Notes: generated from the letters alone by a model not told the origin. Positions 1-64,000 are shown, numbered from the stretch's first letter. The stretch: 64,000 nt of DNA from Candidatus Sungiibacteriota bacterium (GCA_016432465.1 CP066690.1:462823-526822); one strand, 5' to 3'. Numbers and translations: made by a program.

Positions 1-132
1 GATAAATCTCTCCTTAAAAGACGTGCCCGGACGCTACAGCGAAGAAGAAATTGAACGGGGACGGCGCGAGCGTCTGGACTTTCCCGAGACCCCGCGCGGA
101 GGACGACGACCGGGCCGCCATAGAAGATAAAG

Positions 133-996
133 ATGGTGGAAAACAATCAGTCAAATCAAAATCAGCCGGAAAAAATCAAACCAGCCATCCGGACCATGAG
201 GTCCGATGTGCAGGAATTGCTCAAAACAACCAAATCTTCGCTCATACAAATAGTGGGGCAGGAAACAGTTTCTGCGCCGGCCGCGCCGCAAGGGGGGTTA
301 AGGTTTAAAAAATATGTTCCTCTGGTGCTTACTGCCCTTGGGGCGGCGGCTGTAATTTTAACTGCGGCCCTGTTTATTTTTCCTAAAAAAGACGGGGCTC
401 CAGCAACAAAATTAGTTCCTCCGGCGCCATTTTTCGCAGTGGAGGCCTCAAGAACGATCACCATTAAACCGCAGGATCGCAGCCAGATGTTGCGAATGCT
501 GGGGGATTCGGCTCAAGAAAAAGAGCGGGAAGGAATAGTAAAACGGGTTCTAATAAAAGTGCTGGATGGTCCTACGGAGCGTTTTATTCTGCCGCAGGAT
601 TTTTTTGAGATTTTACGCGTCAACCCGCCAGCCGGGTTTCTTGCCAGCACCCAGCCACCTCTTATGACCTTTTTTTACTACTCCGGCGGAGGGCCGCGTT
701 TTGGAATGGCGCTCCGGTCTTCGGACCCGGATCGGTTAATGGCCCAGCTCCTGACTTGGGAATCGTCCTTTCTTTCCGACTTTCTGCCCTTATTTTTTGG
801 CGAGAAGCCAGAGGTTATAATATCTCCGTTTGAAGACAGGACATACCGCAACGTAGACTGGAGATTTATAAAACTTTCCCAAGAAAAGGACTTGGGCCTT
901 GGGTACACTATTTTCCCTGCTGGCAACATATTAGTCATAACCACTGGCAAAGAAGCCATGGAAGTCGTGGTCAGTCGCTTATTTGACGCAAGATAG
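133..996 (+). CDS. hypothetical membrane-anchored protein (N-terminal TM helix, no recognisable domain)
   Basis: 287-aa ORF with a hydrophobic segment VPLVLTALGAAAVILTAALFIF after a polar N-terminus; no recognisable motif. Confidence 0.45.
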   Translation: MVENNQSNQNQPEKIKPAIRTMRSDVQELLKTTKSSLIQIVGQETVSAPAAPQGGLRFKKYVPLVLTALGAAAVILTAALFIFPKKDGAPATKLVPPAPFFAVEASRTITIKPQDRSQMLRMLGDSAQEKEREGIVKRVLIKVLDGPTERFILPQDFFEILRVNPPAGFLASTQPPLMTFFYYSGGGPRFGMALRSSDPDRLMAQLLTWESSFLSDFLPLFFGEKPEVIISPFEDRTYRNVDWRFIKLSQEKDLGLGYTIFPAGNILVITTGKEAMEVVVSRLFDAR

Positions 997-1018
997 CAAG
1001 CTAATATAGGTTTAGCTA

Positions 1019-1408
1019 ATGGACAAGGACTTAACACAAGAATTTGAGACAGCCCTAAAGCAGGAACATGACAAACTGATAGGGGAGCTAAAGTCAATTG
1101 CTCGTCCTGACCCGACGCTAAAAGGCGATTGGGACGCCGAAATGCCTCAATTTGAAACCGGAGAATACGGAGGCCACGCGTCTCTGGAAGAAGAAGCGGA
1201 CGAAGTGGAAGAATACGAGACACGTCTGGGCGCAGAACACAGTTTGGAGTCAAGATTGCTTGAGGTTACCAAGGCTCTGGAAAGAATTCAAAAGGGCACT
1301 TACGGTATTTGCATAAAGTGCGGCAAGGAAATACCCGTAGAACGCCTGCGGGCCAACCCAGCCGCCGAGGCCGATCTTGAACACAACTCACAGGAGGGGG
1401 GATTTTAA
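1019..1408 (+). CDS. DksA/TraR-family C4-type zinc-finger protein
   Basis: 129-aa acidic coiled-coil N-terminus followed by CIKCGKEIPVERLRANPAAE, the typical DksA/TraR zinc-finger C-terminus. Confidence 0.6.
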   Translation: MDKDLTQEFETALKQEHDKLIGELKSIARPDPTLKGDWDAEMPQFETGEYGGHASLEEEADEVEEYETRLGAEHSLESRLLEVTKALERIQKGTYGICIKCGKEIPVERLRANPAAEADLEHNSQEGGF

Positions 1409-1411
1409 AAC

Positions 1412-2935
1412 ATGTCAGTTGCAATTTATTCCGCCCAAGTGGTGGGACTTGACGCACAGCCAATTTCCGTTGAGGTAGACATAGCCCCCGGACTTCACAT
1501 CTTTTCTATTGTGGGTCTTGCTGATAAAGAGGTGCAGGAATCGCGTGAAAGAATCTCCGCGGCTATCAAAAACCTCGGAGCGCTTGCGCCCCACAAAAAA
1601 AGCCAACGCGTAATTGTAAACCTTGCCCCAGCCGACATTAAAAAAGAGGGGCCGGCTTTTGATTTACCCATTGCCCTTGGGTATCTCCTGGCCTCGGGGC
1701 AGATCGCTTTTAATCCCAAGGGTAAGCTGTTTCTGGGAGAACTGGGGCTGGACGGAACACTACGTAAGGTATCGGGCGTGCTTCCTATAGCCATGGCCGC
1801 CAGATTTTCAGGGTTTTCCCAGCTGATTTTACCCAAGGGTAATGGAAAAGAGGCGTCTGTGCTTGACGGTCTTGAGATTTTAGAGACCGAGAGTCTGTCC
1901 GAGGTAGTAGAATATCTTGCTGGCAGGAAAGAGCTGGCGCCACTCGGAAAAACAGGCACCGAATCCGTTGCCATAAGTCAGGGTATGGATTTGGGTGATA
2001 TCCGGGGACAGCTTAAGGCTAAAATGGCATTAGAGATTGCAGCTGCCGGTAACCATAATGTTTTATTCCACGGCCCGCCCGGAGCGGGAAAAACACTTTT
2101 GGCTCAAGCCCTTCCCTCCATTCTTCCTCCTCTTTCTTTTGAAGAGTCGCTGGAGGTGACCAAAATTTACAGCATTGCTGGGATGCTCAACGACAAACAA
2201 CCATTTATTTCCGTTCGTCCCTTTCGCAATCCGCATCACACCTCGTCTCACGCCGCTGTCATAGGAGGAGGAACGCACCCAAGACCCGGGGAGGCAACCC
2301 TGGCTCATCGTGGTGTTTTGTTTTTGGACGAGCTTCCCGAGTTTGACCGCAGAGTCATTGAGTCGTTAAGACAACCCCTAGAAGAACACACTATTACCGT
2401 AGCCCGCAGTCAGGGCACTCAAACTTTTCCGGCCCAGTTCATGTTGGTCGCTGCCATGAACCCGTGCCCTTGCGGTAACTATGACAACCCCACCAAAGAT
2501 TGCAGTTGCGCTCCGGGAGCAATCACTAAATACAGGAAAAAGGTGTCCGGACCAATTTTGGACCGTATTGATCTCCATGCGGAAACGCCCTCGGTTGAGT
2601 ACGAAAAGTTGGAGGGCGAGAGTAGAGAAGAGCCGTCTGCAAAAGTGCGCCAAAGGGTGGAACAAGCAAGAAAAATACAAAAGCAGCGCTTCCGCGGTCT
2701 GCCCATACAGACCAACGCCGAGATGGGACTGCGGGAAATAAAACAATTTATCAAGATAAAAGATTCGCTGCGTCCTATACTGAAAATGGCGCATGAGCGA
2801 TATCAATTATCGGCTAGAGCGTATCATCGCGTTTTGAAACTCTCCCGCACTATTGCGGACCTTGAGGGTTCAGAAGATCTGCAGGAAAATAATATTCTGG
2901 CGGCCCTACAGTTCCGGCCCAAGGTTGAAATATAA
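1412..2935 (+). CDS. comM: YifB/ComM Mg-chelatase-like AAA+ ATPase
   Basis: 507 aa; Lon-like N-terminal domain; Walker A GPPGAGKT; Walker B LFLDELPEF; C-terminal Mg-chelatase-like region with the Cys cluster CPCGNYDNPTKDCSC. Confidence 0.85.
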   Translation: MSVAIYSAQVVGLDAQPISVEVDIAPGLHIFSIVGLADKEVQESRERISAAIKNLGALAPHKKSQRVIVNLAPADIKKEGPAFDLPIALGYLLASGQIAFNPKGKLFLGELGLDGTLRKVSGVLPIAMAARFSGFSQLILPKGNGKEASVLDGLEILETESLSEVVEYLAGRKELAPLGKTGTESVAISQGMDLGDIRGQLKAKMALEIAAAGNHNVLFHGPPGAGKTLLAQALPSILPPLSFEESLEVTKIYSIAGMLNDKQPFISVRPFRNPHHTSSHAAVIGGGTHPRPGEATLAHRGVLFLDELPEFDRRVIESLRQPLEEHTITVARSQGTQTFPAQFMLVAAMNPCPCGNYDNPTKDCSCAPGAITKYRKKVSGPILDRIDLHAETPSVEYEKLEGESREEPSAKVRQRVEQARKIQKQRFRGLPIQTNAEMGLREIKQFIKIKDSLRPILKMAHERYQLSARAYHRVLKLSRTIADLEGSEDLQENNILAALQFRPKVEI

Positions 2936-2963
2936 TATGTAAGGACGAAAAGATAAATATCAG

Positions 2964-4064
2964 TTACTCTCTTGTTTCAAAATGCACATGGCAACCGGTG
3001 GAATTGCCCGTGGACCCCATGGTTGCTACCTGACTGCCCTGAGCCACCTCCTGCCCGACAAAGGCCAGAATAGAACCAAGATGAGCAAGGAGAACGGTCC
3101 CTCTTTGGTGAGAAATAGCCATGTACCATCCATAACCGCCGTTCCATCCAGAAGAGCGGGCGATGATAACCTTGCCCGCGACCGGGGCAAGAACAGGCGC
3201 CCCGCAGTAACTTGCCAAATCAATTCCACTCTTTTTGTATCCGTGCGGCCCTTGGGTTTGTCTCCCACCAAAAATAGGCCTCATATAGTATCCCATGGGG
3301 GCGGTCGAAAGGGCCGTTGTTTTTGACGGTTGACTGAGGGGTGGCGCAGGGGGCGTCGCCATCTCCCCGTCGGGAATGATCAACGTCATGCCTGGTTTAA
3401 TTAGCTCATCTATGCTCAAGCCGTTGAAAATTCTGATTTCGTTTTCATCACCCTTGAATTTTCTGGCGATGGAGGAAATCGTATCGCCTTTTTTTACTTC
3501 AACTTGAATGCCGGGCACCGGTAGTATAAGAACGTCATCCCCGACCTTTATCAGATTTGGGTTGCGAATGTTATTTGCCCAAAGAAGGGTATTTAGAGAA
3601 ACACCAAAATTGTCTGCAATGGCCCCGGGTGTGTCTCCCGGCTGTACGGTGTAGACCAATATTCTGCCGGGGTTATTATTTGGTAGGGTGCCGCTGGGGT
3701 TTCGGTTGGCAACCAAAGCGCTGTCTTGGGTCGCAGAAAGAGGCGGCATATCGTCGTCAACAGAACCACCAATGGCAGGAGACGCATTGGCGCTCTGGCT
3801 ACCAAGAAGAGGTATAGATATGGAGAATAAAGATGATTCCTGGCTACTATTTTCTCCTCCGCTAACAAAAAACTTAACTATGGCGGAAAAAAGACCGGCA
3901 TGCGCGGGTTGGGGCGCAGTCGCTAAAACAATCAGCAACATAGCTCCAAAAACAAATAGCCCTTTTCTGAAAAGGGGCCTATATATGCTAAATTTTTGGA
4001 GTTCACCCAAGGGCGATTTGTTTCGCAAAAGAATAACCTTTAGAGCACTGTCCCAAGTGGCCAA
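2964..4064 (-). CDS. secreted LysM-domain peptidase M23 (peptidoglycan endopeptidase)
   Basis: Two LysM-like repeats (YTVQPGDTPGAIADNFGV and VEVKKGDTISSIARKF) and a C-terminal M23 signature GSTGNSTGCHVHFE. The true start is probably the internal Met near 3941, which gives a signal peptide MLLIVLATAPQPAHA. Confidence 0.75.
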   Translation of the reverse strand: MATWDSALKVILLRNKSPLGELQKFSIYRPLFRKGLFVFGAMLLIVLATAPQPAHAGLFSAIVKFFVSGGENSSQESSLFSISIPLLGSQSANASPAIGGSVDDDMPPLSATQDSALVANRNPSGTLPNNNPGRILVYTVQPGDTPGAIADNFGVSLNTLLWANNIRNPNLIKVGDDVLILPVPGIQVEVKKGDTISSIARKFKGDENEIRIFNGLSIDELIKPGMTLIIPDGEMATPPAPPLSQPSKTTALSTAPMGYYMRPIFGGRQTQGPHGYKKSGIDLASYCGAPVLAPVAGKVIIARSSGWNGGYGWYMAISHQRGTVLLAHLGSILAFVGQEVAQGSQVATMGSTGNSTGCHVHFETRE

Positions 4065-4299
4065 AAATGCTCTTACTTATGCCACCAAGCGGCAACTTTC
4101 TCTATATTTAAGCGACTTTTTCTTTGCTTTAAATAAAAACAGCGTTTATCGCTCCGCCTTCATCCTAGTCCTCCGGTGGAGACGGGTCAAATGCGCTATC
4201 CACACCCCGCCAGAAAGCTTTTTTGTTTTAAGGGCCTGTGGCTTCTACCTACAATGAATAAATTTAAATTTCTAAACGTAACCAGCAAAAAAACAACCA

Positions 4300-6222
4300 A
4301 TGAAAGAATTGCTTAACGATCTGAACCCCCAACAGCAAGAGGCGGTCCTAACCACCGAAGGACCTGTTTTGATTCTGGCGGGACCCGGTTCCGGAAAAAC
4401 AAAAACGCTTACTCAACGCATTGCCCACCTTTTACAAATAGGGGTGCCTGCCGAAGAAATTCTGGCCGTAACATTTACCAACAAAGCAGCCGGGGAGATG
4501 CGTTCGCGCATACGTGCGCTGGTGGGAGAAAAAGCACTCAATGCCAACAGCGAGACAATGTTTGTCGGCACCTTTCATAGCTTGGCCGTAAAAATATTGA
4601 GAGTCCATGCTTCGCGGCTCGGTTTTTTGCCAAACTTTACTATTTTTGACGATGACGACTCTCTGGCGTTGATCAAAGAAACCATGAAAGAACTGGCCAT
4701 AAACCCCAAACAGTTTCCGGCGGGGATGATTTCTGGTGTTATATCCGGACTTAAAAACGAGCTGGTAACCCCGGGGGAGTACGAGGCGCGAGAGGGACTT
4801 TCGGATTTATTCCCCAAAACCGTACATAAAATTTATGCTTTTTATCAGAAAAGCCTGCATGATGCCAACGCCATGGACTTTGACGACCTTATTATGAATG
4901 TTTGCCTTCTTTTTGATAAAAACCCAGTTATTCTTGAAAGCTATCAAAATCGTTTTCGCTATATAAACGTGGACGAGTATCAGGACGTAAATCAGGCCCA
5001 GTACCGCCTGGTAACACAACTTGCCCTAAAGAAACGCAATATTGCAGTTGTTGGGGACGACGCGCAGGCAATTTACGCTTTCCGGGGCGCGGATTATCGC
5101 AACATTCTCAATTTTGAGAATGACTGGCCTGATGCCAAAGTGGTGGTACTTGATCAAAATTACCGCTCCACCCAAATAATTCTGGAGGCGGCAAGCGAAC
5201 TAATCGCCAAGAACAAACTTCAGAAGAAAAAGCAGCTCTGGACAACGGGGGCCGAGGGAGAACCCATTACAGTGGTTGCTGCTGAAAACGAACGTCAAGA
5301 AGCGGAGTTTATACTCTCTCTTATGAAAGACTTAGTCGGGCGCGGCTGCCCGCTAAAAGACATGGTGGTTTTGTATCGGACAAATGCGCAATCAAGAAAC
5401 TTGGAGGAGGTTTTTCTGGAACACAATTTCCCGTACAAAATTGTGGGCGGAATAAAATTCTACCACAGGAAAGAAGTAAAAGACGTTATTTCTTACTTAA
5501 GATTCCTGTTTAACTCCAAAGACCTGGTGAGTTTAAAACGCATAATAAATGTGCCGGCACGCGGTATAGGTAAAAGCACGATACTGGCCTATCTTGCCGA
5601 AAACAAACGCGTCTTAAGGCCGGCGGAAAAAGAAAAAATAGAACGCTTTCATGCTCTTAAGACCGAGTTGCGCGAAGGTATAAACAGTCTGACTGCGGCC
5701 GCCTTTCTTAAACACCTCCTCAAAACCATCAAATACCGAGAGTACCTTGACGACAGTTCTGCCAACTCCGAGGAGCGGTGGGAAAACGTACAGGAGTTAG
5801 TTAGTCTGGCCAAAAAATATGATGCCCTGGAATCTCCAAAAGGATTAGAGAAACTTCTGGAGGACGTTGCGCTTATGTCAGACAGCGACCAGATAGAAAC
5901 CGGCCAGAGTGTTGTTAACCTTATGACCCTGCATTCGGCTAAGGGGCTTGAATTTCCGGTTGTGTTCGTGGTGGGCATGGAGGAGGGAATTTTCCCGCAC
6001 TCCCGTTCCCTTTTTAATCCGGCTGACTTGGAAGAAGAACGCAGACTCTGCTATGTGGGTCTAACCCGGGCCAAAAAGCGGGTTTTTCTCTCTTTTGCAC
6101 TTCAAAGGACTCGCTTTGGAGCAACAGAGGTAAATCCGCCATCCCGCTTTCTTTCCGAAATACCCGAACACCTGCTTGAGGTTAACGAACTCATCCCTAC
6201 TATAGAGGCTAAGCCTCTATAG
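4300..6222 (+). CDS. uvrD: UvrD/PcrA/Rep-family ATP-dependent DNA helicase
   Basis: 640 aa; motif I AGPGSGKTKTLTQRIAHLL; motif II VDEYQDVNQAQY; conserved LHSAKGLEFPVVFVVG and YVGLTRAKKRVFLS motifs. Confidence 0.85.
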   Translation: MKELLNDLNPQQQEAVLTTEGPVLILAGPGSGKTKTLTQRIAHLLQIGVPAEEILAVTFTNKAAGEMRSRIRALVGEKALNANSETMFVGTFHSLAVKILRVHASRLGFLPNFTIFDDDDSLALIKETMKELAINPKQFPAGMISGVISGLKNELVTPGEYEAREGLSDLFPKTVHKIYAFYQKSLHDANAMDFDDLIMNVCLLFDKNPVILESYQNRFRYINVDEYQDVNQAQYRLVTQLALKKRNIAVVGDDAQAIYAFRGADYRNILNFENDWPDAKVVVLDQNYRSTQIILEAASELIAKNKLQKKKQLWTTGAEGEPITVVAAENERQEAEFILSLMKDLVGRGCPLKDMVVLYRTNAQSRNLEEVFLEHNFPYKIVGGIKFYHRKEVKDVISYLRFLFNSKDLVSLKRIINVPARGIGKSTILAYLAENKRVLRPAEKEKIERFHALKTELREGINSLTAAAFLKHLLKTIKYREYLDDSSANSEERWENVQELVSLAKKYDALESPKGLEKLLEDVALMSDSDQIETGQSVVNLMTLHSAKGLEFPVVFVVGMEEGIFPHSRSLFNPADLEEERRLCYVGLTRAKKRVFLSFALQRTRFGATEVNPPSRFLSEIPEHLLEVNELIPTIEAKPL

Positions 6223-6235
6223 TAAATAGGGCTAT

Positions 6236-6988
6236 ATGTACGCGAAAAAATCACTAGGACAACATTTTTTGCGCTGTCGGTGGGTGATTTCTACACTCGT
6301 CCACGCGGCGGAGCTCAAATCAACTGATACGGTACTGGAAATCGGACCCGGAACCGGAATTTTGACGCGAGCGCTTGCGCGGCGTGCCAAAAAAGTCATT
6401 GCCGTAGAAAAAGACGAAAAACTTGCGGAGGAACTAAGAATCAGGCTGGCGGACGGCAACATCAAAAACGTAACTATAATATCCGGGGACATACTCAAAG
6501 TACTGCCCAGGGCCAAACTTGGCACAGGATATAAGGTGGCAGCAAATATACCGTACTATCTCACCTCCAGACTCCTTCGGGTACTTTTGGAACAAAAACA
6601 GCAACCATCCCTCATGGTACTTACCGTCCAAAAAGAGGTGGCCCAACGTATTACTGCCAAACCACCGCACATGAATCTTCTAGCGCTTTCTGTTCAGGCC
6701 TACGGAAAACCAGAAATTATAAAAACCGTTCCGGCAAGCTGTTTTTGGCCCAAACCAAGAGTAGATTCAGCTGTGATAAAAATAAGGCTCAAAACTAAAG
6801 TGGCTGGCAATGATACTAAGCTAAGGGGTCTTTTTACTCTTGCCAGAAGTGCCTTTGGCCAAAAGAGAAAAACGCTGCGTAGATCCTTAGGAATAAAAGA
6901 CCCAGACATTAGACTAAAACGTCCCCAAGAGCTAAAACTTGAGGATTGGTTTACTCTCCTGGTTTCCGTACAAAAAGAGCACGCCTAG
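6236..6988 (+). CDS. rsmA: 16S rRNA (adenine1518/1519-N6)-dimethyltransferase RsmA/KsgA
   Basis: 250 aa; begins KSLGQHFL; SAM-binding motif LEIGPGTGILT; NIPYYLTS motif. Confidence 0.85.
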   Translation: MYAKKSLGQHFLRCRWVISTLVHAAELKSTDTVLEIGPGTGILTRALARRAKKVIAVEKDEKLAEELRIRLADGNIKNVTIISGDILKVLPRAKLGTGYKVAANIPYYLTSRLLRVLLEQKQQPSLMVLTVQKEVAQRITAKPPHMNLLALSVQAYGKPEIIKTVPASCFWPKPRVDSAVIKIRLKTKVAGNDTKLRGLFTLARSAFGQKRKTLRRSLGIKDPDIRLKRPQELKLEDWFTLLVSVQKEHA

Positions 6989-7002
6989 GCGCGCTCTTTT
7001 TC
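6973..7002 (+). terminator. rho-independent terminator overlapping the rsmA stop (hairpin AGAGCACGCCTAGGCGCGCTCT followed by a T-run)
   Basis: Palindrome containing CCTAGG followed by TTTTT, seen directly in the sequence. Confidence 0.55.
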
Positions 7003-7356
7003 CTAAGGACTAGTGCCTATAATGGCTGCTGGAAATCCGGCTCCGGCAGGAAGCGGTCCGACAAAGCAAACTGTCGGCGATGGGGCGTGCGTACCCAAAG
7101 CCCAGGCCCCCGGATGAAAGGCGCCAAATAAAAAAATAAGCGTTCCTGGGGTCATTACAACGACCGACCGCGGCCCGGAAATACCAACTACGGTTATCAA
7201 AAAACCCGGTGGTGTTGTGCAGGGACTGACAAACGTGATCCTGCCACCAAAGGGCAAAAATGCAGCTCCAGCCTGCGCTCGACCATAAAGAGCGCCTGTA
7301 AAGAATAGGGCGCCAACAACAATGACAAGCAAAAACAAAAGCCTAGTTTTTATCAC
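7003..7356 (-). CDS. small hypothetical secreted or membrane protein
   Basis: 117-aa ORF with an N-terminal signal-anchor LLFLLVIVVGALFFTGALYG; Gly/Pro-rich with no recognisable motif; may be spurious. Confidence 0.3.
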   Translation of the reverse strand: MIKTRLLFLLVIVVGALFFTGALYGRAQAGAAFLPFGGRITFVSPCTTPPGFLITVVGISGPRSVVVMTPGTLIFLFGAFHPGAWALGTHAPSPTVCFVGPLPAGAGFPAAIIGTSP

Positions 7357-7437
7357 ACCTTCATTCTACTCTAGCCGCAGAAAGTTATCCACAATCCCCA
7401 CAAAGATAACCTCTCTATTTAGAGGTATAATAAAAGT

Positions 7438-8388
7438 GTGAAAACTTGGTTTGGCATTATCCTGCCAACTTTAAAAAAAGCGGGGTTAATTCTTGCTGTT
7501 TTGGTGTTTCTTGCACTTATAGCAGGGACGTTTTTCCGCCAAAATAAAAAAGATGCTTCGGTGGAGGGGGGCGCTACAGCCGCCCCAAAAAAACAGCAAA
7601 TTCAACTTACCCAAGATAGCGACAGCGACGGCCTTAAAGATTGGGAAGAAGCGATATACCGAACCGATCCTCATAACGCCGATACTGACGGGGACGGCGC
7701 CAAAGACGGCGAAGAAATAGCGCAGAACCGCAACCCCCTACAAGCCGGCCCCGGAGATTTTTTGGCCGCATCCGCCCCAACTGCTGGAAAAGGCGGGGTT
7801 GAACCCGCAAAAAATATTACGGACCGCCTTATCCAGCTTTTTGGCGCAAAATATTTTGCTCAAAGGATTAACGATCCCGACCAGCCCCTAGACGTACAGG
7901 AAATCGCCAACGATATAGCCCAAAATATACCCAGCTACCAGTCCTCAATCAAACCGTTTCTGTTAAAAGACCTGACGATTTTGAAAAACAGCACCCCCGA
8001 AAACATAAAGAACTGGGCTAAAAGTTTTGACGCCATCAACGAAGAGGCGTTTGCGGGCATAAACGAGGCCGAAATTTCTATTCTCATAAAGGCGCTTAGC
8101 ACCGAAGATTACTCTCTTCTGGCGGAGTTGGATAAACACATTACTGCATATAACACAACCCTGGAACGGATGAGGAAACTCGTTGTCCCATCCGAGTTTG
8201 CTTCTTTCCAGTTGCGCTTTATGAATATAGCGCTGGAGTTGCGGGAGCTCGCGCAAAATTTTAAGAAGGCGGACAAAGATGTGCTGGCTGCGTCCAGCGG
8301 GGTACAGTCCTACCTTAAACTTGCCAGCGAAATTCAAACCATCAGCCAAAACGTAAAGCAGGAACTAAGACGTAGAAATCTTTTGTGA
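7438..8388 (+). CDS. hypothetical membrane-anchored protein with Asp-rich calcium-binding-like repeats
   Basis: 316 aa; N-terminal TM helix; DSDSDGLKDWEE and DTDGDGAKDGEE repeats resembling thrombospondin type 3 or dockerin calcium loops. It is the first gene of the T4SS-like cluster. Confidence 0.5.
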   Translation: MKTWFGIILPTLKKAGLILAVLVFLALIAGTFFRQNKKDASVEGGATAAPKKQQIQLTQDSDSDGLKDWEEAIYRTDPHNADTDGDGAKDGEEIAQNRNPLQAGPGDFLAASAPTAGKGGVEPAKNITDRLIQLFGAKYFAQRINDPDQPLDVQEIANDIAQNIPSYQSSIKPFLLKDLTILKNSTPENIKNWAKSFDAINEEAFAGINEAEISILIKALSTEDYSLLAELDKHITAYNTTLERMRKLVVPSEFASFQLRFMNIALELRELAQNFKKADKDVLAASSGVQSYLKLASEIQTISQNVKQELRRRNLL

Positions 8389-8389
8389 T

Positions 8390-10198
8390 ATGAACAGTCC
8401 CGGCTTTATAAAAAAAATCCTGTCTCCAGTACTCATTGCCGTGGTTATTTCCCTGCAGGTGCTAGGACCGCTTGCTATTCCGTTTACTGTTCAGGCGCAA
8501 ACTCCCGGACCCTTGGGCGGGACCCCGATTGATGCTTCGCAGTTTACCAACTTCGGGGCTGCTTCCGCTGCTGGCGTTTTGCTAACTGTTCCCACAAGGT
8601 CAAACCCAATATTCAGCGGCCCCTCTTTCCTTGATTGGGGAAATCTCAAAGAATACATTCTTGACCAGATTGCCACCATCATAACCACAACCGTTATTCG
8701 CTCCCTTACCCGTCAGGTTCTGGCTTGGATTCAGGGGGGCAATGTGGGATTTGTATCCATACTGGAGCAAGAATTCCAGCATGCGGCTGACATAGCGGGG
8801 GGTGACTTTTTGCAGAAAATCTCACCCATTGATCTTTGCGGCAATATAAGCGCTTATCTAAGGATTACCCTCCGCGTTCCGGGTTTACGCCAGCGTTTAT
8901 TCTGTACAGTCACTGATATTGCCAAAAACTTAAATAACTTCTATCGGGACTTTAAACAGGGGGGCTGGAAATCTTTTATTCAAGTCGTGGTTGAGCCGCA
9001 AAACAACCCCTATGGCGCGTTTCTCATTGCGCTGGACGCCAAGATAGGGGCAGAAAGAAACGCCCGCGAAACTCTGCTAGCTAAGTACATAGCGGGTCGC
9101 GGCTTTACGGGTGTGCAAAAAACAGTCAAATACGGCTGCGAGGTAACCGGAGTGAAAGAAGGACGACGCACGGCAAGCGAAGTTACCTGCGGAAACGCGC
9201 AGAAAATCACCCTGCCCGGCGATCAGGTTGCCCAACAACTCGGATTTGTTCTTACCAACGACTACCGCAAGGCGCTGCTGGCCGACGAAATAAACGAAGC
9301 TATTGTGACCATTACCAACGCCCTTATTACTAAAGTGATTTCTGCCGCCTTCTCCATAGAAAGCGGGGGCACAACAGTGGGCGGGGACGGATTGGAAAGC
9401 CCGGAGCTTAGCAGGACTCCGCCCACTGAAAGTTTTTCATCGGGAGAAATTCCTTTAAGGGTTAATGAGGCCCTGTTTACGTCGGAAAGTTATCTTGCTG
9501 CGCTTGACCGGGATAGCGCCTCGGCACGCAACCAGCTTTTTTCTCTGCGCCAACGGATAGAACAAATTGTTCTTGACCCGGCCGCGAACCAAAACGAAGC
9601 AGATGAATTACGCGTACAAGCCAAAACCCAAGAAGATGTTATGACCCGACTAAGCGAACAAAAGCAAGCGGTGCTGGTCAGCCAACGCGAACTTCTGGCT
9701 CTTAAACTTAGCTTATTAACCACCGGTGACCTTTCCTCCTTAGTCAACGACTTTACGCGGGCCGTTACCCGACTGGTAGTCGCGGGCAACAGCGTTGCCA
9801 ACGCTCCAATTCCTGCTACGTCTTCCGGCAACGAAGGAACTGATATTCGGTTGTTGATGAGTGCCGGTATGGGTGATCTGCAAGGAGCTGCATCCCAAAT
9901 TCAGACAACCCTAAGTGAGATAGACCGCTTGGCAAAAAGCAGTCTTATAAGTACGGCCCAGAAACAGGACTTAATTTCTGCGCGCGCCGCACTGGTGAAA
10001 GAGCAGGCACAAATCCAGAATGCCTTAACAGAGGTGGCCCGACTGGGAAACAAATTGTTAACAGAAGAGGGCGAGAAACTTAAAGACACCCAAATAAACT
10101 CACTAAGACTGCTCGTCGTAAACAGCGTCGCCCTTTCGTCTTTGCTGACCGTATTGTCCACAGCCGATAAGTCGCTCAAGCTTACCCCCGCACAATGA
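8390..10198 (+). CDS. large secreted hypothetical protein (T4SS-like cluster)
   Basis: 602 aa; N-terminal signal or TM segment; C-terminal heptad-rich coiled coil; translationally coupled to its neighbours, with the 8390 start 2 nt after the previous stop. Confidence 0.5.
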   Translation: MNSPGFIKKILSPVLIAVVISLQVLGPLAIPFTVQAQTPGPLGGTPIDASQFTNFGAASAAGVLLTVPTRSNPIFSGPSFLDWGNLKEYILDQIATIITTTVIRSLTRQVLAWIQGGNVGFVSILEQEFQHAADIAGGDFLQKISPIDLCGNISAYLRITLRVPGLRQRLFCTVTDIAKNLNNFYRDFKQGGWKSFIQVVVEPQNNPYGAFLIALDAKIGAERNARETLLAKYIAGRGFTGVQKTVKYGCEVTGVKEGRRTASEVTCGNAQKITLPGDQVAQQLGFVLTNDYRKALLADEINEAIVTITNALITKVISAAFSIESGGTTVGGDGLESPELSRTPPTESFSSGEIPLRVNEALFTSESYLAALDRDSASARNQLFSLRQRIEQIVLDPAANQNEADELRVQAKTQEDVMTRLSEQKQAVLVSQRELLALKLSLLTTGDLSSLVNDFTRAVTRLVVAGNSVANAPIPATSSGNEGTDIRLLMSAGMGDLQGAASQIQTTLSEIDRLAKSSLISTAQKQDLISARAALVKEQAQIQNALTEVARLGNKLLTEEGEKLKDTQINSLRLLVVNSVALSSLLTVLSTADKSLKLTPAQ

Positions 10199-12693
10199 TT
10201 TATAGCCGCAAAAAAACGTTAATAATAGTTCTCGGGGCCGCAGTGCTTATGCTTGGTTGGGTTTTGGTTTCAACCCACATTGCCGCTGCCGGTCCAACGC
10301 CAACAGGCCCGGTTGCTGTTTCTCCTCTTCAAAACGCCCTTGTCGGAACTTTGGGAAATCTCGGAAACGCTGCTTCCGCGGCCATTGCCATACTTGTGGG
10401 ACTGGCGCTTTTACAGTCGTTTTTGGCGGTTATCCTTGGTTATGTTGGCGTCCTTCTTAATAATCTTTTTTACTACAATACCATCCTGAACCCCTCCAAC
10501 ATTACAGTGGTTCAGGAGGGCTGGGCTATTGCCCGCGATGTGGCTAATGGCCTGTTTATCCTGATTTTGCTTTGGATTGCCTTTACCATTATTTTCAACG
10601 TTGAAAATCTTGGGGGTAAAAAACTAATAGTCCGGGTAATTTTAATTGCGCTTCTTATAAATTTTAGTCTGGCTATGGTATCGGCGGTTTTTGCTTTTTC
10701 CAACGTTCTGGCGCGCCCATTTCAAAACATCATCAAGGACCACGATGTGGCCGGCCTTATTATCGCACGCTCCAAACTCCACACCATTGTATCGCAGGTA
10801 AGAGACGAGGGTGTTATTCATGATTTTGAAAAAGAGGCGCTGAAGCGCGACCTTGAGGAACAAGCTAAAAGGTCCCAAGAATCCGGGGCCGGAGAACTGG
10901 GCGGAGAAATAAGCCGGAGGGCGGGTCAAAATTCGCTTCTGGCGTATCTCGGAGCGCCCAAAACCGCAGAAGCAGCTATAGACTTGAGAATGCTGGCGAT
11001 CTGCGGCCTAGGCGCCTTATCCGGCGTAGGAACGCCGGGCGGAGTGGTTTGTCTTGGTGCCACTATTGCCGGCGCCTTACTGGCTTCGCTGGGAGGCTGG
11101 TTCGTGGCCGGCTCCCTGATCCAAACCGGCTGGAACGCTGTTTTAAATCTTGCGGTCTCAAATATTTTCCTTATTTTAGCCACCTTTGCGATGGCAACAG
11201 CCGCTATTGTGCTTTTGGCTCGTATTATTGCCATGGTGTTTCTGGCCACACTTGCGCCCATTGCCCTGATGCTGCATATGATTCCCGGGGGTTTTGCCCA
11301 AAAACTCTGGAATGACTGGCTAAGCAGTGTTATAAAGTGGGCTTTTTATGCGCCGGCGTTTTACTTTCTTTTTTTCATGTCTTTGCGGGTGTTGGGGGAG
11401 CTGTCTAAAGGAACGCAATTTTTCGACGAGCCGGTCCCATTCCAAGGAAACGTATTTGCGGTCATGGCCCTGCTTGTCTTTCTTGGTTTTCTCTATGCAT
11501 CCATAATTGTGGCGCGCAAAATGGGTATAACGGTGGCCGACAGCTTTATTGGCTGGGGTAAAAAAATGGGGGCAGGCGCGCTTGGTTTGGCCGGCGGGGT
11601 TGTGGGCGGAGCAATCAGCCGCACGGGTTCTGCCCTGTTTAGAACCGTTGCTCCTGCCGGAGGAAGAATACAGCAGACGCTGCAGAAATCTGCCGGCGTA
11701 CCGTGGCTGCGGACGCTGGGCGGAGTTGCCGCCGGCGCTTATCTGGGGAGGATGACCGCGGAGAAAAAGGGCGTTGAGGACGCCTCCTCAAAATTGGCCT
11801 CGTACAGCAAAGAGGAGAAAGTCGCGGCCCTGCGCCGCGCCGTTACCGCCAAAGATACCGTGGCTGCGGCCCGGGCTCTTGGAAAAGATATCAACGACCC
11901 AACTATTTCTGAAGATCAAAAAAACCGCGCTCTGCGTCTGGCAACTCAATATGGAATGCAGATGGACCTTTTGAAGTTTATGCCGGAGAAAGCCACAAAG
12001 GACCTTGTCCCCGGGGCCAGTAGCGAGACGGACGCAATTGATAAGGTTGTATCCCGTATAAAACCAGATGAGTTGCCTAACATTTCTGAAAAATCACTGG
12101 AGAAAGAACCCGTCCAAATAGCTCTTCGCAAATATCTTACGCCAGAACACCTAAAACAGGTTGCCCGCAGTCCGCGCCCGGAACTGCTGACAAACATAAT
12201 TAGTGCCCTCAACGGCACAGGTTTAAGAAGAGAAACTTACAATTTCCTTGAAAGCGGTGGCGGCCGGGCAATCGGACTATACCTTCCCCCCAAGGCGCGC
12301 ATGGCCGCAGCCGGTGAAGAAGAAGAAAGAATAACAAAAGCCGGAGAAATTCTGGAACGCACCAAAAAGGGTCTTCAACAGACAAGGCGGGAAAAGCTAG
12401 GGATGGAGGGAAACATAGAGGCTCTGGAAAACACCGTAAGCGCGCTGCTTTCCGGGCTTGCGGCGTTACCCGAAGAAGAAAGGGGGGATGTGAAAAAAGA
12501 AATAGGACGTCTTAGGAATATTGAAATCGTTAAACTTAGAAATCATCTTGATGTTTTGAACAAGCGCATCAGGGCGCTGGAAACAGAACATAAAGAGGCG
12601 GAGGATGTGTTGGGCGGACCCAGGACAAGACCGACGGACGCTGCTGTTCCGCCGCCCGTCGGGATGCCGGAAGAAGAGGAAGAAGAAAGATAA
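10195..12693 (+). CDS. polytopic membrane protein, VirB6/TrbL-like candidate with a long cytoplasmic coiled-coil C-terminal extension
   Basis: 832 aa; at least six long hydrophobic helices in the N-terminal 450 aa; Gly-rich loops; charged coiled-coil tail ending EEEEEER; lies next to a VirB4-type ATPase. Confidence 0.5.
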   Translation: MIYSRKKTLIIVLGAAVLMLGWVLVSTHIAAAGPTPTGPVAVSPLQNALVGTLGNLGNAASAAIAILVGLALLQSFLAVILGYVGVLLNNLFYYNTILNPSNITVVQEGWAIARDVANGLFILILLWIAFTIIFNVENLGGKKLIVRVILIALLINFSLAMVSAVFAFSNVLARPFQNIIKDHDVAGLIIARSKLHTIVSQVRDEGVIHDFEKEALKRDLEEQAKRSQESGAGELGGEISRRAGQNSLLAYLGAPKTAEAAIDLRMLAICGLGALSGVGTPGGVVCLGATIAGALLASLGGWFVAGSLIQTGWNAVLNLAVSNIFLILATFAMATAAIVLLARIIAMVFLATLAPIALMLHMIPGGFAQKLWNDWLSSVIKWAFYAPAFYFLFFMSLRVLGELSKGTQFFDEPVPFQGNVFAVMALLVFLGFLYASIIVARKMGITVADSFIGWGKKMGAGALGLAGGVVGGAISRTGSALFRTVAPAGGRIQQTLQKSAGVPWLRTLGGVAAGAYLGRMTAEKKGVEDASSKLASYSKEEKVAALRRAVTAKDTVAAARALGKDINDPTISEDQKNRALRLATQYGMQMDLLKFMPEKATKDLVPGASSETDAIDKVVSRIKPDELPNISEKSLEKEPVQIALRKYLTPEHLKQVARSPRPELLTNIISALNGTGLRRETYNFLESGGGRAIGLYLPPKARMAAAGEEEERITKAGEILERTKKGLQQTRREKLGMEGNIEALENTVSALLSGLAALPEEERGDVKKEIGRLRNIEIVKLRNHLDVLNKRIRALETEHKEAEDVLGGPRTRPTDAAVPPPVGMPEEEEEER

Positions 12694-12697
12694 AACC

Positions 12698-13399
12698 ATG
12701 CCTGCTTATACCCAAAAAGAACTAATAGAGCGTTTCCAAAAACTTCCGGCTATTCTGCAGGATGCGCTATTTAGCGGCGATCTTACCGGCAAGATTTTTG
12801 AGACTGGGAAAAAATTTGGTTTAACCATTGAAAAAATAGGATTTTTGGCAGAAGAGGTTGGTTACGTGATACTGGGTCTTACCCGACCAGGCGAATTTGC
12901 AGCCAAACTGGCTGACCGCCTTGGGGTTGATCTGAACTCTGCCAAAACTATTGCCCTTGATATAAATCACAAAGTTTTTTCCCAGCTGCGTGAAGCGCTA
13001 AAGTCGGCACACGAAACAGAAATCACCGCGGAAGAAATACAAAGGGCAGAACCGCTGGTGCGGGTTGCCCCAACCGCGCCTCCTCCGGCTCCAGCCGCGC
13101 CGACCTCAATTCCATCAGCCGCTCCGCGGCCAGCAACCCCAAAAGAAGTAGTTCCTCCCCAGCCGCAACCAAAACCCCAGCCGCTGCAGCCAGCCGCAAA
13201 AGAAGAGCCTGTTCGGATCCCGCAAACACCACAACCTCCACAATCCAAAATTCCGCCCATTGACCTCCGGCGGGAACAAAGACCAGCGATGCAACCGCCA
13301 ACAGCAACCCCCCAACCAGAGTCAAAACCGCCAGCTCCCGTTCCGGAAAAGAAAACACCACATTCGGGTTTTGACCCGTACAGAGAACCCATAGAATAA
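12698..13399 (+). CDS. hypothetical protein with a Pro-rich low-complexity C-terminal half
   Basis: The ATG at 12698 gives MPAYTQKELIERFQKLPAIL. The second half is a PAPAAPTSIPSAAPRPATP...PQPQPKPQPLQP linker. The 12605 start in the ORF track overlaps the upstream gene. Confidence 0.5.
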   Translation: MPAYTQKELIERFQKLPAILQDALFSGDLTGKIFETGKKFGLTIEKIGFLAEEVGYVILGLTRPGEFAAKLADRLGVDLNSAKTIALDINHKVFSQLREALKSAHETEITAEEIQRAEPLVRVAPTAPPPAPAAPTSIPSAAPRPATPKEVVPPQPQPKPQPLQPAAKEEPVRIPQTPQPPQSKIPPIDLRREQRPAMQPPTATPQPESKPPAPVPEKKTPHSGFDPYREPIE

Positions 13400-13428
13400 C
13401 CATGATTTTTTAAAGACTTGGTACCATT

Positions 13429-13854
13429 ATGCGCCAATTTCAGGTTCCACAATTTATTACTGTAGAGGATCGCGTTATCGGTCCCCTAACAATTAGACAG
13501 GCCCTTTACGTAGGCGCCGGGGTTCTTCTGGTTTTAGGCGCGCGCACCCTGCTTGAACCCTTTCTTTTTGTGCCCACGGCCATACTTATCGGGGTTCTGA
13601 CCGCTTCTCTTGCTTTTCTTAAAATAGGCGAGAGGCCGTTTCCGCTGATTTTGAAAAACGCGGTTTTTTACCTGCTCCGTCCCAGATTGTACATCTGGAA
13701 AAAGAGCGTGGTCGAGAAAAAACCAGCAGGGGTCGCAGCCCCCAAGTCGGAAGTTCTGGTAAAAAGCATCCCCAAGCTTTCCCAGTCCAAACTTTCTGAC
13801 CTTGCCTGGAGCTTAGACATTAAAGAAAAAGCCAACCCACCACCTTCGTCGTAG
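13429..13854 (+). CDS. small two-TM membrane protein, PrgI/VirB3-like candidate
   Basis: 141 aa with two adjacent hydrophobic helices (LYVGAGVLLVLGA and VPTAILIGVLTASLAFL) upstream of the VirB4-type ATPase, the usual position of VirB3/PrgI. Confidence 0.45.
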   Translation: MRQFQVPQFITVEDRVIGPLTIRQALYVGAGVLLVLGARTLLEPFLFVPTAILIGVLTASLAFLKIGERPFPLILKNAVFYLLRPRLYIWKKSVVEKKPAGVAAPKSEVLVKSIPKLSQSKLSDLAWSLDIKEKANPPPSS

Positions 13855-13910
13855 GACTTCCTGCGTGGCGGCGGGGCATAATTTAGTAATAAAAGTGGTA
13901 AAATAACAAG

Positions 13911-14552
13911 ATGCCAACAGCAACTTCGGCTCAAGAATTTTTAGCCATTGATACTGTACGGGAGGATGCCGTTGTCTTAAAGGACGGGGGACTGCGCGTT
14001 GTTTTGATGTGCTCTTCCTTAAATTTCGCTTTAAAATCTTCCGAGGAACAGGATGCGGTCATCTTTCAGTACCAAAACTTTTTAAATTCGCTTGATTTTT
14101 CGCTGCAATTTGTAATTCACTCCCGTAAGTTAAACATAGAGCCGTATCTGGAGTCGCTAAAAGAGCGCCAAAAAGAAGAAGACAGCGACCTGCTAAAAAT
14201 TCAAATATACGAATACCAGGAGTTTATAAAAACCTTTGTTTCCATGACCAACATTATGTCAAAAACTTTTTACGTGGTTGTTCCCTTCACGCCGAGCGCT
14301 CTTGAAAGGGGGGGGTTTTGGAGAGACTGGCTGGAAACGCTGGGCCTTTCCCCACAAAAAAAACAAAACTCCACCGGTCTTTTTGAGGAACATAAAAATC
14401 AGCTTTGGCAGAGAGTGGACACAGCCGTTTCCGGCTTACACAGCTTTGGAATCAGGGCAGTGCCCCTCAACACCGAGGAGTTAATAGAGCTTTTCTACGG
14501 ACTTTATAACCCCACGGAGTTTGAAAAAACCATTGCCCCCGGCGAGGGTTAA
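13911..14552 (+). CDS. hypothetical protein of the T4SS-like cluster
   Basis: 213-aa soluble ORF immediately upstream of the VirB4-like gene, 20 nt away; no recognisable motif. Confidence 0.5.
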   Translation: MPTATSAQEFLAIDTVREDAVVLKDGGLRVVLMCSSLNFALKSSEEQDAVIFQYQNFLNSLDFSLQFVIHSRKLNIEPYLESLKERQKEEDSDLLKIQIYEYQEFIKTFVSMTNIMSKTFYVVVPFTPSALERGGFWRDWLETLGLSPQKKQNSTGLFEEHKNQLWQRVDTAVSGLHSFGIRAVPLNTEELIELFYGLYNPTEFEKTIAPGEG

Positions 14553-14572
14553 ATTCTGTGGGATAAAAAACT

Positions 14573-16381
14573 ATGGCCTTGTTTGGAAAAAAAGAAAAAA
14601 AACCAGAAGAAGAAATCTTTGCGGTATTCCCGGAAGAAATATATCGGGCTGGGGAGCTGGCGTTAAAAGACGTCCTTGCGCCCTCGGCTCTGGAGGTAAA
14701 ACCAACCTACGTCAGGCTGGGCGCTAAACTTGCGCACATGGTTTTTGTCTTCTCTTATCCGCGCTATCTCCACACCAACTGGTTTAGTCCCATAATCAAC
14801 CTGGATAAACTCTTTGATATATCCATGTACGTGCACCCGGTTGATACCGCCTCCATACTAAAAACGCTGCGCAGAAAAGTAGCTCAGGTGCAGTCGCAAA
14901 TTTCCATGCGTGAAGAAAAAGGACTGGTGCGCGATCCCATACTGGACACGGCCTACAGAGACCTGGAAGAGCTGCGTGACAAACTGCAACAGGCAACTGA
15001 AAAATTGTTCAATTTCGGTCTATACCTCACGATCTACGGCTTTTCGGAAGACGAAATAAATAAAACCGAGAGCGAAATAAAGTCGGTATTGGAAGCGCGC
15101 TTGGTCTACACCAAACCGGCCCTCTTCCAACAAAAAGAGGCGTTTCAGTCGGTTCTGCCGCTAAATACCGATAAACTAAACATTAACACCTACCTTAACT
15201 CCTCGCCTGTGTCCTCAACTTTTCCGTTTGTTTCCTTTGACCTTACCTCCAACAGAGGAATTCTCTACGGCATAAATCGCCACAACAACAGCTTGGTTCT
15301 TTTTGACCGCTTCTCCCTGCCCAACTACAACTCTGTTATCTTTGGGACGGCCGGTGGGGGGAAAAGCTACCTTTCCAAGCTTGAGATTCTGCGCTCGCTC
15401 ATGTGGGGAGTGGACGTAATTGTCATAGACCCGGAGCGGGAGTACGAATACTTATCGCAAGCCGTAGGCGGATCTTACGTAAACATTTCGTTGACTTCCA
15501 AAAACCACATAAACCCCTTTGACCTGCCTATTCCGCGCGAGGACGAATCTCCGGCCGACGTTCTTCGCTCCAACACCGTAAACCTGATCGGTCTTTTCCG
15601 CCTGATGTTGGGGGGACTGACGCCGGAAGAAGACGCTATTTTGGATCAGGCCATTACCGAAACCTATGCCTCGCGCGACATAACTCCAGAATCGGATTTC
15701 TCCAAGATTACCGCGCCTACGCTATCGGACTTGGAACTTGTATTGGCTTCAACCGCCGGCGGGGAGTCACTGGCCATGCGCCTCAAAAAATATACCTCCG
15801 GCACTTGGGCCGGCTTCGTTAACCAGCCAACCAATATTGAGATGAAAAACCGCCTGGTTGTTTTTTCGGTGCGCGACATGGAGGACGAACTGCGACCGGT
15901 AGGTATCTTTCTCATCCTCCGTTATATCTGGAACGTTGTTCGCACTACCCTTAAAAAAAGGCTCCTTGTGGTGGACGAGGCGTGGTGGCTTATGAAAAAC
16001 GAGGACGGCGCGTCGTTTCTTTTTGGAATTGCCAAGCGCTCCCGGAAATATTTTCTGGGCCTTTCCACCATTACGCAGGACGTGGGTGATTTTTTAAACT
16101 CCCCTTACGGAAAACCAATAATAACCAATTCCTCCCTACAAACATTGCTAAAACAATCTCCGGCCACAATTGATCTTGTGGTTAGCACCTTTAACCTAAC
16201 GGAGGAAGAAAAATTTCTGCTGTTGGAGTCGGAGCGGGGCGAGGGTATTTTCTTCGCAGGACTAAAACATATCGCCATAAAAGTCATTGCCTCCTACACC
16301 GAAGACCAAATCATAACCTCTGATCCGGCTCAGCTTCTTTTGATTAAAAAGGCTAAGGCCGAATACGCCGGGGGAGAATAG
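14573..16381 (+). CDS. VirB4/TraE/PrgJ-type conjugation or T4SS ATPase (Gram-positive type)
   Basis: 602 aa; N-terminal LAPSALEVKPTYVRLGAKLAHMVFVFSYPRY block typical of TraE/PrgJ; Walker A GTAGGGKSYLSK; Walker B LLVVDEAWWLM; conserved LSTITQD motif. Confidence 0.8.
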   Translation: MALFGKKEKKPEEEIFAVFPEEIYRAGELALKDVLAPSALEVKPTYVRLGAKLAHMVFVFSYPRYLHTNWFSPIINLDKLFDISMYVHPVDTASILKTLRRKVAQVQSQISMREEKGLVRDPILDTAYRDLEELRDKLQQATEKLFNFGLYLTIYGFSEDEINKTESEIKSVLEARLVYTKPALFQQKEAFQSVLPLNTDKLNINTYLNSSPVSSTFPFVSFDLTSNRGILYGINRHNNSLVLFDRFSLPNYNSVIFGTAGGGKSYLSKLEILRSLMWGVDVIVIDPEREYEYLSQAVGGSYVNISLTSKNHINPFDLPIPREDESPADVLRSNTVNLIGLFRLMLGGLTPEEDAILDQAITETYASRDITPESDFSKITAPTLSDLELVLASTAGGESLAMRLKKYTSGTWAGFVNQPTNIEMKNRLVVFSVRDMEDELRPVGIFLILRYIWNVVRTTLKKRLLVVDEAWWLMKNEDGASFLFGIAKRSRKYFLGLSTITQDVGDFLNSPYGKPIITNSSLQTLLKQSPATIDLVVSTFNLTEEEKFLLLESERGEGIFFAGLKHIAIKVIASYTEDQIITSDPAQLLLIKKAKAEYAGGE

Positions 16382-16414
16382 GAATAATTCCTGGTAAAAA
16401 GTTATAATTAATTT

Positions 16415-17404
16415 ATGACGCGTTTAACCCTACCAGTCGTGGCCCTGATTATTTGGGGCGTCTCTGCCTCGCTGTTTTCCTATGCACAGGTGTCAAATCT
16501 TTTCTCGGTTTCGTTGGTTACCAACCCGTCTTCACCGTCGCCCGGGGATACGATTAAGATTTTTGCGGCCACGCCAACACTGGATAAAAATTCAGCGGTA
16601 TTTTCTTGGTATATAGACGGCAGTCCCAAGCCCGACCTTTCCGGGCCCGGAAAAGATTCCATAAATATCACCGCCGGAAACGCTGGTTCGGCTATACGCA
16701 TACGGGTAGTTGTTGACAGCGCTGCGGACGGAAGCGCCGAGGTTTCCATGACCATACGTGTTTCGGATCTCGCCTTAACTTGGTTTGCGCAAACCCGTAT
16801 TCCGGCATGGTACAGAGGCAAAGCGCTTCCCGTCCCCGGATCCATTGTTAATATCGTGGCCATTCCGCAGATTACTACGCGTCTTGGTCCCATACGCCCC
16901 GAGGACCTAATTTATACTTGGGGTTTAAATGACGACATAAAAGTTCTTTCTGGGGTTGGGGAACAGGTGTTTCGTATTAAAACTTCTGACCTTCCCAACA
17001 CTTCGCACCACATAAAACTTGTGGTTGAAGATATTAATAAAGAGGTGCATAGAGAGGGAGAACTTTTTATAGTCCCCACCAACCCGCGGGTTGTTATTTA
17101 TAAAACCTCGCCCTTGGGCGGCGTGGAGACGCGTTCTGCCTCGACTTTTTTGGAAGCCCCCCAACAGGGCCTGATTGATTTCCAAGCAGAACCATTTTTC
17201 TTTCCGGTAACATCGCGGGGAAGCCTTAAATACCGCTGGGAAGTCGCCGGAACAGAGGTAGCGGGCGATCCGGGAAATCCTTTTATTCTGACCCTTGATA
17301 CCGCCCAACAACTGCTTAAGCAACTCGCCATATCGGTTTGGGTGGATGACGACGATGCCCTTCTACCTTCTGCCTCGGGGTCTGTAACCCTAAACTTTCC
17401 ATGA
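16415..17404 (+). CDS. secreted hypothetical protein (signal peptide, beta-rich)
   Basis: 329 aa; signal peptide LTLPVVALIIWGVSASLFSYAQV; Ig-like beta-strand-rich composition. Confidence 0.5.
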   Translation: MTRLTLPVVALIIWGVSASLFSYAQVSNLFSVSLVTNPSSPSPGDTIKIFAATPTLDKNSAVFSWYIDGSPKPDLSGPGKDSINITAGNAGSAIRIRVVVDSAADGSAEVSMTIRVSDLALTWFAQTRIPAWYRGKALPVPGSIVNIVAIPQITTRLGPIRPEDLIYTWGLNDDIKVLSGVGEQVFRIKTSDLPNTSHHIKLVVEDINKEVHREGELFIVPTNPRVVIYKTSPLGGVETRSASTFLEAPQQGLIDFQAEPFFFPVTSRGSLKYRWEVAGTEVAGDPGNPFILTLDTAQQLLKQLAISVWVDDDDALLPSASGSVTLNFP

Positions 17405-18144
17405 AGACACTTTTTTACCTAGGCCTAACGCTTCTTGTTTTGAGCCAATTCATTTATGGGGGGTTTGTGTATGCCCAAAACGGCTGCCGTAGCGAACTTA
17501 ACGGACACTGCGTTGAGGCTGCTGCGGTGGTTCAGGCCCAAATACGCGGCCTTGAGTTTTTAGATATTCCTCAAGACGCAGATATCGGAAACGTACTTTC
17601 CCGAATATATGTTTTTGGGCTGGGGCTGGTGGGCTTGGCCGCTCTTATTATGTTTATTTTAGGGGGGGTGTTGTATCTTACGGCTGGGGACTCGCAAAGT
17701 CAGGTGGGAAAAGCAAAAAGTTATATGGGCAATGCCGTTTGGGGACTGGTTTTAGCTCTGCTTTCCTGGCTTATACTTTTTACTATTAATCCTAACTTGG
17801 TAAAAAAGATTAATCTTAAGTTAAGGCCCATTAGTCTTACGGACGAGGAATTGCGCAATATACCCAAACCCGCAAACTTTATCGGCTCGGATAAGGACTG
17901 GGATTTTATAAAGGGTGGTGGGGTCAACGCCGCAACGGGCGTTAAGTGCGCAGATGGAAGGTCGGCCGTTGGCGGCGCTGTGGCCCGCAAAAAACTTAAC
18001 TGCGAATATGTCAGAATAAAAATACGGGGCGACCCGTCCCTGAAGTCTAGGGGCATAGGCATTGGGGATAACGCCGCGCCTGTTCCCTACGAAACGTGGA
18101 AGGAACAGTGCAACCGTGATGTTTGCATGGATATTGATAAATAA
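17401..18144 (+). CDS. membrane protein with a VirB2/TrbC-pilin-like hydrophobic helix pair and a Cys-rich C-terminal domain
   Basis: 247 aa; signal peptide, then two long hydrophobic helices (IYVFGLGLVGLAALIMFILGGVLYL and AVWGLVLALLSWLILFTI) as in T4SS pilins, plus a roughly 110-aa tail with about six Cys residues. Confidence 0.4.
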   Translation: MKTLFYLGLTLLVLSQFIYGGFVYAQNGCRSELNGHCVEAAAVVQAQIRGLEFLDIPQDADIGNVLSRIYVFGLGLVGLAALIMFILGGVLYLTAGDSQSQVGKAKSYMGNAVWGLVLALLSWLILFTINPNLVKKINLKLRPISLTDEELRNIPKPANFIGSDKDWDFIKGGGVNAATGVKCADGRSAVGGAVARKKLNCEYVRIKIRGDPSLKSRGIGIGDNAAPVPYETWKEQCNRDVCMDIDK

Positions 18145-18147
18145 AAC

Positions 18148-19332
18148 ATGGAGGACGATATCAAAGCTAAAAAAAGGAAAATTTATATAGTAATCGGGGC
18201 GGCCGCTGCTGCAGTCTTGGGTGTTTTTATTTACCGGGCGCTTGCTCCCGGTCAAATAACTGTTCCCCGGCCGCCGGTTCGCGTAACTGGCCGCGCGTCC
18301 GGATTCCCGGCAAAAACTCTGGAAGAAATAAGTACACTGAAAGAACTAAAACCCGGCGAAGAGCTGTCTGTGGGACCGGAGCAAAAACTTATAAAACTCA
18401 CCGACTTTTCGGTCATATCCACCGCGCTTAACAAAGAAGAAAATAAAATTCTCTTTTACAAGAAAGACGGCGGGGATCTTTTTGCCTCGGATTTTACCGG
18501 CAGAAGCTTAGAAAAAATTTCTAATATTACGGTGGTGGGTATGGTTGGGGCCGTTTGGTCTCCGTCCAAAGACCGGGCAGCCGTAATTTATCTGGACGGA
18601 GAAACCCTGCGCGGCTTTCTGCATATAGGGACCTCGTCTGTTGCGGTGCTTCCCCAAAACATTCAGGGTTTTAGCTGGTCACCGGACGGAAAGGCTATTG
18701 CCTATATTCTGCCGCTGGATGGAAAACTTTCTCTGACTTTGGCGGACGCTTCCGGAAAAAAACAAAAAGTCATTGCCGGTCTTCCGCCGCTTGATGCCTC
18801 TATCCGTTGGGTTGCAAAAGACACGATTGCCCTTGAAACCGCTGCTTCTGGTCTGGCTGAAGGCTATCTTCTTTCTTTTACTCCCTCATCGGGGCTGTTC
18901 AAAAAGATATTGGGGCCCAATTTTGGTCTTACCACCAGTTGGTCTTCGGACGGATCCCGCCTGCTTGCGTCTTACCTTGATTCTGCTGGAGGAATAGTAG
19001 GTGTTGGGGTGTACGCTCCTTCCGGAGAACTCATTGCCTCAACAGGCCTGATTACCCTGCCAGAAAAATGTTTCCTGGTGCCGTCCAATGAACTTTTCTG
19101 TGCCGTGCCCAGAGACATCCCATCCAATAGTGTTTGGCCGGACGAATACCTGAGGGGCGAACTCAACACAGCGGATCGGATCTTATCTTTTGACCTCAAA
19201 ACCGGGGCAACGCGCGAAATATTTGACAGTATAAGTTTTGACGTGTCAGAACTTTTAGTGACTAAAAACAAGGAGGCTTTGTTTTTTATAAACAGGCTGG
19301 ATGGAACACTCTGGGCACTGAAACTAAGGTAA
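18148..19332 (+). CDS. membrane-anchored beta-propeller protein (TolB-like repeats)
   Basis: 394 aa; N-terminal TM helix; repeated WSPSKDRAAVIY, WSPDGKAIAY and WSSDGSRLLAS blades. Confidence 0.55.
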   Translation: MEDDIKAKKRKIYIVIGAAAAAVLGVFIYRALAPGQITVPRPPVRVTGRASGFPAKTLEEISTLKELKPGEELSVGPEQKLIKLTDFSVISTALNKEENKILFYKKDGGDLFASDFTGRSLEKISNITVVGMVGAVWSPSKDRAAVIYLDGETLRGFLHIGTSSVAVLPQNIQGFSWSPDGKAIAYILPLDGKLSLTLADASGKKQKVIAGLPPLDASIRWVAKDTIALETAASGLAEGYLLSFTPSSGLFKKILGPNFGLTTSWSSDGSRLLASYLDSAGGIVGVGVYAPSGELIASTGLITLPEKCFLVPSNELFCAVPRDIPSNSVWPDEYLRGELNTADRILSFDLKTGATREIFDSISFDVSELLVTKNKEALFFINRLDGTLWALKLR

Positions 19333-19376
19333 CGACCGGAGTGGGGTTTACGGTTGACTTAGACTCATTAATATCA

Positions 19377-19407
19377 ACCAAAATCCGCCCTAGGGCGGAT
19401 TTTGGTT
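19377..19407. terminator. bidirectional terminator hairpin AACCAAAATCCGCCC-TAG-GGCGGATTTTGGTT between convergent genes
   Basis: Perfect 14-bp stem seen between the end of the T4SS-like cluster (plus strand) and jag (minus strand). Confidence 0.6.
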
Positions 19408-19444
19408 GGTGTTGTGGCTCGCTATTTTTGTCTGCTATATCCCC

Positions 19445-19900
19445 TTACGGGTAGGGTTTTATAATAACCCTTCTTGCTGGTTCCTGTCCTATGGACTCTG
19501 TTGTTATGTCCGGGTACTCGGCGAGGAGCAGGTGAACAATACGGCGCTCAAAAGACGACATGGGGTGAAGCGGCACTTCCCGATGATATAAACGCACCTC
19601 TCGGGCCGCATTTTTTACATCCTGTTTCAGGTCTTCTAGTTTTTTAATGCGATAATCGTTGATGTCTAGGGTAAATTTTTGTTCCTCGCCGTATTTTTTT
19701 CTTATGATTTTCTTCAGCAGATGGTCAATGGCCACCAAGTTCACGCCGCGCTCTCCAATCAGCATGCTGGAATCCTGCCGTACCCTGATGCTAAAACGGC
19801 TCGTCGTTCCCTGATGAGCCTCAATATCTTCTATGTCTTCCTCAAATCCCATATGAGTAAACATGCTTCTTATCTCTTCTTTTATACGTTCTTGTTCCAT
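19445..19900 (-). CDS. jag: Jag/KhpB-like RNA-binding protein (KH plus R3H domains)
   Basis: R3H motif in the C-terminus (SSFERRIVHLLLAEYPDITTESIGQEPARRVIIKP), followed by the minus-strand yidC-yidD-rnpA-rpmH genes. The start was placed at the internal Met (MEQERIKEE) to avoid the overlap with yidC. Confidence 0.7.
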   Translation of the reverse strand: MEQERIKEEIRSMFTHMGFEEDIEDIEAHQGTTSRFSIRVRQDSSMLIGERGVNLVAIDHLLKKIIRKKYGEEQKFTLDINDYRIKKLEDLKQDVKNAAREVRLYHREVPLHPMSSFERRIVHLLLAEYPDITTESIGQEPARRVIIKPYP

Positions 19901-20601
19901 ACTCTGCGCATTATGGTTTCCTGGATAATACCAAAAGTGTTTAAAACCGTCCAGTACAGGGCCAGCGCAGAGGGAAGGCTTGAGGACCAAATAATTATAA
20001 GTGCCGGAAAAAGATAAAGCGTTTGCCACCTAAGAATTTTGGCAAAGTCTCCTTGCGCGGGCGGTTGGGGCGCGGCTTGGGCCGTTGACAGCTTGGTCTG
20101 CAAAAACTGACTTAGGGCGGCTATGACCCCAAAAAACAAATTTCCCTTGGACAAATCCACCAGACCAAAACTAACCGGGTTGAGTGCGCCCGGATTTTTT
20201 ACAAAAGAATAAAGATAAGAAAGCTGTGCCGGGTCAAAACCCTTTTGAAACACCTGAAATAACGCTATAAGAAGGGGCAGCTGAATCAAAATAATAAGAC
20301 AGCCGCCGAACGGGTTTACTTTTTTCTCGGCATAAAGTTCCATGAGGGCCTTTCCCTGCGCTCCTTTGTTGTTTTTATGCTGGTTTTGGACCTTCTCAAT
20401 CTCCGGCTGCAGCACAGCAAGATCACGCTGGGACTTCTGCATTTTTAGAAATAGCGGTGACAGTATCAAACGAATCACAAGGGTTAAAACGATAATAGCC
20501 AGCCCAAGATCCTGCCAGGGGAGGGTGGTGTAAAACCAAACAAGGCCGTTGAAAAGCGGCCTCCAGAGAACCTCGGTATAAAGATAGGTGATGGAGTTCA
20601 T
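19882..20601 (-). CDS. yidC: membrane protein insertase YidC/Oxa1 (short form)
   Basis: 239 aa; TM helices and the conserved LPLLIALFQVF and KVNPFGGCLIILIQ regions; conserved position next to yidD and rnpA. Confidence 0.8.
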   Translation of the reverse strand: MNSITYLYTEVLWRPLFNGLVWFYTTLPWQDLGLAIIVLTLVIRLILSPLFLKMQKSQRDLAVLQPEIEKVQNQHKNNKGAQGKALMELYAEKKVNPFGGCLIILIQLPLLIALFQVFQKGFDPAQLSYLYSFVKNPGALNPVSFGLVDLSKGNLFFGVIAALSQFLQTKLSTAQAAPQPPAQGDFAKILRWQTLYLFPALIIIWSSSLPSALALYWTVLNTFGIIQETIMRRVWNKNV

Positions 20602-20696
20602 CCCGTTAGAGATTTAAATCATGATAATACTACATTATAGAGTTGCAAAGATGTTACAAAAACCATAAGTTACTGCTGCCCTAAATCTCTAACGGG
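20602..20696. mobile_element. 95-bp MITE-like element with CCCGTTAGAGA / TCTCTAACGGG terminal inverted repeats (copy 1)
   Basis: Perfect 11-bp TIRs; a second copy lies at 40268-40365 with the same TIRs and a shared AACCATAAGT sub-terminal box. The left end abuts the yidC start codon; the right end encodes the last 8 codons of yidD. Confidence 0.5.
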
Positions 20697-20972
20697 ATCG
20701 TATCCGCCCGCGTTCCCGGGATGACACCTCAAAATCCTTCTGACGGACACCACAACCCCCTTTATTAGTCCATATTGACGGATTGCTTGCCGCGCGTAGT
20801 CTGAGCAGGAGGGATAAAAACGACAACGCGCGCTGGGTGGCAAAATCCTGACCGCGCCATGGTCCGGAGAAATTGTCTTCTGATAAAAAGTGATTACTGT
20901 TAGAACAAATCTAGCGAGCGGCTCGTTCCAGTGTTTTTTTGAAATCTTCATAAAAGTTGGTGCGCGAAGCAC
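20670..20972 (-). CDS. yidD: membrane protein insertion efficiency factor YidD
   Basis: CRFYPSCSDYARQA...HPGNAGGYDPV signature. The start is probably the internal Met (MKISKKH). The last codons are supplied by the repeat element. Confidence 0.7.
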   Translation of the reverse strand: MLRAPTFMKISKKHWNEPLARFVLTVITFYQKTISPDHGAVRILPPSARCRFYPSCSDYARQAIRQYGLIKGVVVSVRRILRCHPGNAGGYDPVRDLGQQ

Positions 20973-21252
20973 CCGCTGCCTCTTTTTTAATAAAAATTAA
21001 AAAGTCGCTGGGGTGGATAAAAACATTCGGATTTCTACGAACCCATTCGCGCAGGCGTCTTCTTAGAACATTTCTTTTGGTTGATCGCCTGTCAACAGAC
21101 TTGGGTGCAACAAAGACAAAACGGCTGTTAGAAAGACTGGTGCGGTTCACAACGACGCGAAAAAAGGGGGACTCCGTCTTCTGCCCACGACGCAGTAGAG
21201 CATGAAAATCCTTTGGGTTTTTAACGGTAAGCAGTTTTTTTGTCCCACTCAT
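20911..21252 (-). CDS. rnpA: ribonuclease P protein component RnpA
   Basis: 113-aa basic protein; FGLxVSKK-like region ([25 protein letters not shown]); located between rpmH and yidD. Confidence 0.8.
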
Positions 21253-21383
21253 ACTGTAAGCCGTTTTCTTCCCTTGGCCCGTCTGCGCGCCAAAATCCCT
21301 CTTCCGCGCGAGGACTGCATTCTTTTTAAGAAACCATGCGTTCGTTTCCTTTTTCTTTTTGCTGGTTGATAAGTAATTGACAT
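21249..21383 (-). CDS. rpmH: 50S ribosomal protein L34
   Basis: Hand-translated 44-aa [47 protein letters not shown]. It is absent from the ORF track because it is below the 60-aa cutoff. Its stop overlaps the rnpA start as ATGA. Confidence 0.8.
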
Positions 21384-21487
21384 TTTGAGTGTTAGAATTT
21401 TTATAAACAAGCTATGCACACCATTTACACATTTCTAGTATTTGCCCTTGTTGTATAATGGGTGGTGTTATCTTAATTATATAATTT

Positions 21488-22867
21488 ATGGAAAGGCAGG
21501 AACTTTGGCAGGCCACGCTTGCTAAAATAGAACTAACTCTCTCCCGACCCAGCTTCCTTACGTGGTTTCAGGGTACTGGGATTGCAAGCATCGAAAACGG
21601 TGTGGCCACCGTAGCTGTCCCAAACGGATTTGCCAAAGAGTGGCTGCGGAATAAATACCATAAACCCATTCTCCATGCGTTGCGCGAAATTTCATCTGAC
21701 ATAAAAGATGTTTCTTATATTATTGGCAGGGTTAACGGGGCGGAGGAATCCTCCGGTAAAAGAGACACGCCCAAGCGCCGTCATTCTGTTTCTATTGTAC
21801 CAATGGGGGACGAATCTTATATCCGGGAACTAACCATTGATCCGGAGACCTGCCTCAACCCACGCTATACTTTTGACTCCTTTGTGGTCGGGTCGTTCAA
21901 CGAACTTGCACATGCCGCCGCCCAGTCGGTTCTTAAAAGCCCGGGCACAAGTTACAATCCGCTGTTTATTTACGGTGGGGTTGGCTTGGGCAAGACCCAC
22001 CTGATACAGGCGGTGGGCAATGCCGCTCTCAAACAAAATCCGAATTGCAAAGTGCGTTATATTCCGTCAGAAAAATTCATGATAGAGATAGTGGAGGCTC
22101 TCAAAAATCAAGAAATAAATAAGCTAAAGGATAAGTATCGCGCGATTGACATGTTAATTATGGATGACATCCAGTTTATGGCCAGAACGGAAAAAATGCA
22201 AGAAGAATTTTTTCACACCTTTAACGCCCTTTACGAAAAAAACAAACAGATTATACTCTCTTCTGATCGCCCGCCCCAAGCCATTGCTACGCTGGAAGAG
22301 CGGCTACGTTCCCGTTTTGAGGGCGGCATGATCGCGGATATCGGCGTGCCGGATTTTGAAACCCGTCTTACTATTCTAAAAACCAAGGCCGAATCAAAAT
22401 CCACAACGATAACGGAAGAGGTTCTTAGATACCTTGCAGAAACTATTAAAAACAACATCCGGGAGCTGGAGGGGTCTTTGAACCGGGTTGCGATGGCCTC
22501 CCGCATTTCCCGTTCCCCGATTTCTCTGGAGGAGGTTAAAAAAATCGTGTCCCAGCATATCAACGCACCTAAAAGGTTCCTTTCCCCAAAAAAAATATTG
22601 AAGGCCGTGGCCGAATTTTATGACATAGAAGAAAGGGATCTTATTCAGCGTTCCCGCAAAAAGGATTACGTGAGGCCGCGTCAAATAGCCATGTACTTGA
22701 TGCGCGAAGAACTAAAGATATCTTATCCTTCTATTGGGGATCGTTTCGGTGGCAGGGACCATACCACCGCCATTCACTCCTGTGAAAAAGTTGGGGGGGA
22801 ACTGAAGACAAACCCTGAATTAGAAGAGGAAATACGAGCTGTTAAAGACAGGATGTTACTCGGATAA
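21488..22867 (+). CDS. dnaA: chromosomal replication initiator DnaA
   Basis: 459 aa; Walker A GGVGLGKTHL; box VII/sensor motifs; C-terminal DNA-binding helix-turn-helix (IAMYLMREELKISYPSIGDRFGGRDHTTAIHSCEKV). Confidence 0.9.
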   Translation: MERQELWQATLAKIELTLSRPSFLTWFQGTGIASIENGVATVAVPNGFAKEWLRNKYHKPILHALREISSDIKDVSYIIGRVNGAEESSGKRDTPKRRHSVSIVPMGDESYIRELTIDPETCLNPRYTFDSFVVGSFNELAHAAAQSVLKSPGTSYNPLFIYGGVGLGKTHLIQAVGNAALKQNPNCKVRYIPSEKFMIEIVEALKNQEINKLKDKYRAIDMLIMDDIQFMARTEKMQEEFFHTFNALYEKNKQIILSSDRPPQAIATLEERLRSRFEGGMIADIGVPDFETRLTILKTKAESKSTTITEEVLRYLAETIKNNIRELEGSLNRVAMASRISRSPISLEEVKKIVSQHINAPKRFLSPKKILKAVAEFYDIEERDLIQRSRKKDYVRPRQIAMYLMREELKISYPSIGDRFGGRDHTTAIHSCEKVGGELKTNPELEEEIRAVKDRMLLG

Positions 22868-22972
22868 GATACTTTTAATTTTCATTCTTAAAGAAATCAA
22901 CAAATAATCACCACCTTGTTTACATCCGTTGGATCTTAGTGGGTGACTATCTGTTGGTATAAAAATACATTT

Positions 22973-22981
22973 TTATCCACA
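22973..22981 (+). promoter_or_regulatory. perfect DnaA box TTATCCACA in the AT-rich dnaA-dnaN spacer (candidate oriC / DNA-unwinding region)
   Basis: Exact consensus 9-mer followed by the AT-rich TTCTTTATTAATAATAATAAGTTATTTTCTATTAACTAACA. Confidence 0.5.
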
Positions 22982-23027
22982 GCATATTCTTTATTAATAA
23001 TAATAAGTTATTTTCTATTAACTAACA

Positions 23028-24128
23028 ATGCGTTTCTCGTGCACCAAAGAAAATCTATTATATGCGGTATCAACAGCAGAACGTTTTGCGGGGAAAAACG
23101 TATCTTTACCAATTTTAAGCAATATATTACTGGAAACAGATGATAATGTTTTATTTGCAACAGCCACTAATCTTGAATATGCTGTTAAAATAAAAATTCC
23201 GGGCAAAGCGGAAAAGAAAGGCAAAATAAGTGTTCCGGCAAAAGTTATAAGTTCTCTCATCCAGTCCATAAAAGACGACAGAGTAAATTTAGAAGAAAAG
23301 CAAAGCAGCTTACTAATAAAAACCGATACCAAGGACACAAAAATAAACGGGGTGGGCACAGAAGACTTTCCTATACTCCCCAAAATTAAAAAAGCAGTTA
23401 CCTTATCTGTTTTAACCGCCGATTTTAAAAGAGGATTAGACGTCGTATTGCCATCGGTCTCTCAATCAGAATTTAAACCAGAACTTACTGGCGTGCTTTT
23501 TAGGATCTCGGGAAACACATTGAAGTTGGCGGCCACGGACACCTTTAGGCTGGCCGAAAAAACACTCGCTCTGCAGGAGCGTTATTCTGGTGACGCCTGC
23601 TCCTTTATTGTCCCTTACCGGGTTGCCCAAGAGTTGGTAAGACTCGGAGAGGAGGATGACGAGGAGGCAGAAATAGCATTCGGAGACAACCAGTTGGTAT
23701 ACAGCACAGGACACACCACCGTGATTTCGCGAACCATAGAGGGATCTTTCCCGGAGTACGGAAGCATCGTCCCTAAAAGTTTTGAAACAGAGTGTTATAT
23801 ACCAAGGGAAGAATTTATTGACGCTGTTAAGGCAGGGAGTATCTTTTCTTCAAGGCTGCAGGATATAACCATTGCTTTTTCTCCGAAAGAGGCGGAAATT
23901 ACATCCGCCAACCAAGAGGTGGGTGAGTATAAAACAAAAATCCCGGTGTCAGGGAGGGGTAGACAGGTTAAGGCAAGTTTTAATTACCGATTTCTATTAG
24001 ATGGTCTTTCTGCCCTTGAGGATGATGAGATATTTTTCGGCTGTAACACCGAGCAGGGTCCGTCTCTGCTGCAAAATAAATCAGGCGGCTCTTTCTTTTA
24101 CGTTTTAATGCCCATAAGAACGAGCTAA
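23028..24128 (+). CDS. dnaN: DNA polymerase III beta sliding clamp
   Basis: 366 aa; begins MRFSCTKENLLYAVSTAERFAGKNVSLPILSNILLE; three-domain length; conserved position after dnaA. Confidence 0.85.
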   Translation: MRFSCTKENLLYAVSTAERFAGKNVSLPILSNILLETDDNVLFATATNLEYAVKIKIPGKAEKKGKISVPAKVISSLIQSIKDDRVNLEEKQSSLLIKTDTKDTKINGVGTEDFPILPKIKKAVTLSVLTADFKRGLDVVLPSVSQSEFKPELTGVLFRISGNTLKLAATDTFRLAEKTLALQERYSGDACSFIVPYRVAQELVRLGEEDDEEAEIAFGDNQLVYSTGHTTVISRTIEGSFPEYGSIVPKSFETECYIPREEFIDAVKAGSIFSSRLQDITIAFSPKEAEITSANQEVGEYKTKIPVSGRGRQVKASFNYRFLLDGLSALEDDEIFFGCNTEQGPSLLQNKSGGSFFYVLMPIRTS

Positions 24129-24156
24129 GAAGGAGACCGATTCCCAATTAAGGGGT

Positions 24157-26769
24157 TTACCAAACGGTCAACTCCTCCTCATGCGACTCACTGTTTCCAA
24201 CCGCATCGTAGGCGGTTATTTTTATTCTATAACTTCCGGCTCCAAGCGGGGACGGCAGATAGAAATTGATTGTTTCAGAAACGATAGGGGTTGTTTTAGA
24301 GGACATAAGCCCCTCGTTGATAAATAAGGACACCTCTTGAAGAGGAAACACCGCCCGGATCTTTACCAAAAAGGAAGTAATGGGCCCCTTTACAGGAACA
24401 CCAGCCCTCCATCCCAAAAAGTTTATCTGTGGCTTTTTGTCGGGGTCGTGCAGGTTTTCGGGCTCTTTGGGTATAGAGGGTTCAGCAATTTTATTGGCCG
24501 AAAGCCAGTGCTTGATGGCCTCTTCCCAGTTTTTAAACTGCGGATCGTTCGGGGGTTCGGATGGCGGGTCGCCGGTGGGGTCTTCACGCCTAATAAAAGA
24601 AAGGATGGATTTTATTTCCCCGGTACTTATTTCTTCCACCAGCCCCGCAGGAGTAAAGACCGTAGCAAGCTTTCGCGAAATCTTATCAATTTTTATAAAA
24701 GACCCGGAGCGGTAGTGACCTCTTAATACTGCCTTGGTGGAGTTTGTTTTTTCCGGCGGAGTAAATTCCTCCGGCGGTTTTTGAGCCAAGAAAAATTCAA
24801 AGAGGCGGTGCCAAAGAGGGCCGGCCACCATGATAGAAAGTCCGCCTTTCTGCATGGACGCGTTGTCGTTATTACCGGCCCAGACACCCACAACAAGGGA
24901 TGGCGTGTATCCTATAACCCAAGCGTCACGAAATTCTTGGGTGGTTCCTGTTTTGGCCGCAACCTGCCGACCAGGAAAGTAAAGCGAACTGCGCGGATTA
25001 AAAGTCGGGACGCGCGCCTCGTTGTCGGAAAGAACGTCATTTATCGTCCGCGCAACCTCGGTATCCAGCACCGCCAGCGAGGACTCTTTTTTTTCTTCCA
25101 GCACCGCGCCGCGAGAGTCCTCAATTTTTAAAATTGCGTTTTTGGGGTGTAGAATCCCGTCCTGCGAGAAAACACCAAAAGCCGAGGTCATCTCAAGAAG
25201 CGTGACCTCCGCACCGCCCAGAACCAGCGAAAGACCGTAGCGGTTGGGATCTTTTAAGGTGGTGATACCCAGCGTTTCGGCGGTCTTTATGGAGTCCTCC
25301 ACGCCCGCAAGGTAAAGAAGCTTAACCGAGGGAACGTTAAGCGACTGGGCAAGCGCCTGCCTTAGCGATACCGGACCACGAAAGGTTTCGTCATAGTTTT
25401 GAGGATGATAACACTCTTTTTCTTCTTTAATCGTTGGGCCCGGTACCCCGTCGTAGCCGCATAAAGGATTAAATTCCGTGGGGACGTCCATTAACACGGT
25501 TTCTGTGGTGTAGCCCTTTTTAAAGGCGGTGGCATAAACAAAGGGTTTAAATGCCGAACCGGGTTGTCTCGGACGAATAACCACATTAACGTGGGGGTCA
25601 AAGCGGCAGTTAAGGCCCGGAGTGCAGCCGTCGGGATAGGGTTTACCCAAAAAATCTTTTGACCCCACCAACGCAAGAACGTCACCCGATTTAGGGTCCA
25701 AGGCCACCAAGGCCGCGTTAGCTGCTTTGACCAGGTTTTCATTTTTTTCTGCCTCCTCCTTTACTATCTTTTCCGCCTCCTCCTGCAGTTTCCAGTCAAG
25801 CGAGGTTATTACTTTTAATCCGCCCCTTTCCACAAAGTCCTCACCATATTTTTCGTTGAGATGTTCACGAACGTACATTACAAAATGGGGTGCACGGATG
25901 GACTGGTGCGGCGGCGCAAAAGTAAGATGTTCTTTTTTGGCACGAGCCGCCTCTTCTTGGGAGACGAACCCCGCCTCCCGCATGCGCTCAATATTTTTGT
26001 CCTTGCGCGCCATCAGTTCTTCTTTGTGGGAGCCGTAGGGCGAATAATAAGTTGGTGCCTTGGGCAGCGCAGCCAGAAGTGCTGACTCCGCCAGACTAAG
26101 CCCCTCCGGTTTTTTTGAAAAAAAGGTCTGGGCAGCCGCGGCAATGCCGTAAGCATTAGATCCGTAAGGAATTTGATTTAGGTAAAGCTCAAAAATTTCA
26201 TCTTTTGAATATTTGGTCTCCAGCGCCACGGCCAGAATAGCCTCTTTAAACTTGCGGGCTAGGGTCCTCTCGCCGGTTAAAATGGAGTTTTTAACTAATT
26301 GCTGGGTAATGGTTGATCCTCCCTGTGTGACGTCTCCCCGCACAATATTTTTAATTAAAGCACGCCCAATACCCCGAAAGTCTATGCCCCCATGCCGATA
26401 AAAATTTATATCCTCGGCTACCAAAGTGGCCCACTTGATATTTGGGGAAATCTCTGAAAACCGGATCGTAGTTCGTCTTTCCTCGCCGTGAATTTCGTAG
26501 AGAAGCACCAGACCCGTCCGATCATAAATTTTGGTGGACTCAATTACGGAGCGTTCGGTAATACGGCTGGGGCCCGGAAGTTCGCGCAGTGCCGAATAAC
26601 TCCACCAGCCCCCCAAGAAAAGCAAAACAAGCGCTGGTATAAAAAAGCGCCGGATTCGTCTCTTTTTGACGCGCGGCGAAAAAACCACCGTCATGAAAAA
26701 TATTGTACCGCATAACTTCTTGATTTTCCAGCCCCAACCCTTTTTGTGTTTGTTTTGCGCCGCCGCCAA
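24157..26769 (-). CDS. bifunctional class A penicillin-binding protein (GT51 glycosyltransferase plus transpeptidase) with a C-terminal extension
   Basis: 870 aa; N-terminal TM helix; GT51 motifs (EDINFYRHGGIDFRGIGRA, GGSTITQQLVKN); transpeptidase motifs SAFKPFVYATA and KTGTT. Confidence 0.8.
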   Translation of the reverse strand: MAAAQNKHKKGWGWKIKKLCGTIFFMTVVFSPRVKKRRIRRFFIPALVLLFLGGWWSYSALRELPGPSRITERSVIESTKIYDRTGLVLLYEIHGEERRTTIRFSEISPNIKWATLVAEDINFYRHGGIDFRGIGRALIKNIVRGDVTQGGSTITQQLVKNSILTGERTLARKFKEAILAVALETKYSKDEIFELYLNQIPYGSNAYGIAAAAQTFFSKKPEGLSLAESALLAALPKAPTYYSPYGSHKEELMARKDKNIERMREAGFVSQEEAARAKKEHLTFAPPHQSIRAPHFVMYVREHLNEKYGEDFVERGGLKVITSLDWKLQEEAEKIVKEEAEKNENLVKAANAALVALDPKSGDVLALVGSKDFLGKPYPDGCTPGLNCRFDPHVNVVIRPRQPGSAFKPFVYATAFKKGYTTETVLMDVPTEFNPLCGYDGVPGPTIKEEKECYHPQNYDETFRGPVSLRQALAQSLNVPSVKLLYLAGVEDSIKTAETLGITTLKDPNRYGLSLVLGGAEVTLLEMTSAFGVFSQDGILHPKNAILKIEDSRGAVLEEKKESSLAVLDTEVARTINDVLSDNEARVPTFNPRSSLYFPGRQVAAKTGTTQEFRDAWVIGYTPSLVVGVWAGNNDNASMQKGGLSIMVAGPLWHRLFEFFLAQKPPEEFTPPEKTNSTKAVLRGHYRSGSFIKIDKISRKLATVFTPAGLVEEISTGEIKSILSFIRREDPTGDPPSEPPNDPQFKNWEEAIKHWLSANKIAEPSIPKEPENLHDPDKKPQINFLGWRAGVPVKGPITSFLVKIRAVFPLQEVSLFINEGLMSSKTTPIVSETINFYLPSPLGAGSYRIKITAYDAVGNSESHEEELTVW

Positions 26770-27063
26770 TTTACCCGCCGTCGCAGAAAGCCACGGCTGG
26801 CCTACTCCGCCGAAGTAGCTTCGGCTACGAAGGCTGGATAAGGCCGTGGATGTCCCTAGGCCTTTCAGGCCGGGATCTCCCTAGGCATTAGCCGGGATGG
26901 CGGCTCGAAGAGCCTAGCCACCGGCGGCAAAGCCGTCTAGGGAAATGCGAGGGCGGAGGTCATCCGTAACTCGAAGAGCGAAGGAGGATGCTTTGGCGGA
27001 TTTCGCTGCATCTCGCTTAGTTTTCGCTGATGCGAAAAAGCGAGATGCCACGGGCGTAAGCCC
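26770..27063. repeat. GC-rich hairpin-dense intergenic repeat of the CCTAGG palindromic family (copy A)
   Basis: About 62% GC in a roughly 47% GC genome. The core at 26841-26965 aligns closely with 54494-54620 (GTCCCTAGGCCTTTCAGGCCGGGATCTCCCTAGGCATT versus GTGCCTAGGCCCTTCGGGCCGGCATCTCCCTAGGCATT). Confidence 0.6.
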
Positions 27064-27105
27064 GTGGAGCTTCACTTTAAAAACCCATCATGCTATCATG
27101 TTTTC

Positions 27106-28296
27106 ATGAAAAAGCTTTCGCTTGACTCTGAAGTCTTTACAAGGGCCGTTGAGGATATAGTAACGCGCGGGGAGTTAAAAAAACTGCTTAGTCGCAATCG
27201 GGTACTTAGAATAAAACACGGGATTGATGCTTCGGGCCCGGAACTTCATATCGGGCATGCGGTCAGTCTTTGGAAACTGCGCGCATTGCAGGAGGCAGGA
27301 CACAAAGCCGTAATTCTCTTGGGAGACGTGACCACCCAAATAGGAGACCCCACCGGCAAACTAAAGACGCGGCCGATGCTGCCCAAGATAACTATTAAAA
27401 AAAACATAGCCGCCGTTAAAAACCAACTTGAAAAAATACTGCATACAAACCCCCGTGTCTATGAACTTCACTACAGTTCCGAATGGTATAACAAGATGCG
27501 TGCGCCGGAGTTTTTGAAACTTCTTTCTCATATCACCCACGCGCGCCTTATTGAGCGGGACATGTTTCAGGGGCGGCTTAGAAAAAAGACAGAAATTTAT
27601 ATGAGTGAGCTTATTTACCCCGTGCTTCAGGGTTATGACTCGGTTATCCTGCGCTCCGACCTTACAATCGTTGGGTCAGACCAGCTGTTTAACGAACATT
27701 TGGGCAGGATGTTTCAGGAGAAATTCGGACAGCCCCCGCAGGTAATTGTAGCTCTCAAGATTCTGCCGGGGGTGGGGGGCGGCGAGAAAATGTCCAAATC
27801 TTTAGGAAACTATATAGGTCTTTCGGACAGCCCCCAGGATAAATTCGGAAAAGCCATGCGGTTGCTTGACTCTTTAATTGTTCCGTACCTTGAGGTTTAT
27901 ACCGACGTGCCCCCAAATAAGATTCGTGGGATTGAACACGCGCTTAGGGGTGGACAGAATCCCATGGCGGCAAAGTTGTTTTTTGCCGAAGCCCTAGTCC
28001 GTAGATATCACGGAAACAAAGTTGCCCAGAAAGAGCGGGACAGGTTTTTAAAAATATTTTCCAAAAAAGAATTTCAAAAAGCGGCCCCGCTGGTTACAAT
28101 CAAAATCGGCAGGTGGGAGTTAACAGAGCTTCTCCTTAGGCTTGGTTTTGCCGCATCAAAATCTGATGCCCGGCGCCTGATAGCGCAGGGGGCGGTAGAG
28201 ATTGACGGAAAGAGGATTACGGTTCCCTCGGAAATAAACATAAAACACGGCTCCACCATACGTGCGGGCAAGAGACGATTAGCTAGAGTGGAATAA
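27106..28296 (+). CDS. tyrS: tyrosyl-tRNA synthetase with a C-terminal S4 domain
   Basis: HIGH motif (ELHIGHAV), KMSKS motif (KMSKSLGN) and an S4-like C-terminus (RRLIAQGAVEIDGKRI). The ORF track starts at GTG 27064; the ATG at 27106 is preferred. Confidence 0.8.
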   Translation: MKKLSLDSEVFTRAVEDIVTRGELKKLLSRNRVLRIKHGIDASGPELHIGHAVSLWKLRALQEAGHKAVILLGDVTTQIGDPTGKLKTRPMLPKITIKKNIAAVKNQLEKILHTNPRVYELHYSSEWYNKMRAPEFLKLLSHITHARLIERDMFQGRLRKKTEIYMSELIYPVLQGYDSVILRSDLTIVGSDQLFNEHLGRMFQEKFGQPPQVIVALKILPGVGGGEKMSKSLGNYIGLSDSPQDKFGKAMRLLDSLIVPYLEVYTDVPPNKIRGIEHALRGGQNPMAAKLFFAEALVRRYHGNKVAQKERDRFLKIFSKKEFQKAAPLVTIKIGRWELTELLLRLGFAASKSDARRLIAQGAVEIDGKRITVPSEINIKHGSTIRAGKRRLARVE

Positions 28297-28320
28297 GAGG
28301 CACCCGGACAAGGTTAAAAT

Positions 28321-28353
28321 AAAAACCGTCCCGCTGTTAGCGGGACGGTTTTT
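28321..28353. terminator. bidirectional rho-independent terminator AAAAACCGTCCCGCTGTTAGCGGGACGGTTTTT
   Basis: Perfect 11-bp stem flanked by an A-run and a T-run, between convergent tyrS and the small acidic ORF. Confidence 0.7.
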
Positions 28354-28355
28354 AG

Positions 28356-28508
28356 TTACTCGTATGCGTCTTCTTCTTTCTCTTCCCCCGGCTCGCCTGC
28401 GTCCCCAAGGTCTTCGTAGTCGGGAGGAACTAACGGCTCTCCATCGCCGTCTTCTTCCGGGTCATCGTCCTGATTTAGTGCAAATTCGTCATAGCCTCGG
28501 TAAGGCAT
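28356..28508 (-). CDS. small highly acidic protein (about 50 aa)
   Basis: MPYRGYDEFALNQDDDPEEDGDGEPLVPPDYEDLGDAGEPGEEKEEDAYE; downstream of ruvC in the same orientation and followed by the terminator. Confidence 0.35.
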   Translation of the reverse strand: MPYRGYDEFALNQDDDPEEDGDGEPLVPPDYEDLGDAGEPGEEKEEDAYE

Positions 28509-28561
28509 AGTTATGATCAAAGAAAAATTTGTTGATTGATCGACCTTTTGTTTTATATGGA

Positions 28562-29053
28562 CTAAAGACCCCCTTTTACGCGGCCCCACTTGGAAACAAA
28601 AAGGTGGGTCAACGCTATGGCCGCCGCGTCAAAAACGTCATCAGCCGCCCCCGGGTCATCAATCCCACCCAAGGTAAGCCCCAACATTTTTTTTACCTGC
28701 AGCTTATCGGCTCTGCCGTCTCCGGTTACGCTCTTTTTAACCTCAAGCGGAGTATATTCATAGACCCTAAGTCCCGCAAGGGCGGTTGTCAACAGGATGG
28801 CGCCTCGGGACTCGGAGACTGTTAGGGCCGTTTTTTGATTTTTAGCAAAAAAAACCCGCTCCATGGCCGCTACGTCCGGCCCCCACGTCCTTATTAGTGT
28901 ATTAATTTCCCGGTGGAGTTCTAAAAGTCTTCCCTGCATTTCTCCGGGCCGCGTTTTTATAAGACCAGCAGAACAAAGTTTTATTTTTTTGTCGCACCCG
29001 AGCAGGGCGTAACCAACAGAAGCAATTCCGGGATCAATACCAAGTATGATCAT
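28562..29053 (-). CDS. ruvC: crossover junction endodeoxyribonuclease RuvC
   Basis: MIILGIDPGIASVGYALL catalytic-Asp start. The track ORF extends upstream to 29179, but the internal Met is preferred. Confidence 0.8.
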   Translation of the reverse strand: MIILGIDPGIASVGYALLGCDKKIKLCSAGLIKTRPGEMQGRLLELHREINTLIRTWGPDVAAMERVFFAKNQKTALTVSESRGAILLTTALAGLRVYEYTPLEVKKSVTGDGRADKLQVKKMLGLTLGGIDDPGAADDVFDAAAIALTHLFVSKWGRVKGGL

Positions 29054-29111
29054 GGCCGATATGATAGCGGGAGCAGAACGGTTCCTAATAATTCGGCGCT
29101 GGTATGGGCAA

Positions 29112-29849
29112 TTAGGGGCGTGTTCCCTCAAGGTTTGTGTGGATTTCCTGTATGTCCTCGTTATGCACCAGTGCCTCAAGGAGCGCCTCGCCCGACTCTT
29201 TTAAATTTTCCGGAAGCCGAATTGGAGAACGCGGTCTCCACCCGCCATAAGTATTTTTTATAATAATCTTTTTGTCTTCCAACGACCTTGTTACCTTTTC
29301 AAGATCAGCAGGATTGGTTTCTACAATCCAAGAGTTGTTGAGTTTTTTAAAATCGCGGGCGCCGGAATCTGCTATGGCAAGTTCTACTTCCTCCGGCAAC
29401 AGAGACTGGTGGTCGGGTCCGGCCGCCTCAATAGTTCCCACCCTTTCAAAACCCCAGCTTATACTGCCCGGTTCAGCCAGTTTGGCGCCGTGTTCTTCCA
29501 AAATATTTTTAATCTCCGCCAGCGATCTATTTTTATTATCGGTCGTGCCCTCAATGAGTATGTTCAAACCGCCCGGGGCAGCAGCCTCGTACAAAAATTC
29601 CTGAAGTTCTGCCCCACCCCCGCCGCCAGACGCGCGAGCGAGGGCGCGGGCAATGTTATCTTTAGGCAGACCGGCAGAGCGCGCATGTTCCAAAGCCGCG
29701 CGCAGTCGCGGATTTGATTCTGACGACGCGCCCCCGCCTTTTGCAGCCACGGTTATTTCCCGGATAAGCCGCGAGAATAATTGTCCTTTTTTAGCGTCGG
29801 TGGCCGCCTTTTTATGTTTTATTTGCGCCCACTTGGAATGACCAGCCAT
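29112..29849 (-). CDS. yebC: YebC/PmpR-family transcriptional regulator
   Basis: Begins MAGHSKWAQIKHKKAATDAKKGQLFSRLIREITVAAKGGG, the hallmark YebC N-terminus. Confidence 0.85.
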   Translation of the reverse strand: MAGHSKWAQIKHKKAATDAKKGQLFSRLIREITVAAKGGGASSESNPRLRAALEHARSAGLPKDNIARALARASGGGGGAELQEFLYEAAAPGGLNILIEGTTDNKNRSLAEIKNILEEHGAKLAEPGSISWGFERVGTIEAAGPDHQSLLPEEVELAIADSGARDFKKLNNSWIVETNPADLEKVTRSLEDKKIIIKNTYGGWRPRSPIRLPENLKESGEALLEALVHNEDIQEIHTNLEGTRP

Positions 29850-29851
29850 TT

Positions 29852-30373
29852 TTAAATTTGGGACCCTTGTTCTTGGCGGCGGCCGCGGGCATATTTTAAA
29901 ATAATGTCTTTGGCTTCGTAAAGAGCGGGTGCGTCCTTTATAGTAAATTCTCTCTCGCCGGCGGTCTGTATACGCAGTTTCCCAAATTTAAGAAAGGTTT
30001 CTATTAGGCCGCGTATCTCTATGGTGATGTCCTGCACGCTTGATAGGGGAATTTCTGAAATCTCACGGCTGAATAAGCCTCGCTGCTCTACGTCCACAAT
30101 ACGCTCCGTAGTTATAATCCACATGTCCAGATAGTGGTCCATCCAGAGAAGAAAAAGTAACAGCAATAACACCATGACGTAAATGGAAAGAAAGAAATTA
30201 GTGGAGGTTTCCACCAGTGTTGGGTCAAGACCGCCCGTGATCAGGGGGAGAAAAGTAAGGGCAACGGGCGCCAGCATAATAAGAATAATTATAACCAAAA
30301 CCTGCCTTGCTATTATAAACCAGTGTTTGTGTATTACCAGCACCACCTTTTCGTCCTCGTTGAGACGCAGCAT
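29852..30373 (-). CDS. membrane protein with a bacterial PH-like (YdbS/DUF304-like) domain
   Basis: 173 aa; N-terminal beta region then two TM helices. Confidence 0.4.
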   Translation of the reverse strand: MLRLNEDEKVVLVIHKHWFIIARQVLVIIILIMLAPVALTFLPLITGGLDPTLVETSTNFFLSIYVMVLLLLLFLLWMDHYLDMWIITTERIVDVEQRGLFSREISEIPLSSVQDITIEIRGLIETFLKFGKLRIQTAGEREFTIKDAPALYEAKDIILKYARGRRQEQGSQI

Positions 30374-30376
30374 AAG

Positions 30377-30571
30377 TTATCGCATTTTTATTAAAAAATA
30401 AAGCGCAAAGAGCCAAAAAAGGAGGGAGAGAGAAACAAAAACAGTACTTACGATTTTAGGATACGGGCGGCCCGGCAAGGTGTATTGTTTTAGGTGGTAA
30501 ATAATCGCGCTAGAAAAAAGACCGTACAGAAGAGAGAAGATAGTAAATAAAACCGCAGCCGCTACAAACAT
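30377..30571 (-). CDS. small two-TM membrane protein
   Basis: 64-aa hydrophobic ORF. Confidence 0.3.
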   Translation of the reverse strand: MFVAAAVLFTIFSLLYGLFSSAIIYHLKQYTLPGRPYPKIVSTVFVSLSLLFWLFALYFLIKMR

Positions 30572-30579
30572 AATATTGC

Positions 30580-31599
30580 CTAACTAATTAGTGGTTTTTG
30601 TCTATTGACCTTGAATCCCAGGTGTTGGTAGGCGCGTTCTGTGGCAAGCCGTCCCCTGGGGGTGCGCTCAAGAAAACCAAGCTGCATAAGATACGGTTCG
30701 TAGACCTCCTCCAGTGTGTCTTCCTCTTCCGAAGAAGCGGCGGCTATGGCCTGCAGACCCACCGGCCCCCCGCCGAACTTGGATATTACCACCTCAAGAA
30801 TTTTGCGATCCATGGGCTCAAGGCCCAGTTCGTCCACCTGCAAAAGTTCCATGGTTTTGCTGGCGGCGCCTTGACTAACAACGCCAGATCCGTGTACTTC
30901 GGCATAGTCGCGTACTCTTTTGAGTAAACGGTTGGCAACACGGGGAGTAAAACGGGAGGAACGCGCAATTATTTTTACCGCAGCAGGTTCCGTGGCTATT
31001 CCGAGGATCCGCGCCGAGCGTTCTATAATTTTTTCTATATCTTCGTTAGTATAAAAGTCAAGACGAAACGAACTCCCAAAACGAGAACGAAGCGGCGAGG
31101 AGAGAAGACCTATGCGGGTGGTGGCGGCAATCATTGTAAAGGGCGGAAGTTCTATTTGAATAATTCTCGCCGAAGGCCCCTTGCCTATTATGATATCAAG
31201 ATTGCGTGTTTCCATGGCCGGATACAGTACTTCCTCAACCAGTTTATTTAGGCGGTGTACCTCGTCAATAAACAAAACGTCACCCGGCGTAAGGTTGGTC
31301 AAGATAGAAGCGAGGTCGCCCACCCGCTCAACGGCAGGACCCGAAGTTACGCGGATATTGGTGTTCATTTCCCGCGCAATAAGATGGGCCAGACTTGTTT
31401 TTCCGAGGCCGGCCGGGCCGGATAGCAGCACGTGTTCTATTGGTTCCCCCCGCCTTTGGGCCGCATCAATGAGGATGCGCAGGTTTCTCTTGGTGTGTTC
31501 CTGCCCAATGTAATCGTTCCAGCGCTGCGGACGTAGGGCAAGGTCAAGCGAAACGTCCTCTTTTTCTTTGTGGGGGGCAGTGATGGGGCTGGTTGACAT
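30580..31599 (-). CDS. ruvB: Holliday junction branch-migration helicase RuvB
   Basis: Walker [19 protein letters not shown]; Walker [10 protein letters not shown]; sensor motifs. The track ORF is extended to 31713 across the promoter region; the internal Met (MSTSPITAP) is preferred. Confidence 0.85.
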
Positions 31600-31701
31600 G
31601 ATGATTAATACTGGTATAATTATTAATGACGATTGACAAAAAAGTAAACTGTTTTTATAGTGCGACTGGGGGGGCGTGGCCCCTTTTTGGTTGTTATTTT
31701 T

Positions 31702-31831
31702 GGCCGTGGGCAATTAAGGTTTACATCCTTAAATGGGGATTTTTACACCAGGGCCAGCCGGTGTTAGCTCGCTGGTGCCTGGGAGAAATCCTAGCCTCCG
31801 TGTTCCCAAACCGGAGTAATTGCCCACGGCC
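31702..31831. repeat. 130-nt element bounded by perfect 15-bp inverted repeats (GGCCGTGGGCAATTA ... TAATTGCCCACGGCC); candidate structured small RNA or miniature repeat
   Basis: Terminal inverted repeat seen directly; an internal hairpin CCAGGGCCAGC...GCTGGTGCCTGG. Sits between the pilB stop and the ruvB promoter. Confidence 0.35.
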
Positions 31832-31850
31832 GAATATAGCAACCCCCAAT

Positions 31851-33515
31851 CTAGTCCGTTCCCACAACCCGTTCCAGCTCCTCAAAATCCGTGATCCCAG
31901 CCAGTACCTTCAGGAGGCCGTCTTGGCGCATGGTTATTTGATCTTGGCGCTCGGCCTCTTTTTTTATTTCAAATTCTGAAGGCTCTCTTAAAATAAGTCT
32001 TTCCACAACATCATTAATTAAAATAATTTCAAAAACCCCAATCCGGCCTTTATAACCGATGCCGCTGCAGTCGTCGCATCCTTTGGGGGTGACCTTGAAG
32101 ATTTTCCAATCCTTGGGCAGAGGAGCTTTTTTGGGGTAACGGCCGAGCTCCGCTTCTATTTTCTTTTTTTCCGCAACCCCCACGCTTACGGGAGTGCGGC
32201 AGCGGACACAAAGTTTTCTTAAAAGTCTCTGGGCCATGGTTATGTTTATGGCCGGCGCGATGATGGCAGGTTTTACTCCGAGATCAAGCAGTCTTGGAAT
32301 TGTGCCGGCGGCCGAGTTGGTGTGCAGCGTGGAAAAAACCAGATGTCCGGTCAGGGCCGCATGCATGGCCGTCTCCGCCGTTTCAAAATCTCTAATCTCA
32401 CCCACCAGTATCACGTCCGGGTCCTGTCTTACTATAGCCCTGAGGCCGTTAGCAAAATCGTAGCCATTCTCGGGGCTCACCTGTGTTTGTTCTACACCAA
32501 CGAGGTGGTACTCTATGGGGTCTTCTATGGTAATAATTTTCACACTCGGCGAATGGATTTTTTTTAAAAAAGCGTAAAGAGTTGTTGTTTTTCCAGAACC
32601 AGTGGGACCTGTGGTTAGAATCATGCCGTTTGGTTTTTTAAGCTCATCCGCCACAATCTCAATAATCCAGGATTGCATACCAAGCTCTTCAAATGGTACC
32701 TGTAGTGCTTTGGGGTTTAGAATCCGAAGGACGGTGTTTTCTCCGTGGGGTCCGGGAAGAACAGAGGTTCTAATTTCAATATCCGTAGAGTTGGTTTTAA
32801 CCGTAAAACGGCCGTCTTGTGCCCTATCGTGCACGTTCAGCTTTAGTTCGGAAATAAGCTTGATTCTGGAAAGGAGCAGATTGTAAACTTTGGGCGGCAG
32901 ACTGGCTACGTCGTGGAGCAGGCCGTCCAGACGGAAACGAAGACGCACCTTTTCTTTTTGCGGCTCTACATGTACGTCCGAGGCCTCCAGTCCCAGCGCC
33001 CCGGCAAGAATTATTTCCAGTACCTCGGTGGTGCGCCCGGCAAGCCCTTTTTCAATACGCAGTCCAACCCCCCCCAGAGTAGTAAGTTCTTTTTGAAGCT
33101 CAATTATTTTTTGGGGTGCTAACTGAACCGTGCCGGATGCCGCTTCGTACTCCACGGGTACTTTTTTATAAATCTCCCAGGCGCGGAGCAGACTTGATTT
33201 TGAGGCCAGATAAAGATTAAAGGTAAAATGATCTTCTTCCAGGCGCCGTAGGGCGGCCCTTGTCTCTTCTTTCTCCGGATTACGTACGGCAACATCAAGC
33301 CGTTTACCTGCTACCTGAAAAACCACAAGTTCGGCTCTGCGCGCCGTTTCCTCCGGAACTATTTTGATGGCGTCGGTCTCCACAGGAAAAGTGCCGAGAT
33401 CAACATAGGGTATTTTGTACTTTTGCGATAAAATTTTAACACTACTCTCTTCTTCTTTGCGTCGAAGGAGCTCAAGTTTTCTTTTCGGTTTTTCTTCCTC
33501 AAAGCGGGCTGTCAT
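31851..33515 (-). CDS. pilB: type IV pilus assembly / type II secretion ATPase PilB/GspE
   Basis: 554 aa; Walker A LTTGPTGSGKTTTLYAFL; Asp box; His box; C-terminal tetracysteine CVRC...CDDC. Confidence 0.85.
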   Translation of the reverse strand: MTARFEEEKPKRKLELLRRKEEESSVKILSQKYKIPYVDLGTFPVETDAIKIVPEETARRAELVVFQVAGKRLDVAVRNPEKEETRAALRRLEEDHFTFNLYLASKSSLLRAWEIYKKVPVEYEAASGTVQLAPQKIIELQKELTTLGGVGLRIEKGLAGRTTEVLEIILAGALGLEASDVHVEPQKEKVRLRFRLDGLLHDVASLPPKVYNLLLSRIKLISELKLNVHDRAQDGRFTVKTNSTDIEIRTSVLPGPHGENTVLRILNPKALQVPFEELGMQSWIIEIVADELKKPNGMILTTGPTGSGKTTTLYAFLKKIHSPSVKIITIEDPIEYHLVGVEQTQVSPENGYDFANGLRAIVRQDPDVILVGEIRDFETAETAMHAALTGHLVFSTLHTNSAAGTIPRLLDLGVKPAIIAPAINITMAQRLLRKLCVRCRTPVSVGVAEKKKIEAELGRYPKKAPLPKDWKIFKVTPKGCDDCSGIGYKGRIGVFEIILINDVVERLILREPSEFEIKKEAERQDQITMRQDGLLKVLAGITDFEELERVVGTD

Positions 33516-33533
33516 CTGTAATTTAATTGTAGG

Positions 33534-34679
33534 TTAGAGAATTTCTTTCAGCAACGAAGTGATATGCACCTCGGCTTCACGAAAGGAGGGGAAGACGCCA
33601 AAGATTTTTAGATACGGGCTTTGAAATTCGCCGCCTTCACGCGACCGTATTGCTTCCAGTACTCTCTGTTCACCGGCCACGGTTGCCTGAACCAGCCCGT
33701 CTTCCGGATTTTGCGAGAGCAATACGGTTGCGCTTTTTTGGGGAAAAGTTTTTTCTAGGTGTGCCAGCACCGAAGAAGTATCAGCCGGCGTGCGCCCGGT
33801 TTTTTCAAAATCCTCTTTTGTCACAAATGACCAGAGCACGTTTTCTTTCTCGCCGGTTTTGGTACGAACCGAAGCGCGGCCAAAAAGTTGAAGGAGACCC
33901 AGCGGTAGGTACGAGTTTACAAGCCCATATGCGGTTTGGTTTTCTCCACCCAGCCGCATAAGCTCCGATGCGGCGAGAAATGTATCGGCATTGGTTTGGG
34001 GCGAGGAAAAGCCGCCGCTTGCCGAAACAATACCAGCCAGAAGCAGGGTGGCGTGTTCTTTTTCCAACGCCGCTCCGGTCAGCAGAGACACCAACTCGTA
34101 GACAATCTCTGACAGCGAAGAGCGCTTGGCGTCAACCAAATTGATTTCACCAAAGTATTTATTATCGTCCGCGTTATCAATATTAATTATGGGGTGTTCG
34201 GTAAAAAATTCTGGAGGAAGTTCGGGTCGATCCCCCTCTACGTCCTTAAGTCCGAGGGTCAGGACCGAATCACAGAGAATATTTCCCGCGCGAAACGATA
34301 TCTGGTTTTTTTCTATAGGAAGGGAATTTGGAGAGAGTATGATTTCCACCCGATTATCGTGTTTTTCGTAGCGTAACTCCCCAAGAGAGATCTGGCTGGT
34401 ATCTAAAGAGACCACGAATTCCCTTAAGGGTTGGGGCGGAGTGCGGAGATACGGGAAAAGGTCGGCGTTGGGTATGGTCTCTGGTGTTAAACTTCCTGCA
34501 AAGCCTACTTTTTTATTGCGCTTGGCCAAAATAGAGGCCAGCACCTCGCTGGCAGCCAAACAGTCTAGGGTGGGGGATTCGGGCACAAGGAAAACTAAGT
34601 GCCCGCTTTTTTCTATTTGTTCAGTTGCTTTTTGTATGTCCATGACCCTATTCGTAGCTCCGTACGAGAATAACGTCAA
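33534..34679 (-). CDS. DHH/DHHA1-like phosphoesterase homologue (NrnA-like) with degenerate catalytic motifs
   Basis: 381 aa; N-terminus resembles NrnA (HLVFLVPESPTLDCLAASEVLASIL), but the DHH motif reads NIDNADDN and the GGGH motif reads GGFS. Confidence 0.4.
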   Translation of the reverse strand: MTLFSYGATNRVMDIQKATEQIEKSGHLVFLVPESPTLDCLAASEVLASILAKRNKKVGFAGSLTPETIPNADLFPYLRTPPQPLREFVVSLDTSQISLGELRYEKHDNRVEIILSPNSLPIEKNQISFRAGNILCDSVLTLGLKDVEGDRPELPPEFFTEHPIINIDNADDNKYFGEINLVDAKRSSLSEIVYELVSLLTGAALEKEHATLLLAGIVSASGGFSSPQTNADTFLAASELMRLGGENQTAYGLVNSYLPLGLLQLFGRASVRTKTGEKENVLWSFVTKEDFEKTGRTPADTSSVLAHLEKTFPQKSATVLLSQNPEDGLVQATVAGEQRVLEAIRSREGGEFQSPYLKIFGVFPSFREAEVHITSLLKEIL

Positions 34680-34705
34680 ACACCAACTTGTGGAAAACTA
34701 AACGC

Positions 34706-34734
34706 TTGACTTTTTATTCTTTTTGGTGTATTAT
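34706..34734 (+). promoter_or_regulatory. sigma70-like promoter (TTGACT-17-TATTAT) upstream of the lipoprotein gene
   Basis: -35 and -10 hexamers with a 17-nt spacer, and a strong SD AAAAGGAGGG before the ATG at 34770. Confidence 0.5.
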
Positions 34735-34769
34735 TATAGTATAAACTAGAACCTAAAAAGGAGGGTGAG

Positions 34770-35012
34770 ATGAAGCGAATCCGAACCCTGATCCTGCTTT
34801 TTGTGTTCGTCCTGCCGCTTCTGGCGGCATGTGCGACTTTCAGGGTGGTGTCGGAATCGGAAACCCCGCATCCCAGAGCGATTGCGGAGTGGTCGGTTCC
34901 CGGCGCCGCACTTTCGGTGGGTAGGGGCTTTGCCTCAACCCCCGGGGTGAGGGGCACCACCCAGGGGTTTGAGTTCAGCGGCGGGAAAGTCAGAGACGTT
35001 TACCGCCGCTAA
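34770..35012 (+). CDS. small lipoprotein
   Basis: 80 aa; signal peptide with lipobox LLAAC; strong SD. Confidence 0.55.
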   Translation: MKRIRTLILLFVFVLPLLAACATFRVVSESETPHPRAIAEWSVPGAALSVGRGFASTPGVRGTTQGFEFSGGKVRDVYRR

Positions 35013-35023
35013 AGGACGTCGTG

Positions 35024-35062
35024 GCCCGGAGCGCAATGCGCGCTTCCGGGCCGCTTTTTTAT
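35024..35062 (+). terminator. rho-independent terminator (GGCCCGGAGCGCAATGCGCGCTTCCGGGCC followed by TTTTTTATTT)
   Basis: Nested GC hairpin plus a T-run immediately after the lipoprotein stop. Confidence 0.6.
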
Positions 35063-35089
35063 TTGTTCAATATTAGTTACGCTGTAGAC

Positions 35090-35533
35090 ATGATTAGGGT
35101 GTCAAAAAGCCCTGCCCAAACTAAGAAAATTGCCCGTTTTGTTTTAGACAGAGTTAAAAAACAAGACATAGCAGGCCCAAGAGTTATGGCGCTTGAGGGC
35201 AATTTGGGCTCCGGAAAAACCACTTTTGTGCAGGGCCTGTCCTCCACGCTGGGCATAAAGGAGCGTATCTTAAGTCCCACTTTTGTTTTGATAAAAATTT
35301 ATCAGACCGCACACCGACGATTTAAACATTTAATCCATATTGACTGCTATCGTCTCCGCTCATCAAAAGATTTACTGCATCTTGGTTTTAAAGATTTACT
35401 TTGCGATCAGGACGCGATCATTGTTATTGAGTGGGCCGATAGAATTAAAAAATTAATTCCGCACGGCGCACTATGGATAAAATTTAAGCACGGGAAAAAT
35501 CCCGCGGAGAGGATTATTAAAATTAAAAAATGA
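35090..35533 (+). CDS. tsaE: tRNA threonylcarbamoyladenosine biosynthesis ATPase TsaE
   Basis: Walker A LEGNLGSGKTTFVQGL; about 150 aa. The track ORF start at 35021 overlaps the terminator; the Met at 35090 (MIRVSK) is preferred. Confidence 0.75.
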   Translation: MIRVSKSPAQTKKIARFVLDRVKKQDIAGPRVMALEGNLGSGKTTFVQGLSSTLGIKERILSPTFVLIKIYQTAHRRFKHLIHIDCYRLRSSKDLLHLGFKDLLCDQDAIIVIEWADRIKKLIPHGALWIKFKHGKNPAERIIKIKK

Positions 35534-38199
35534 AAAAATTAGTTTTAGTTGATGCCCACGCCGTGATCCATCGCGCCTATCACGCTCTGCCCCCGCTTAC
35601 CACGTCAAGCGGCGAGCCAACCAACGCCGTTTACGGATTTACCACTATTTTTTTGCGGATTTTGCGCGAACTAAAACCCGATTATATCGCGGCTGCTTTT
35701 GATTTGCCGGGACCCACCTTCCGGCACATTGCTTACGAGCGCTATAAGGCCCAGCGGCCGGAGACACCCGCGGAGCTTTCAAGTCAATTTGCAAAAGTAA
35801 GAGAGGTGCTGGAGGCCTTTGGCGTTCCCGTTTTTGAAAAAGAAGGATACGAGGCCGACGACGTTATAGGAACCATTGCCCGAAAATTTGAGAAAGACAG
35901 AAAAGTGGAAATTATTATAGTGACGGGCGATATGGACACCCTGCAGCTTGTTCGTACGCGAGTTAGGGTCTATGCGATGAAAAAAGGAATAACAGAGACC
36001 GTAACCTATGATGAAAAAGCAGTTGAGGAGCGCTATGGATTTAAACCCGAACAAGTAGTTGATTTTAAAGGCCTTAAGGGCGACCCCTCGGATAATATCC
36101 CCGGAGTAAAAGGAATCGGCGAGAAAACCGCCACCGAACTTATTAAAGAGTTCGGCTCCATAGACGGGGTTTATAAGGCGCTGAAGAAAGGAACAAAAAA
36201 AATTTCGCCAGCCATCGCAGAAAAACTGCGTCAAGGCAAGGAGGACGCCAGATTTTCGCTGGATCTCGCGACAATCAACACTAAAGTTCCCGTTAAATTC
36301 GGCTTGGAGGCAATGAAGTATCGTGAAAAAAAAGACGGAAAGGTTAGCGCCGTTTTCCAAAAATTGGGATTTTATAGTCTTCTCAAGCGCCTTAATGTTG
36401 AGGGCGCGCCAAAATCGGAGCAAGCCGCACTGCTTGTTGTTCCCGCCAGAACCCGCGCCATTGAGGAGTTGACGGGCGTAGCAGAGCTTGAACAAGTTTT
36501 TAAAAATGCGCCAAGAACCGGCTTGGTCCTTGAGAAGGAAGATCTTTTTCTAATCCCTGAAAAAGGAGGCAGGGTTTATAAGTTAGACCCGAAACTTTTA
36601 AAAGAAGACAAGGTTAAAAGATTTTTTGAGACGCAGCGCTTCTTTGTTCACAACGGCAAAGCGCTTATTCATTTTCTGCATAGATTCAACATAGAACCCG
36701 GTCCGGTTGAGTTTGATATAATGCTTGCCGCCTATTTAACGAGCCAATTTACGCGCGACTTCTCTTTTCTGGCCGTTGCCAGCCGCGAGCTGGGGCGGCT
36801 TGTTTCGCAAAATCCGCGGGACGAAATTTCTCACTTTTTTGAGATTGTTGAGTCGCTCAAATCAAAACTAAGCGAGGGAAAAATCAAAAAAGTTTTTGAG
36901 GAGATTGAGCTTCCGGCAGTGAGAGTTTTGGCGGATATGGAGGAGCGGGGGATACTTATTGATGCCGCTTTTTTAAAAAGGCTTGCCCAAGAAGTTGATA
37001 AAAAACTTGAGGACCTCACCGCGCTAATCTATAAACTTGCCGGTGGAAATTTTAATATAAATTCCTCCCAGCAGCTCTCCCGTATTCTTTTTGAAAAATT
37101 AAACATTAAAACCCACGGACTACGCAAAACCGAGAAAGGCGGAGTGATTTCCACCGGCGCCTCGGAGCTTGAAAAACTAAAAGGCGAACACCCGATTATT
37201 GTAAAAATTCTTGGCTATAGGGAGCTTATAAAACTGAAAACTACATATATAGATACACTGCCGCGGCTTGTAAACCCCAAAACCGGACGATTGCACACAA
37301 CCTATAATCAAACAGGAACTGCCACTGGACGTCTTTCTTCCTCCGACCCCAATCTCCAAAATATTCCTATTATGACAGAGCTGGGACGCGAAATTAGAAA
37401 AGCATTTGTTGCTCAAGACGAGTACGAGCTAGTCTCTTTTGACTACTCCCAAATTGAGCTTCGCGTGGCCGCGCATATTGCCAACGATAAAAAAATGATT
37501 GAGGCTTTTAAAAAAGGCATGGACATACATAAACTTACCGCCTCCGAGATTTATAATATTCCTTTGGAAAAAGTAACGCCGGATTTACGGCGCGCAGCCA
37601 AAACTCTTAATTTCGGGGTTCTTTATGGCATGGGGTCTCAAGCTTTTGCCGAGTCAATGGCTAGGTCCCCCGAAGGGGGCCGCCACCCCGGCCCAGCGGG
37701 CCTAGGGGCGGGGATGTCGCGCGAAGATGCCAAAAAATTTATTGATGAATATTTTCACGATTTTTCAGGGGTCAAAAAATATATTGAAGACACAAAAAGA
37801 TTTGTTGAAGAAAATGGATATGTGGAAACTATCTTTGGCCGCCGCCGCTATATTCCCGAGATTCACTCGCCCAACTGGCAATTGAGGCGCGAAGCGGAAC
37901 GCATGGCCATCAACATGCCCATACAGGGGTCCAGCACCGGCGATATTATCAAACTCGCGATGATTAAGGTTGATGAGTGGATTCGGAAAGCCGCCCCAGA
38001 GGGGCGGGAAAAACTAGAAAATGGTGTCCGTATGCTTTTGCAGGTTCATGACGAGCTTTTATTTGAAATCAAAAAAAGGCTTGTTCAAAAGGTCACGCCC
38101 CAAATAAGAAAAATTATGGAGGGTGCCGTTGAGTTAAAGGTGCCGCTCGTGGTGGATGCAAAAACGGGCAGGAATTGGGGCGAGCAGAAGAGTCTGTAA
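35530..38199 (+). CDS. polA: DNA polymerase I
   Basis: 889 aa; N-terminal 5-prime nuclease (YGFTTIFLRIL, GDPSDNIPGVKGIGEKTA); C-terminal polymerase motifs A (LVSFDYSQIELRVAAHIA), B (RRAAKTLNFGVLYGM) and C (LLQVHDELLFE). Confidence 0.9.
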   Translation: MKKLVLVDAHAVIHRAYHALPPLTTSSGEPTNAVYGFTTIFLRILRELKPDYIAAAFDLPGPTFRHIAYERYKAQRPETPAELSSQFAKVREVLEAFGVPVFEKEGYEADDVIGTIARKFEKDRKVEIIIVTGDMDTLQLVRTRVRVYAMKKGITETVTYDEKAVEERYGFKPEQVVDFKGLKGDPSDNIPGVKGIGEKTATELIKEFGSIDGVYKALKKGTKKISPAIAEKLRQGKEDARFSLDLATINTKVPVKFGLEAMKYREKKDGKVSAVFQKLGFYSLLKRLNVEGAPKSEQAALLVVPARTRAIEELTGVAELEQVFKNAPRTGLVLEKEDLFLIPEKGGRVYKLDPKLLKEDKVKRFFETQRFFVHNGKALIHFLHRFNIEPGPVEFDIMLAAYLTSQFTRDFSFLAVASRELGRLVSQNPRDEISHFFEIVESLKSKLSEGKIKKVFEEIELPAVRVLADMEERGILIDAAFLKRLAQEVDKKLEDLTALIYKLAGGNFNINSSQQLSRILFEKLNIKTHGLRKTEKGGVISTGASELEKLKGEHPIIVKILGYRELIKLKTTYIDTLPRLVNPKTGRLHTTYNQTGTATGRLSSSDPNLQNIPIMTELGREIRKAFVAQDEYELVSFDYSQIELRVAAHIANDKKMIEAFKKGMDIHKLTASEIYNIPLEKVTPDLRRAAKTLNFGVLYGMGSQAFAESMARSPEGGRHPGPAGLGAGMSREDAKKFIDEYFHDFSGVKKYIEDTKRFVEENGYVETIFGRRRYIPEIHSPNWQLRREAERMAINMPIQGSSTGDIIKLAMIKVDEWIRKAAPEGREKLENGVRMLLQVHDELLFEIKKRLVQKVTPQIRKIMEGAVELKVPLVVDAKTGRNWGEQKSL
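37660..37706 (+). repeat. roughly 48-bp GC-rich CCTAGG-bounded palindromic element apparently inserted in frame inside polA
   Basis: GCTAGGTCCCCCGAAGGGGGCCGCCACCCCGGCCCAGCGGGCCTAGG encodes RSPEGGRHPGPAGLG between polymerase motif B and the following helix, where canonical Pol I has no such insert; GC of about 78%. Confidence 0.45.
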
Positions 38200-38583
38200 C
38201 ACGTCCGCGCGGCAAGTTAAGTAGCGGATGAAATATAAAAAATGCCATGGAAAATAAGAAGGCCCGCTTCAGGCTAGAAACCTTGGCGGGCACGAAGAAC
38301 AGAACGAATGATTGCGGTTTCTGTAGCGATCCGCAGATCGAATCGCTACAGGAGGGGTTGCCCCTCGAAAGAACAGTCACCTCTCGCTCGGTGGCCACAA
38401 TCCTACGGATTTAGGCCACGAGGTCATTGAGATGGGTGGCGCACCACCATCGTAATTACAGTATAGCATATCTACAGAATCTGTCAAGCCCCTGCGGTTC
38501 GGGGAAGAAATACAAAAGATGTCATGGGTCATGGGGCGTAGGGATAAAAAAAGAGCCGTATAAACGGCTTAAGATGGGGAAGG

Positions 38584-38778
38584 TTACTTCCAGTACCACC
38601 AGAGACGAAACCCAGCGTTGAGACCAATCAACATGAAAATGTTGTAAATAAGCGGTTGTACGCCCAAGCTATTAAGCATTTTCGATTGCGGTAACGATCC
38701 AGAGCCAAGATCAACCAGAACGCTTAGCAAGATGAAGAGACAGGATAGAAAGACAACCCAAGCTGAGAATTTCTTCAT
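38584..38778 (-). CDS. small hydrophobic two-TM peptide (64 aa)
   Basis: MKKFSAWVVFLSCLFILLSVLV...; SD GGGGGT 6 nt before the ATG; an upstream TTGACA promoter on the minus strand; a downstream hairpin AAGCCGTTTATACGGCTC followed by TTTTTTT on the minus strand. Confidence 0.45.
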   Translation of the reverse strand: MKKFSAWVVFLSCLFILLSVLVDLGSGSLPQSKMLNSLGVQPLIYNIFMLIGLNAGFRLWWYWK

Positions 38779-38995
38779 TGGCTTACCCCCAGGTTAAGGG
38801 ACTAGAACTATGAGTATGATATAATAAGGAACGGGTTTCTGTCAACTCTGTATCAAGAAAAATCCGCATGACATTTTCTGTTGTGGGATGAGTAACAGGG
38901 GTGTCATGGGATGCAGAGGACGAATTTTGGCAAAGAAAAAAAGCGGTTTAGAGTGACGCTCAGCACCTTGATTCAGCGACGCCTTCTGGTTGTGG

Positions 38996-39115
38996 ATTAC
39001 AGAACGATGAACATCATTCCTACCGCCACATTCATCATTCCGATAGGAGTGTTTCCCGCCAGCACCCAGATAAGGCCACTGACGCAGAAGAATAGCCCTG
39101 CAATCGCGGAACCCA
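38996..39115 (-). CDS. 39-aa hydrophobic single-TM peptide (hand-annotated; below the ORF-track cutoff)
   Basis: MGSAIAGLFFCVSGLIWVLAGNTPIGMMNVAVGMMFIVL; perfect SD AAAGGAGG 7 nt before the ATG; a TTGACA-18-TATAAT promoter on the minus strand at about 39150-39185. Confidence 0.45.
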
Positions 39116-39466
39116 TCACAGCACCTCCTTTGATTGGAATACGGATCTAGTTGCATTATAGCATTAAACTGAACACTTTGTCAATGGAAAAAAAGCCGCA
39201 TGACATTTTCTATAATTCGGCAGTATCACAGCTGGGAAAACGGCTTATCCGCCGGAGGCGGACCCGCCTCTGGCGGGAAATAAAGCCTCCTTCGCATCCT
39301 CCTTCGTCATAGACTTCGGATGGACGTAGTAAAGCTACAGAGGGCCGAGGGAAAATCCCCGCCTACGCCAAGGCTTCGGCGGGCAGACCTGCGATTGGTT
39401 ATTGAAAAAGCAAAAGTGTCATGGGTATAGGGGATAAACACCAAAAATGTTTTATGAGGACAAATT

Positions 39467-40261
39467 ATGCCCGAACTTCCTGAAGTAGAAACAATTGTGA
39501 GATTTTTGAGACCCAAAATCCGCGGAAAGCGGATTTTGAGTATGGAAATAAGGGGTAGGCGGGTGGCGCGCGGGCACAAGAACCCGCAGGAACTAAATAG
39601 GGCCGTTGCCGGCAGGAAGATAAGTGAAGTTAACCGGACTGGGAAAAATATAATTCTTGAGTTGTCGGGAGGCGCACGACTTGCGATTCACTTGATGATG
39701 ACCGGCCGGCTTTTTTGGAATCCGAAAGAAAAACAAATACATGACCGCTTGGTGCTAAAGTTGTCCGGAGGAAATGACCTTGTTTTTAACGACATACGTC
39801 AATTTGGGTGGTGCAGGGTTCTTAAACCGAGTGGGAAACTAGCCGGACCCGATGTGTTAAGTCTGGGGTTTAATGAGTTTAAAAGTTTAGTGAGTCCACG
39901 CCCAGCGCTGATTAAAAACCTTCTTCTCAATCAGAAAGTTATTTCCGGAATTGGCAATATCTACTCTGATGAAATTTTGTGGTACGCTTGTCTAAGGCCA
40001 ACGCGAAGGGCAAATACTTTCTCTGGACGCGAACTTAAAAAATTTTATCAAGCAATGCGCCATGTTCTTTTGCTGGCCATCAAAAAAGAAGGCACCAGCA
40101 GTCGGGACTATCGGAAACCGGACGGAACAGAAGGGGGATACTATAAAATAAGGAAAGCGTATCAGCGGGCAGGGAAGCAATGTTTGCGTGACGGCGCAAC
40201 TATCAAGCGCATTAAAATAGGAAGCCGCTCGGCGCATTTTTGCCCCAAACACCAGAAATAA
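39467..40261 (+). CDS. fpg: formamidopyrimidine-DNA glycosylase (Fpg/MutM/Nei family)
   Basis: N-terminal MPELPEVE catalytic Pro-Glu; H2TH region; C-terminal zinc finger C..C...C. Confidence 0.8.
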   Translation: MPELPEVETIVRFLRPKIRGKRILSMEIRGRRVARGHKNPQELNRAVAGRKISEVNRTGKNIILELSGGARLAIHLMMTGRLFWNPKEKQIHDRLVLKLSGGNDLVFNDIRQFGWCRVLKPSGKLAGPDVLSLGFNEFKSLVSPRPALIKNLLLNQKVISGIGNIYSDEILWYACLRPTRRANTFSGRELKKFYQAMRHVLLLAIKKEGTSSRDYRKPDGTEGGYYKIRKAYQRAGKQCLRDGATIKRIKIGSRSAHFCPKHQK

Positions 40262-40267
40262 TGTAAT

Positions 40268-40365
40268 CCCGTTAGAGACGCAGCCTTGTTCTTGGCAAGA
40301 ATTAAGTATGGGCTACCAACACAAAACTTATTAATTATTAAGATTAACCATAAGTCTCTAACGGG
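40268..40365. mobile_element. 98-bp MITE-like element with CCCGTTAGAGA / TCTCTAACGGG terminal inverted repeats (copy 2)
   Basis: Same 11-bp TIRs and AACCATAAGT sub-terminal box as the copy at 20602-20696. The right TIR ends exactly at the holA ATG. Confidence 0.5.
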
Positions 40366-41277
40366 ATGAATTATCTTCTTTACGGCGAAGATACTTATCG
40401 GAGCCGGAAAAAACTACGCGAAATAATTGAAGAATACCGCGCTAAAACCGGCTCGTCGTTAAGTTTCTACCGTCTTGATGCTGAAGAAGACGATATGTCA
40501 CGGCTAAAGGTTTTTACCCAAACGTCTTCTCTCTTCAGTCCCAAAAAGCTGATTGTGATTGAGGGCGCTCTGTCCGGGAGTGAGCAATTTGGCCACGTGC
40601 TGTCTGCGGCCAAAGAAATAAAAGAGTCTCGGGACACCGTGCTTCTTTTGTGGGAACGCGAACTGGATGATACCACACGAAAACGGCTCAAAGAAATAGA
40701 ACCGTATCTAAGCAAAACCCAGGAGTTTAAACCATTGTCGCGTGAGGCGGTAAGCCGCTGGATACAGGAGGAGGCCAAAAAGCTGGGGGTACGTCTTTTT
40801 CCTGTGCATCTTGCCAAACTATCAATATTGGGCAGTGATCTTTGGGCAATATCCAGCGAGTTGGATAAAATCGCTGTTGCTAACCCGCAATCCGCGACCA
40901 CTAACCCGCAAACTATTGACGAGCGCAGCATTTTCCAGCTCGGCGACACCTTTTTCGTATCGCGCCGCGAGGCCCTGTTTAACCTTTTGGGGCTTCTGGC
41001 GCAAGGGGAGAATGAGCTTGGAATTTTTTCATACCTTGTTAATCACGCGCGAACCCTCCTTACCGTAAAAACCTATACATCCGAGAATAGGGTTGTCCCT
41101 GCATCGTTGGGTATTCATCCTTTTGTAGTAAAAAAAGCGGCGGCCGTCAGCCGTGGTCTGCCGGTAGAACATCTTCGTTCAACCATGGGTCGTTTTCTTG
41201 AGGAGGATTTTAAAATTAAAACGGGCCTTACCAAGCCCGCCGAGTCCCTCTTCCGACTCTTGACCCAAAGGTCTTAA
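40366..41277 (+). CDS. holA: DNA polymerase III delta subunit HolA
   Basis: 303 aa; N-terminus MNYLLYGEDTYRSRKKL typical of HolA. Confidence 0.7.
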   Translation: MNYLLYGEDTYRSRKKLREIIEEYRAKTGSSLSFYRLDAEEDDMSRLKVFTQTSSLFSPKKLIVIEGALSGSEQFGHVLSAAKEIKESRDTVLLLWERELDDTTRKRLKEIEPYLSKTQEFKPLSREAVSRWIQEEAKKLGVRLFPVHLAKLSILGSDLWAISSELDKIAVANPQSATTNPQTIDERSIFQLGDTFFVSRREALFNLLGLLAQGENELGIFSYLVNHARTLLTVKTYTSENRVVPASLGIHPFVVKKAAAVSRGLPVEHLRSTMGRFLEEDFKIKTGLTKPAESLFRLLTQRS

Positions 41278-41537
41278 ATTTTTTTGGAAACGAGTTTTGT
41301 CAGCCGCGACTTTAGGCGGCTGGCTTTGTTTTTGTGTATAGCGTGAGTTTTGGCGGCTTTGTCCAGCGCTTTGTAAAGTTGGGGAAGAAGTTTTTCTGCC
41401 TCTTTTTGTTTTCCCGCAGCGGCCAGCTTCTTAATATTTTTGACCACGGTTTTATACGCCTCTTTCCTTTTGAGGTTTTGGACGCGCCTTCGCATGGACT
41501 GACGCAGCGCTTTTTTCGCGGATTGAGTAATGGGCAT
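41274..41537 (-). CDS. rpsT: 30S ribosomal protein S20
   Basis: 87-aa basic protein MPITQSAKKALRQSMRRRVQNLKRK. Confidence 0.85.
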   Translation of the reverse strand: MPITQSAKKALRQSMRRRVQNLKRKEAYKTVVKNIKKLAAAGKQKEAEKLLPQLYKALDKAAKTHAIHKNKASRLKSRLTKLVSKKI

Positions 41538-41558
41538 AAGTATTATAGTAAGTGCGAT

Positions 41559-43592
41559 TTACTCTGCTGTCAATTGTTTAATCCGGTCGCGTATTCGCGC
41601 CGCCAGCTCAAAATCCATCTCTCCTGCGGCGCGTTTCATCTCGCGCTCCAGAGATTTTACGATTTCTCTGGTTGGGCCCTTGGGAAGAGGAATCTCTTCT
41701 TCCTTTTTAAGTTCCGCCAAAATTGATTTTCTAATTTCTTTTTTGATTTGTTGAGGGGTAATGCCGTGTTTACGGTTATACTCTTTCTGGGTTTCCCTGC
41801 GGCGGTTGGTTTCGTTTACCGCCGCCTTCATTGAGCCGGTCAAGGTATCCGCATAGAGTATTACTTTCCCGTCAATGTGGCGCGCAGCGCGGCCAATAAT
41901 TTGCAGAAGGGTGGTTTCATTTCGCAGAAATCCTTCTTTGTCAGCATCCAGAATTGCAATAAATGAAACCTCGGGAAGATCAAGTCCCTCCCGTAAAAGA
42001 TTAATTCCCACCAAGACATCGTGTTCTCCTTCACGAAGTTTTTTCAGAATCTCCGGCCGTTCCAGCGTTTTTATTTCCGAATGCAGGTACTCGGCCTTAA
42101 TTCCCGCCTCGGTTAAATATTCGGCAATATCCTCGGCGAGCCTTTTGGTAAGCGCCATAACAAGCGAGCGCTCTTTTTTAGTCACGCGCTTTTTTATTTC
42201 AGCAATTACGTCTTTAATTTGGTGTTTGGTGGGACGAACCTCAATCTGCGGGTCAAGAATTCCGGTCGGCCTTATTAGTTGTTCAACAATGTGCGGACGA
42301 GATTTTTCTATTTCGTACAGAGCCGGAGTTGCCGATACATAGATTAGCTGGCCAACGTTTTTATTAAATTCTTCAAACTTTAGCGGCCGGTTATCCAAAG
42401 CAGAGGGCAGACGAAATCCGTATTTAATGAGCACCTCTTTTCGCGCCCGATCGCCATTATACATTCCGCGGACTTGGGGTACGGTAGCATGCGACTCGTC
42501 AATAAAAGTTAGAAAATCGCTGCCGTGGGCGTAGCGAAAATAGTCAATAAGCGTGTGGGGCGGAGTTCCCGGCTTGCGAAAATCAAGTTGGCGCGAATAG
42601 TTCTCAATTCCGTTTACATAGCCGGTTGAACGGAGCATCTCCATATCAAATTCCGTGCGTTGTTTAAGGCGGGCCGCTTCTCCCGACGCTTCGTTTATAT
42701 CTTTAGATAAGGAAGTCGGGACCCCGACATCGTAAAGCGATCGTCGGGATAAAATTTTTCCTTGCTTTTTTAACTCTGCAAGCCGCCCCTTAAGTTCTCT
42801 TTGGATATTTACAATAGCAAGTTCCAGTTTTTCCTGCGGGGTGACAAAGTGTTTGGCGGGGAAAATCTTGAAAGCTTGTAGTCCGATTGAGCGCCGTTTG
42901 ACGCCAATGATTTTATTTTTTTCTCCGCCCGAGGCGGATCCGCCTTTGGCGGAAAACTCTACGGCAACAATGTCTTCTCCGGAGGGAAGATAAATCTCAA
43001 CCACATTTTCTCTAACGCGAAAGTGGCCCTGGCGGGGGTTAATGGGGTTACGCGCGTACTGAAGCAGTATCAGGTGTTTAATAAGTTCTTTTTGGGAAAG
43101 TTTTTCGCCAACCCTTAATTCCACTGAAATTTTCTGATACTCTTCCGGGTCGCCAATGCCGTAGATGCAGGAAACAGAGGCAACGATGATTACGTCGTTT
43201 CGCGTCAGTAAAGAAGCGGTAGAGGCATGGCGCAGGGCATCTATCATCTCATTGATTTTGGCGTCTTTTTCAATGTAGGTGTCGGTCTGCGGAATATAGG
43301 CCTCGGGCTGGTAGTAGTCATAGTAGGAAACAAAATAATGCACGGCATTTTCCGGAAAAAATTCTTTAAATTCCTGATAAAGTTGGGCGGCAAGGGTTTT
43401 ATTGTGCGATATAACCAGCGTTGGTTTTTGAACTCGCTCAACTACGTTTGCCATCGTGAAGGTTTTTCCGCTGCCCGTGACCCCAAGAAGCGTTTGGTGT
43501 CGCGCGCCCGCACGCAAATTCGCCACCAGTTGATCGGTGGCTTGGGGTTGGTCGCCTGTCGGCCTGAAACTTGACACAAGTCTAAACTTCAT
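41559..43592 (-). CDS. uvrB: excinuclease ABC subunit B
   Basis: 677 aa; Walker A GVTGSGKTFTMANVVE; helicase motifs; C-terminal UVR domain. Confidence 0.9.
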   Translation of the reverse strand: MKFRLVSSFRPTGDQPQATDQLVANLRAGARHQTLLGVTGSGKTFTMANVVERVQKPTLVISHNKTLAAQLYQEFKEFFPENAVHYFVSYYDYYQPEAYIPQTDTYIEKDAKINEMIDALRHASTASLLTRNDVIIVASVSCIYGIGDPEEYQKISVELRVGEKLSQKELIKHLILLQYARNPINPRQGHFRVRENVVEIYLPSGEDIVAVEFSAKGGSASGGEKNKIIGVKRRSIGLQAFKIFPAKHFVTPQEKLELAIVNIQRELKGRLAELKKQGKILSRRSLYDVGVPTSLSKDINEASGEAARLKQRTEFDMEMLRSTGYVNGIENYSRQLDFRKPGTPPHTLIDYFRYAHGSDFLTFIDESHATVPQVRGMYNGDRARKEVLIKYGFRLPSALDNRPLKFEEFNKNVGQLIYVSATPALYEIEKSRPHIVEQLIRPTGILDPQIEVRPTKHQIKDVIAEIKKRVTKKERSLVMALTKRLAEDIAEYLTEAGIKAEYLHSEIKTLERPEILKKLREGEHDVLVGINLLREGLDLPEVSFIAILDADKEGFLRNETTLLQIIGRAARHIDGKVILYADTLTGSMKAAVNETNRRRETQKEYNRKHGITPQQIKKEIRKSILAELKKEEEIPLPKGPTREIVKSLEREMKRAAGEMDFELAARIRDRIKQLTAE

Positions 43593-43629
43593 AATATACT
43601 CACCCTAGTTATTTTATGAGGAGTCAGGG

Positions 43630-43908
43630 GTGCCTAAACCCTTAATGTGGTTTCAATGCATAATTTGTGATGAGGTTTATAAAACAGAAGAAGAAGCGGC
43701 ACATTGCGAGAAACAGGGTCTGTCACCGATAAGATATCCAGTTAACACCGCAGTATTGCTGGTTCATCCCGTCACTCACATTCTGGTGGATGCCCGCGTC
43801 GAACATATTAAAGTCCAACCCCGGTCGCACAAACTCTTTTTTGAACTGGTTGGTGTCCGTGGGTTTAAATTTATAGTAGAGGAACACCTACTTCGTCCTA
43901 AGAACTAG
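43630..43908 (+). CDS. small hypothetical protein with a CxxC...HC putative zinc-binding motif (cassette ORF 1)
   Basis: 92 aa; CIICDEVYKTEEEAAHCEKQG; SD GAGGAG upstream; followed by a terminator hairpin. Confidence 0.45.
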   Translation: MPKPLMWFQCIICDEVYKTEEEAAHCEKQGLSPIRYPVNTAVLLVHPVTHILVDARVEHIKVQPRSHKLFFELVGVRGFKFIVEEHLLRPKN

Positions 43909-43916
43909 TAATATTT

Positions 43917-43988
43917 AGCCGGCACGATACCGGCTTCTTCTTTTTTCAAAAACGAAAACTTGACACTGGTAAAGTTGTTTGATACTCT
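43917..43988 (+). promoter_or_regulatory. terminator-promoter module 1: hairpin AGCCGGCACGATACCGGCT, TTCTTCTTTTTTCAAAAAC, then a TTGACA -35 and a weak -10
   Basis: Compound element seen directly; reiterated at 44255, 44751 and 45215. Confidence 0.45.
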
Positions 43989-44024
43989 TTGATTAGATCA
44001 CGGGTACTAAAAAGGGGTCACTAA

Positions 44025-44213
44025 ATGGAATTTCTGGCGGGCGTCACTAAGGGTGTTTGTCCATATTGCCGCGACAGGCATCCAGTTAGAAGGGCCCAGG
44101 TTATGGGTGGTCATATAGCAGTTATGGATAGTCATAGAGTATCCGATTCTGGCGGTTGGTGCCGCGGTGAAGGGCTTGCGCCGGAATTTCTCTACGGGTT
44201 GCGCTCAGACTGA
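44025..44213 (+). CDS. small hypothetical protein (cassette ORF 2, 62 aa; Cys/His-containing)
   Basis: ATG preceded by AAGGGG; lies between module 1 and module 2. Confidence 0.35.
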   Translation: MEFLAGVTKGVCPYCRDRHPVRRAQVMGGHIAVMDSHRVSDSGGWCRGEGLAPEFLYGLRSD

Positions 44214-44254
44214 CCCAATCTTTTTTATCAATCTCATGCTGGTTGAGCTTGGCT

Positions 44255-44311
44255 CTGCCGGCTTTTTTCTTTTTTCAAAAACTTGACATAGATTCCTTGT
44301 TTGCATAAGAT
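44255..44311 (+). promoter_or_regulatory. terminator-promoter module 2: GCCGGC, TTTTTTCTTTTTTCAAAAAC, then TTGACA-17-TAAGAT
   Basis: Near-identical copy of the module core CTTTTTTCAAAAACTTGACA. Confidence 0.5.
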
Positions 44312-44340
44312 ACGAACGGTAGCCCTGAGGGGGGTATGCT

Positions 44341-44745
44341 ATGACAACAGCACGGCAGATGCGGGAAGTTTCCGATAGGGTGTTGGAGCGGCGTGTCGAG
44401 GAAGATAAACGTGAGGAAAAGAAACGTAGGGAAGAAAAGGATCGCAAAAATGCTGAGTTGAGAAAACTACTAGAACCCGAAGTAGAAAGCTCTTATCGGG
44501 GGGCCCTTGCTAAGATACGGGAGGCCGCCAATAGGGGTGAGCGGTCTTGCGAGCTTAGATGGAGTTGCGGTTTGTATGCTGGAACCCCTGAAGTGAATGC
44601 GGTTTGTGCAGTGATGGTTGCTGAGCGTTTACGGAAAGACGGTTTTGTTGCCACTGTGAAGCAACAGTGTGGAAGCGACGAAGGTGGTGTAGAGATTGTT
44701 CAAAATGCGTCAGATTGCGAGATCGTTCTCTCCATAACGTTCTAA
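44341..44745 (+). CDS. hypothetical protein with a highly charged Arg/Glu/Lys coiled-coil N-terminus (cassette ORF 3)
   Basis: 134 aa; strong SD GAGGGGGG before the ATG; N-terminus EDKREEKKRREEKDRKNAELRKLLE. Confidence 0.45.
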   Translation: MTTARQMREVSDRVLERRVEEDKREEKKRREEKDRKNAELRKLLEPEVESSYRGALAKIREAANRGERSCELRWSCGLYAGTPEVNAVCAVMVAERLRKDGFVATVKQQCGSDEGGVEIVQNASDCEIVLSITF

Positions 44746-44750
44746 TAATG

Positions 44751-44823
44751 GTTGCCGGCCCACGCGCTGGCTTTTTCTTTACCCCAAAAGCTTGACTTTT
44801 TAGTTTGAACTTCATACCATAAT
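44751..44823 (+). promoter_or_regulatory. terminator-promoter module 3: GCCGGCCCACGCGCTGGC hairpin, TTTTTCTTT, then TTGACT -35 and a TACCAT or CATAAT -10
   Basis: Third, more diverged copy of the module. Confidence 0.4.
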
Positions 44824-44848
44824 GAAAGCACCTTTTGGGGGTAAAACC

Positions 44849-45223
44849 GTGAAGAAAACAACGAGGGTCGGCCTTAGTCTCGCGATTGGTTTTTTGCTGG
44901 CAGTACTGGTTGACGTTTTTGTTGGTCCGGCACATCTTTTGTCGTCCATCCCACACGCTAGGTGGTTGGTGTTAGCCCTTTGGTTTCTTTACTCGGTTGC
45001 CCTATGGCTTCTGTTTTTTACAGCAACACCTCCGCGGCCATTCCTACGCGCTTTGAAAAGCCTAGGAGTGGGCGGTTTAGTAATAGGACTTGCGGTTTTA
45101 GCCCTTGTTTTAGGGGGTTATTCAATCAACATTGCTGGCGCAGTTTTTGTTTGGCTTCTTGCTTCTGGCGTTGCTCTGGGCACCCCCATTGTTGATTCTA
45201 ATAATAGGCCATCTGCCGGTTAA
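44849..45223 (+). CDS. four-TM small membrane protein (cassette ORF 4)
   Basis: The GTG at 44849 is preceded by GGGGGT; the ATG at 44822 in the ORF track overlaps the promoter -10, so the GTG is preferred. Hydrophobic helices throughout. Confidence 0.4.
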   Translation: MKKTTRVGLSLAIGFLLAVLVDVFVGPAHLLSSIPHARWLVLALWFLYSVALWLLFFTATPPRPFLRALKSLGVGGLVIGLAVLALVLGGYSINIAGAVFVWLLASGVALGTPIVDSNNRPSAG

Positions 45224-45262
45224 TACCGGCTTTTTCTTTTTGTTGAATAAAGTTACTATAAA
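45215..45262 (+). promoter_or_regulatory. terminator-promoter module 4 (degenerate): GCCGGTTAATACCGGC hairpin, TTTTTCTTTTTG, then TTGAAT...TATAAA, upstream of ruvA
   Basis: The hairpin overlaps the stop of cassette ORF 4. Confidence 0.4.
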
Positions 45263-45268
45263 AGTGCA

Positions 45269-45850
45269 ATGATTTCATTTCTTTCCGGCCAAGTTGAACT
45301 AAAAGGAGAGCGCCTCGTTATAATAAACGTTGGCAATGTTGGTTATCGCGTATTTGCTTCAACAGAAACTCTCAAAAAAATACCAGAAAAAGGAGGGAAT
45401 GTCAAAGTCTGGACGCATCAATACGTGCGGGAAGACGCGCTGGAACTCTATGGTTTTTTACACCTTGCCGAACTTGAACTTTTTGAAATTTTAATTAAAG
45501 TCCCGGGCATTGGACCCAAAACTGCTTTGGGTGTAATGAGTGTTGCGCCGATTGATACGCTGCGAAAAGCAATTGCCTCCGGCGATACGTCGTATCTGAC
45601 TAAAGTTTCCGGCATTGGCCGCAAAACCGCGGAGAAAATTATAATTGAACTTAGGGAAAAAATGGCTGGCCGCGGAGTTTTGGTTGAAGCGCCGGAATTA
45701 AAAGAAGAAGCTGACGCGCTGGAGGCATTGGTGTCTCTGGGATATTCGCAGCGGGAAGCGCGAGAAGCACTGCAGCAGATTCCGCAAGAAGTTTCCAGTG
45801 TTGAAAAACGCGTAAAAGAGGCGCTAAAGAAACTTAGCCGAGCCCAATGA
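45269..45850 (+). CDS. ruvA: Holliday junction DNA helicase subunit RuvA
   Basis: Begins MISFLSGQVELKGERLVIINVGNVGYRVF; HhH motifs (GIGPKTA, GIGRKTAEKI); about 190 aa. Confidence 0.85.
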   Translation: MISFLSGQVELKGERLVIINVGNVGYRVFASTETLKKIPEKGGNVKVWTHQYVREDALELYGFLHLAELELFEILIKVPGIGPKTALGVMSVAPIDTLRKAIASGDTSYLTKVSGIGRKTAEKIIIELREKMAGRGVLVEAPELKEEADALEALVSLGYSQREAREALQQIPQEVSSVEKRVKEALKKLSRAQ

Positions 45851-46782
45851 TATCGTTCTTACAGTCTAAAGAATGGGAAGAATTCCAAAAATCAGTGGGA
45901 AGAAAAACATGGCGTCTTGGTGGGGCGCTTGTTATTCAGCACACACTGCCGCTCGGCTTCAACTATTTATACTGTCCGCGCCCCTCGGCCCCGACGGAAC
46001 AGTTTTTTAGAGAGACGGCAAAAATCGCCGCACGCGAGAAAAGTATTTTTCTAAAAATTGACCCAACCGAACAACCCCAAATTATCCCTAGGCCGCCTTG
46101 GGCGGCCGGGATCCCGGCCAAGAAAGGCCTAGGTACAAATTCCCCGCCTCTGCCAAGGCTACGGCTGGCAAGCAAATTTCAAACAAGTGCAGCGCTTCAG
46201 CCGCAAAAAAGCTTGGTTATTAACCTACAAAAATCCGAAGAAGACTTATTGGGCGCAATGTATGAGAAGACGCGTTATAATATACGACTTGCAGAACGCC
46301 ACGGGGTAGGGGTAAATCAGGCGGGTGCGCTGGAAGAGTTTTGGAAGTTGTTGGTGGAGACTGCGCGTCGGGACAAGTTTTATACTCACGAGCAAAATTA
46401 CTACGAAAAACTTCTTATGGCTTGTTCCGATAATTTTTCCAACGAACTCTTTTTTGCAAGACAAGGGAGGACACTAATCGCAGCCGCCCTGATAAACTTC
46501 TTTAAGCCCTCACAAACAGTAACTTATCTTCACGGTGCCTCTCTGCGTGAACACAAAGAGGTGATGGCGCCCCATCTTCTTCACTGGCGCATCATGCAGG
46601 ATGCCAAACGCCGCGGGTTTTCGTTCTACGATATGTGGGGGATTGATGAAAAAAAGTGGCCGGGGATTACAAGATTTAAACTTGGGTTTGGTGGAGAAGT
46701 AGTGGAATATCCGGATTCTATTGATATAATTTATGGGCAGTTTTGGTATGGTATTTATAAAATTTCAAAGGCCGTTTTATGA
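45847..46782 (+). CDS. FemAB-family peptidoglycan interpeptide-bridge aminoacyltransferase
   Basis: 311 aa; N-terminal FLQSKEWEEFQ signature and GNAT-like halves; carries an internal GC-rich insert. Confidence 0.65.
   Translation: MISFLQSKEWEEFQKSVGRKTWRLGGALVIQHTLPLGFNYLYCPRPSAPTEQFFRETAKIAAREKSIFLKIDPTEQPQIIPRPPWAAGIPAKKGLGTNSPPLPRLRLASKFQTSAALQPQKSLVINLQKSEEDLLGAMYEKTRYNIRLAERHGVGVNQAGALEEFWKLLVETARRDKFYTHEQNYYEKLLMACSDNFSNELFFARQGRTLIAAALINFFKPSQTVTYLHGASLREHKEVMAPHLLHWRIMQDAKRRGFSFYDMWGIDEKKWPGITRFKLGFGGEVVEYPDSIDIIYGQFWYGIYKISKAVL
46086..46135 (+). repeat. roughly 48-bp CCTAGG-bounded GC-rich palindromic element apparently inserted in frame in the femAB-like gene
   Basis: CCTAGGCCGCCTTGGGCGGCCGGGATCCCGGCCAAGAAAGGCCTAGG; 8-bp TIR CCTAGGCC/GGCCTAGG; shares GGCCGGGATCCCGG with the intergenic copy at 54494-54620. 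Confidence 0.45.
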
Positions 46783-47264
46783 AGCTGAATAAAAAAATAA
46801 AGAGAGCGTTTTGCCGCGGAATACTGGAGAAAACCAACGACCCGGCAATATTTAATGACGAGGAGTGCGAGGCGCTTCTCAGACGGGAAGTGGTGGATTG
46901 GATTTTTGTTTTCTTGGGCGCGTTTACTTATATGTACCTTGCGCTTCTTGCGGTTGTTTTTTTTGGTAAGTTGACTGACGATCTGCCGCAACTGCGAAGT
47001 CTGCTGGATTCTTTACAGAATCCATATTTTGGCGCCTTGGCCGTCTATGTAATTCTTAAAGAAATCCGCAAACGCAAGAGATCTTACCCCTCGCGATATT
47101 TAGGTGAGCTTTTTGTGGTTTTATGGACCATTTTCGGGGCAGCAGCAACACTTTTAGCTTTTGTTTCTCCGAGATATGACTTTGACTCTTTTCTATTGAC
47201 TATTTTGTCCAATACTCTGGTCGTCATACTCATTTACATAGGCGGTGTATTAAATAGACCGTGA
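46779..47264 (+). CDS. hypothetical four-TM membrane protein
   Basis: 161 aa with several hydrophobic helices. Confidence 0.4.
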   Translation: MKLNKKIKRAFCRGILEKTNDPAIFNDEECEALLRREVVDWIFVFLGAFTYMYLALLAVVFFGKLTDDLPQLRSLLDSLQNPYFGALAVYVILKEIRKRKRSYPSRYLGELFVVLWTIFGAAATLLAFVSPRYDFDSFLLTILSNTLVVILIYIGGVLNRP

Positions 47265-48535
47265 TTGACTCCATCGCAGGAACAGTTAAAAAAATTATAC
47301 CAAGGGGTGTTTTTTTATTTCTGCAGCCCTTGTATCATTTTTTCCTGGCATGGTTTGCGGCTCTTTTTTACGGCTTCCCCTCGCGGAATCTTACCGTGAT
47401 AGGGGTGACCGGCACCAAAGGAAAAACCACAGTAGTTGAGCTGGTTCGCGAGATACTAAAAAGGGGCGGGTATAAGGTTGCCTCTATTTCCTCGCTTAGT
47501 TTTGTAATCGGAGACCGCGAAGAACAAAATTTTTATAAAATGACTTTGCCGGGAAGATTTTTTGTGCAGCATTTTTTGCACCGCGCCCGCCGCAGTGGGT
47601 GCAAGTATGCGGTATTGGAAGTTACTTCCGAGGGCATAAAGCAATTTCGGCATCGTTTTATAAAATTTGACGTTGCGATTCTAACCAATGTCGCGTCGGA
47701 ACACATTGAGGCGCATGGAAGTTTTGAGAAGTACCTTCGCGCCAAGCTTGATCTTTTCTGGCGTCTTCCTAAAGAGGGTTTGGCGATTATTAACCAAGAT
47801 GATCCGCGGGCCGCTCGTTTTTCTGCCGCTACCGCAGCGCACAAAATGTATTATGGTAAAGATGCGGTAAATTCTCTTATTGTCAAACATTCAATGTTTG
47901 ACAACGGTGTGGAGTTTGAAGTTAACGGCGCGACCATACGTTCTCCGCTCATGGGCGAGTTTAATTTTTATAATATTTTGGCCGCAGCGGCAGTGGGATT
48001 AAGCCAGCAGATTTCACTTGAGAAAATTGCATCGGCCTTTTCTGGGGTTGATAATATTTCCGGCCGCATGGAGTTTATACAGCGTGAGCCATTTGCGGTG
48101 ATGGTGGACTATGCTCATACGCCGGATTCGTTGCGGCAGGTGTACAAGTTTTTGAGGCCCAAGAGCCAAAGATTGATATGTGTTTTGGGAGCGGCTGGCG
48201 GGGGGCGCGATAAGTGGAAGAGGCCAGAGTTCGGGAAAATTGCTTCTGAATTTTGCGACGAAATTATTTTAACCAACGAAGATCCATATGACGAGAATCC
48301 AGCGGCTATTATAGAGGACATAGAACGCGGCATCCCTACAAGCTACAAGCTAAAAGCTAAAAGCTTTCTTGATAGGCGCGAGGCTATTTATAATGCATTA
48401 AAATCAGCCCAAGCGGGAGACACGGTAGTTATTACCGGCAAGGGGGCCGAGCCGTGGATTATGGGACCGAATAATACGAAAATTCCGTGGGACGATCGTA
48501 GGGTTGTAAGAGAAGAGCTGCAAAAGCTTGATTAA
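47261..48535 (+). CDS. Mur ligase family protein (MurE/MurT-like) with an N-terminal TM segment
   Basis: P-loop IGVTGTKGKTTVVELV; Mur ligase middle domain motifs (DYAHTPDS; the conserved Lys region); next to femAB. Confidence 0.65.
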   Translation: MIDSIAGTVKKIIPRGVFLFLQPLYHFFLAWFAALFYGFPSRNLTVIGVTGTKGKTTVVELVREILKRGGYKVASISSLSFVIGDREEQNFYKMTLPGRFFVQHFLHRARRSGCKYAVLEVTSEGIKQFRHRFIKFDVAILTNVASEHIEAHGSFEKYLRAKLDLFWRLPKEGLAIINQDDPRAARFSAATAAHKMYYGKDAVNSLIVKHSMFDNGVEFEVNGATIRSPLMGEFNFYNILAAAAVGLSQQISLEKIASAFSGVDNISGRMEFIQREPFAVMVDYAHTPDSLRQVYKFLRPKSQRLICVLGAAGGGRDKWKRPEFGKIASEFCDEIILTNEDPYDENPAAIIEDIERGIPTSYKLKAKSFLDRREAIYNALKSAQAGDTVVITGKGAEPWIMGPNNTKIPWDDRRVVREELQKLD

Positions 48536-48559
48536 CAAAACGCCCCGTTAAAGGGCGTA

Positions 48560-50791
48560 CTAGAACAAGTTTCGACTACCGGCTGTGGGTGTCAGCCAAG
48601 GAGTATTTACTGATTTTCTAATTGCAGTGATTATTGCGTCTTTTTGTGGTGTATAATATTTCCAGAATGCCCCGGGCGGATGCGGACCGAAAGGTGCGGC
48701 TACTCTAGTTGGTTGGGATTTTGGCCGATATGTATATTCTGATTCCGATACGGCCGCAACTATTTCTGCGCCAATGCCGCCCTGACGCGGACATTCCTCC
48801 GCAGTAATTAGCCGCCCGGTTTTATTTACCGACTCTATGAGCATATCGGGATTGAACGGCGAGAGTACCCGTAGGTCAATAACCTCAACCGAAATACCGT
48901 CTGCCTTAACAGCTTCTGCGGCCTCAATCGCGGTATGCACCATTGCTCCGAAAGTTGCGATAGTTACGTTTTTACCTTTATGTGCAATGCGGTGTCCGAA
49001 TTCCTTTACTGATTTTTCCGGCGGCCTACGGACGAGTCTTCCCCTGATATTGTTGTACAGCTCTTTATGTTCAAAGAAAAGCACCGGCTCTCCCGTTGTT
49101 AAAACTGCGGCAGAAAGCATGTCGTACAAATCCTGAACCGTAGAGGGATATACCATATTAAGTCCCGGAGTATTTAGAAAGTGCGGTACAAGGCATTCGC
49201 GGTGTTTGGCCATATAATTTCCCCCTCCGTCGGGGAGACGAACAACTAAATGTAATTCTTCTCCATGCAGCAGGTAAATGTCTGCCGCCTCAATAATTTT
49301 CTCGCAGGCAATAGTTGCAAAACCAGAAAACTGAATTTCTATCACTGGCTTGAGACCGTACATAGCAGCGCCGGTGGCTACGGCCACAATACCGCGTTCA
49401 TCAAGCGGGGCGTCAATGCAGCGTTTGTCTCCGGCAATTTTCTGAAGAGGAAAAAATTTGTGTCCGGCCATTGAGGCATAATCAGGAAGGTGTTTTTTGA
49501 TATAGTCAGTGGGCAGAGCAGTAATCAGGTGCACGCCCCCAAGTGCTCCACCATCTTGTGCCAGCATGAAGACGCGTCTATCCCGCATCGTAGAATCATA
49601 GAGCGCAAAACGTAGGGCGTCGCCGCCAGTGGCGTTTTCAATGACTTCTGGCTCAACGCGCATCTTGGAAATAGCGTCAGCATCGCTCACTTTTCTGGCA
49701 GAACGGACCAACGAAGCGCCTCTATCAACGATTGCCTTACCTTTTCCATTTTTCAGCGCCTCTGCGAGTCTCTTATAAGAGTTCTCTGCTTCTTCTCTGA
49801 CGTAGGCAGTTGTCATACGACGCAGCTCTACATCTTCGGATTCTGTCCAATGAATTCCTAGAAGTTCTTCTGCTGATGGCGAGAGCAAAAAAGTAGAAGT
49901 CCTTCTAATGGCGTCGCGTTCGTCAAGTTGTTTCTTGAGCGCCGCCTCCTCTTCCTTGGTCAGTTGTAGGCCCGGGGCTCTATTGGTATGTTTTGCGCGC
50001 CTGTCCACCATAAGTTCAATCAGGGCCGGCCTTTTATTTTCTTCAATCCAAGCACGCATTTTTTTAGTGATGGCATACACTGCTATGGGGTCTCTTCCGT
50101 CAACGCGTATTGCGTTAAGGCCGAAGCCTCGGGCTTTTTGCAGGATAGGAACCGCGCCCTGCAGTTCAGTTGGAGTGGCGATGGCAATGCCGTTATTCAG
50201 GCATAAGAACAAAACCTGCGTCCTAAACCTTGCGGCCCAATTAAGGGCGGTTGCAAAATCAGCAGTTGCGGTTGCGCCGTCGCCAAAGTAAGTAGCGACT
50301 ACCGGTTCTTTTTCTCCAATAATCTTTGGTGCCAAAGCAATTCCCACCGCCAGCGGCATATTTGTACCCACAACCCCATAGGGCGGGTCAACTTTCTTTT
50401 CAAGCGATATTTTTATAATTTCTGGATTCGGAACGCCGAAAAATAGATCAAAAATAATCGGGATACTGATTCGCCGGGCGTAAGCAACTTCGTGAGAGCG
50501 CGCATAGTAGAGAATTCTGTCACCTCTTTTTAACGCATATACGCTGGCCAGGGCCGCTTCTTCTCCTTCCGGAGAAATGTAAATAGTCATCAGTGGTTCC
50601 CGGTCGTTGGGTGGTCGCGTTCCTTCCTCCATTCCGCATATCCCGAGTTGGCGCATATTCAGCATATCTCTGTAGATTTTGTGCAGCGTCTCCCCATCCG
50701 GCCAAAACTTTCGTAAAAGGTCGCGATCAGTCACGGAGCCATCAGGTGCGAGAATCTGCACCATCGGTAGCTCTTCGTGCGGGTTTCCCAT
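48560..50791 (-). CDS. TPP-dependent 2-oxoacid dehydrogenase E1 component, fused alpha plus beta
   Basis: 743 aa; N-terminal E1-alpha TPP-binding region (GDGATATADF); C-terminal transketolase-like pyrimidine-binding and C-terminal domains. Confidence 0.65.
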   Translation of the reverse strand: MGNPHEELPMVQILAPDGSVTDRDLLRKFWPDGETLHKIYRDMLNMRQLGICGMEEGTRPPNDREPLMTIYISPEGEEAALASVYALKRGDRILYYARSHEVAYARRISIPIIFDLFFGVPNPEIIKISLEKKVDPPYGVVGTNMPLAVGIALAPKIIGEKEPVVATYFGDGATATADFATALNWAARFRTQVLFLCLNNGIAIATPTELQGAVPILQKARGFGLNAIRVDGRDPIAVYAITKKMRAWIEENKRPALIELMVDRRAKHTNRAPGLQLTKEEEAALKKQLDERDAIRRTSTFLLSPSAEELLGIHWTESEDVELRRMTTAYVREEAENSYKRLAEALKNGKGKAIVDRGASLVRSARKVSDADAISKMRVEPEVIENATGGDALRFALYDSTMRDRRVFMLAQDGGALGGVHLITALPTDYIKKHLPDYASMAGHKFFPLQKIAGDKRCIDAPLDERGIVAVATGAAMYGLKPVIEIQFSGFATIACEKIIEAADIYLLHGEELHLVVRLPDGGGNYMAKHRECLVPHFLNTPGLNMVYPSTVQDLYDMLSAAVLTTGEPVLFFEHKELYNNIRGRLVRRPPEKSVKEFGHRIAHKGKNVTIATFGAMVHTAIEAAEAVKADGISVEVIDLRVLSPFNPDMLIESVNKTGRLITAEECPRQGGIGAEIVAAVSESEYTYRPKSQPTRVAAPFGPHPPGAFWKYYTPQKDAIITAIRKSVNTPWLTPTAGSRNLF

Positions 50792-50903
50792 TTTTCACCT
50801 TGTCAGAGAGCGAATTTCGTGGTAATCGTATCACGATTAGACCCTGCGGTCAAGGAAATACCCGCAAGTTGCAACGTTGTGTTTATTCGTTATACTAAAA
50901 CTC

Positions 50904-51077
50904 ATGTCCAGAACGGAACTGCCGAATTCAATTCGCAAATTTTTGCGCCGCGAAAAAGCCCGGATACGCCGGGGGGTTTTTGATTCCGAAGAAGCAGAGA
51001 AGAGAATAAGTGAACTTGTCGCTAAAACCTTTATGGTGTACTCTAAAAAAAGATTAAAGAATAAACCATCAAAATGA
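50904..51077 (+). CDS. small basic hypothetical protein (57 aa)
   Basis: MSRTELPNSIRKFLRREKARIRRGVFDSEEAEKRISELVAKTF...; preceded by TTGCAA-16-TATACT. The 50877 start in the track would lie inside the promoter. Confidence 0.35.
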   Translation: MSRTELPNSIRKFLRREKARIRRGVFDSEEAEKRISELVAKTFMVYSKKRLKNKPSK

Positions 51078-51277
51078 AAAATCACAACCACGATCTTATT
51101 CACCAGCTCTCTGAAGACCTTGATTCGCTCTGGAGGTATAAAGAATATATAAAAAATGCCAAGGGCTGTAGGCACTGCATCTCTATGTGGCGGCGGCTGG
51201 AAGAGCTGGATCAGACCAAAGTAACGCTTCTGCGTGAGGAGATTGAACGGCACATCAAAGAAAAGAGGTTTGATTAG
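51074..51277 (+). CDS. small hypothetical protein (67 aa); its start overlaps the previous stop as ATGA
   Basis: Charged helical composition and translational coupling. Confidence 0.35.
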   Translation: MKNHNHDLIHQLSEDLDSLWRYKEYIKNAKGCRHCISMWRRLEELDQTKVTLLREEIERHIKEKRFD

Positions 51278-51340
51278 TTGTTTTGATTTTTTCACCAAAC
51301 AGCGTAACATAATAGATAGATCCAATAGCATTGGGTTGGC

Positions 51341-51820
51341 GTGGAACACGAGGCGGCAGATCCCACAACAATTGTTGTTTATTACGACTGTTGCGTCCCA
51401 TGGAATGCGGTTACCAATCTTCTTGAGCCGGCCCTTGGTTTTGCACACCACCTTTCCTGCCGTAAACTTTTCCCCGAACAGATTTACCGAAACGACCCGC
51501 TGCTTTTTGGCGCCGTTGACGAATATCATAAAATAAATTTTCCTCGGCAGCTTTGTGTCTTTGTTACTACCGACGAAGGTTTTAAAACGCAAGTAGTACG
51601 GCATCCGGCTTTCGGAAGTTCTGTTATTTTTATCTATTGGGAGGCCGTGGGCACTTCGTACGAAACCAATTGGTTGTGGGCCAAAGATGTGGCGCGAAGA
51701 CTGCTGGAGGCTTTTATGGAGATGCGCTATATAAAATCTCGACGTCTTGTTTCCCGGGAGGACTTTTGCAGAGAAGCAGGATTAGTTTTGAAGAAAAGTT
51801 TTCTTCTCCCCGCCGCTTAA
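51341..51820 (+). CDS. hypothetical protein (GTG start)
   Basis: 159 aa; immediately followed by a terminator hairpin, which supports plus-strand expression. Confidence 0.35.
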   Translation: MEHEAADPTTIVVYYDCCVPWNAVTNLLEPALGFAHHLSCRKLFPEQIYRNDPLLFGAVDEYHKINFPRQLCVFVTTDEGFKTQVVRHPAFGSSVIFIYWEAVGTSYETNWLWAKDVARRLLEAFMEMRYIKSRRLVSREDFCREAGLVLKKSFLLPAA

Positions 51821-51834
51821 GGCGGCCTTTTTTA
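51811..51834 (+). terminator. rho-independent terminator GCCGCTTAAGGCGGC followed by CTTTTTT
   Basis: Hairpin overlapping the stop of the 51341-51820 ORF. Confidence 0.45.
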
Positions 51835-51863
51835 ACTAAGGATATTGTAGTACTATACTTCAT

Positions 51864-52616
51864 ATGCGGCCGCTCTGGGTTATTTTACTTTTGGTATTCT
51901 TGGGTGGGGCGGGTTATCTTGCCTTTTTCCGAGAAACAGTGCAGCGGGGCGCGATAAAAGGCGCAACGTTTATGAGCGAACCCATAGTCGTAAAAACAAG
52001 GGATGGGGTCACAATTGCTGGGGATTTTTACTCCGGTGGAAGCAGAGGCGTTTTATTCCTTCATATGATGCCTGCGAATAGAAAAAGTTGGACTGCTTTT
52101 GCGGAAAAATTGCAAAGCGCCGGATTTTCGGCGCTTGCCATTGATCTTCGTGGGCACGGCGAATCGCAAGGAGGACCGGAGGGGTATAAAAAATTTTCCG
52201 ACGAGGAACACCAAGCGTCACGTTTGGACGTTGAGGCGGCCGCCGAGTTTTTGAAAGAAAAAGGGGTCGTCGAACTTTCTCTTGCCGGCGCGTCCATTGG
52301 AGCAAATCTCGCGCTGCAGTATCTTGTGGATAAGGCGGAGGCGCATTCTGCGATTTTACTTTCCCCGGGGCTTGATTATCGCGGAGTCAAAATAGACTCC
52401 GCCCTGCAGCGGTTGCAGACAAATCAGGGAGTATACTTAGTTGCGAGCGAAGAAGATTCTTATTCGTTTGAGTCCGTGCAGATGCTTGCCACCCAGACCC
52501 CTCTTAGCGATAAGCGTGTATTGAAAATTTTCCAGAACTCGGGACACGGCACCGTCATGCTTGAGCAAAACGCGGAGTTTATGGATGAGCTGATAGGCTG
52601 GCTTAAAAAATTTTAA
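51864..52616 (+). CDS. membrane-anchored alpha/beta-fold hydrolase
   Basis: HGxxxxxGG-type AIDLRGHGESQG; nucleophile elbow GASIGANLA; catalytic His near the C-terminus. Confidence 0.65.
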   Translation: MRPLWVILLLVFLGGAGYLAFFRETVQRGAIKGATFMSEPIVVKTRDGVTIAGDFYSGGSRGVLFLHMMPANRKSWTAFAEKLQSAGFSALAIDLRGHGESQGGPEGYKKFSDEEHQASRLDVEAAAEFLKEKGVVELSLAGASIGANLALQYLVDKAEAHSAILLSPGLDYRGVKIDSALQRLQTNQGVYLVASEEDSYSFESVQMLATQTPLSDKRVLKIFQNSGHGTVMLEQNAEFMDELIGWLKKF

Positions 52617-52654
52617 AGGTCGCGTTTCGTTTATTAGTTTTAGTTCAAATTTTT

Positions 52655-53044
52655 ATGATTGAATCACTGCTAAATCCTCCCTTGGCGCATTTCATTCTCC
52701 GTGTTGTCTTGGGGGTTTTAATAGTAGCTCACGGCTACCCTAAATTATTTAAAGGTTTTTCTGGATTTGCCGGCTGGCTTGACTCTATTGGGCTAAGGCC
52801 CGGCAAATTCTGGGCACTGGTTGCGGGGGCGGTAGAGTTTCTTGGAGGCATATTTTTGATTCTTGGTTTGTGGGTGCAGGTTGTGGCCATACTTTTTGCC
52901 ATCCAGATGCTGGTGGCTATGTGGAAAGTAAAATGGGGCAAGGTTGGCCTTACGGCACAGGGCGGCTGGGAACTTGACTTGATTTACCTTGCGGTAGCGA
53001 TCGCGCTGGCCCTCATGGGCCCGGGTTATTACGTAATTTTTTAA
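52655..53044 (+). CDS. DoxX-family membrane protein
   Basis: 129 aa; four TM helices; typical DoxX start LRVVLGVLIVAHGYPKL. Confidence 0.7.
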   Translation: MIESLLNPPLAHFILRVVLGVLIVAHGYPKLFKGFSGFAGWLDSIGLRPGKFWALVAGAVEFLGGIFLILGLWVQVVAILFAIQMLVAMWKVKWGKVGLTAQGGWELDLIYLAVAIALALMGPGYYVIF

Positions 53045-54462
53045 TGTCTTTTCGGGCTACGTTGGTTATTGTTGTCTCGGTTTTCGCGCTTTTACTTGGC
53101 GCGCTTTTTGCCCTGCCCGTTTATAAAAAAGAATACGCCAAAGTTGAAATTAAGGGCGTTTCTCTTTTGGTTGAGGTGGCGCGCGATTCTCAATCGCGCG
53201 CCCGAGGCCTTGCCGGCCGCGATAAGATTCCGGCGCAGGGCGGTATGCTTTTTGTTTTTGATCAACCAGCCGCCTACGGCATCTGGATGAAAGATATGAA
53301 AATTCCCATTGATATTTTCTGGATTAAAAACGGGGTAGTGGTTGATTTGGAGGAAAACGTGATCCCGTTCAAGAGCGGCTTGAGAGATACCTCCCCGCCG
53401 ATTTTTAGGCCAGACGTTACGGCGCTTTACGTTTTGGAAACTTCCGCCGGACTGGCCCAAAAACACGGTATAAAAATAGGAGATGAGATAAAAACATTTT
53501 TCAGAAACGAATTTGCCCAAATTGCTTCTCCGACCGCAGTCGCCGTGGAGGAGCCTCCGCCGGTTGGCGGCGAATATTTTATTGAGACCCTGCGTCTTGC
53601 TCCTGCCGAGGGAGGAGAGTTTAAAATAAAAAAACTTCTCACCAAAAATAAGTTCTACCGCAAATTTGCGATTAGCTACAAATCCGGCAAATTCGCCGTA
53701 AGCGGGGTTATGAACGTTCCTATGGGCGCTATACCACGGGGCGGATTCCCGGTGCTTATCTTAAACCACGGTCTGATCTCTCCCGAGATTTATTATACCG
53801 GCCGCGGTTCTCGTCGGGAGCAGGATTTTTTTGCGCGCCAGGGTTATATAACTATCCATCCCGATTATCGGGGCTTGGGCGAAACTGACCCTAAATTAGT
53901 TTGTCCCTCTACCCTAAGTTACACCAAGGACGGCTGCCACCATGATTTTTATGTTGGCTATACGGATGACCTCGTAAATCTGGTTGATGCCTTAAAAAAA
54001 TTAAATTCAAAATTAATTGATGTAAAACGTATGGGCATGTGGGGACATTCTATGGGCGGAGGTATGGCGGCGCGAGTTATGGTTTTGAATCCTGACATAC
54101 GAGCCTATGTTTTATTTGCTCCCATTAGCGCGGACGTGGAGGATAATTTTTATGAATTGAAATCAAAAGAAATAACGTGGCTGCGGGAGACTTACGGAAT
54201 GGGAAGCGAGGTTTATAAAAAAATGTCGCCGCTGACTTATTTTGCGGAAGTCCAAGCGCCGGTGCAGCTGCATCACGCGTCAACTGATAAAGACGTTCCG
54301 GTTGAATTTTCAGAGAAAATGTACGAGGCGCTAAAAAACTCCGGCAAAAAAGTGGAGTTTTATAAATATCCGGGCGAAGGACACGAATTTGGAGATGCCT
54401 GGTCTTTAGCCGCAGAGCGCGCCCTGCAGTTTTTTGATAAGTATGTGAAGGGGGCTCGGTGA
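53044..54462 (+). CDS. fusion of a DUF192 (COG1430) domain with an alpha/beta-hydrolase (S9/dienelactone-hydrolase-like) domain
   Basis: The N-terminal ARGLAGRDKIPAQGGMLFVFDQPAAYGIWMKDMKIPIDIFWI matches DUF192; the C-terminus has GMWGHSMGGGMAA (GxSxG) and a catalytic His. Confidence 0.6.
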   Translation: MSFRATLVIVVSVFALLLGALFALPVYKKEYAKVEIKGVSLLVEVARDSQSRARGLAGRDKIPAQGGMLFVFDQPAAYGIWMKDMKIPIDIFWIKNGVVVDLEENVIPFKSGLRDTSPPIFRPDVTALYVLETSAGLAQKHGIKIGDEIKTFFRNEFAQIASPTAVAVEEPPPVGGEYFIETLRLAPAEGGEFKIKKLLTKNKFYRKFAISYKSGKFAVSGVMNVPMGAIPRGGFPVLILNHGLISPEIYYTGRGSRREQDFFARQGYITIHPDYRGLGETDPKLVCPSTLSYTKDGCHHDFYVGYTDDLVNLVDALKKLNSKLIDVKRMGMWGHSMGGGMAARVMVLNPDIRAYVLFAPISADVEDNFYELKSKEITWLRETYGMGSEVYKKMSPLTYFAEVQAPVQLHHASTDKDVPVEFSEKMYEALKNSGKKVEFYKYPGEGHEFGDAWSLAAERALQFFDKYVKGAR

Positions 54463-54767
54463 TCACGCGGTTCCCTCGGTATTTTGTTTTCGCGACACGA
54501 CTCGGCCGCTCCAGTGCCTAGGCCCTTCGGGCCGGCATCTCCCTAGGCATTTCAGGCCGGGATCCCGGTCCGCAGACCTAGGGACCGGCGGCTTCGCCGC
54601 CTAGGGACGGCGGCCTCGCTAAGAGTCGGCGTAGCTTTCCTCGCAACGCTCGGAACCAAGCAAGCCACGCCTCCTATTGTCGCGAGAAACAAAATACCTC
54701 GACCGCGCGATTACGCTCGCTATAACGTATACTCCCCCCGAAAACATATCGACTCGACCGTTTTAAT
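54463..54767. repeat. GC-rich hairpin-dense intergenic repeat of the CCTAGG palindromic family (copy B)
   Basis: The core at 54494-54620 is homologous to 26841-26965 and has four CCTAGG sites. Confidence 0.55.
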
Positions 54768-54803
54768 TTGATTTTTAAACGCGGTTCTGTTATACTTTTT
54801 CTC

Positions 54804-55625
54804 ATGCGTGATACTCTGGTCATAGATATTGAAACCAAAAAATCTTTTGCCGAGGTTGGCGGAGAAAAAAACATACGCGAACTTGGTATTTCGGTTGCGG
54901 GCGTCTATTCATATGCAAAGGACGCCTTTTTTGCGTTTGAGGAACAGGAACTGCCCAAGCTTGAAGACCTGCTTAGTGATACCGGCCACATCATTGGGTT
55001 TAATATAAACCATTTTGATATTCCGGTAATGGAGCCGTATTTGGACGGTGTTTCTTTTGCAAAGTTTGCCGTAACCGATATGTTTGAAGACGCGGTCAAT
55101 TTTTTGGGACACCGCGTGGGGTTGGACGGATTGGCCAAGGCAACGCTGGGTAGCGGAAAAACAGGCCACGGTCTTGAGGCCTTGGAGTGGTTTAAGCAGG
55201 GAAGAATTGAGGAGGTAAAAAAGTACTGTTTAGACGATGTTCGCCTGACACGCGATCTTTATGAATACGGCAAAAAGCACGACCACCTGCTTTTTGAGTC
55301 CTTTATAGACGGGAAAATTCACTCTATTCCAGTTTCTTGGGGCAAAGAAATAAAAAAGCCAATTTTGCAAATTCTGGAGGAGGCATTTGATAGTCGCCAA
55401 CGACTCTCCATAGAGTATGTTTCTTCCGAAGATAGCGACGGCCTCGGGTTTAAAAAAGCGCGGCTGATTGATGTTTATAAAATAAAACCCAACGGGGAGA
55501 TTGAAGCGTATTGCCACCTGCGTCAGGGATTGAGAAATTTTAGAATAAATCGTATATTGAAGGCAGAGCCAACGAGTGATTCTTACTCGGTTCCTCAAGA
55601 TTTTCAACACACACTTTTTACTTAA
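54804..55625 (+). CDS. DEDD-type 3-prime to 5-prime exonuclease fused to a C-terminal WYL-like domain
   Basis: Exo I motif LVIDIET; Exo II motif GFNINHFDIPV; Exo III motif YCLDDVRLTRDLY; C-terminal YCHLRQGLRNFRINRI resembles the WYL FR..RI signature. Confidence 0.55.
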   Translation: MRDTLVIDIETKKSFAEVGGEKNIRELGISVAGVYSYAKDAFFAFEEQELPKLEDLLSDTGHIIGFNINHFDIPVMEPYLDGVSFAKFAVTDMFEDAVNFLGHRVGLDGLAKATLGSGKTGHGLEALEWFKQGRIEEVKKYCLDDVRLTRDLYEYGKKHDHLLFESFIDGKIHSIPVSWGKEIKKPILQILEEAFDSRQRLSIEYVSSEDSDGLGFKKARLIDVYKIKPNGEIEAYCHLRQGLRNFRINRILKAEPTSDSYSVPQDFQHTLFT

Positions 55626-55627
55626 CA

Positions 55628-56119
55628 ATGTTCAATCAGGAGATAACATTTTATAGCCAAACTCTGGGGAGGTTAAACTTTGAGGACATGATCCGCGAGG
55701 TCGTTAAATTTGTAAAAAGCCAGCCGCAGAGATTTTATAAAATCATTATCGGTACTGACTCCGAAGCGTCCAGTCCGGTTTCTCTGGTAACCGCAGTAAC
55801 TATCTGGAGGGTGGGCAACGGCGCCATACATTTTTGGACAAAATCGGAGGAAAGGAAATTCGTCACCCTGCGCGATCGCATCTGGCAGGAAGCCATAAGT
55901 TCCATTACTATGGCGCAGGAAGTACGCGGACGCCTCAAAGAAGTTTTGGGGGATGAATTTTTCTGGGACGGCAACGAAGTTCACGTTGACATCGGCGAGA
56001 ACGGGCCGACCAAGGAACTTATTGATTCTGTGGTGGGGATGATAAAAGGATATAATTTTGAACCGGTCATAAAACCGTACGCCTTTGGCGCATCTACCGT
56101 CGCCGACAAGCACACCTAG
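55628..56119 (+). CDS. YkuK/DUF458-family RNase H-like protein
   Basis: 163 aa; IIGTDSE...VTAVTIWRVGNGA...VHVDIGENGPTKELIDSVVGMIKGYNFEPVIKPYAFGASTVADKHT matches the YkuK pattern. Confidence 0.6.
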   Translation: MFNQEITFYSQTLGRLNFEDMIREVVKFVKSQPQRFYKIIIGTDSEASSPVSLVTAVTIWRVGNGAIHFWTKSEERKFVTLRDRIWQEAISSITMAQEVRGRLKEVLGDEFFWDGNEVHVDIGENGPTKELIDSVVGMIKGYNFEPVIKPYAFGASTVADKHT

Positions 56120-56177
56120 CTTCCGAGGAAGTTAAATTAATAATACGACAGCATAACAATAGCCCCTTTTGGGGCTA

Positions 56178-56206
56178 TTGACTTTTAAGTATTTTTGAAG
56201 TATAAT
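56178..56206 (+). promoter_or_regulatory. strong sigma70-like promoter TTGACT-17-TATAAT driving the tRNA-cluster transcript
   Basis: Consensus -10 and 5/6 -35 hexamers with a 17-nt spacer, immediately after the YkuK terminator hairpin ATAGCCCCTTTTTGGGGCTAT. Confidence 0.5.
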
Positions 56207-56249
56207 TAAAGTATACAGATACTGTGGGGAGGGGTCTAGGGGAATACGT

Positions 56250-56330
56250 GTAATTTAATTCGGGGCTCTCCGCTCCCGTCCCTCCTCGGCGAGCTCGCCC
56301 TTCGGGCGAAGGGGCCCCGAATTAAATTAC
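56250..56330 (+). repeat. 81-nt hairpin with perfect 17-bp arms (GTAATTTAATTCGGGGC ... GCCCCGAATTAAATTAC) enclosing a GC-rich core, in the tRNA leader
   Basis: Perfect inverted repeat seen directly; the core carries further GC hairpins (GCCCTTCGGGC). Confidence 0.5.
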
Positions 56331-56468
56331 AGGGATCTTTGAATTTAAGAGGGGACTATTGTGACCGTCCAAACAGGGGGGCAAGTGGGACACTCACTAA
56401 ATCACAAATTGGGGTGTTTTCTCACCGTGTCCTCCGATTTGGGCGGTCAAAAGGCCGCAGAAACGGTT

Positions 56469-56544
56469 GGGCCCGTAGCTCAACTGGCAGAGCCTCCGGC
56501 TCATAACCGGCAGGTTCCTGGTTCGAGTCCAGGCGGGCCCACCA
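56469..56544 (+). tRNA. tRNA-Met (anticodon CAT; elongator-type G1-C72; could alternatively be tRNA-Ile2), CCA encoded
   Basis: Hand-folded cloverleaf: acceptor GGGCCCG/CGGGCCC, D arm GCTC..GAGC, anticodon loop CTCATAA, T arm CCTGG-TTCGAGT-CCAGG. Confidence 0.85.
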
Positions 56545-56580
56545 AATAGTTTCTAAACAGGACAGAAAGGAGGATGTCAC

Positions 56581-56976
56581 ATGTGGGTTGATGGTAACGG
56601 CAGGCGGCGTTCCGCCTGCAAAAAGACAGTTCGTGGGGCGGCCCTTTTCTCGCACGCGGCGAGACGGGACCGAAACCTTCACGGTCTTGAGGTTCCCGAA
56701 CCGCTACAGCGGTTTGGTGAGCGGACGAGCGAGGAGCCTCGGCGTGAGCCTCGGCAGCGCAGTGGACCGACGACCCGTGCCGAACAGCACGTGGAACAGT
56801 GCGAGCGGGTCGAGGTGATTCCCGCAATGCCATCACATAAGGATCTCGGGATGATGGGAGCTTTGGCGAGCCTTATGGCCCTAGGCGAATCGCACACGTC
56901 CAGTCTTGCCCGGACATGGCGCTCCCTCAAGGAGGTCCCCCGCCGGATTTTCCCGCGCAGGAGGGGCGACAGGTAA
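56581..56976 (+). CDS. possible Arg-rich small protein (131 aa) with a strong SD, inside a GC-rich island; could instead be non-coding structured RNA
   Basis: AAAGGAGG 7 nt before the ATG; about 62% GC; Arg-rich translation of low confidence. Confidence 0.2.
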   Translation: MWVDGNGRRRSACKKTVRGAALFSHAARRDRNLHGLEVPEPLQRFGERTSEEPRREPRQRSGPTTRAEQHVEQCERVEVIPAMPSHKDLGMMGALASLMALGESHTSSLARTWRSLKEVPRRIFPRRRGDR

Positions 56977-56987
56977 CAGGGTTCAGT

Positions 56988-57062
56988 GACGCCGTCGTCT
57001 AGTGGTCAAGATCTGGGCCCTTCAAGCCCGGGACAAGGGTTCAAATCCCTTCGGCGTCACCA
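56988..57062 (+). tRNA. tRNA-Glu (anticodon TTC), CCA encoded
   Basis: Hand-folded: acceptor GACGCCG/CGGCGTC, anticodon loop CCTTCAA, T arm AAGGG-TTCAAAT-CCCTT. Confidence 0.85.
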
Positions 57063-57088
57063 TCCCATACGGTTTTTACGTAGTCGGT

Positions 57089-57165
57089 GGGCTCGTAGCT
57101 CAACTTGGTAGAGCAGCGGGCTTTTAACCCGAGGGTTGCAGGTTCAACTCCTGCCGGGCCCACCA
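57089..57165 (+). tRNA. tRNA-Lys (anticodon TTT), CCA encoded
   Basis: Hand-folded: acceptor GGGCTCG/CGGGCCC, anticodon loop CTTTTAA, T arm GCAGG-TTCAACT-CCTGC. Confidence 0.85.
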
Positions 57166-57207
57166 AATTAAGTCTGGCCATCAGCACATAAAGGAGGTGA
57201 GGCTTAG

Positions 57208-57300
57208 GTGTATCGTTTCCAGATCACAGGCGGCGGCATCATCATCGTGGGCAATGAGGTCCGCGATTGGGTGAGCCGTAGCTGGTCCGAGGTGAAGTGA
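57208..57300 (+). CDS. possible 30-aa peptide (GTG start) with a perfect SD immediately after tRNA-Lys
   Basis: AAAGGAGGTG then GTG; translation VYRFQITGGGIIIVGNEVRDWVSRSWSEVK; speculative. Confidence 0.2.
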   Translation: MYRFQITGGGIIIVGNEVRDWVSRSWSEVK

Positions 57301-57513
57301 CCCGCCTCTTATAACGGGGAACACCAAAATACCGGTGTTCCCCCTCGAGCCGGTCCCATAAGGTTTCGACGAATAGGTTTCTCCCCAAAGTAATTTTGTA
57401 CCTTTTACAATTAACTTAGGAGGAACCTACGATCTTTATGGGATCAGCTCGGGTATTTATTATTACAGCTCTTAAAGAGACCACGTAAGAGATATTTTTC
57501 ATCTTCGCAAAAA

Positions 57514-57547
57514 CCGTCCCTCTGTCAGTGACAGAGGGGCGGTTTTT
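57514..57547 (+). terminator. rho-independent terminator CCGTCCCTCTGTCAGTGACAGAGGGGCGG followed by TTTTT
   Basis: 12-bp stem plus a T-run upstream of tRNA-Arg. Confidence 0.6.
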
Positions 57548-57587
57548 GCTTGAAAGAGTTACGCGGCAAAGATATTATTGAATTGCT

Positions 57588-57660
57588 GTCCCTGTAGTTT
57601 AGCGGATAGAACACTGGCCTCCGAAGCCAGAGATCGGGGGTTCGAATCCTCCCAGGGACG
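57588..57660 (+). tRNA. tRNA-Arg (anticodon CCG), CCA not encoded
   Basis: Hand-folded: acceptor GTCCCTG/CAGGGAC, anticodon loop CTCCGAA, T arm GGGGG-TTCGAAT-CCTCC. Confidence 0.8.
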
Positions 57661-57681
57661 TTCAAGGTTAGTAAAACCCGC

Positions 57682-58113
57682 ATGAAAGTCCGTATCCGAA
57701 GAATAGATAAATCTCTTCCTTTGCCGGGGTATAAAACCCAAGGCGCAGTTGCTTTTGATCTGGCGGCGCGTCTTTCCATGACCATTACCCCGCGGTCAGT
57801 TGCTTATATTCCCCTTAATGTGGCGTTGGAACCGCCGGAGGGCTATATGCTGCTCCTGGCAGCGCGCTCTTCTCTTCATAAAAAGGGTTTGATGCTGGCC
57901 AACGGCGTAGGAATCGGTGACCGTGATTTTTCCGGAAACGAGGACGAGTATCACGCCGCGCTTTATAATTTCACCGACGGCGAAGTTACTGTTGAGCGTG
58001 GAGAGAGGGTGGTGCAGGGGATGCTTAAACCCTACGAGAAAGCAGAATGGCACGAGGTGGAGGATTTAGAAAATATCTCCCGTGGAGGTTTTGGCACGAC
58101 TGGCCCATTTTAA
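57682..58113 (+). CDS. dut: dUTP diphosphatase (dUTPase/dCTP deaminase superfamily)
   Basis: 143 aa; conserved dUTPase motifs, including GVGIGDRDFSGNEDEYHAALYNF. Confidence 0.7.
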   Translation: MKVRIRRIDKSLPLPGYKTQGAVAFDLAARLSMTITPRSVAYIPLNVALEPPEGYMLLLAARSSLHKKGLMLANGVGIGDRDFSGNEDEYHAALYNFTDGEVTVERGERVVQGMLKPYEKAEWHEVEDLENISRGGFGTTGPF

Positions 58114-58134
58114 CATCCTTCGGTATTATAGACG

Positions 58135-59346
58135 GTGATGGGGGTTTCTATTCTTATTATCTCTGGCAGAAAACCACGCCGCTCTGCGGTCCAGACGCGA
58201 GAGCTTCCCGCGAAGCGGGAGCTCCCGTCTCCGGGGATGAATGCCAGCCCGGAGTTACGGTCCGACAAGGGTCGGACCGAAGCGGAGGAGATAACCCCGC
58301 TTGAAGCCCGATCGCCAGGGCGATTTTCTGAAGACGAGCGAGGCTTGTCTGAAGAAAACCACGCCCCTCAGGGCGTGGCAGCGGTTATTTTTCTAGCGAT
58401 ATTTCTACTACCGCTTTTCACCAACGCGCAGGGGTTTAACAAAAACCTCTATTTTGGCATGAGAAACAACTCGGAGGTGGTAAGACTTCAGGAGTTCCTG
58501 CGCGATCTTGGCTATTTTACCTATCCCACATCAACCGGAAATTATTTTACAGCCACACTGAACGCCGTTAAGAAGTTCCAAAAAGATAATGGCATTCCGG
58601 CCATTGGCGGTTATTTTGGTCCGCAGTCGCGTACGATTGCCAACCGCCTTCTTTCTCCGGTAGAGGAGGCGACCTCGAGCGCCACAAAGACCGTCAAGAC
58701 AAAAACCTCCCCCTATAAAGGTAAAATTGTTATTAGTTTTGTTTCCGGCAAGAGCGAAGATCCAAAAGCAGAGTATTTGATTCTGGCAAATAAAACCGAA
58801 AAGGAAAAAGTTATTATATCCGATTGGTTTATAGAAATTTCGTCCGGAGCAAGATTTACAATACCCAAGGGATATGAGCTTCCCGGATTTTCGACTCTTC
58901 CCTCCGACCCCATCGCTCTTAGGCCTGGAGACCGTGCTACTATTACTGTTGGCCGACAGGAGAAAAACGCAGACTTCAGGCAAAATGTATGTACTGGTTA
59001 TTTTGACGAGGAGACTGTTTATAGTCCAACCCTTTCCCATCAGTGTCCGAGACCCGACACCGGCCGCCTTATCAGCCTCTCCGATCAGTGTCTTAGAATA
59101 ATTGATGCAACACCAACGTGTCGTCTATCCAGGCCCGGCCCCTACATTGATTCCGACTGCTCGCAATATCTGAACAGAAGCCTAAACTACACAGGCTGCG
59201 TTGCTGACTATCGTAATAGAAAAGATTTTTATTCTCAGGAGTGGCTGATCTGGATGCAGAAGAATCAGGAGTTTTTCCGCAATGTCCGCGAGCATATTAT
59301 TTTGCGCGACCCCCAAGGGCGGGTAGTGGACGAATATAGTTACTAA
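58135..59346 (+). CDS. secreted protein with a peptidoglycan-binding (PG_binding_1-like) domain and a Cys-rich C-terminal domain
   Basis: RLQEFLRDLGYFTYPTSTGNYFTATLNAVKKFQKDNGIPAIGGYFGPQSRTIANRLL is a PG-binding repeat. The likely true start is the GTG near 58375, giving signal peptide VAAVIFLAIFLLPLFTNA. The first 240 nt of the track ORF are a GC-rich hairpin element. Confidence 0.55.
   Translation: MMGVSILIISGRKPRRSAVQTRELPAKRELPSPGMNASPELRSDKGRTEAEEITPLEARSPGRFSEDERGLSEENHAPQGVAAVIFLAIFLLPLFTNAQGFNKNLYFGMRNNSEVVRLQEFLRDLGYFTYPTSTGNYFTATLNAVKKFQKDNGIPAIGGYFGPQSRTIANRLLSPVEEATSSATKTVKTKTSPYKGKIVISFVSGKSEDPKAEYLILANKTEKEKVIISDWFIEISSGARFTIPKGYELPGFSTLPSDPIALRPGDRATITVGRQEKNADFRQNVCTGYFDEETVYSPTLSHQCPRPDTGRLISLSDQCLRIIDATPTCRLSRPGPYIDSDCSQYLNRSLNYTGCVADYRNRKDFYSQEWLIWMQKNQEFFRNVREHIILRDPQGRVVDEYSY
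58150..58375. repeat. GC-rich hairpin-dense element between dut and the PG-binding protein gene (same compositional family as the CCTAGG repeats)
   Basis: Serial GC hairpins (CTTCCCGCGAAGCGGGAG, CGGTCCGACAAGGGTCGGACCG, CACGCCCCTCAGGGCGTGG); shares GAGCTCCCGTC-like strings with the 56262 hairpin core. Confidence 0.35.
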
Positions 59347-59368
59347 GGAGTCCCCGCTTATTAATATT

Positions 59369-60700
59369 ATGAAATTATCATTCCACGGCGGTGCCCGGGA
59401 GGTGACAGGAGCGTGTTATCTTTTAGAGACCGCCCAAACAAAAATTCTTATTGATTGCGGACTTTTTCAGGGGTGCGACGAGTGCGCGGATTTAAATTTT
59501 GAGAAATTTAAGTTTGAGCCGCGAAAAATTGACCTGCTGGTTGTAACGCATGCCCACCTTGATCACGTGGGCCGGATCCCCAAACTTGTCCAAGAGGGAT
59601 TCTCCGGAAAAATTTATTCCACCGCTCCGACACAAGAATTGGCTCGTTTAATTTTGGAGGATGCGTTTCATCTGATGCGGCGCGACAGTAAAAAGATGTA
59701 TGACGAAGAGGATTTGGAAAAAACTTTCCGGCTTTGGGAGGACGTTCCTTATCACAAAATTCTTGAAACAGGGGATATAAAATTTCGTCTTAATAATGCC
59801 GGCCACATATTGGGCTCAAGCCTTGTTGAACTTTGGGCAGAGAATAAACATTGGCTTTTTAGCGGGGATCTTGGCAACTTGCCCTCTGCCCTTCTGCCCC
59901 CGCCGGAAACCTTCAAAAATATTGAATATTTGGTTTTGGAGTCAACTTATGGAAATCGCACTCACGAGGATCCGGGGGAAAGAGTACTGATGCTGGAGCG
60001 GGCGGTGGAGGACGTGACTGCGCGTCATGGGATGTTGATGATACCGGCTTTTGCTACAGAACGAACCCAAGACATCCTGTTTTTGTTGAACGAGATGCTG
60101 CTTTTCAAGCGTATTCCGGAGATTCCGGTTTTTGTGGATGCGCCGCTGGCGATTCGCGTGACATCAGTTTTTGAAAAATATACGGACCACTATAAGGAAG
60201 AAATCCGCGAGCTTTTCCGTCAACACCCCAATCTTTTTAAATTTAAAAAGTTGAAGTTTACCGAATCCGTTGAGGAGTCAAAGAAAATAAACGATGTTCC
60301 TCCGCCCAAAGTAGTAATCGCGGGTTCCGGTATGATGAATGGCGGAAGAATTTTACATCATGCGCGTCGTTATCTCCCCGACCCCAAAAGTATTTTATTG
60401 ATTATTGGGTACCAAGCGGCAGGTTCTTTGGGCCGGCGGCTTATTGACGGCGAAAAAACGGTAAAACTTTTTGGAGAAGAGATTTCGGTGGCAGCCGAGA
60501 TTAGAAAAATAAATGGTTTCTCGGCCCACGCTGATAATCCGCAGCTGTTTGACTTTGTTGACAGAAACCGCGATGCCCTGAAGCGCGTTTTTGTGGTTCA
60601 GGGCGAGGAGCCGCAGGCGCTTCATTTTATGCAGGAAATTAAAGATCGGCTTGGAGTTCAAGCCGACGCCCCTACGCTTTATCAAGAGTTTGAGATTTGA
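59369..60700 (+). CDS. metallo-beta-lactamase / beta-CASP family ribonuclease (RNase J/CPSF-like)
   Basis: HxHxDH motif VTHAHLDHVGRIP; beta-CASP region; C-terminal His motif. Confidence 0.7.
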   Translation: MKLSFHGGAREVTGACYLLETAQTKILIDCGLFQGCDECADLNFEKFKFEPRKIDLLVVTHAHLDHVGRIPKLVQEGFSGKIYSTAPTQELARLILEDAFHLMRRDSKKMYDEEDLEKTFRLWEDVPYHKILETGDIKFRLNNAGHILGSSLVELWAENKHWLFSGDLGNLPSALLPPPETFKNIEYLVLESTYGNRTHEDPGERVLMLERAVEDVTARHGMLMIPAFATERTQDILFLLNEMLLFKRIPEIPVFVDAPLAIRVTSVFEKYTDHYKEEIRELFRQHPNLFKFKKLKFTESVEESKKINDVPPPKVVIAGSGMMNGGRILHHARRYLPDPKSILLIIGYQAAGSLGRRLIDGEKTVKLFGEEISVAAEIRKINGFSAHADNPQLFDFVDRNRDALKRVFVVQGEEPQALHFMQEIKDRLGVQADAPTLYQEFEI

Positions 60701-60741
60701 CCGAGGGTGTGAAGAAGACGAGATACATAGGTCAGTAATAA

Positions 60742-60791
60742 CTTTTACGTAATCACCCCCTCACGATCGTGAGGGGGTGATTACGTAAAAG
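60742..60791. terminator. 50-nt perfect palindrome CTTTTACGTAATCACCCCCTCACGA|TCGTGAGGGGGTGATTACGTAAAAG; bidirectional terminator
   Basis: Perfect 25-bp arms, seen directly between convergent genes. Confidence 0.6.
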
Positions 60792-60866
60792 CTGATTTTA
60801 TGAACGACTGCGCAGGCGGTTGGAAAAATAAATAGCCGGTCGGGTCTTGCCCGAGCCGGCGAGTAT

Positions 60867-61217
60867 CTATGCAAGCCTTTCCACGTGGCCGACAAAGTAT
60901 CCCTGGCTTCCGTAGATCTTATACCAGCCTGATTCCGTAATCCTGAAGAGATGCCGCTCGAGACTTGCTGTAAGCGCTTTTATCTCATCCTCGGTTAGCT
61001 CATCACGCTTCAATCGTTCTACTGCGGCATCCAACATATTGATGTGTATAATCTGTGTTGTGCGGGGGTTGCACACCTTGTCATCGCCGTAACCCTTATC
61101 GGGGACGAAGAACAGAAGGTCATTTGTCGCATGTTTTCCAAGCGCAGTCAATAGACCATTTTGGTGGTTGTCTTTGATCAACGTGACCACGAAGTGGGCC
61201 ATCAGGTCCCTCCGCAT
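60867..61217 (-). CDS. hypothetical protein
   Basis: 116-aa ORF followed on the minus strand by the hairpin GCCGGCTCGGGCAAGACCCGACCGGC and a T-run. Confidence 0.4.
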   Translation of the reverse strand: MRRDLMAHFVVTLIKDNHQNGLLTALGKHATNDLLFFVPDKGYGDDKVCNPRTTQIIHINMLDAAVERLKRDELTEDEIKALTASLERHLFRITESGWYKIYGSQGYFVGHVERLA

Positions 61218-61279
61218 TTCGGGCCGATGTTATTGTACCAAACTGTTCATAAAAAGTCAAGTGTGGAAAAACTAGATTG

Positions 61280-61288
61280 TGGTATAAT
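61280..61288 (+). promoter_or_regulatory. extended -10 promoter element TGGTATAAT
   Basis: TGnTATAAT match about 320 nt upstream of the 61608 ORF. Confidence 0.4.
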
Positions 61289-61607
61289 AGAGATAGTTTT
61301 AACTTTGAAGTTTTTGAGCATGACCCCGCACTTATTTTGCGAGTTAGCCCATGGCGGCACGCTTCGCACGCAGAGGGGTTGGCTATTCGCCACCGCGTGC
61401 CGCACAAATTCTCGTCTTTCAGCATTGTTTGGGAGCCCTGCCAGTATCTTGGCAAAATAAGTGCGGGGTTAAGTTTTTGTAGCGAAATTTATTTCGCTAC
61501 TGCTCATAAATTTCGACAAAAACATAAAACCCACACCCCACACCCATTTAAAATATAAAATCTGCGTCTCGGGAGCCGCAGAAACCAATTTTTGTTCCAA
61601 AGACACG

Positions 61608-62099
61608 TTGGAGAAAACCAAGGAGCTGGGAAGACAGGTGATTTGGCATAATTCCGTATTGGTAACTGGCGCAACAACTGGCGCGCCGCTTTGGGCCGCG
61701 ATTGGAGCCAAAGAGGCTGGGGGCTTTGTTATAGGTGTTTCGCCCGCATCCTCCGAGATTGAGCACGTAAAAAAATATAAACTACCCATAGATTACCACG
61801 ACATTATAGTTTATACTGGATTCGGGTATTCGGGGAGAAACCTGCTGCTTACGCGCGCTTCCGATGCCGTACTTTTTACTTGCGGAAGAATGGGGACCCT
61901 GAATGAGTTTACTATTGCTTTTGAGGACCAAAAGCCCATGGGTGTTTTGGTCGGCACCGGTGGCATGGCTGATGAAATGAAAGAGATTTTGGAGAAGGCG
62001 CACCGCGGCATGGGGAAAGTTATTTTTGACCCCGACCCTAAAAATTTGGTCGAAAAAGTATTAAAGTTGGTTAAAAAAGAAAAGGTCGTAGAGATTTAG
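61608..62099 (+). CDS. LOG/TIGR00725-family Rossmann-fold protein
   Basis: VLVTGATTGAPLWAAIGAKEAGGFVIGVSP...GGMADEM pattern typical of the LOG/Smf-like TIGR00725 family. Confidence 0.5.
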   Translation: MEKTKELGRQVIWHNSVLVTGATTGAPLWAAIGAKEAGGFVIGVSPASSEIEHVKKYKLPIDYHDIIVYTGFGYSGRNLLLTRASDAVLFTCGRMGTLNEFTIAFEDQKPMGVLVGTGGMADEMKEILEKAHRGMGKVIFDPDPKNLVEKVLKLVKKEKVVEI

Positions 62100-62194
62100 A
62101 AGCAAAATTAGACGCCATAATAACGCAAAATTATACGCAAGTTTTGCGTTTATGGTTGCGTAATTGGTTGCGTTTATTATTGCTTCTACGAAAC

Positions 62195-62440
62195 ATGGAA
62201 GAACAAGTGGGCAAAATTATTCATTACTACGATAAGATCGGCGTAGGCGTGGTGCGGCTTGAGGGAGAACTCGGCGCGGGAGACACGGTTCACGTAAAAG
62301 GCAAGACGAGCGACTTTGAACAAACAGTGGAGTCCATGCAGGTTGACAGGAAAAATGTGGACTCCGGTAAAAAGGGAGAAGAGGTGGCGGTCAAGTTCAA
62401 CGAAAAAGCGCACGAAGGAGACATTGTATATAAAAAGTAG
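62195..62440 (+). CDS. small beta-barrel hypothetical protein (81 aa)
   Basis: Internal Met MEEQVGKIIHYYDKIGVGVVRLEGELGAGDTVHVKG. The 62144 start in the track begins in a repetitive spacer. Confidence 0.4.
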   Translation: MEEQVGKIIHYYDKIGVGVVRLEGELGAGDTVHVKGKTSDFEQTVESMQVDRKNVDSGKKGEEVAVKFNEKAHEGDIVYKK

Positions 62441-62451
62441 GATTTTAAATA

Positions 62452-63578
62452 TGGCGAAATTTTTGGAGGCCGTTTTGATATTGTCCGGCATGATTATCGG
62501 AGTGGGGATGTTTGGCATCCCTTTTTCGTTTGCCAGAGCCGGTTTTTGGTTGGGAGTGGTTGAACTTGCGATTCTTGCCGGAGTCATAACGCTTTTCCAC
62601 CTGCTTTACGGCAAGATTGTTCTTGCCACTCAAGGGGCGCATCGCCTGCCGGGTTATGTACGGTTTTACTTGGGAAGTAGGGCTGGAATAATTTCTTGGG
62701 CCTCGGCTCTTTTTGGTATTTCGCTTACCCTGCTTGCTTACGTCTTGGTCGGTTCATTTTTTTTGGATAATATTTTTAAAGTTTTCTGGAGCGGGTCAAA
62801 TCAGATTTTCTGGATGGGGGCCGTGGTTATGGTCGGCGCTGCCATTAACCTGTTCTCTTTAAAAAAAGAAGCATTAGTTAACGGGATTCTTACCGGAGTT
62901 CTTATTTTTTTTATTTTGGGGCTCATTTTTTTTCTTTTACCCCAAACAGCAACCCCCAACTTCACGGGATTTAACCCCGCAAATCTTTTTATACCTTATG
63001 GCGTGCTTCTTTTTGCGCTTTCGGGCGGCGTAGTTATTCCCGAGGTCATTGAAGTTTTGGGCAGAAACGTAAAAAAGGCCCAGAGCGCCATAATTATAGG
63101 GACACTGCTTCCGGCGCTGCTTTATTTATTTTTTGCGCTGGCTGTGGTTGGGGTTTCGGGGGCCGAAACCAGCGAAGATGCCATATCCGGTTTGCTGGCT
63201 GCAGGCAAAAATCTTATTTTTTGGGGAAGCGCGATTGGCTTTCTTGCGGTTTTCACGTCTTTTGTTGTACTCAATTCCAATTTTCAGTCGCTTCTTACGC
63301 TGGACCTCAAAATTTCTTCAAAAGTTTCGTGGTTTATTGTTTCTTTGCTGCCGGTTGCCCTTTATTTTGCCGGTTTTAAAAGTTTTGTGGCGGTTATTGC
63401 GGCCGTGGGGGCGCTCGCGGTAGGTATTGATTCGGCGCTGATCGTTGCTGCTCACTTTGTTTTGCGCCGTCGGGAAGGTTGGTTGCCTCGCCCGGCTTCT
63501 TATCTTTGGAGGTTTCTTTTGTATGGTATGATTGCAGCTGGCGTAGTTTATGAGCTTTTTAATATTTTATGGCTTTAA
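62452..63578 (+). CDS. amino acid permease-family transporter (about 11 TM helices)
   Basis: Begins MAKFLEAVLILSGMIIGVGMFGIPFSFARAGF, a typical amino-acid transporter N-terminus. The track ORF at 62316 is extended across the upstream gene. Confidence 0.65.
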
Positions 63579-63610
63579 CGCGCGAGTCAACACAGCAGCC
63601 CTTTTGGGCA

Positions 63611-64000
63611 ATGAGTATTGAAGAGGTTTTGCGGGGACTTGAGAGTTCGGGTGAGGGTTTAAAGGAGGAGGAGGCAAGGAGGCGCCAAAAAATTTTTGGA
63701 CCCAACGAAATTGAAGAGCGGCCGCACCTCGTTAAACTCAAAATTGTTTTAAACCAATTAAAAAGCCCCCTGATTCTGATTTTAATTTTTGCCGGGGTTC
63801 TTACTTTAGTACTTAGGGAATGGGTAGAGGCGGGGGTGGTTTTTGCTGCGGTATTGGTTAATACCGCCCTTGGTTTTTATCAGGAAAACAAAGCCGAGGA
63901 GGCCATAGCTTTTCTTAAAACCTATATTAGAGTACGCGCTCGTGTCAGAAGAAGCGGAGGGGAGCGGGAGATTGATGCCGCGGAGCTTGTTCCTGGAGAT
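63611..64000 (+). CDS. P-type cation-transporting ATPase (N-terminal fragment; runs off the window)
   Basis: Cation_ATPase_N-like start LESSGEGLKEEEARRRQKIFGPNEIEE followed by TM1/TM2. Confidence 0.65.
   Translation, partial: MSIEEVLRGLESSGEGLKEEEARRRQKIFGPNEIEERPHLVKLKIVLNQLKSPLILILIFAGVLTLVLREWVEAGVVFAAVLVNTALGFYQENKAEEAIAFLKTYIRVRARVRRSGGEREIDAAELVPGD

Follow-up and report, generated by a model that had tools for sequence, protein, structure and literature searches.

Positions 56157-57661 of the 64,000-nucleotide stretch of DNA analyzed here (the window) probably form a conserved mixed operon made of a structured RNA, tRNAs, small protein genes, the hairpin E3, and a terminator. Transcription from a single promoter is likely to cover a structured RNA that is conserved but uncatalogued, three tRNAs, and one or more small protein genes located between the tRNAs. 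The segment had been described as an odd GC-rich tRNA island; the reading we favor is that it is a real conserved operon of mixed content, and neither junk nor a recent foreign insert. The host belongs to the Candidate Phyla Radiation (CPR); it is an uncultured bacterium from groundwater, of Sungiibacteriota type (Parcubacteria/CPR). The elements listed in the initial annotation (four tRNAs, a promoter, a perfect-arm hairpin, a GC-rich block, three GGAGG motifs, and a terminator) are all present. Of its interpretations, micro-proteins encoded in a tRNA operon gained support, a structured RNA was found in another place than the GC-rich block, and horizontal insertion was not borne out.

Organization and synteny of the locus

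All features of the locus are on the + strand. The elements would follow each other in the order promoter, two-hairpin RNA, tRNA(CAU), 131-aa gene, tRNA-Glu and tRNA-Lys, 30-aa gene, E3, and terminator, and tRNA-Arg would come after the terminator under its own promoter. The syntenic slot that holds the locus is conserved. In at least 20 genomes the gene order is hydrolase, WYL-exonuclease, RNaseH-like gene, the locus, tRNA-Arg, and beta-CASP RNase, and the slot between the RNaseH-like gene and tRNA-Arg ranges from 54 nt to 5.6 kb across relatives. In the window, the neighbors are a WYL-exonuclease, an RNaseH-like (PF04308) gene, and a dUTPase, and the beta-CASP RNase gene is 1.7 kb downstream. 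The comparison of synteny that had been proposed as a check showed that the whole arrangement, including the GC-rich block, recurs in the diverged relative L155.

The sigma-70-type promoter TTGACT-17-TATAAT that had been reported at 56178 was confirmed (56178-56206, 11/12 matches), and its −35 box is overlapped by the terminator-like hairpin of the upstream RNaseH-like gene (56157-56180). There are four promoter-like sites in the region compared with 1.2 expected, and this is the one conserved in relatives; in L001, L003, L004, L009, L010, L011, and L012, the RNA is preceded by an equivalent promoter, whose −10 is often extended (TGTATAAT). A second promoter-like site, TTGAAA-17-TATTAT (57550-57578), is upstream of tRNA-Arg. 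The strong terminator annotated ahead of tRNA-Arg is an intrinsic terminator, bidirectional by shape, at 57507-57549, with 21-nt arms that are 95% complementary and followed by TTTTT. L155 has a terminator at the same place with a different stem sequence. Since there is no terminator between 56206 and 57507, we infer that the elements between these positions are co-transcribed.

The tRNAs were identified by ARAGORN, which assigned the anticodons, and by four covariance-model matches to Rfam RF00005 (59-69 bits, threshold 29). They are tRNA(CAU) (56469-56544), tRNA-Glu(UUC) (56988-57062), tRNA-Lys(UUU) (57089-57165), and tRNA-Arg(CCG) (57587-57661), the last of which anchors the slot on its downstream side and is conserved in relatives. 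The first one had been named tRNA-Met. It does have a CAU anticodon, but it is not an initiator because of its G1-C72 pair, and it is possibly tRNA-Ile2 because the orthologous slot of L155 holds tRNA-Ile(UAU). The tRNA-Lys and its trailer are 75% identical over 110 nt to tRNA(CAU) and its trailer, CAGNACANAAAGGAGG included.

A conserved two-hairpin RNA in the leader

The leader contains a conserved RNA of about 210 nt with two hairpin domains, and the region 56210-56468 folds at z = −5.5 compared with shuffles. Searches with nhmmer and a covariance model found the RNA at the same syntenic site in 12-13 Sungiibacteriota-type genomes, behind the same promoter in most of them, while it is missing from the slot in about 10 of 22 relatives. 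It is a single-copy element in the window, and the matches of both methods were at the locus slot only.

Domain 1 (56247-56333; covariance-model match 56239-56340) includes the hairpin that had been described as having perfect 17-bp arms at 56250-56330. The hairpin is there, but its perfect arms measure 18 nt (56249-56266 and 56314-56331) and extend to 23 nt at 91%. The 23-bp closing stem pairs 56247-56269 with 56311-56333, and it encloses a small GC hairpin (56295-56309) and an inner hairpin (56272-78 with 56287-94) that presents an invariant loop. This 8-nt loop (56279-56286; NCCCUCCU, or UCCCUCCU in RNA letters) is closed by a covarying stem. Its last seven bases, CCCUCCU, are invariant in 12/12 aligned sequences and resemble the anti-Shine-Dalgarno sequence. 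In alignment A1 (12 sequences), domain 1 has 32 pairs, 19 of them compensatory, and 92% of cells are paired. The covariance model scored 91.9 bits on the + strand and 33.9 bits on the − strand, and this asymmetry, together with the G-U pairs, suggests that the RNA is on the + strand.

Domain 2 (56363-56448; alignment A2, nhmmer) is a long hairpin in which a GGRGGG strand is paired with GUCCUCCGA, and its apex, GACACUCACUA...GAGUG, is conserved. In alignment A2, 14 of its 25 pairs are compensatory and 92.6% of cells are paired, which brings the pairs with compensatory changes to 33 for the two domains. In both domains, 0 of 500 shuffles reached the observed values, and about 92% of cells were paired compared with 33-61% in slid-partner controls. 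The leader is a conserved structured RNA by the generic standard, which asks for homologs in several genomes whose pairs are maintained by compensatory changes above control level.

Rfam 15 was searched with the window and 12 relatives, and the search took in RNase P, 6S, SRP, tmRNA, ROOL, GOLLD, raiA, RsaE, T-box, and riboswitches. No family matched the leader, the GC-rich block, or E3, even at E ≤ 10, and the best non-tRNA matches were at chance level, far below thresholds (for example, mir-786 at 21 bits compared with 93). ROOL, GOLLD, 6S, SRP, RNase P, and tmRNA are likewise strongly expressed structured RNA genes, and some of them are near tRNA genes, but they all fall under this negative result. 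ARAGORN found no tmRNA in the locus, and in our own reading of the sequence an architecture of two independent hairpins matches neither the 6S rod nor the SRP hairpin motifs nor the RNase P core. The predicted leader RNA is a previously uncatalogued one that has no Rfam family. The GC-rich block could have been a recognized RNA gene such as RNase P RNA or a group I intron, but the Rfam covariance searches matched only tRNA.

It is possible, though we doubt it, that the two-hairpin RNA is a cis-acting leader, either a riboswitch or an attenuator, that sets read-through into the tRNAs and small ORFs. Domain 2 would then terminate or sequester, and the CCCUCCU loop would compete for the GGRGGG strand. 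The RNA is always at the 5' end of the transcription unit, directly behind the promoter, the loop of domain 1 and the 5' strand of domain 2 are complementary, and small membrane ORFs are downstream in L001 and L004. Moreover, in three to four relatives (L004, L009, L012, and arguably L011) a U-rich tract comes after the strong GC-rich stem of domain 2, which could have a terminator role there. However, no U-tract follows domain 2 in the window, L001, L003, or L007, and in L009 a new −10-like box comes after domain 2, which suggests a stand-alone RNA gene. The downstream neighbor of the RNA also varies by genome and can be tRNA(CAU), a 62-aa membrane ORF (2-TM), GC-rich ORFs, an ABC transporter, or tRNA-Arg. 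This heterogeneity argues for an RNA gene or module rather than a gene-specific riboswitch, for which a consistent downstream gene class is expected across homologs. No ligand class is suggested, and there was no Rfam riboswitch match.

The GC-rich block and its 131-aa ORF

The initial annotation placed a segment of about 440 bp and 62% GC, full of hairpins, between the first two tRNAs. The spacer (56545-56987) is 443 nt long and 61% GC, and the window average is 48% GC. The size and composition were thus right, but the hairpins were not upheld, as folding did not go beyond composition (z = −1.0 on the + strand and −1.7 on the − strand). The spacer contains an Arg-rich ORF of 131 aa (56581-56976, ATG at 56581), which probably encodes a fast-evolving small basic protein. 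A full HMMER scan of about 15 billion proteins gave one homolog, P0005 (58% identity, E = 1.5e-26), which is on L155 at the same position and in the same contig architecture as the window. The N- and C-termini of the protein are conserved, and the middle is variable.

A non-coding block, either spacer or RNA, whose 131-aa frame is open only through the scarcity of stops in GC-rich DNA, is a somewhat unlikely alternative. Although the window and L155 have diverged by 26% at the nucleotide level, the frame is uninterrupted in each of them, and its SD, ATG, and stop are shared. It is the only frame open in the two genomes, and all four indels are whole codons. There are 19 synonymous codon changes in this frame compared with 7 and 8 in the other sense frames. 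An antisense frame that shares the wobble positions has an equal synonymous excess, which favors the non-coding alternative, but that frame is not open in both genomes. We calculate that, at the GC content of the block, a frame of 131 codons would be open by chance with a probability of about 0.02 per genome, and a fold no better than shuffles speaks against an RNA. Several observations do fit a non-coding block. The ORF has no Pfam or PHROGs match, its dN/dS relative to L155 is 0.52 (differences by codon position 33/36/49), and AlphaFold2 gave a low-confidence, mostly disordered model (pLDDT 52.8). Its codon score of −6.02 is 4 SD below that of the genome's genes (−5.72 ± 0.07), and its in-frame codon advantage is +0.08 compared with a mean of +0.33. 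No DNA homology was found between the block and the equivalent segments of L001, L009, L011, and L154. The codon usage, which had been proposed as something to check, is therefore atypical. The GC content at codon positions 1, 2, and 3 is 0.67, 0.55, and 0.67, and the high GC of the block can be explained by the Arg/Gly/Pro/Ala-rich composition of the protein.

High GC and foreign-style SDs might suggest that the segment entered by horizontal transfer or as a mobile element at tRNA genes, but this is very unlikely. Besides the GC difference between block and window, the wide length range of the slot among relatives is compatible with insertion. The block is absent from L001, in which the Met-Glu gap is 16 nt, so a gain or loss has occurred, and L009, L011, and L154 have non-homologous GC-rich, SD-led ORFs at the equivalent place. 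However, the same block is present in the same order in the diverged L155, the slot is conserved, other native small genes in the window are likewise GC-rich and SD-led, and the high GC follows from the protein composition. Pfam searches on the neighboring genes and a repeat search found no integrase, transposase, terminal repeats, target duplications, or mobile-element ends, and viral contigs gave no matches beyond chance. The only tandem repeat in the locus is an 11-nt AT-rich triplet in the promoter. TIGR-Tas systems have been reported in CPR (PMC12045711), but the locus contains no repeat-spacer array of a TIGR-Tas or CRISPR-like guide system, which would be expected beside a Nop-domain or Cas gene, and its neighbors are the three genes named above.

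The 30-aa micropeptide gene and the E3 hairpin

The 30-aa ORF downstream of tRNA-Lys (57208-57300, GTG start at 57208; MYRFQITGGGIIIVGNEVRDWVSRSWSEVK) is predicted to be a conserved micropeptide gene that is under purifying selection, with conserved start, stop, and ribosome-binding site. Compared with L155, its dN/dS is 0.13 and its dS is 0.65, and the differences by codon position are 3/3/8, so that 8 of 14 are at third positions. SD-led relatives are present in four other genomes (L155, L001, L154, and L007), and those of L001, L154, and L007 have the C-terminal motif D[WL]xxR[SD][WK]S[EQ]xK-stop in common with it. The syntenic relatives in L001 and L007 have p values of about 0.001 each. 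The homologs are P0002-P0004, and the indels between L001 and L154 are in frame. The proposal of micro-proteins in the tRNA operon was thus sustained by this ORF, as well as by the positional homolog and in-frame indels of the 131-aa ORF. A perfect 10-bp hairpin (GGGGAACACC/GGTGTTCCCC, 57316-57343, z = −4.2) is directly 3' of the micropeptide stop, and L155 also has a hairpin there with a changed stem sequence.

E3 is a conserved 110-nt hairpin (57344-57453; nhmmer) with a folding energy of −52.6 kcal/mol and z = −8.5. Its counterpart in L001 has −67.7 kcal/mol and z = −8.6, and the outer-stem sequence differs. The E3-bearing segment (57301-57456) is 93% identical to L155, which makes it the best-conserved segment of the locus. 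The inner stem (GGUUUCUCC/GGAGGAACC) sequesters the third GGAGG (57419), and the outer stem holds the ATG of a 16-aa frame (MGSARVFIITALKETT, 57438-57488). This had been annotated as a third SD-led frame. The motif, the ATG, and the frame are present, but pairing within E3 takes up both the GGAGG and the ATG, so that the frame is not freely SD-led. Whether it is coding is uncertain; it resembles a shortened form of a 20-aa hydrophobic ORF in L155 (MGLLIFTLVIMFVIAALREA). The earlier suggestion of an unrecognized structured RNA therefore applies to the leader and to E3, but not to the GC-rich block with its lack of excess folding.

Long, near-perfect stems can also be RNase III processing or stabilizing hairpins, as in the stalks of rRNA operons and the intercistronic hairpins of phage T7. 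It is rather unlikely that the 23-bp stem of domain 1 and E3 mainly serve in this way to keep apart and shield the segments of a polycistronic precursor of tRNAs and mRNAs. Their length and perfection would fit (18-23 bp in domain 1 and an irregular duplex of about 45 bp in E3), they are at unit borders, and the outer stems covary freely in sequence with their length kept. However, the loop and internal-loop sequences CCCUCCU, GGGGCUCUGA, GGCUAAGGGG, and GACACUCAC are invariant. Together with the 93% identity of the E3 segment to L155, this shows a sequence-specific constraint beyond what a dsRNA cleavage site needs.

Type I toxin mRNAs (tisB, hok, and ibs/shoB) have structurally sequestered ribosome-binding sites, and E3 is similar to them as a very stable conserved hairpin in which both the SD and the AUG of a tiny hydrophobic ORF are buried. 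Part of the locus might then be toxin-antitoxin-like, with E3 closing off the ribosome-binding site and the AUG for a hydrophobic peptide that is 20 aa long in L155 and degraded to 16 aa in the window, and a structured RNA being the antitoxin. We regard this as highly improbable. The ORF of L155 is hydrophobic and of Ibs/ShoB size, and there are more hydrophobic micro-ORFs in L155, L001, and L004. However, no antisense promoter or antisense RNA was identified at the locus, no known toxin-family model was positive, and the ORF is poorly conserved across the window, L155, and L001: the window peptide is shorter and less hydrophobic, and L001 retains E3 with no obvious equivalent ORF.

Shine-Dalgarno motifs and the anti-SD-like loop

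Most genes in this genome lack Shine-Dalgarno motifs, as had been stated. Among 43 ORFs with a length of 150 aa or more, GGAGG is upstream of 1 and any SD 4-mer is upstream of 6. In the locus, SD1 (AAAGGAGG, 56566-56573) is 7 nt ahead of the ATG of the 131-aa ORF and 21 nt past the tRNA 3' end, and AAAGGAGGGG precedes the ATG of the homolog in L155. SD2, in its extended form AAAGGAGGTGAGG (57190-57202), is ahead of the GTG of the 30-aa ORF and can pair over 11 contiguous positions with a canonical 16S 3' tail; AGGAGGTG also precedes the 30-aa homologs in L155, L001, L154, and L007. The third motif, AGGAGG at 57418, is ahead of the ATG at 57438. The three SDs had been called a clear local anomaly, and 3 of the 14 AAGGAGG occurrences on the + strand of the 64 kb are indeed within the 1.6 kb of the locus, but strong SDs are also present elsewhere in the window, at a lipoprotein-like gene of 80 aa (34771-35013) and, on the − strand, at a hydrophobic ORF of 40 aa near 39129. 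AGGAGG occurs at 1.36 per kb in RNA-bearing gaps compared with 0.27 per kb in RNA-less gaps, a difference that is partly inflated by the RNA's own GGAGG.

The predicted duplexes of SD1 and SD2 with the canonical 16S tail (−14.2 and −17.6 kcal/mol) are more stable than those with the domain 1 loop (−10.8 and −11.5 kcal/mol), and thus both look like real ribosome-binding sites. Covariation gives the anti-SD idea no support because the loop does not vary, and the site at 56955, which is the top predicted target of the loop in the window, lacks conservation in L155. In part of Parcubacteria, the anti-SD motif is reported to have been lost (PMC9297842).

Comparison with known systems

The tyrT operon of E. 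coli (tRNA-Tyr, the rtT/rttR RNA, and tpr), to which the locus had been compared, is likewise a tRNA unit that includes a non-coding RNA as well as tpr, a small protamine-like protein that is very basic, and its pieces are freed by tRNA processing. The distal region of tyrT consists of tandem repeats of about 178 bp that carry tRNA 3' fragments. The locus has conserved ORFs between tRNAs with no terminator at 56206-57507, which would fit a tyrT-tpr-type unit if these ORFs are co-transcribed with the tRNAs, and the comparison is a fair functional analogy. It does not extend to homology. There is no sequence similarity, no homolog of the 131-aa protein beyond P0005, and no tandem repeat of tRNA 3' segments. 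Moreover, the ORFs here are between tRNAs and have strong SDs, and the RNA is 5' of the tRNAs and conserved with covariation.

A strong SD-like sequence near the 5' terminus of an mRNA can attract 30S subunits and thereby stop decay in the 5'-to-3' direction (STAB-SD). As in the STAB-SD of B. thuringiensis cryIIIA and B. subtilis, AAAGGAGG is about 21-25 nt past tRNA 3' ends, near the 5' ends expected from tRNA excision, and by this analogy we infer that the SDs may have a stabilizing role. Unlike STAB-SD elements, they appear to be primarily ribosome-binding sites, because start codons at proper spacing and conserved ORFs follow them.

The C-rich loops of Rsa RNAs pair with SDs and block translation (PMC2790875). 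Similar to RsaE/RoxS of Firmicutes and other Rsa RNAs, the leader RNA presents an unpaired, SD-complementary C-rich motif in a hairpin loop (UCCC there, CCCUCCU here). It differs from them in that it has no sequence or Rfam match to them, is larger, and has two domains. Furthermore, it is in a CPR lineage in which SDs are rare, and the local SDs fit the canonical 16S tail better than the loop.

Proposed processing and function

Excision of the tRNAs by RNase P and RNase Z would free the structured RNA along with two short mRNAs, each of which would then begin about 20 nt upstream of an unusually strong SD. In a genome that is mostly SD-less and probably leaderless, internal cistrons would need a strong SD to recruit ribosomes, and by analogy with the Bacillus STAB-SD elements these SDs may also shield the processed 5' ends. 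The CCUCC-bearing RNA and E3 may tune access to GGAGG through SD sequestration, in cis or in trans, like sRNAs with C-rich loops. Our best guess for the function of the RNA is the control of rare SD-dependent small mRNAs. A more specific and quite speculative version, which we consider unlikely, is that the RNA is a lineage-specific regulator or decoy for the few SD-dependent mRNAs, mostly for tiny membrane or basic proteins, in a bacterium that otherwise translates leaderless messages independently of SDs, and that its exact copy of the anti-SD heptamer, held in a constrained loop, competes with 30S subunits for them, or for a factor that recognizes the 16S 3' tail. If this is true, the leader RNA would be a dedicated controller of an "SD regulon" and would share a tRNA operon with its targets.

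Organization and synteny of the tRNA locus

ARAGORN and Rfam agreed on four tRNA genes on the plus strand: tRNA(CAU) (56469-56544), tRNA-Glu (56988-57062), tRNA-Lys (57089-57165), and tRNA-Arg(CCG) (57587-57661). The promoter and leader hairpin described in the initial annotation were both found. The promoter (TTGACT-17-TATAAT, 56178-56206) matches 11 of 12 consensus positions, and the perfect arms of the hairpin are 18 nt long (56249-56266 and 56314-56331). The whole leader folds far better than shuffled sequence (z = -5.5). The GC-rich block between tRNA(CAU) and tRNA-Glu is 443 nt long with 61% GC, against a window mean of 48%. Three GGAGG motifs are followed by frames of 131, 30, and 16 codons, as had been reported, and the terminator before tRNA-Arg lies at 57507-57549. 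There is no terminator between the promoter and 57507, and a second promoter-like site is located ahead of tRNA-Arg. The unit combines three tRNAs with two structured RNA elements that are conserved and with two small protein genes, one well supported and one probable.

We retrieved 21 MAG loci with the upstream RNaseH-like protein (PF04308), labeled as Candidatus Sungiibacteriota, Parcubacteria group, Patescibacteria group, or 'Saccharibacteria' (bulk submissions). The genome of the window is seen repeatedly in the SRR121134xx runs. The gene order around the locus is kept across these relatives: a hydrolase, a WYL-exonuclease, the RNaseH-like gene, a variable gap of 54 nt to 5.6 kb, and tRNA-Arg(CCG). 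After tRNA-Arg, many loci encode a peptidoglycan-binding protein and/or a beta-CASP metallo-beta-lactamase RNase. In the window, this RNase (59369-60700, 443 aa) has Lactamase_B, Beta-Casp, and RMMBL domains and is RNase J/CPSF-like. Among the relatives with a long enough contig, ten have it downstream of the locus, and it may be relevant to the processing or decay of the operon RNAs. Since tRNA(CAU) has a G1-C72 pair, it is not an initiator. The same slot in L155, a contig from a closer relative, is occupied by tRNA-Ile(UAU) (384-459). tRNA(CAU) may be a lysidine-dependent tRNA-Ile2, and the AUA-decoding strategy may have switched between close relatives.

A conserved structured leader RNA

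In BLAST searches, leader pieces 56254-56326 and 56376-56437 recurred in the gap of several relatives, while the GC-rich block did not. A profile search found homologs of the leader RNA in L001, L003, L004, L006, L007, L009, L010, L011, L012, L015 (this copy is identical to L025), L079, and L122. Every homolog is at the same slot, and most have a consensus promoter upstream, often TGTATAAT. The RNA has two domains on the plus strand. Domain 1 (56247-56333) consists of a long closing stem and an inner hairpin with an 8-nt loop. The outer half of the closing stem varies freely in sequence and retains its pairing. The loop is N-CCCUCCU, and its last seven bases are invariant in 12/12 sequences. 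Compensatory changes were found in 19 of the 32 pairs, and 92% of cells are paired. None of 500 shuffles reached these values, and slid-partner controls were 33-61% paired. Domain 2 (56363-56448) forms a long hairpin. A GGRGGG strand in it is paired to GUCCUCCGA, and its conserved apex is GACACUCACUA...GAGUG. Of its 25 pairs, 14 show compensatory changes, and pairing extends to 92.6% of cells (0/500 shuffles reached the observed values). The covariance model found a single copy in the window, scoring 92 bits on the plus strand and 34 on the minus strand. Because of this difference and the frequent G-U pairs, the plus strand is taken as the functional strand. The leader is a new structured RNA family outside Rfam; it has covariation support and is driven by a promoter.

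Searches of the window and 12 relatives against Rfam 15, at the gathering threshold and at E <= 10, matched only tRNAs. The Rfam check called for by the initial annotation thus recognized nothing but the tRNAs, and the GC-rich block had no match. Readings as RNase P, 6S, SRP, tmRNA, ROOL, GOLLD, T-box, or a group I intron were dropped for lack of an Rfam match. A pattern scan of metagenomes for the domain 1 core gave at least 120 matches, almost all by chance, and nhmmer and the covariance model kept only L025, L079, and L122 among the metagenome matches listed. In the ~120 pattern matches from metagenomes and viral contigs that were due to chance, the covariance model found no copy, and the viral-contig scan for the domain 1 core gave chance matches only.

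What lies 3' of the RNA depends on the genome. The window and L009 have tRNA(CAU) there, L001 and L004 a 62-aa membrane ORF with two helices, L011 GC-rich ORFs, and L006 an ABC transporter. A U-tract follows domain 2 in three or four genomes, and L009 has a new -10-like box there. We therefore take the leader to be an RNA gene or module rather than a riboswitch tied to one gene; a rival reading is that it is an attenuator. The copy in the window has no terminator of its own, and RNase P, cutting at tRNA(CAU), would therefore set it free. In another rival reading, the long stems are RNase III processing stalks. The single-stranded 5' leader (56213-56246) contains a purine run, GGGGAGGGG at 56225-56233, that is complementary to the CCCUCCU loop. 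L004 likewise has a purine run ahead of domain 1 (GAGGAGGA, 6570-6580), and such runs are frequent. A pseudoknot between the 5' purine run and the domain 1 loop is possible.

Small ORFs between the tRNA genes

The 30-aa ORF (57208-57300, plus strand) encodes MYRFQITGGGIIIVGNEVRDWVSRSWSEVK. Compared with its L155 counterpart, it has a dS of 0.65, a dN of 0.08, and a dN/dS of 0.13, and 8 of the 14 differences are at the third codon position. When the syntenic segments of L001 and L007 were translated, the best match to the peptide beat all but 1 of 1000 shuffles. The L001 and L007 ORFs and a fourth ORF in L154 have the C-terminal motif D[WL]xxR[SD][WK]S[EQ]xK-stop in common, AGGAGGTG precedes all ORFs of this group, and the indels between L001 and L154 are whole codons. 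The Shine-Dalgarno motif (SD) of the 30-aa ORF, AAAGGAGGTGA, forms 11 contiguous pairs (-17.6 kcal/mol) with a canonical 16S 3' tail, which is not a sequence read from this genome (the window contains no rRNA); its pairing with the domain 1 loop is weaker (-11.5 kcal/mol). We regard the 30-aa ORF as a genuine gene for a micropeptide.

The 131-aa Arg-rich ORF (56581-56976) occupies the GC-rich block. Neither it nor any other small ORF scanned here and in relatives matches a Pfam or PHROGs family. A word-indexed search of 5.8 billion protein clusters retrieved only the ORF itself, and BLAST and Smith-Waterman comparison with shuffles found no DNA homology between the block and the equivalent GC-rich segments of L001, L009, L011, L012, L015, and L154. 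The codon-usage check showed a deviation, the ORF scoring 4 standard deviations below the genes of the genome. It was provisionally called spurious, and this call was overturned by an exhaustive HMMER scan. The scan found one relative, P0005 (129 aa), with 58% identity over the full length (E = 1.5e-26). Thus the word-indexed search missed a homolog that changed the interpretation.

P0005 is encoded on L155, a contig of another sequencing project whose elements are arranged as in the window. L155 contains domain 1 (cut at the contig end), domain 2 with an inserted hairpin of ~180 nt, tRNA-Ile(UAU), an SD and the homologous ORF, tRNA-Glu, tRNA-Lys, the 30-aa ORF, a small hairpin, the E3 hairpin described below, a terminator, and tRNA-Arg. 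The block had been suggested to be a horizontally acquired insert; this reading is not supported, and the presence of the block on L155 within the same architecture speaks against it. The 131-aa frame is open in both genomes with the same SD, ATG, and stop, at 74% nucleotide identity. Every indel is a whole number of codons. The two copies differ at 33 first, 36 second, and 49 third codon positions, with a dN/dS of 0.52. In the conserved N- and C-terminal parts, there are 19 synonymous codon changes in frame and 7 and 8 in the other sense frames. One antisense frame, which shares wobble positions, has an equal synonymous excess. Since the antisense ORFs are in different relative frames, no frame other than the sense one is open in the two genomes alike. 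AlphaFold2 gave a low-confidence model (pLDDT 52.8) that is largely disordered with a C-terminal helical pair.

The block had also been described as full of hairpins and as a possible unrecognized structured RNA. Its single-sequence folding is no more than composition predicts (z = -1.0 on the plus strand and -1.7 on the minus strand), and the structured RNA reading is therefore rejected for the block, whereas it holds for the leader and E3. We consider it fairly probable that the block encodes a fast-evolving small basic protein. This protein is weakly constrained, and a putative basic nucleic-acid-binding role is plausible. The suggestion of micro-proteins encoded in the tRNA operon is thus supported by comparative evidence, which is solid for the 30-aa ORF and moderate for the 131-aa ORF.

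Other small ORFs occupy the gap in relatives. The 62-aa two-helix membrane ORFs of L001 (6121-6309) and L004 (6819-7007) are directly 3' of the structured RNA and resemble each other (tblastn E = 1e-4); this ORF is missing from the window. GC-rich ORFs of 74, 91, 91, and 59 aa with GGAGG-type motifs upstream were found after tRNA(CAU) or the RNA in L154 (102-326), L009 (7986-8261), and L011 (6473-6936). They are non-homologous, with no Pfam or PHROGs match. L155 has three extra small hydrophobic ORFs between or after the tRNAs (971-1048, 1149-1304, and 1609-1671; 25, 51, and 20 aa). SD-like motifs precede the first two, and all three are absent or degraded in the window. The micro-ORF set of this operon changes rapidly.

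A hairpin containing the third SD

The E3 hairpin (57344-57453) has a folding energy of -52.6 kcal/mol (z = -8.5). The third SD-led frame exists as reported, with its GGAGG, ATG, and 16 codons, but both motifs are base-paired inside this conserved hairpin. The GGAGG at 57419 is sequestered because GGUUUCUCC pairs with GGAGGAACC, and the ATG at 57438 is inside the outer stem. E3 of L001 shares the inner stem and contains the motif CGACGAAUNGGUUUCUCCC; its outer stem is completely different yet paired (-67.7 kcal/mol, z = -8.6). In the E3 segment (57301-57456), the window and L155 are 93% identical, a value that no tRNA or ORF of the locus reaches. The 16-aa frame resembles a truncated form of a 20-aa hydrophobic ORF in L155.

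SDs and GC-rich islands elsewhere in the window

SDs are indeed rare in the window: among the 43 ORFs with 150 aa or more, only one has GGAGG upstream. The strong SDs described as a local anomaly are present at the locus, but they are not unique to it. In the region 34706-35060, a promoter that is 82% identical over 38 nt to the one at 56178 is followed by an SD (AAAAAGGAGGGTGAG), an 80-aa GC-rich ORF (34771-35013) with a lipoprotein-type signal (…LPLLAAC…), and a terminator. Therefore, SD-led, GC-rich small genes exist elsewhere in the genome. Near 39129 on the minus strand, an intergenic SD (CAAAGGAGG) precedes a 40-aa hydrophobic ORF (VMGSAIAGLFFCVSGLIWVLAGNTPIGMMNVAVGMMFIVL), a candidate small membrane protein, and further GGAGG sites in this region are at 39291 and 39303. 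Many long ORFs have no SD and a TATAAT-like box that ends 3-8 nt before the start codon (for example, at 7438, 16415, 21488, 51864, and 58135), which suggests widespread leaderless mRNAs.

Two GC-rich intergenic islands have a CCTAGG-rich repeat in common (CCTAGGCCYTTCRGGCCGG.ATCTCCCTAGGCATT, 91-96% identity; 26853-26889 and 54517-54564), and CCTAGG pairs also occur at 46087/46128. The island at 54467-54712 is bounded by an AT-rich inverted repeat of ~30 bp (CGCGGTTCCCTCGGTATTTTGTTTTCGCGACA / TGTCGCGAGAAACAAAATACCTCGACCGCG). No Rfam match was found here, and the sequence may represent a small family of repeats or a further RNA that has yet to be catalogued. No repeats are shared between the other GC-rich intergenic islands of the window and the tRNA locus.

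Discussion

A single precursor would be cut by RNase P and RNase Z into the structured RNA, tRNAs, and short mRNAs. Its predicted 5' end is near 56213; the products would be a stable RNA of ~200-250 nt with its 3' end near 56450-56468, mature tRNAs, and short mRNAs that start at 56545 and 57166. Two strong SDs, each leading a small protein gene, stand ~20-25 nt 3' of tRNA 3' ends. Internal cistrons would be barred from leaderless initiation and would therefore carry strong SDs. STAB-SD elements are known to shield 5' ends, and by analogy these SDs may also shield the processed 5' ends.

We hypothesize that the RNA with the CCUCC motif and E3 adjust how accessible GGAGG sites are. The closest mechanistic precedent is the documented pairing of C-rich-loop sRNAs with SDs (PMC2790875). 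The hypothesis is supported by the invariant, exposed loop and by the enrichment of AGGAGG, which is five times denser in RNA-containing gaps than in RNA-less gaps (partly confounded). Two points count against it: the SDs are a better fit to the ribosome than to the loop, and the loop offers no covariation. Targets from a scan with the domain 1 loop were rejected: the best plus-strand site (56955) is not conserved in L155, and the SDs pair better with a canonical 16S tail. A type I toxin-like module is a rival reading.

At the operon level, the nearest analogue is tyrT of E. coli, which also produces a non-coding RNA (rttR) and the small protamine-like protein tpr from its transcript (PMC3141248). 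The two loci are not homologous, and the defining repeats of tyrT are missing here; no tandem repeats or TIGR/CRISPR-like arrays were found at the locus. A tRNA operon with mRNAs and an RNA is of a known kind. What is new is the RNA family and the micro-proteins, and the translational context is unusual. The 16S anti-SD motif has been reported missing in about half of Parcubacteria (PMC9297842), so an RNA from this group whose CCCUCCU loop never varies is worth pursuing.

Standard annotation overlooks small genes of this type or predicts them with no supporting evidence. CPR/Patescibacteria account for much of bacterial diversity, and to our knowledge almost nothing is known of their non-coding RNAs and micro-proteins. 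With anti-SD-like and SD sequences as neighbors on one transcript, this locus is a natural test case for the use and control of SD-dependent initiation in a genome that otherwise manages without such initiation.
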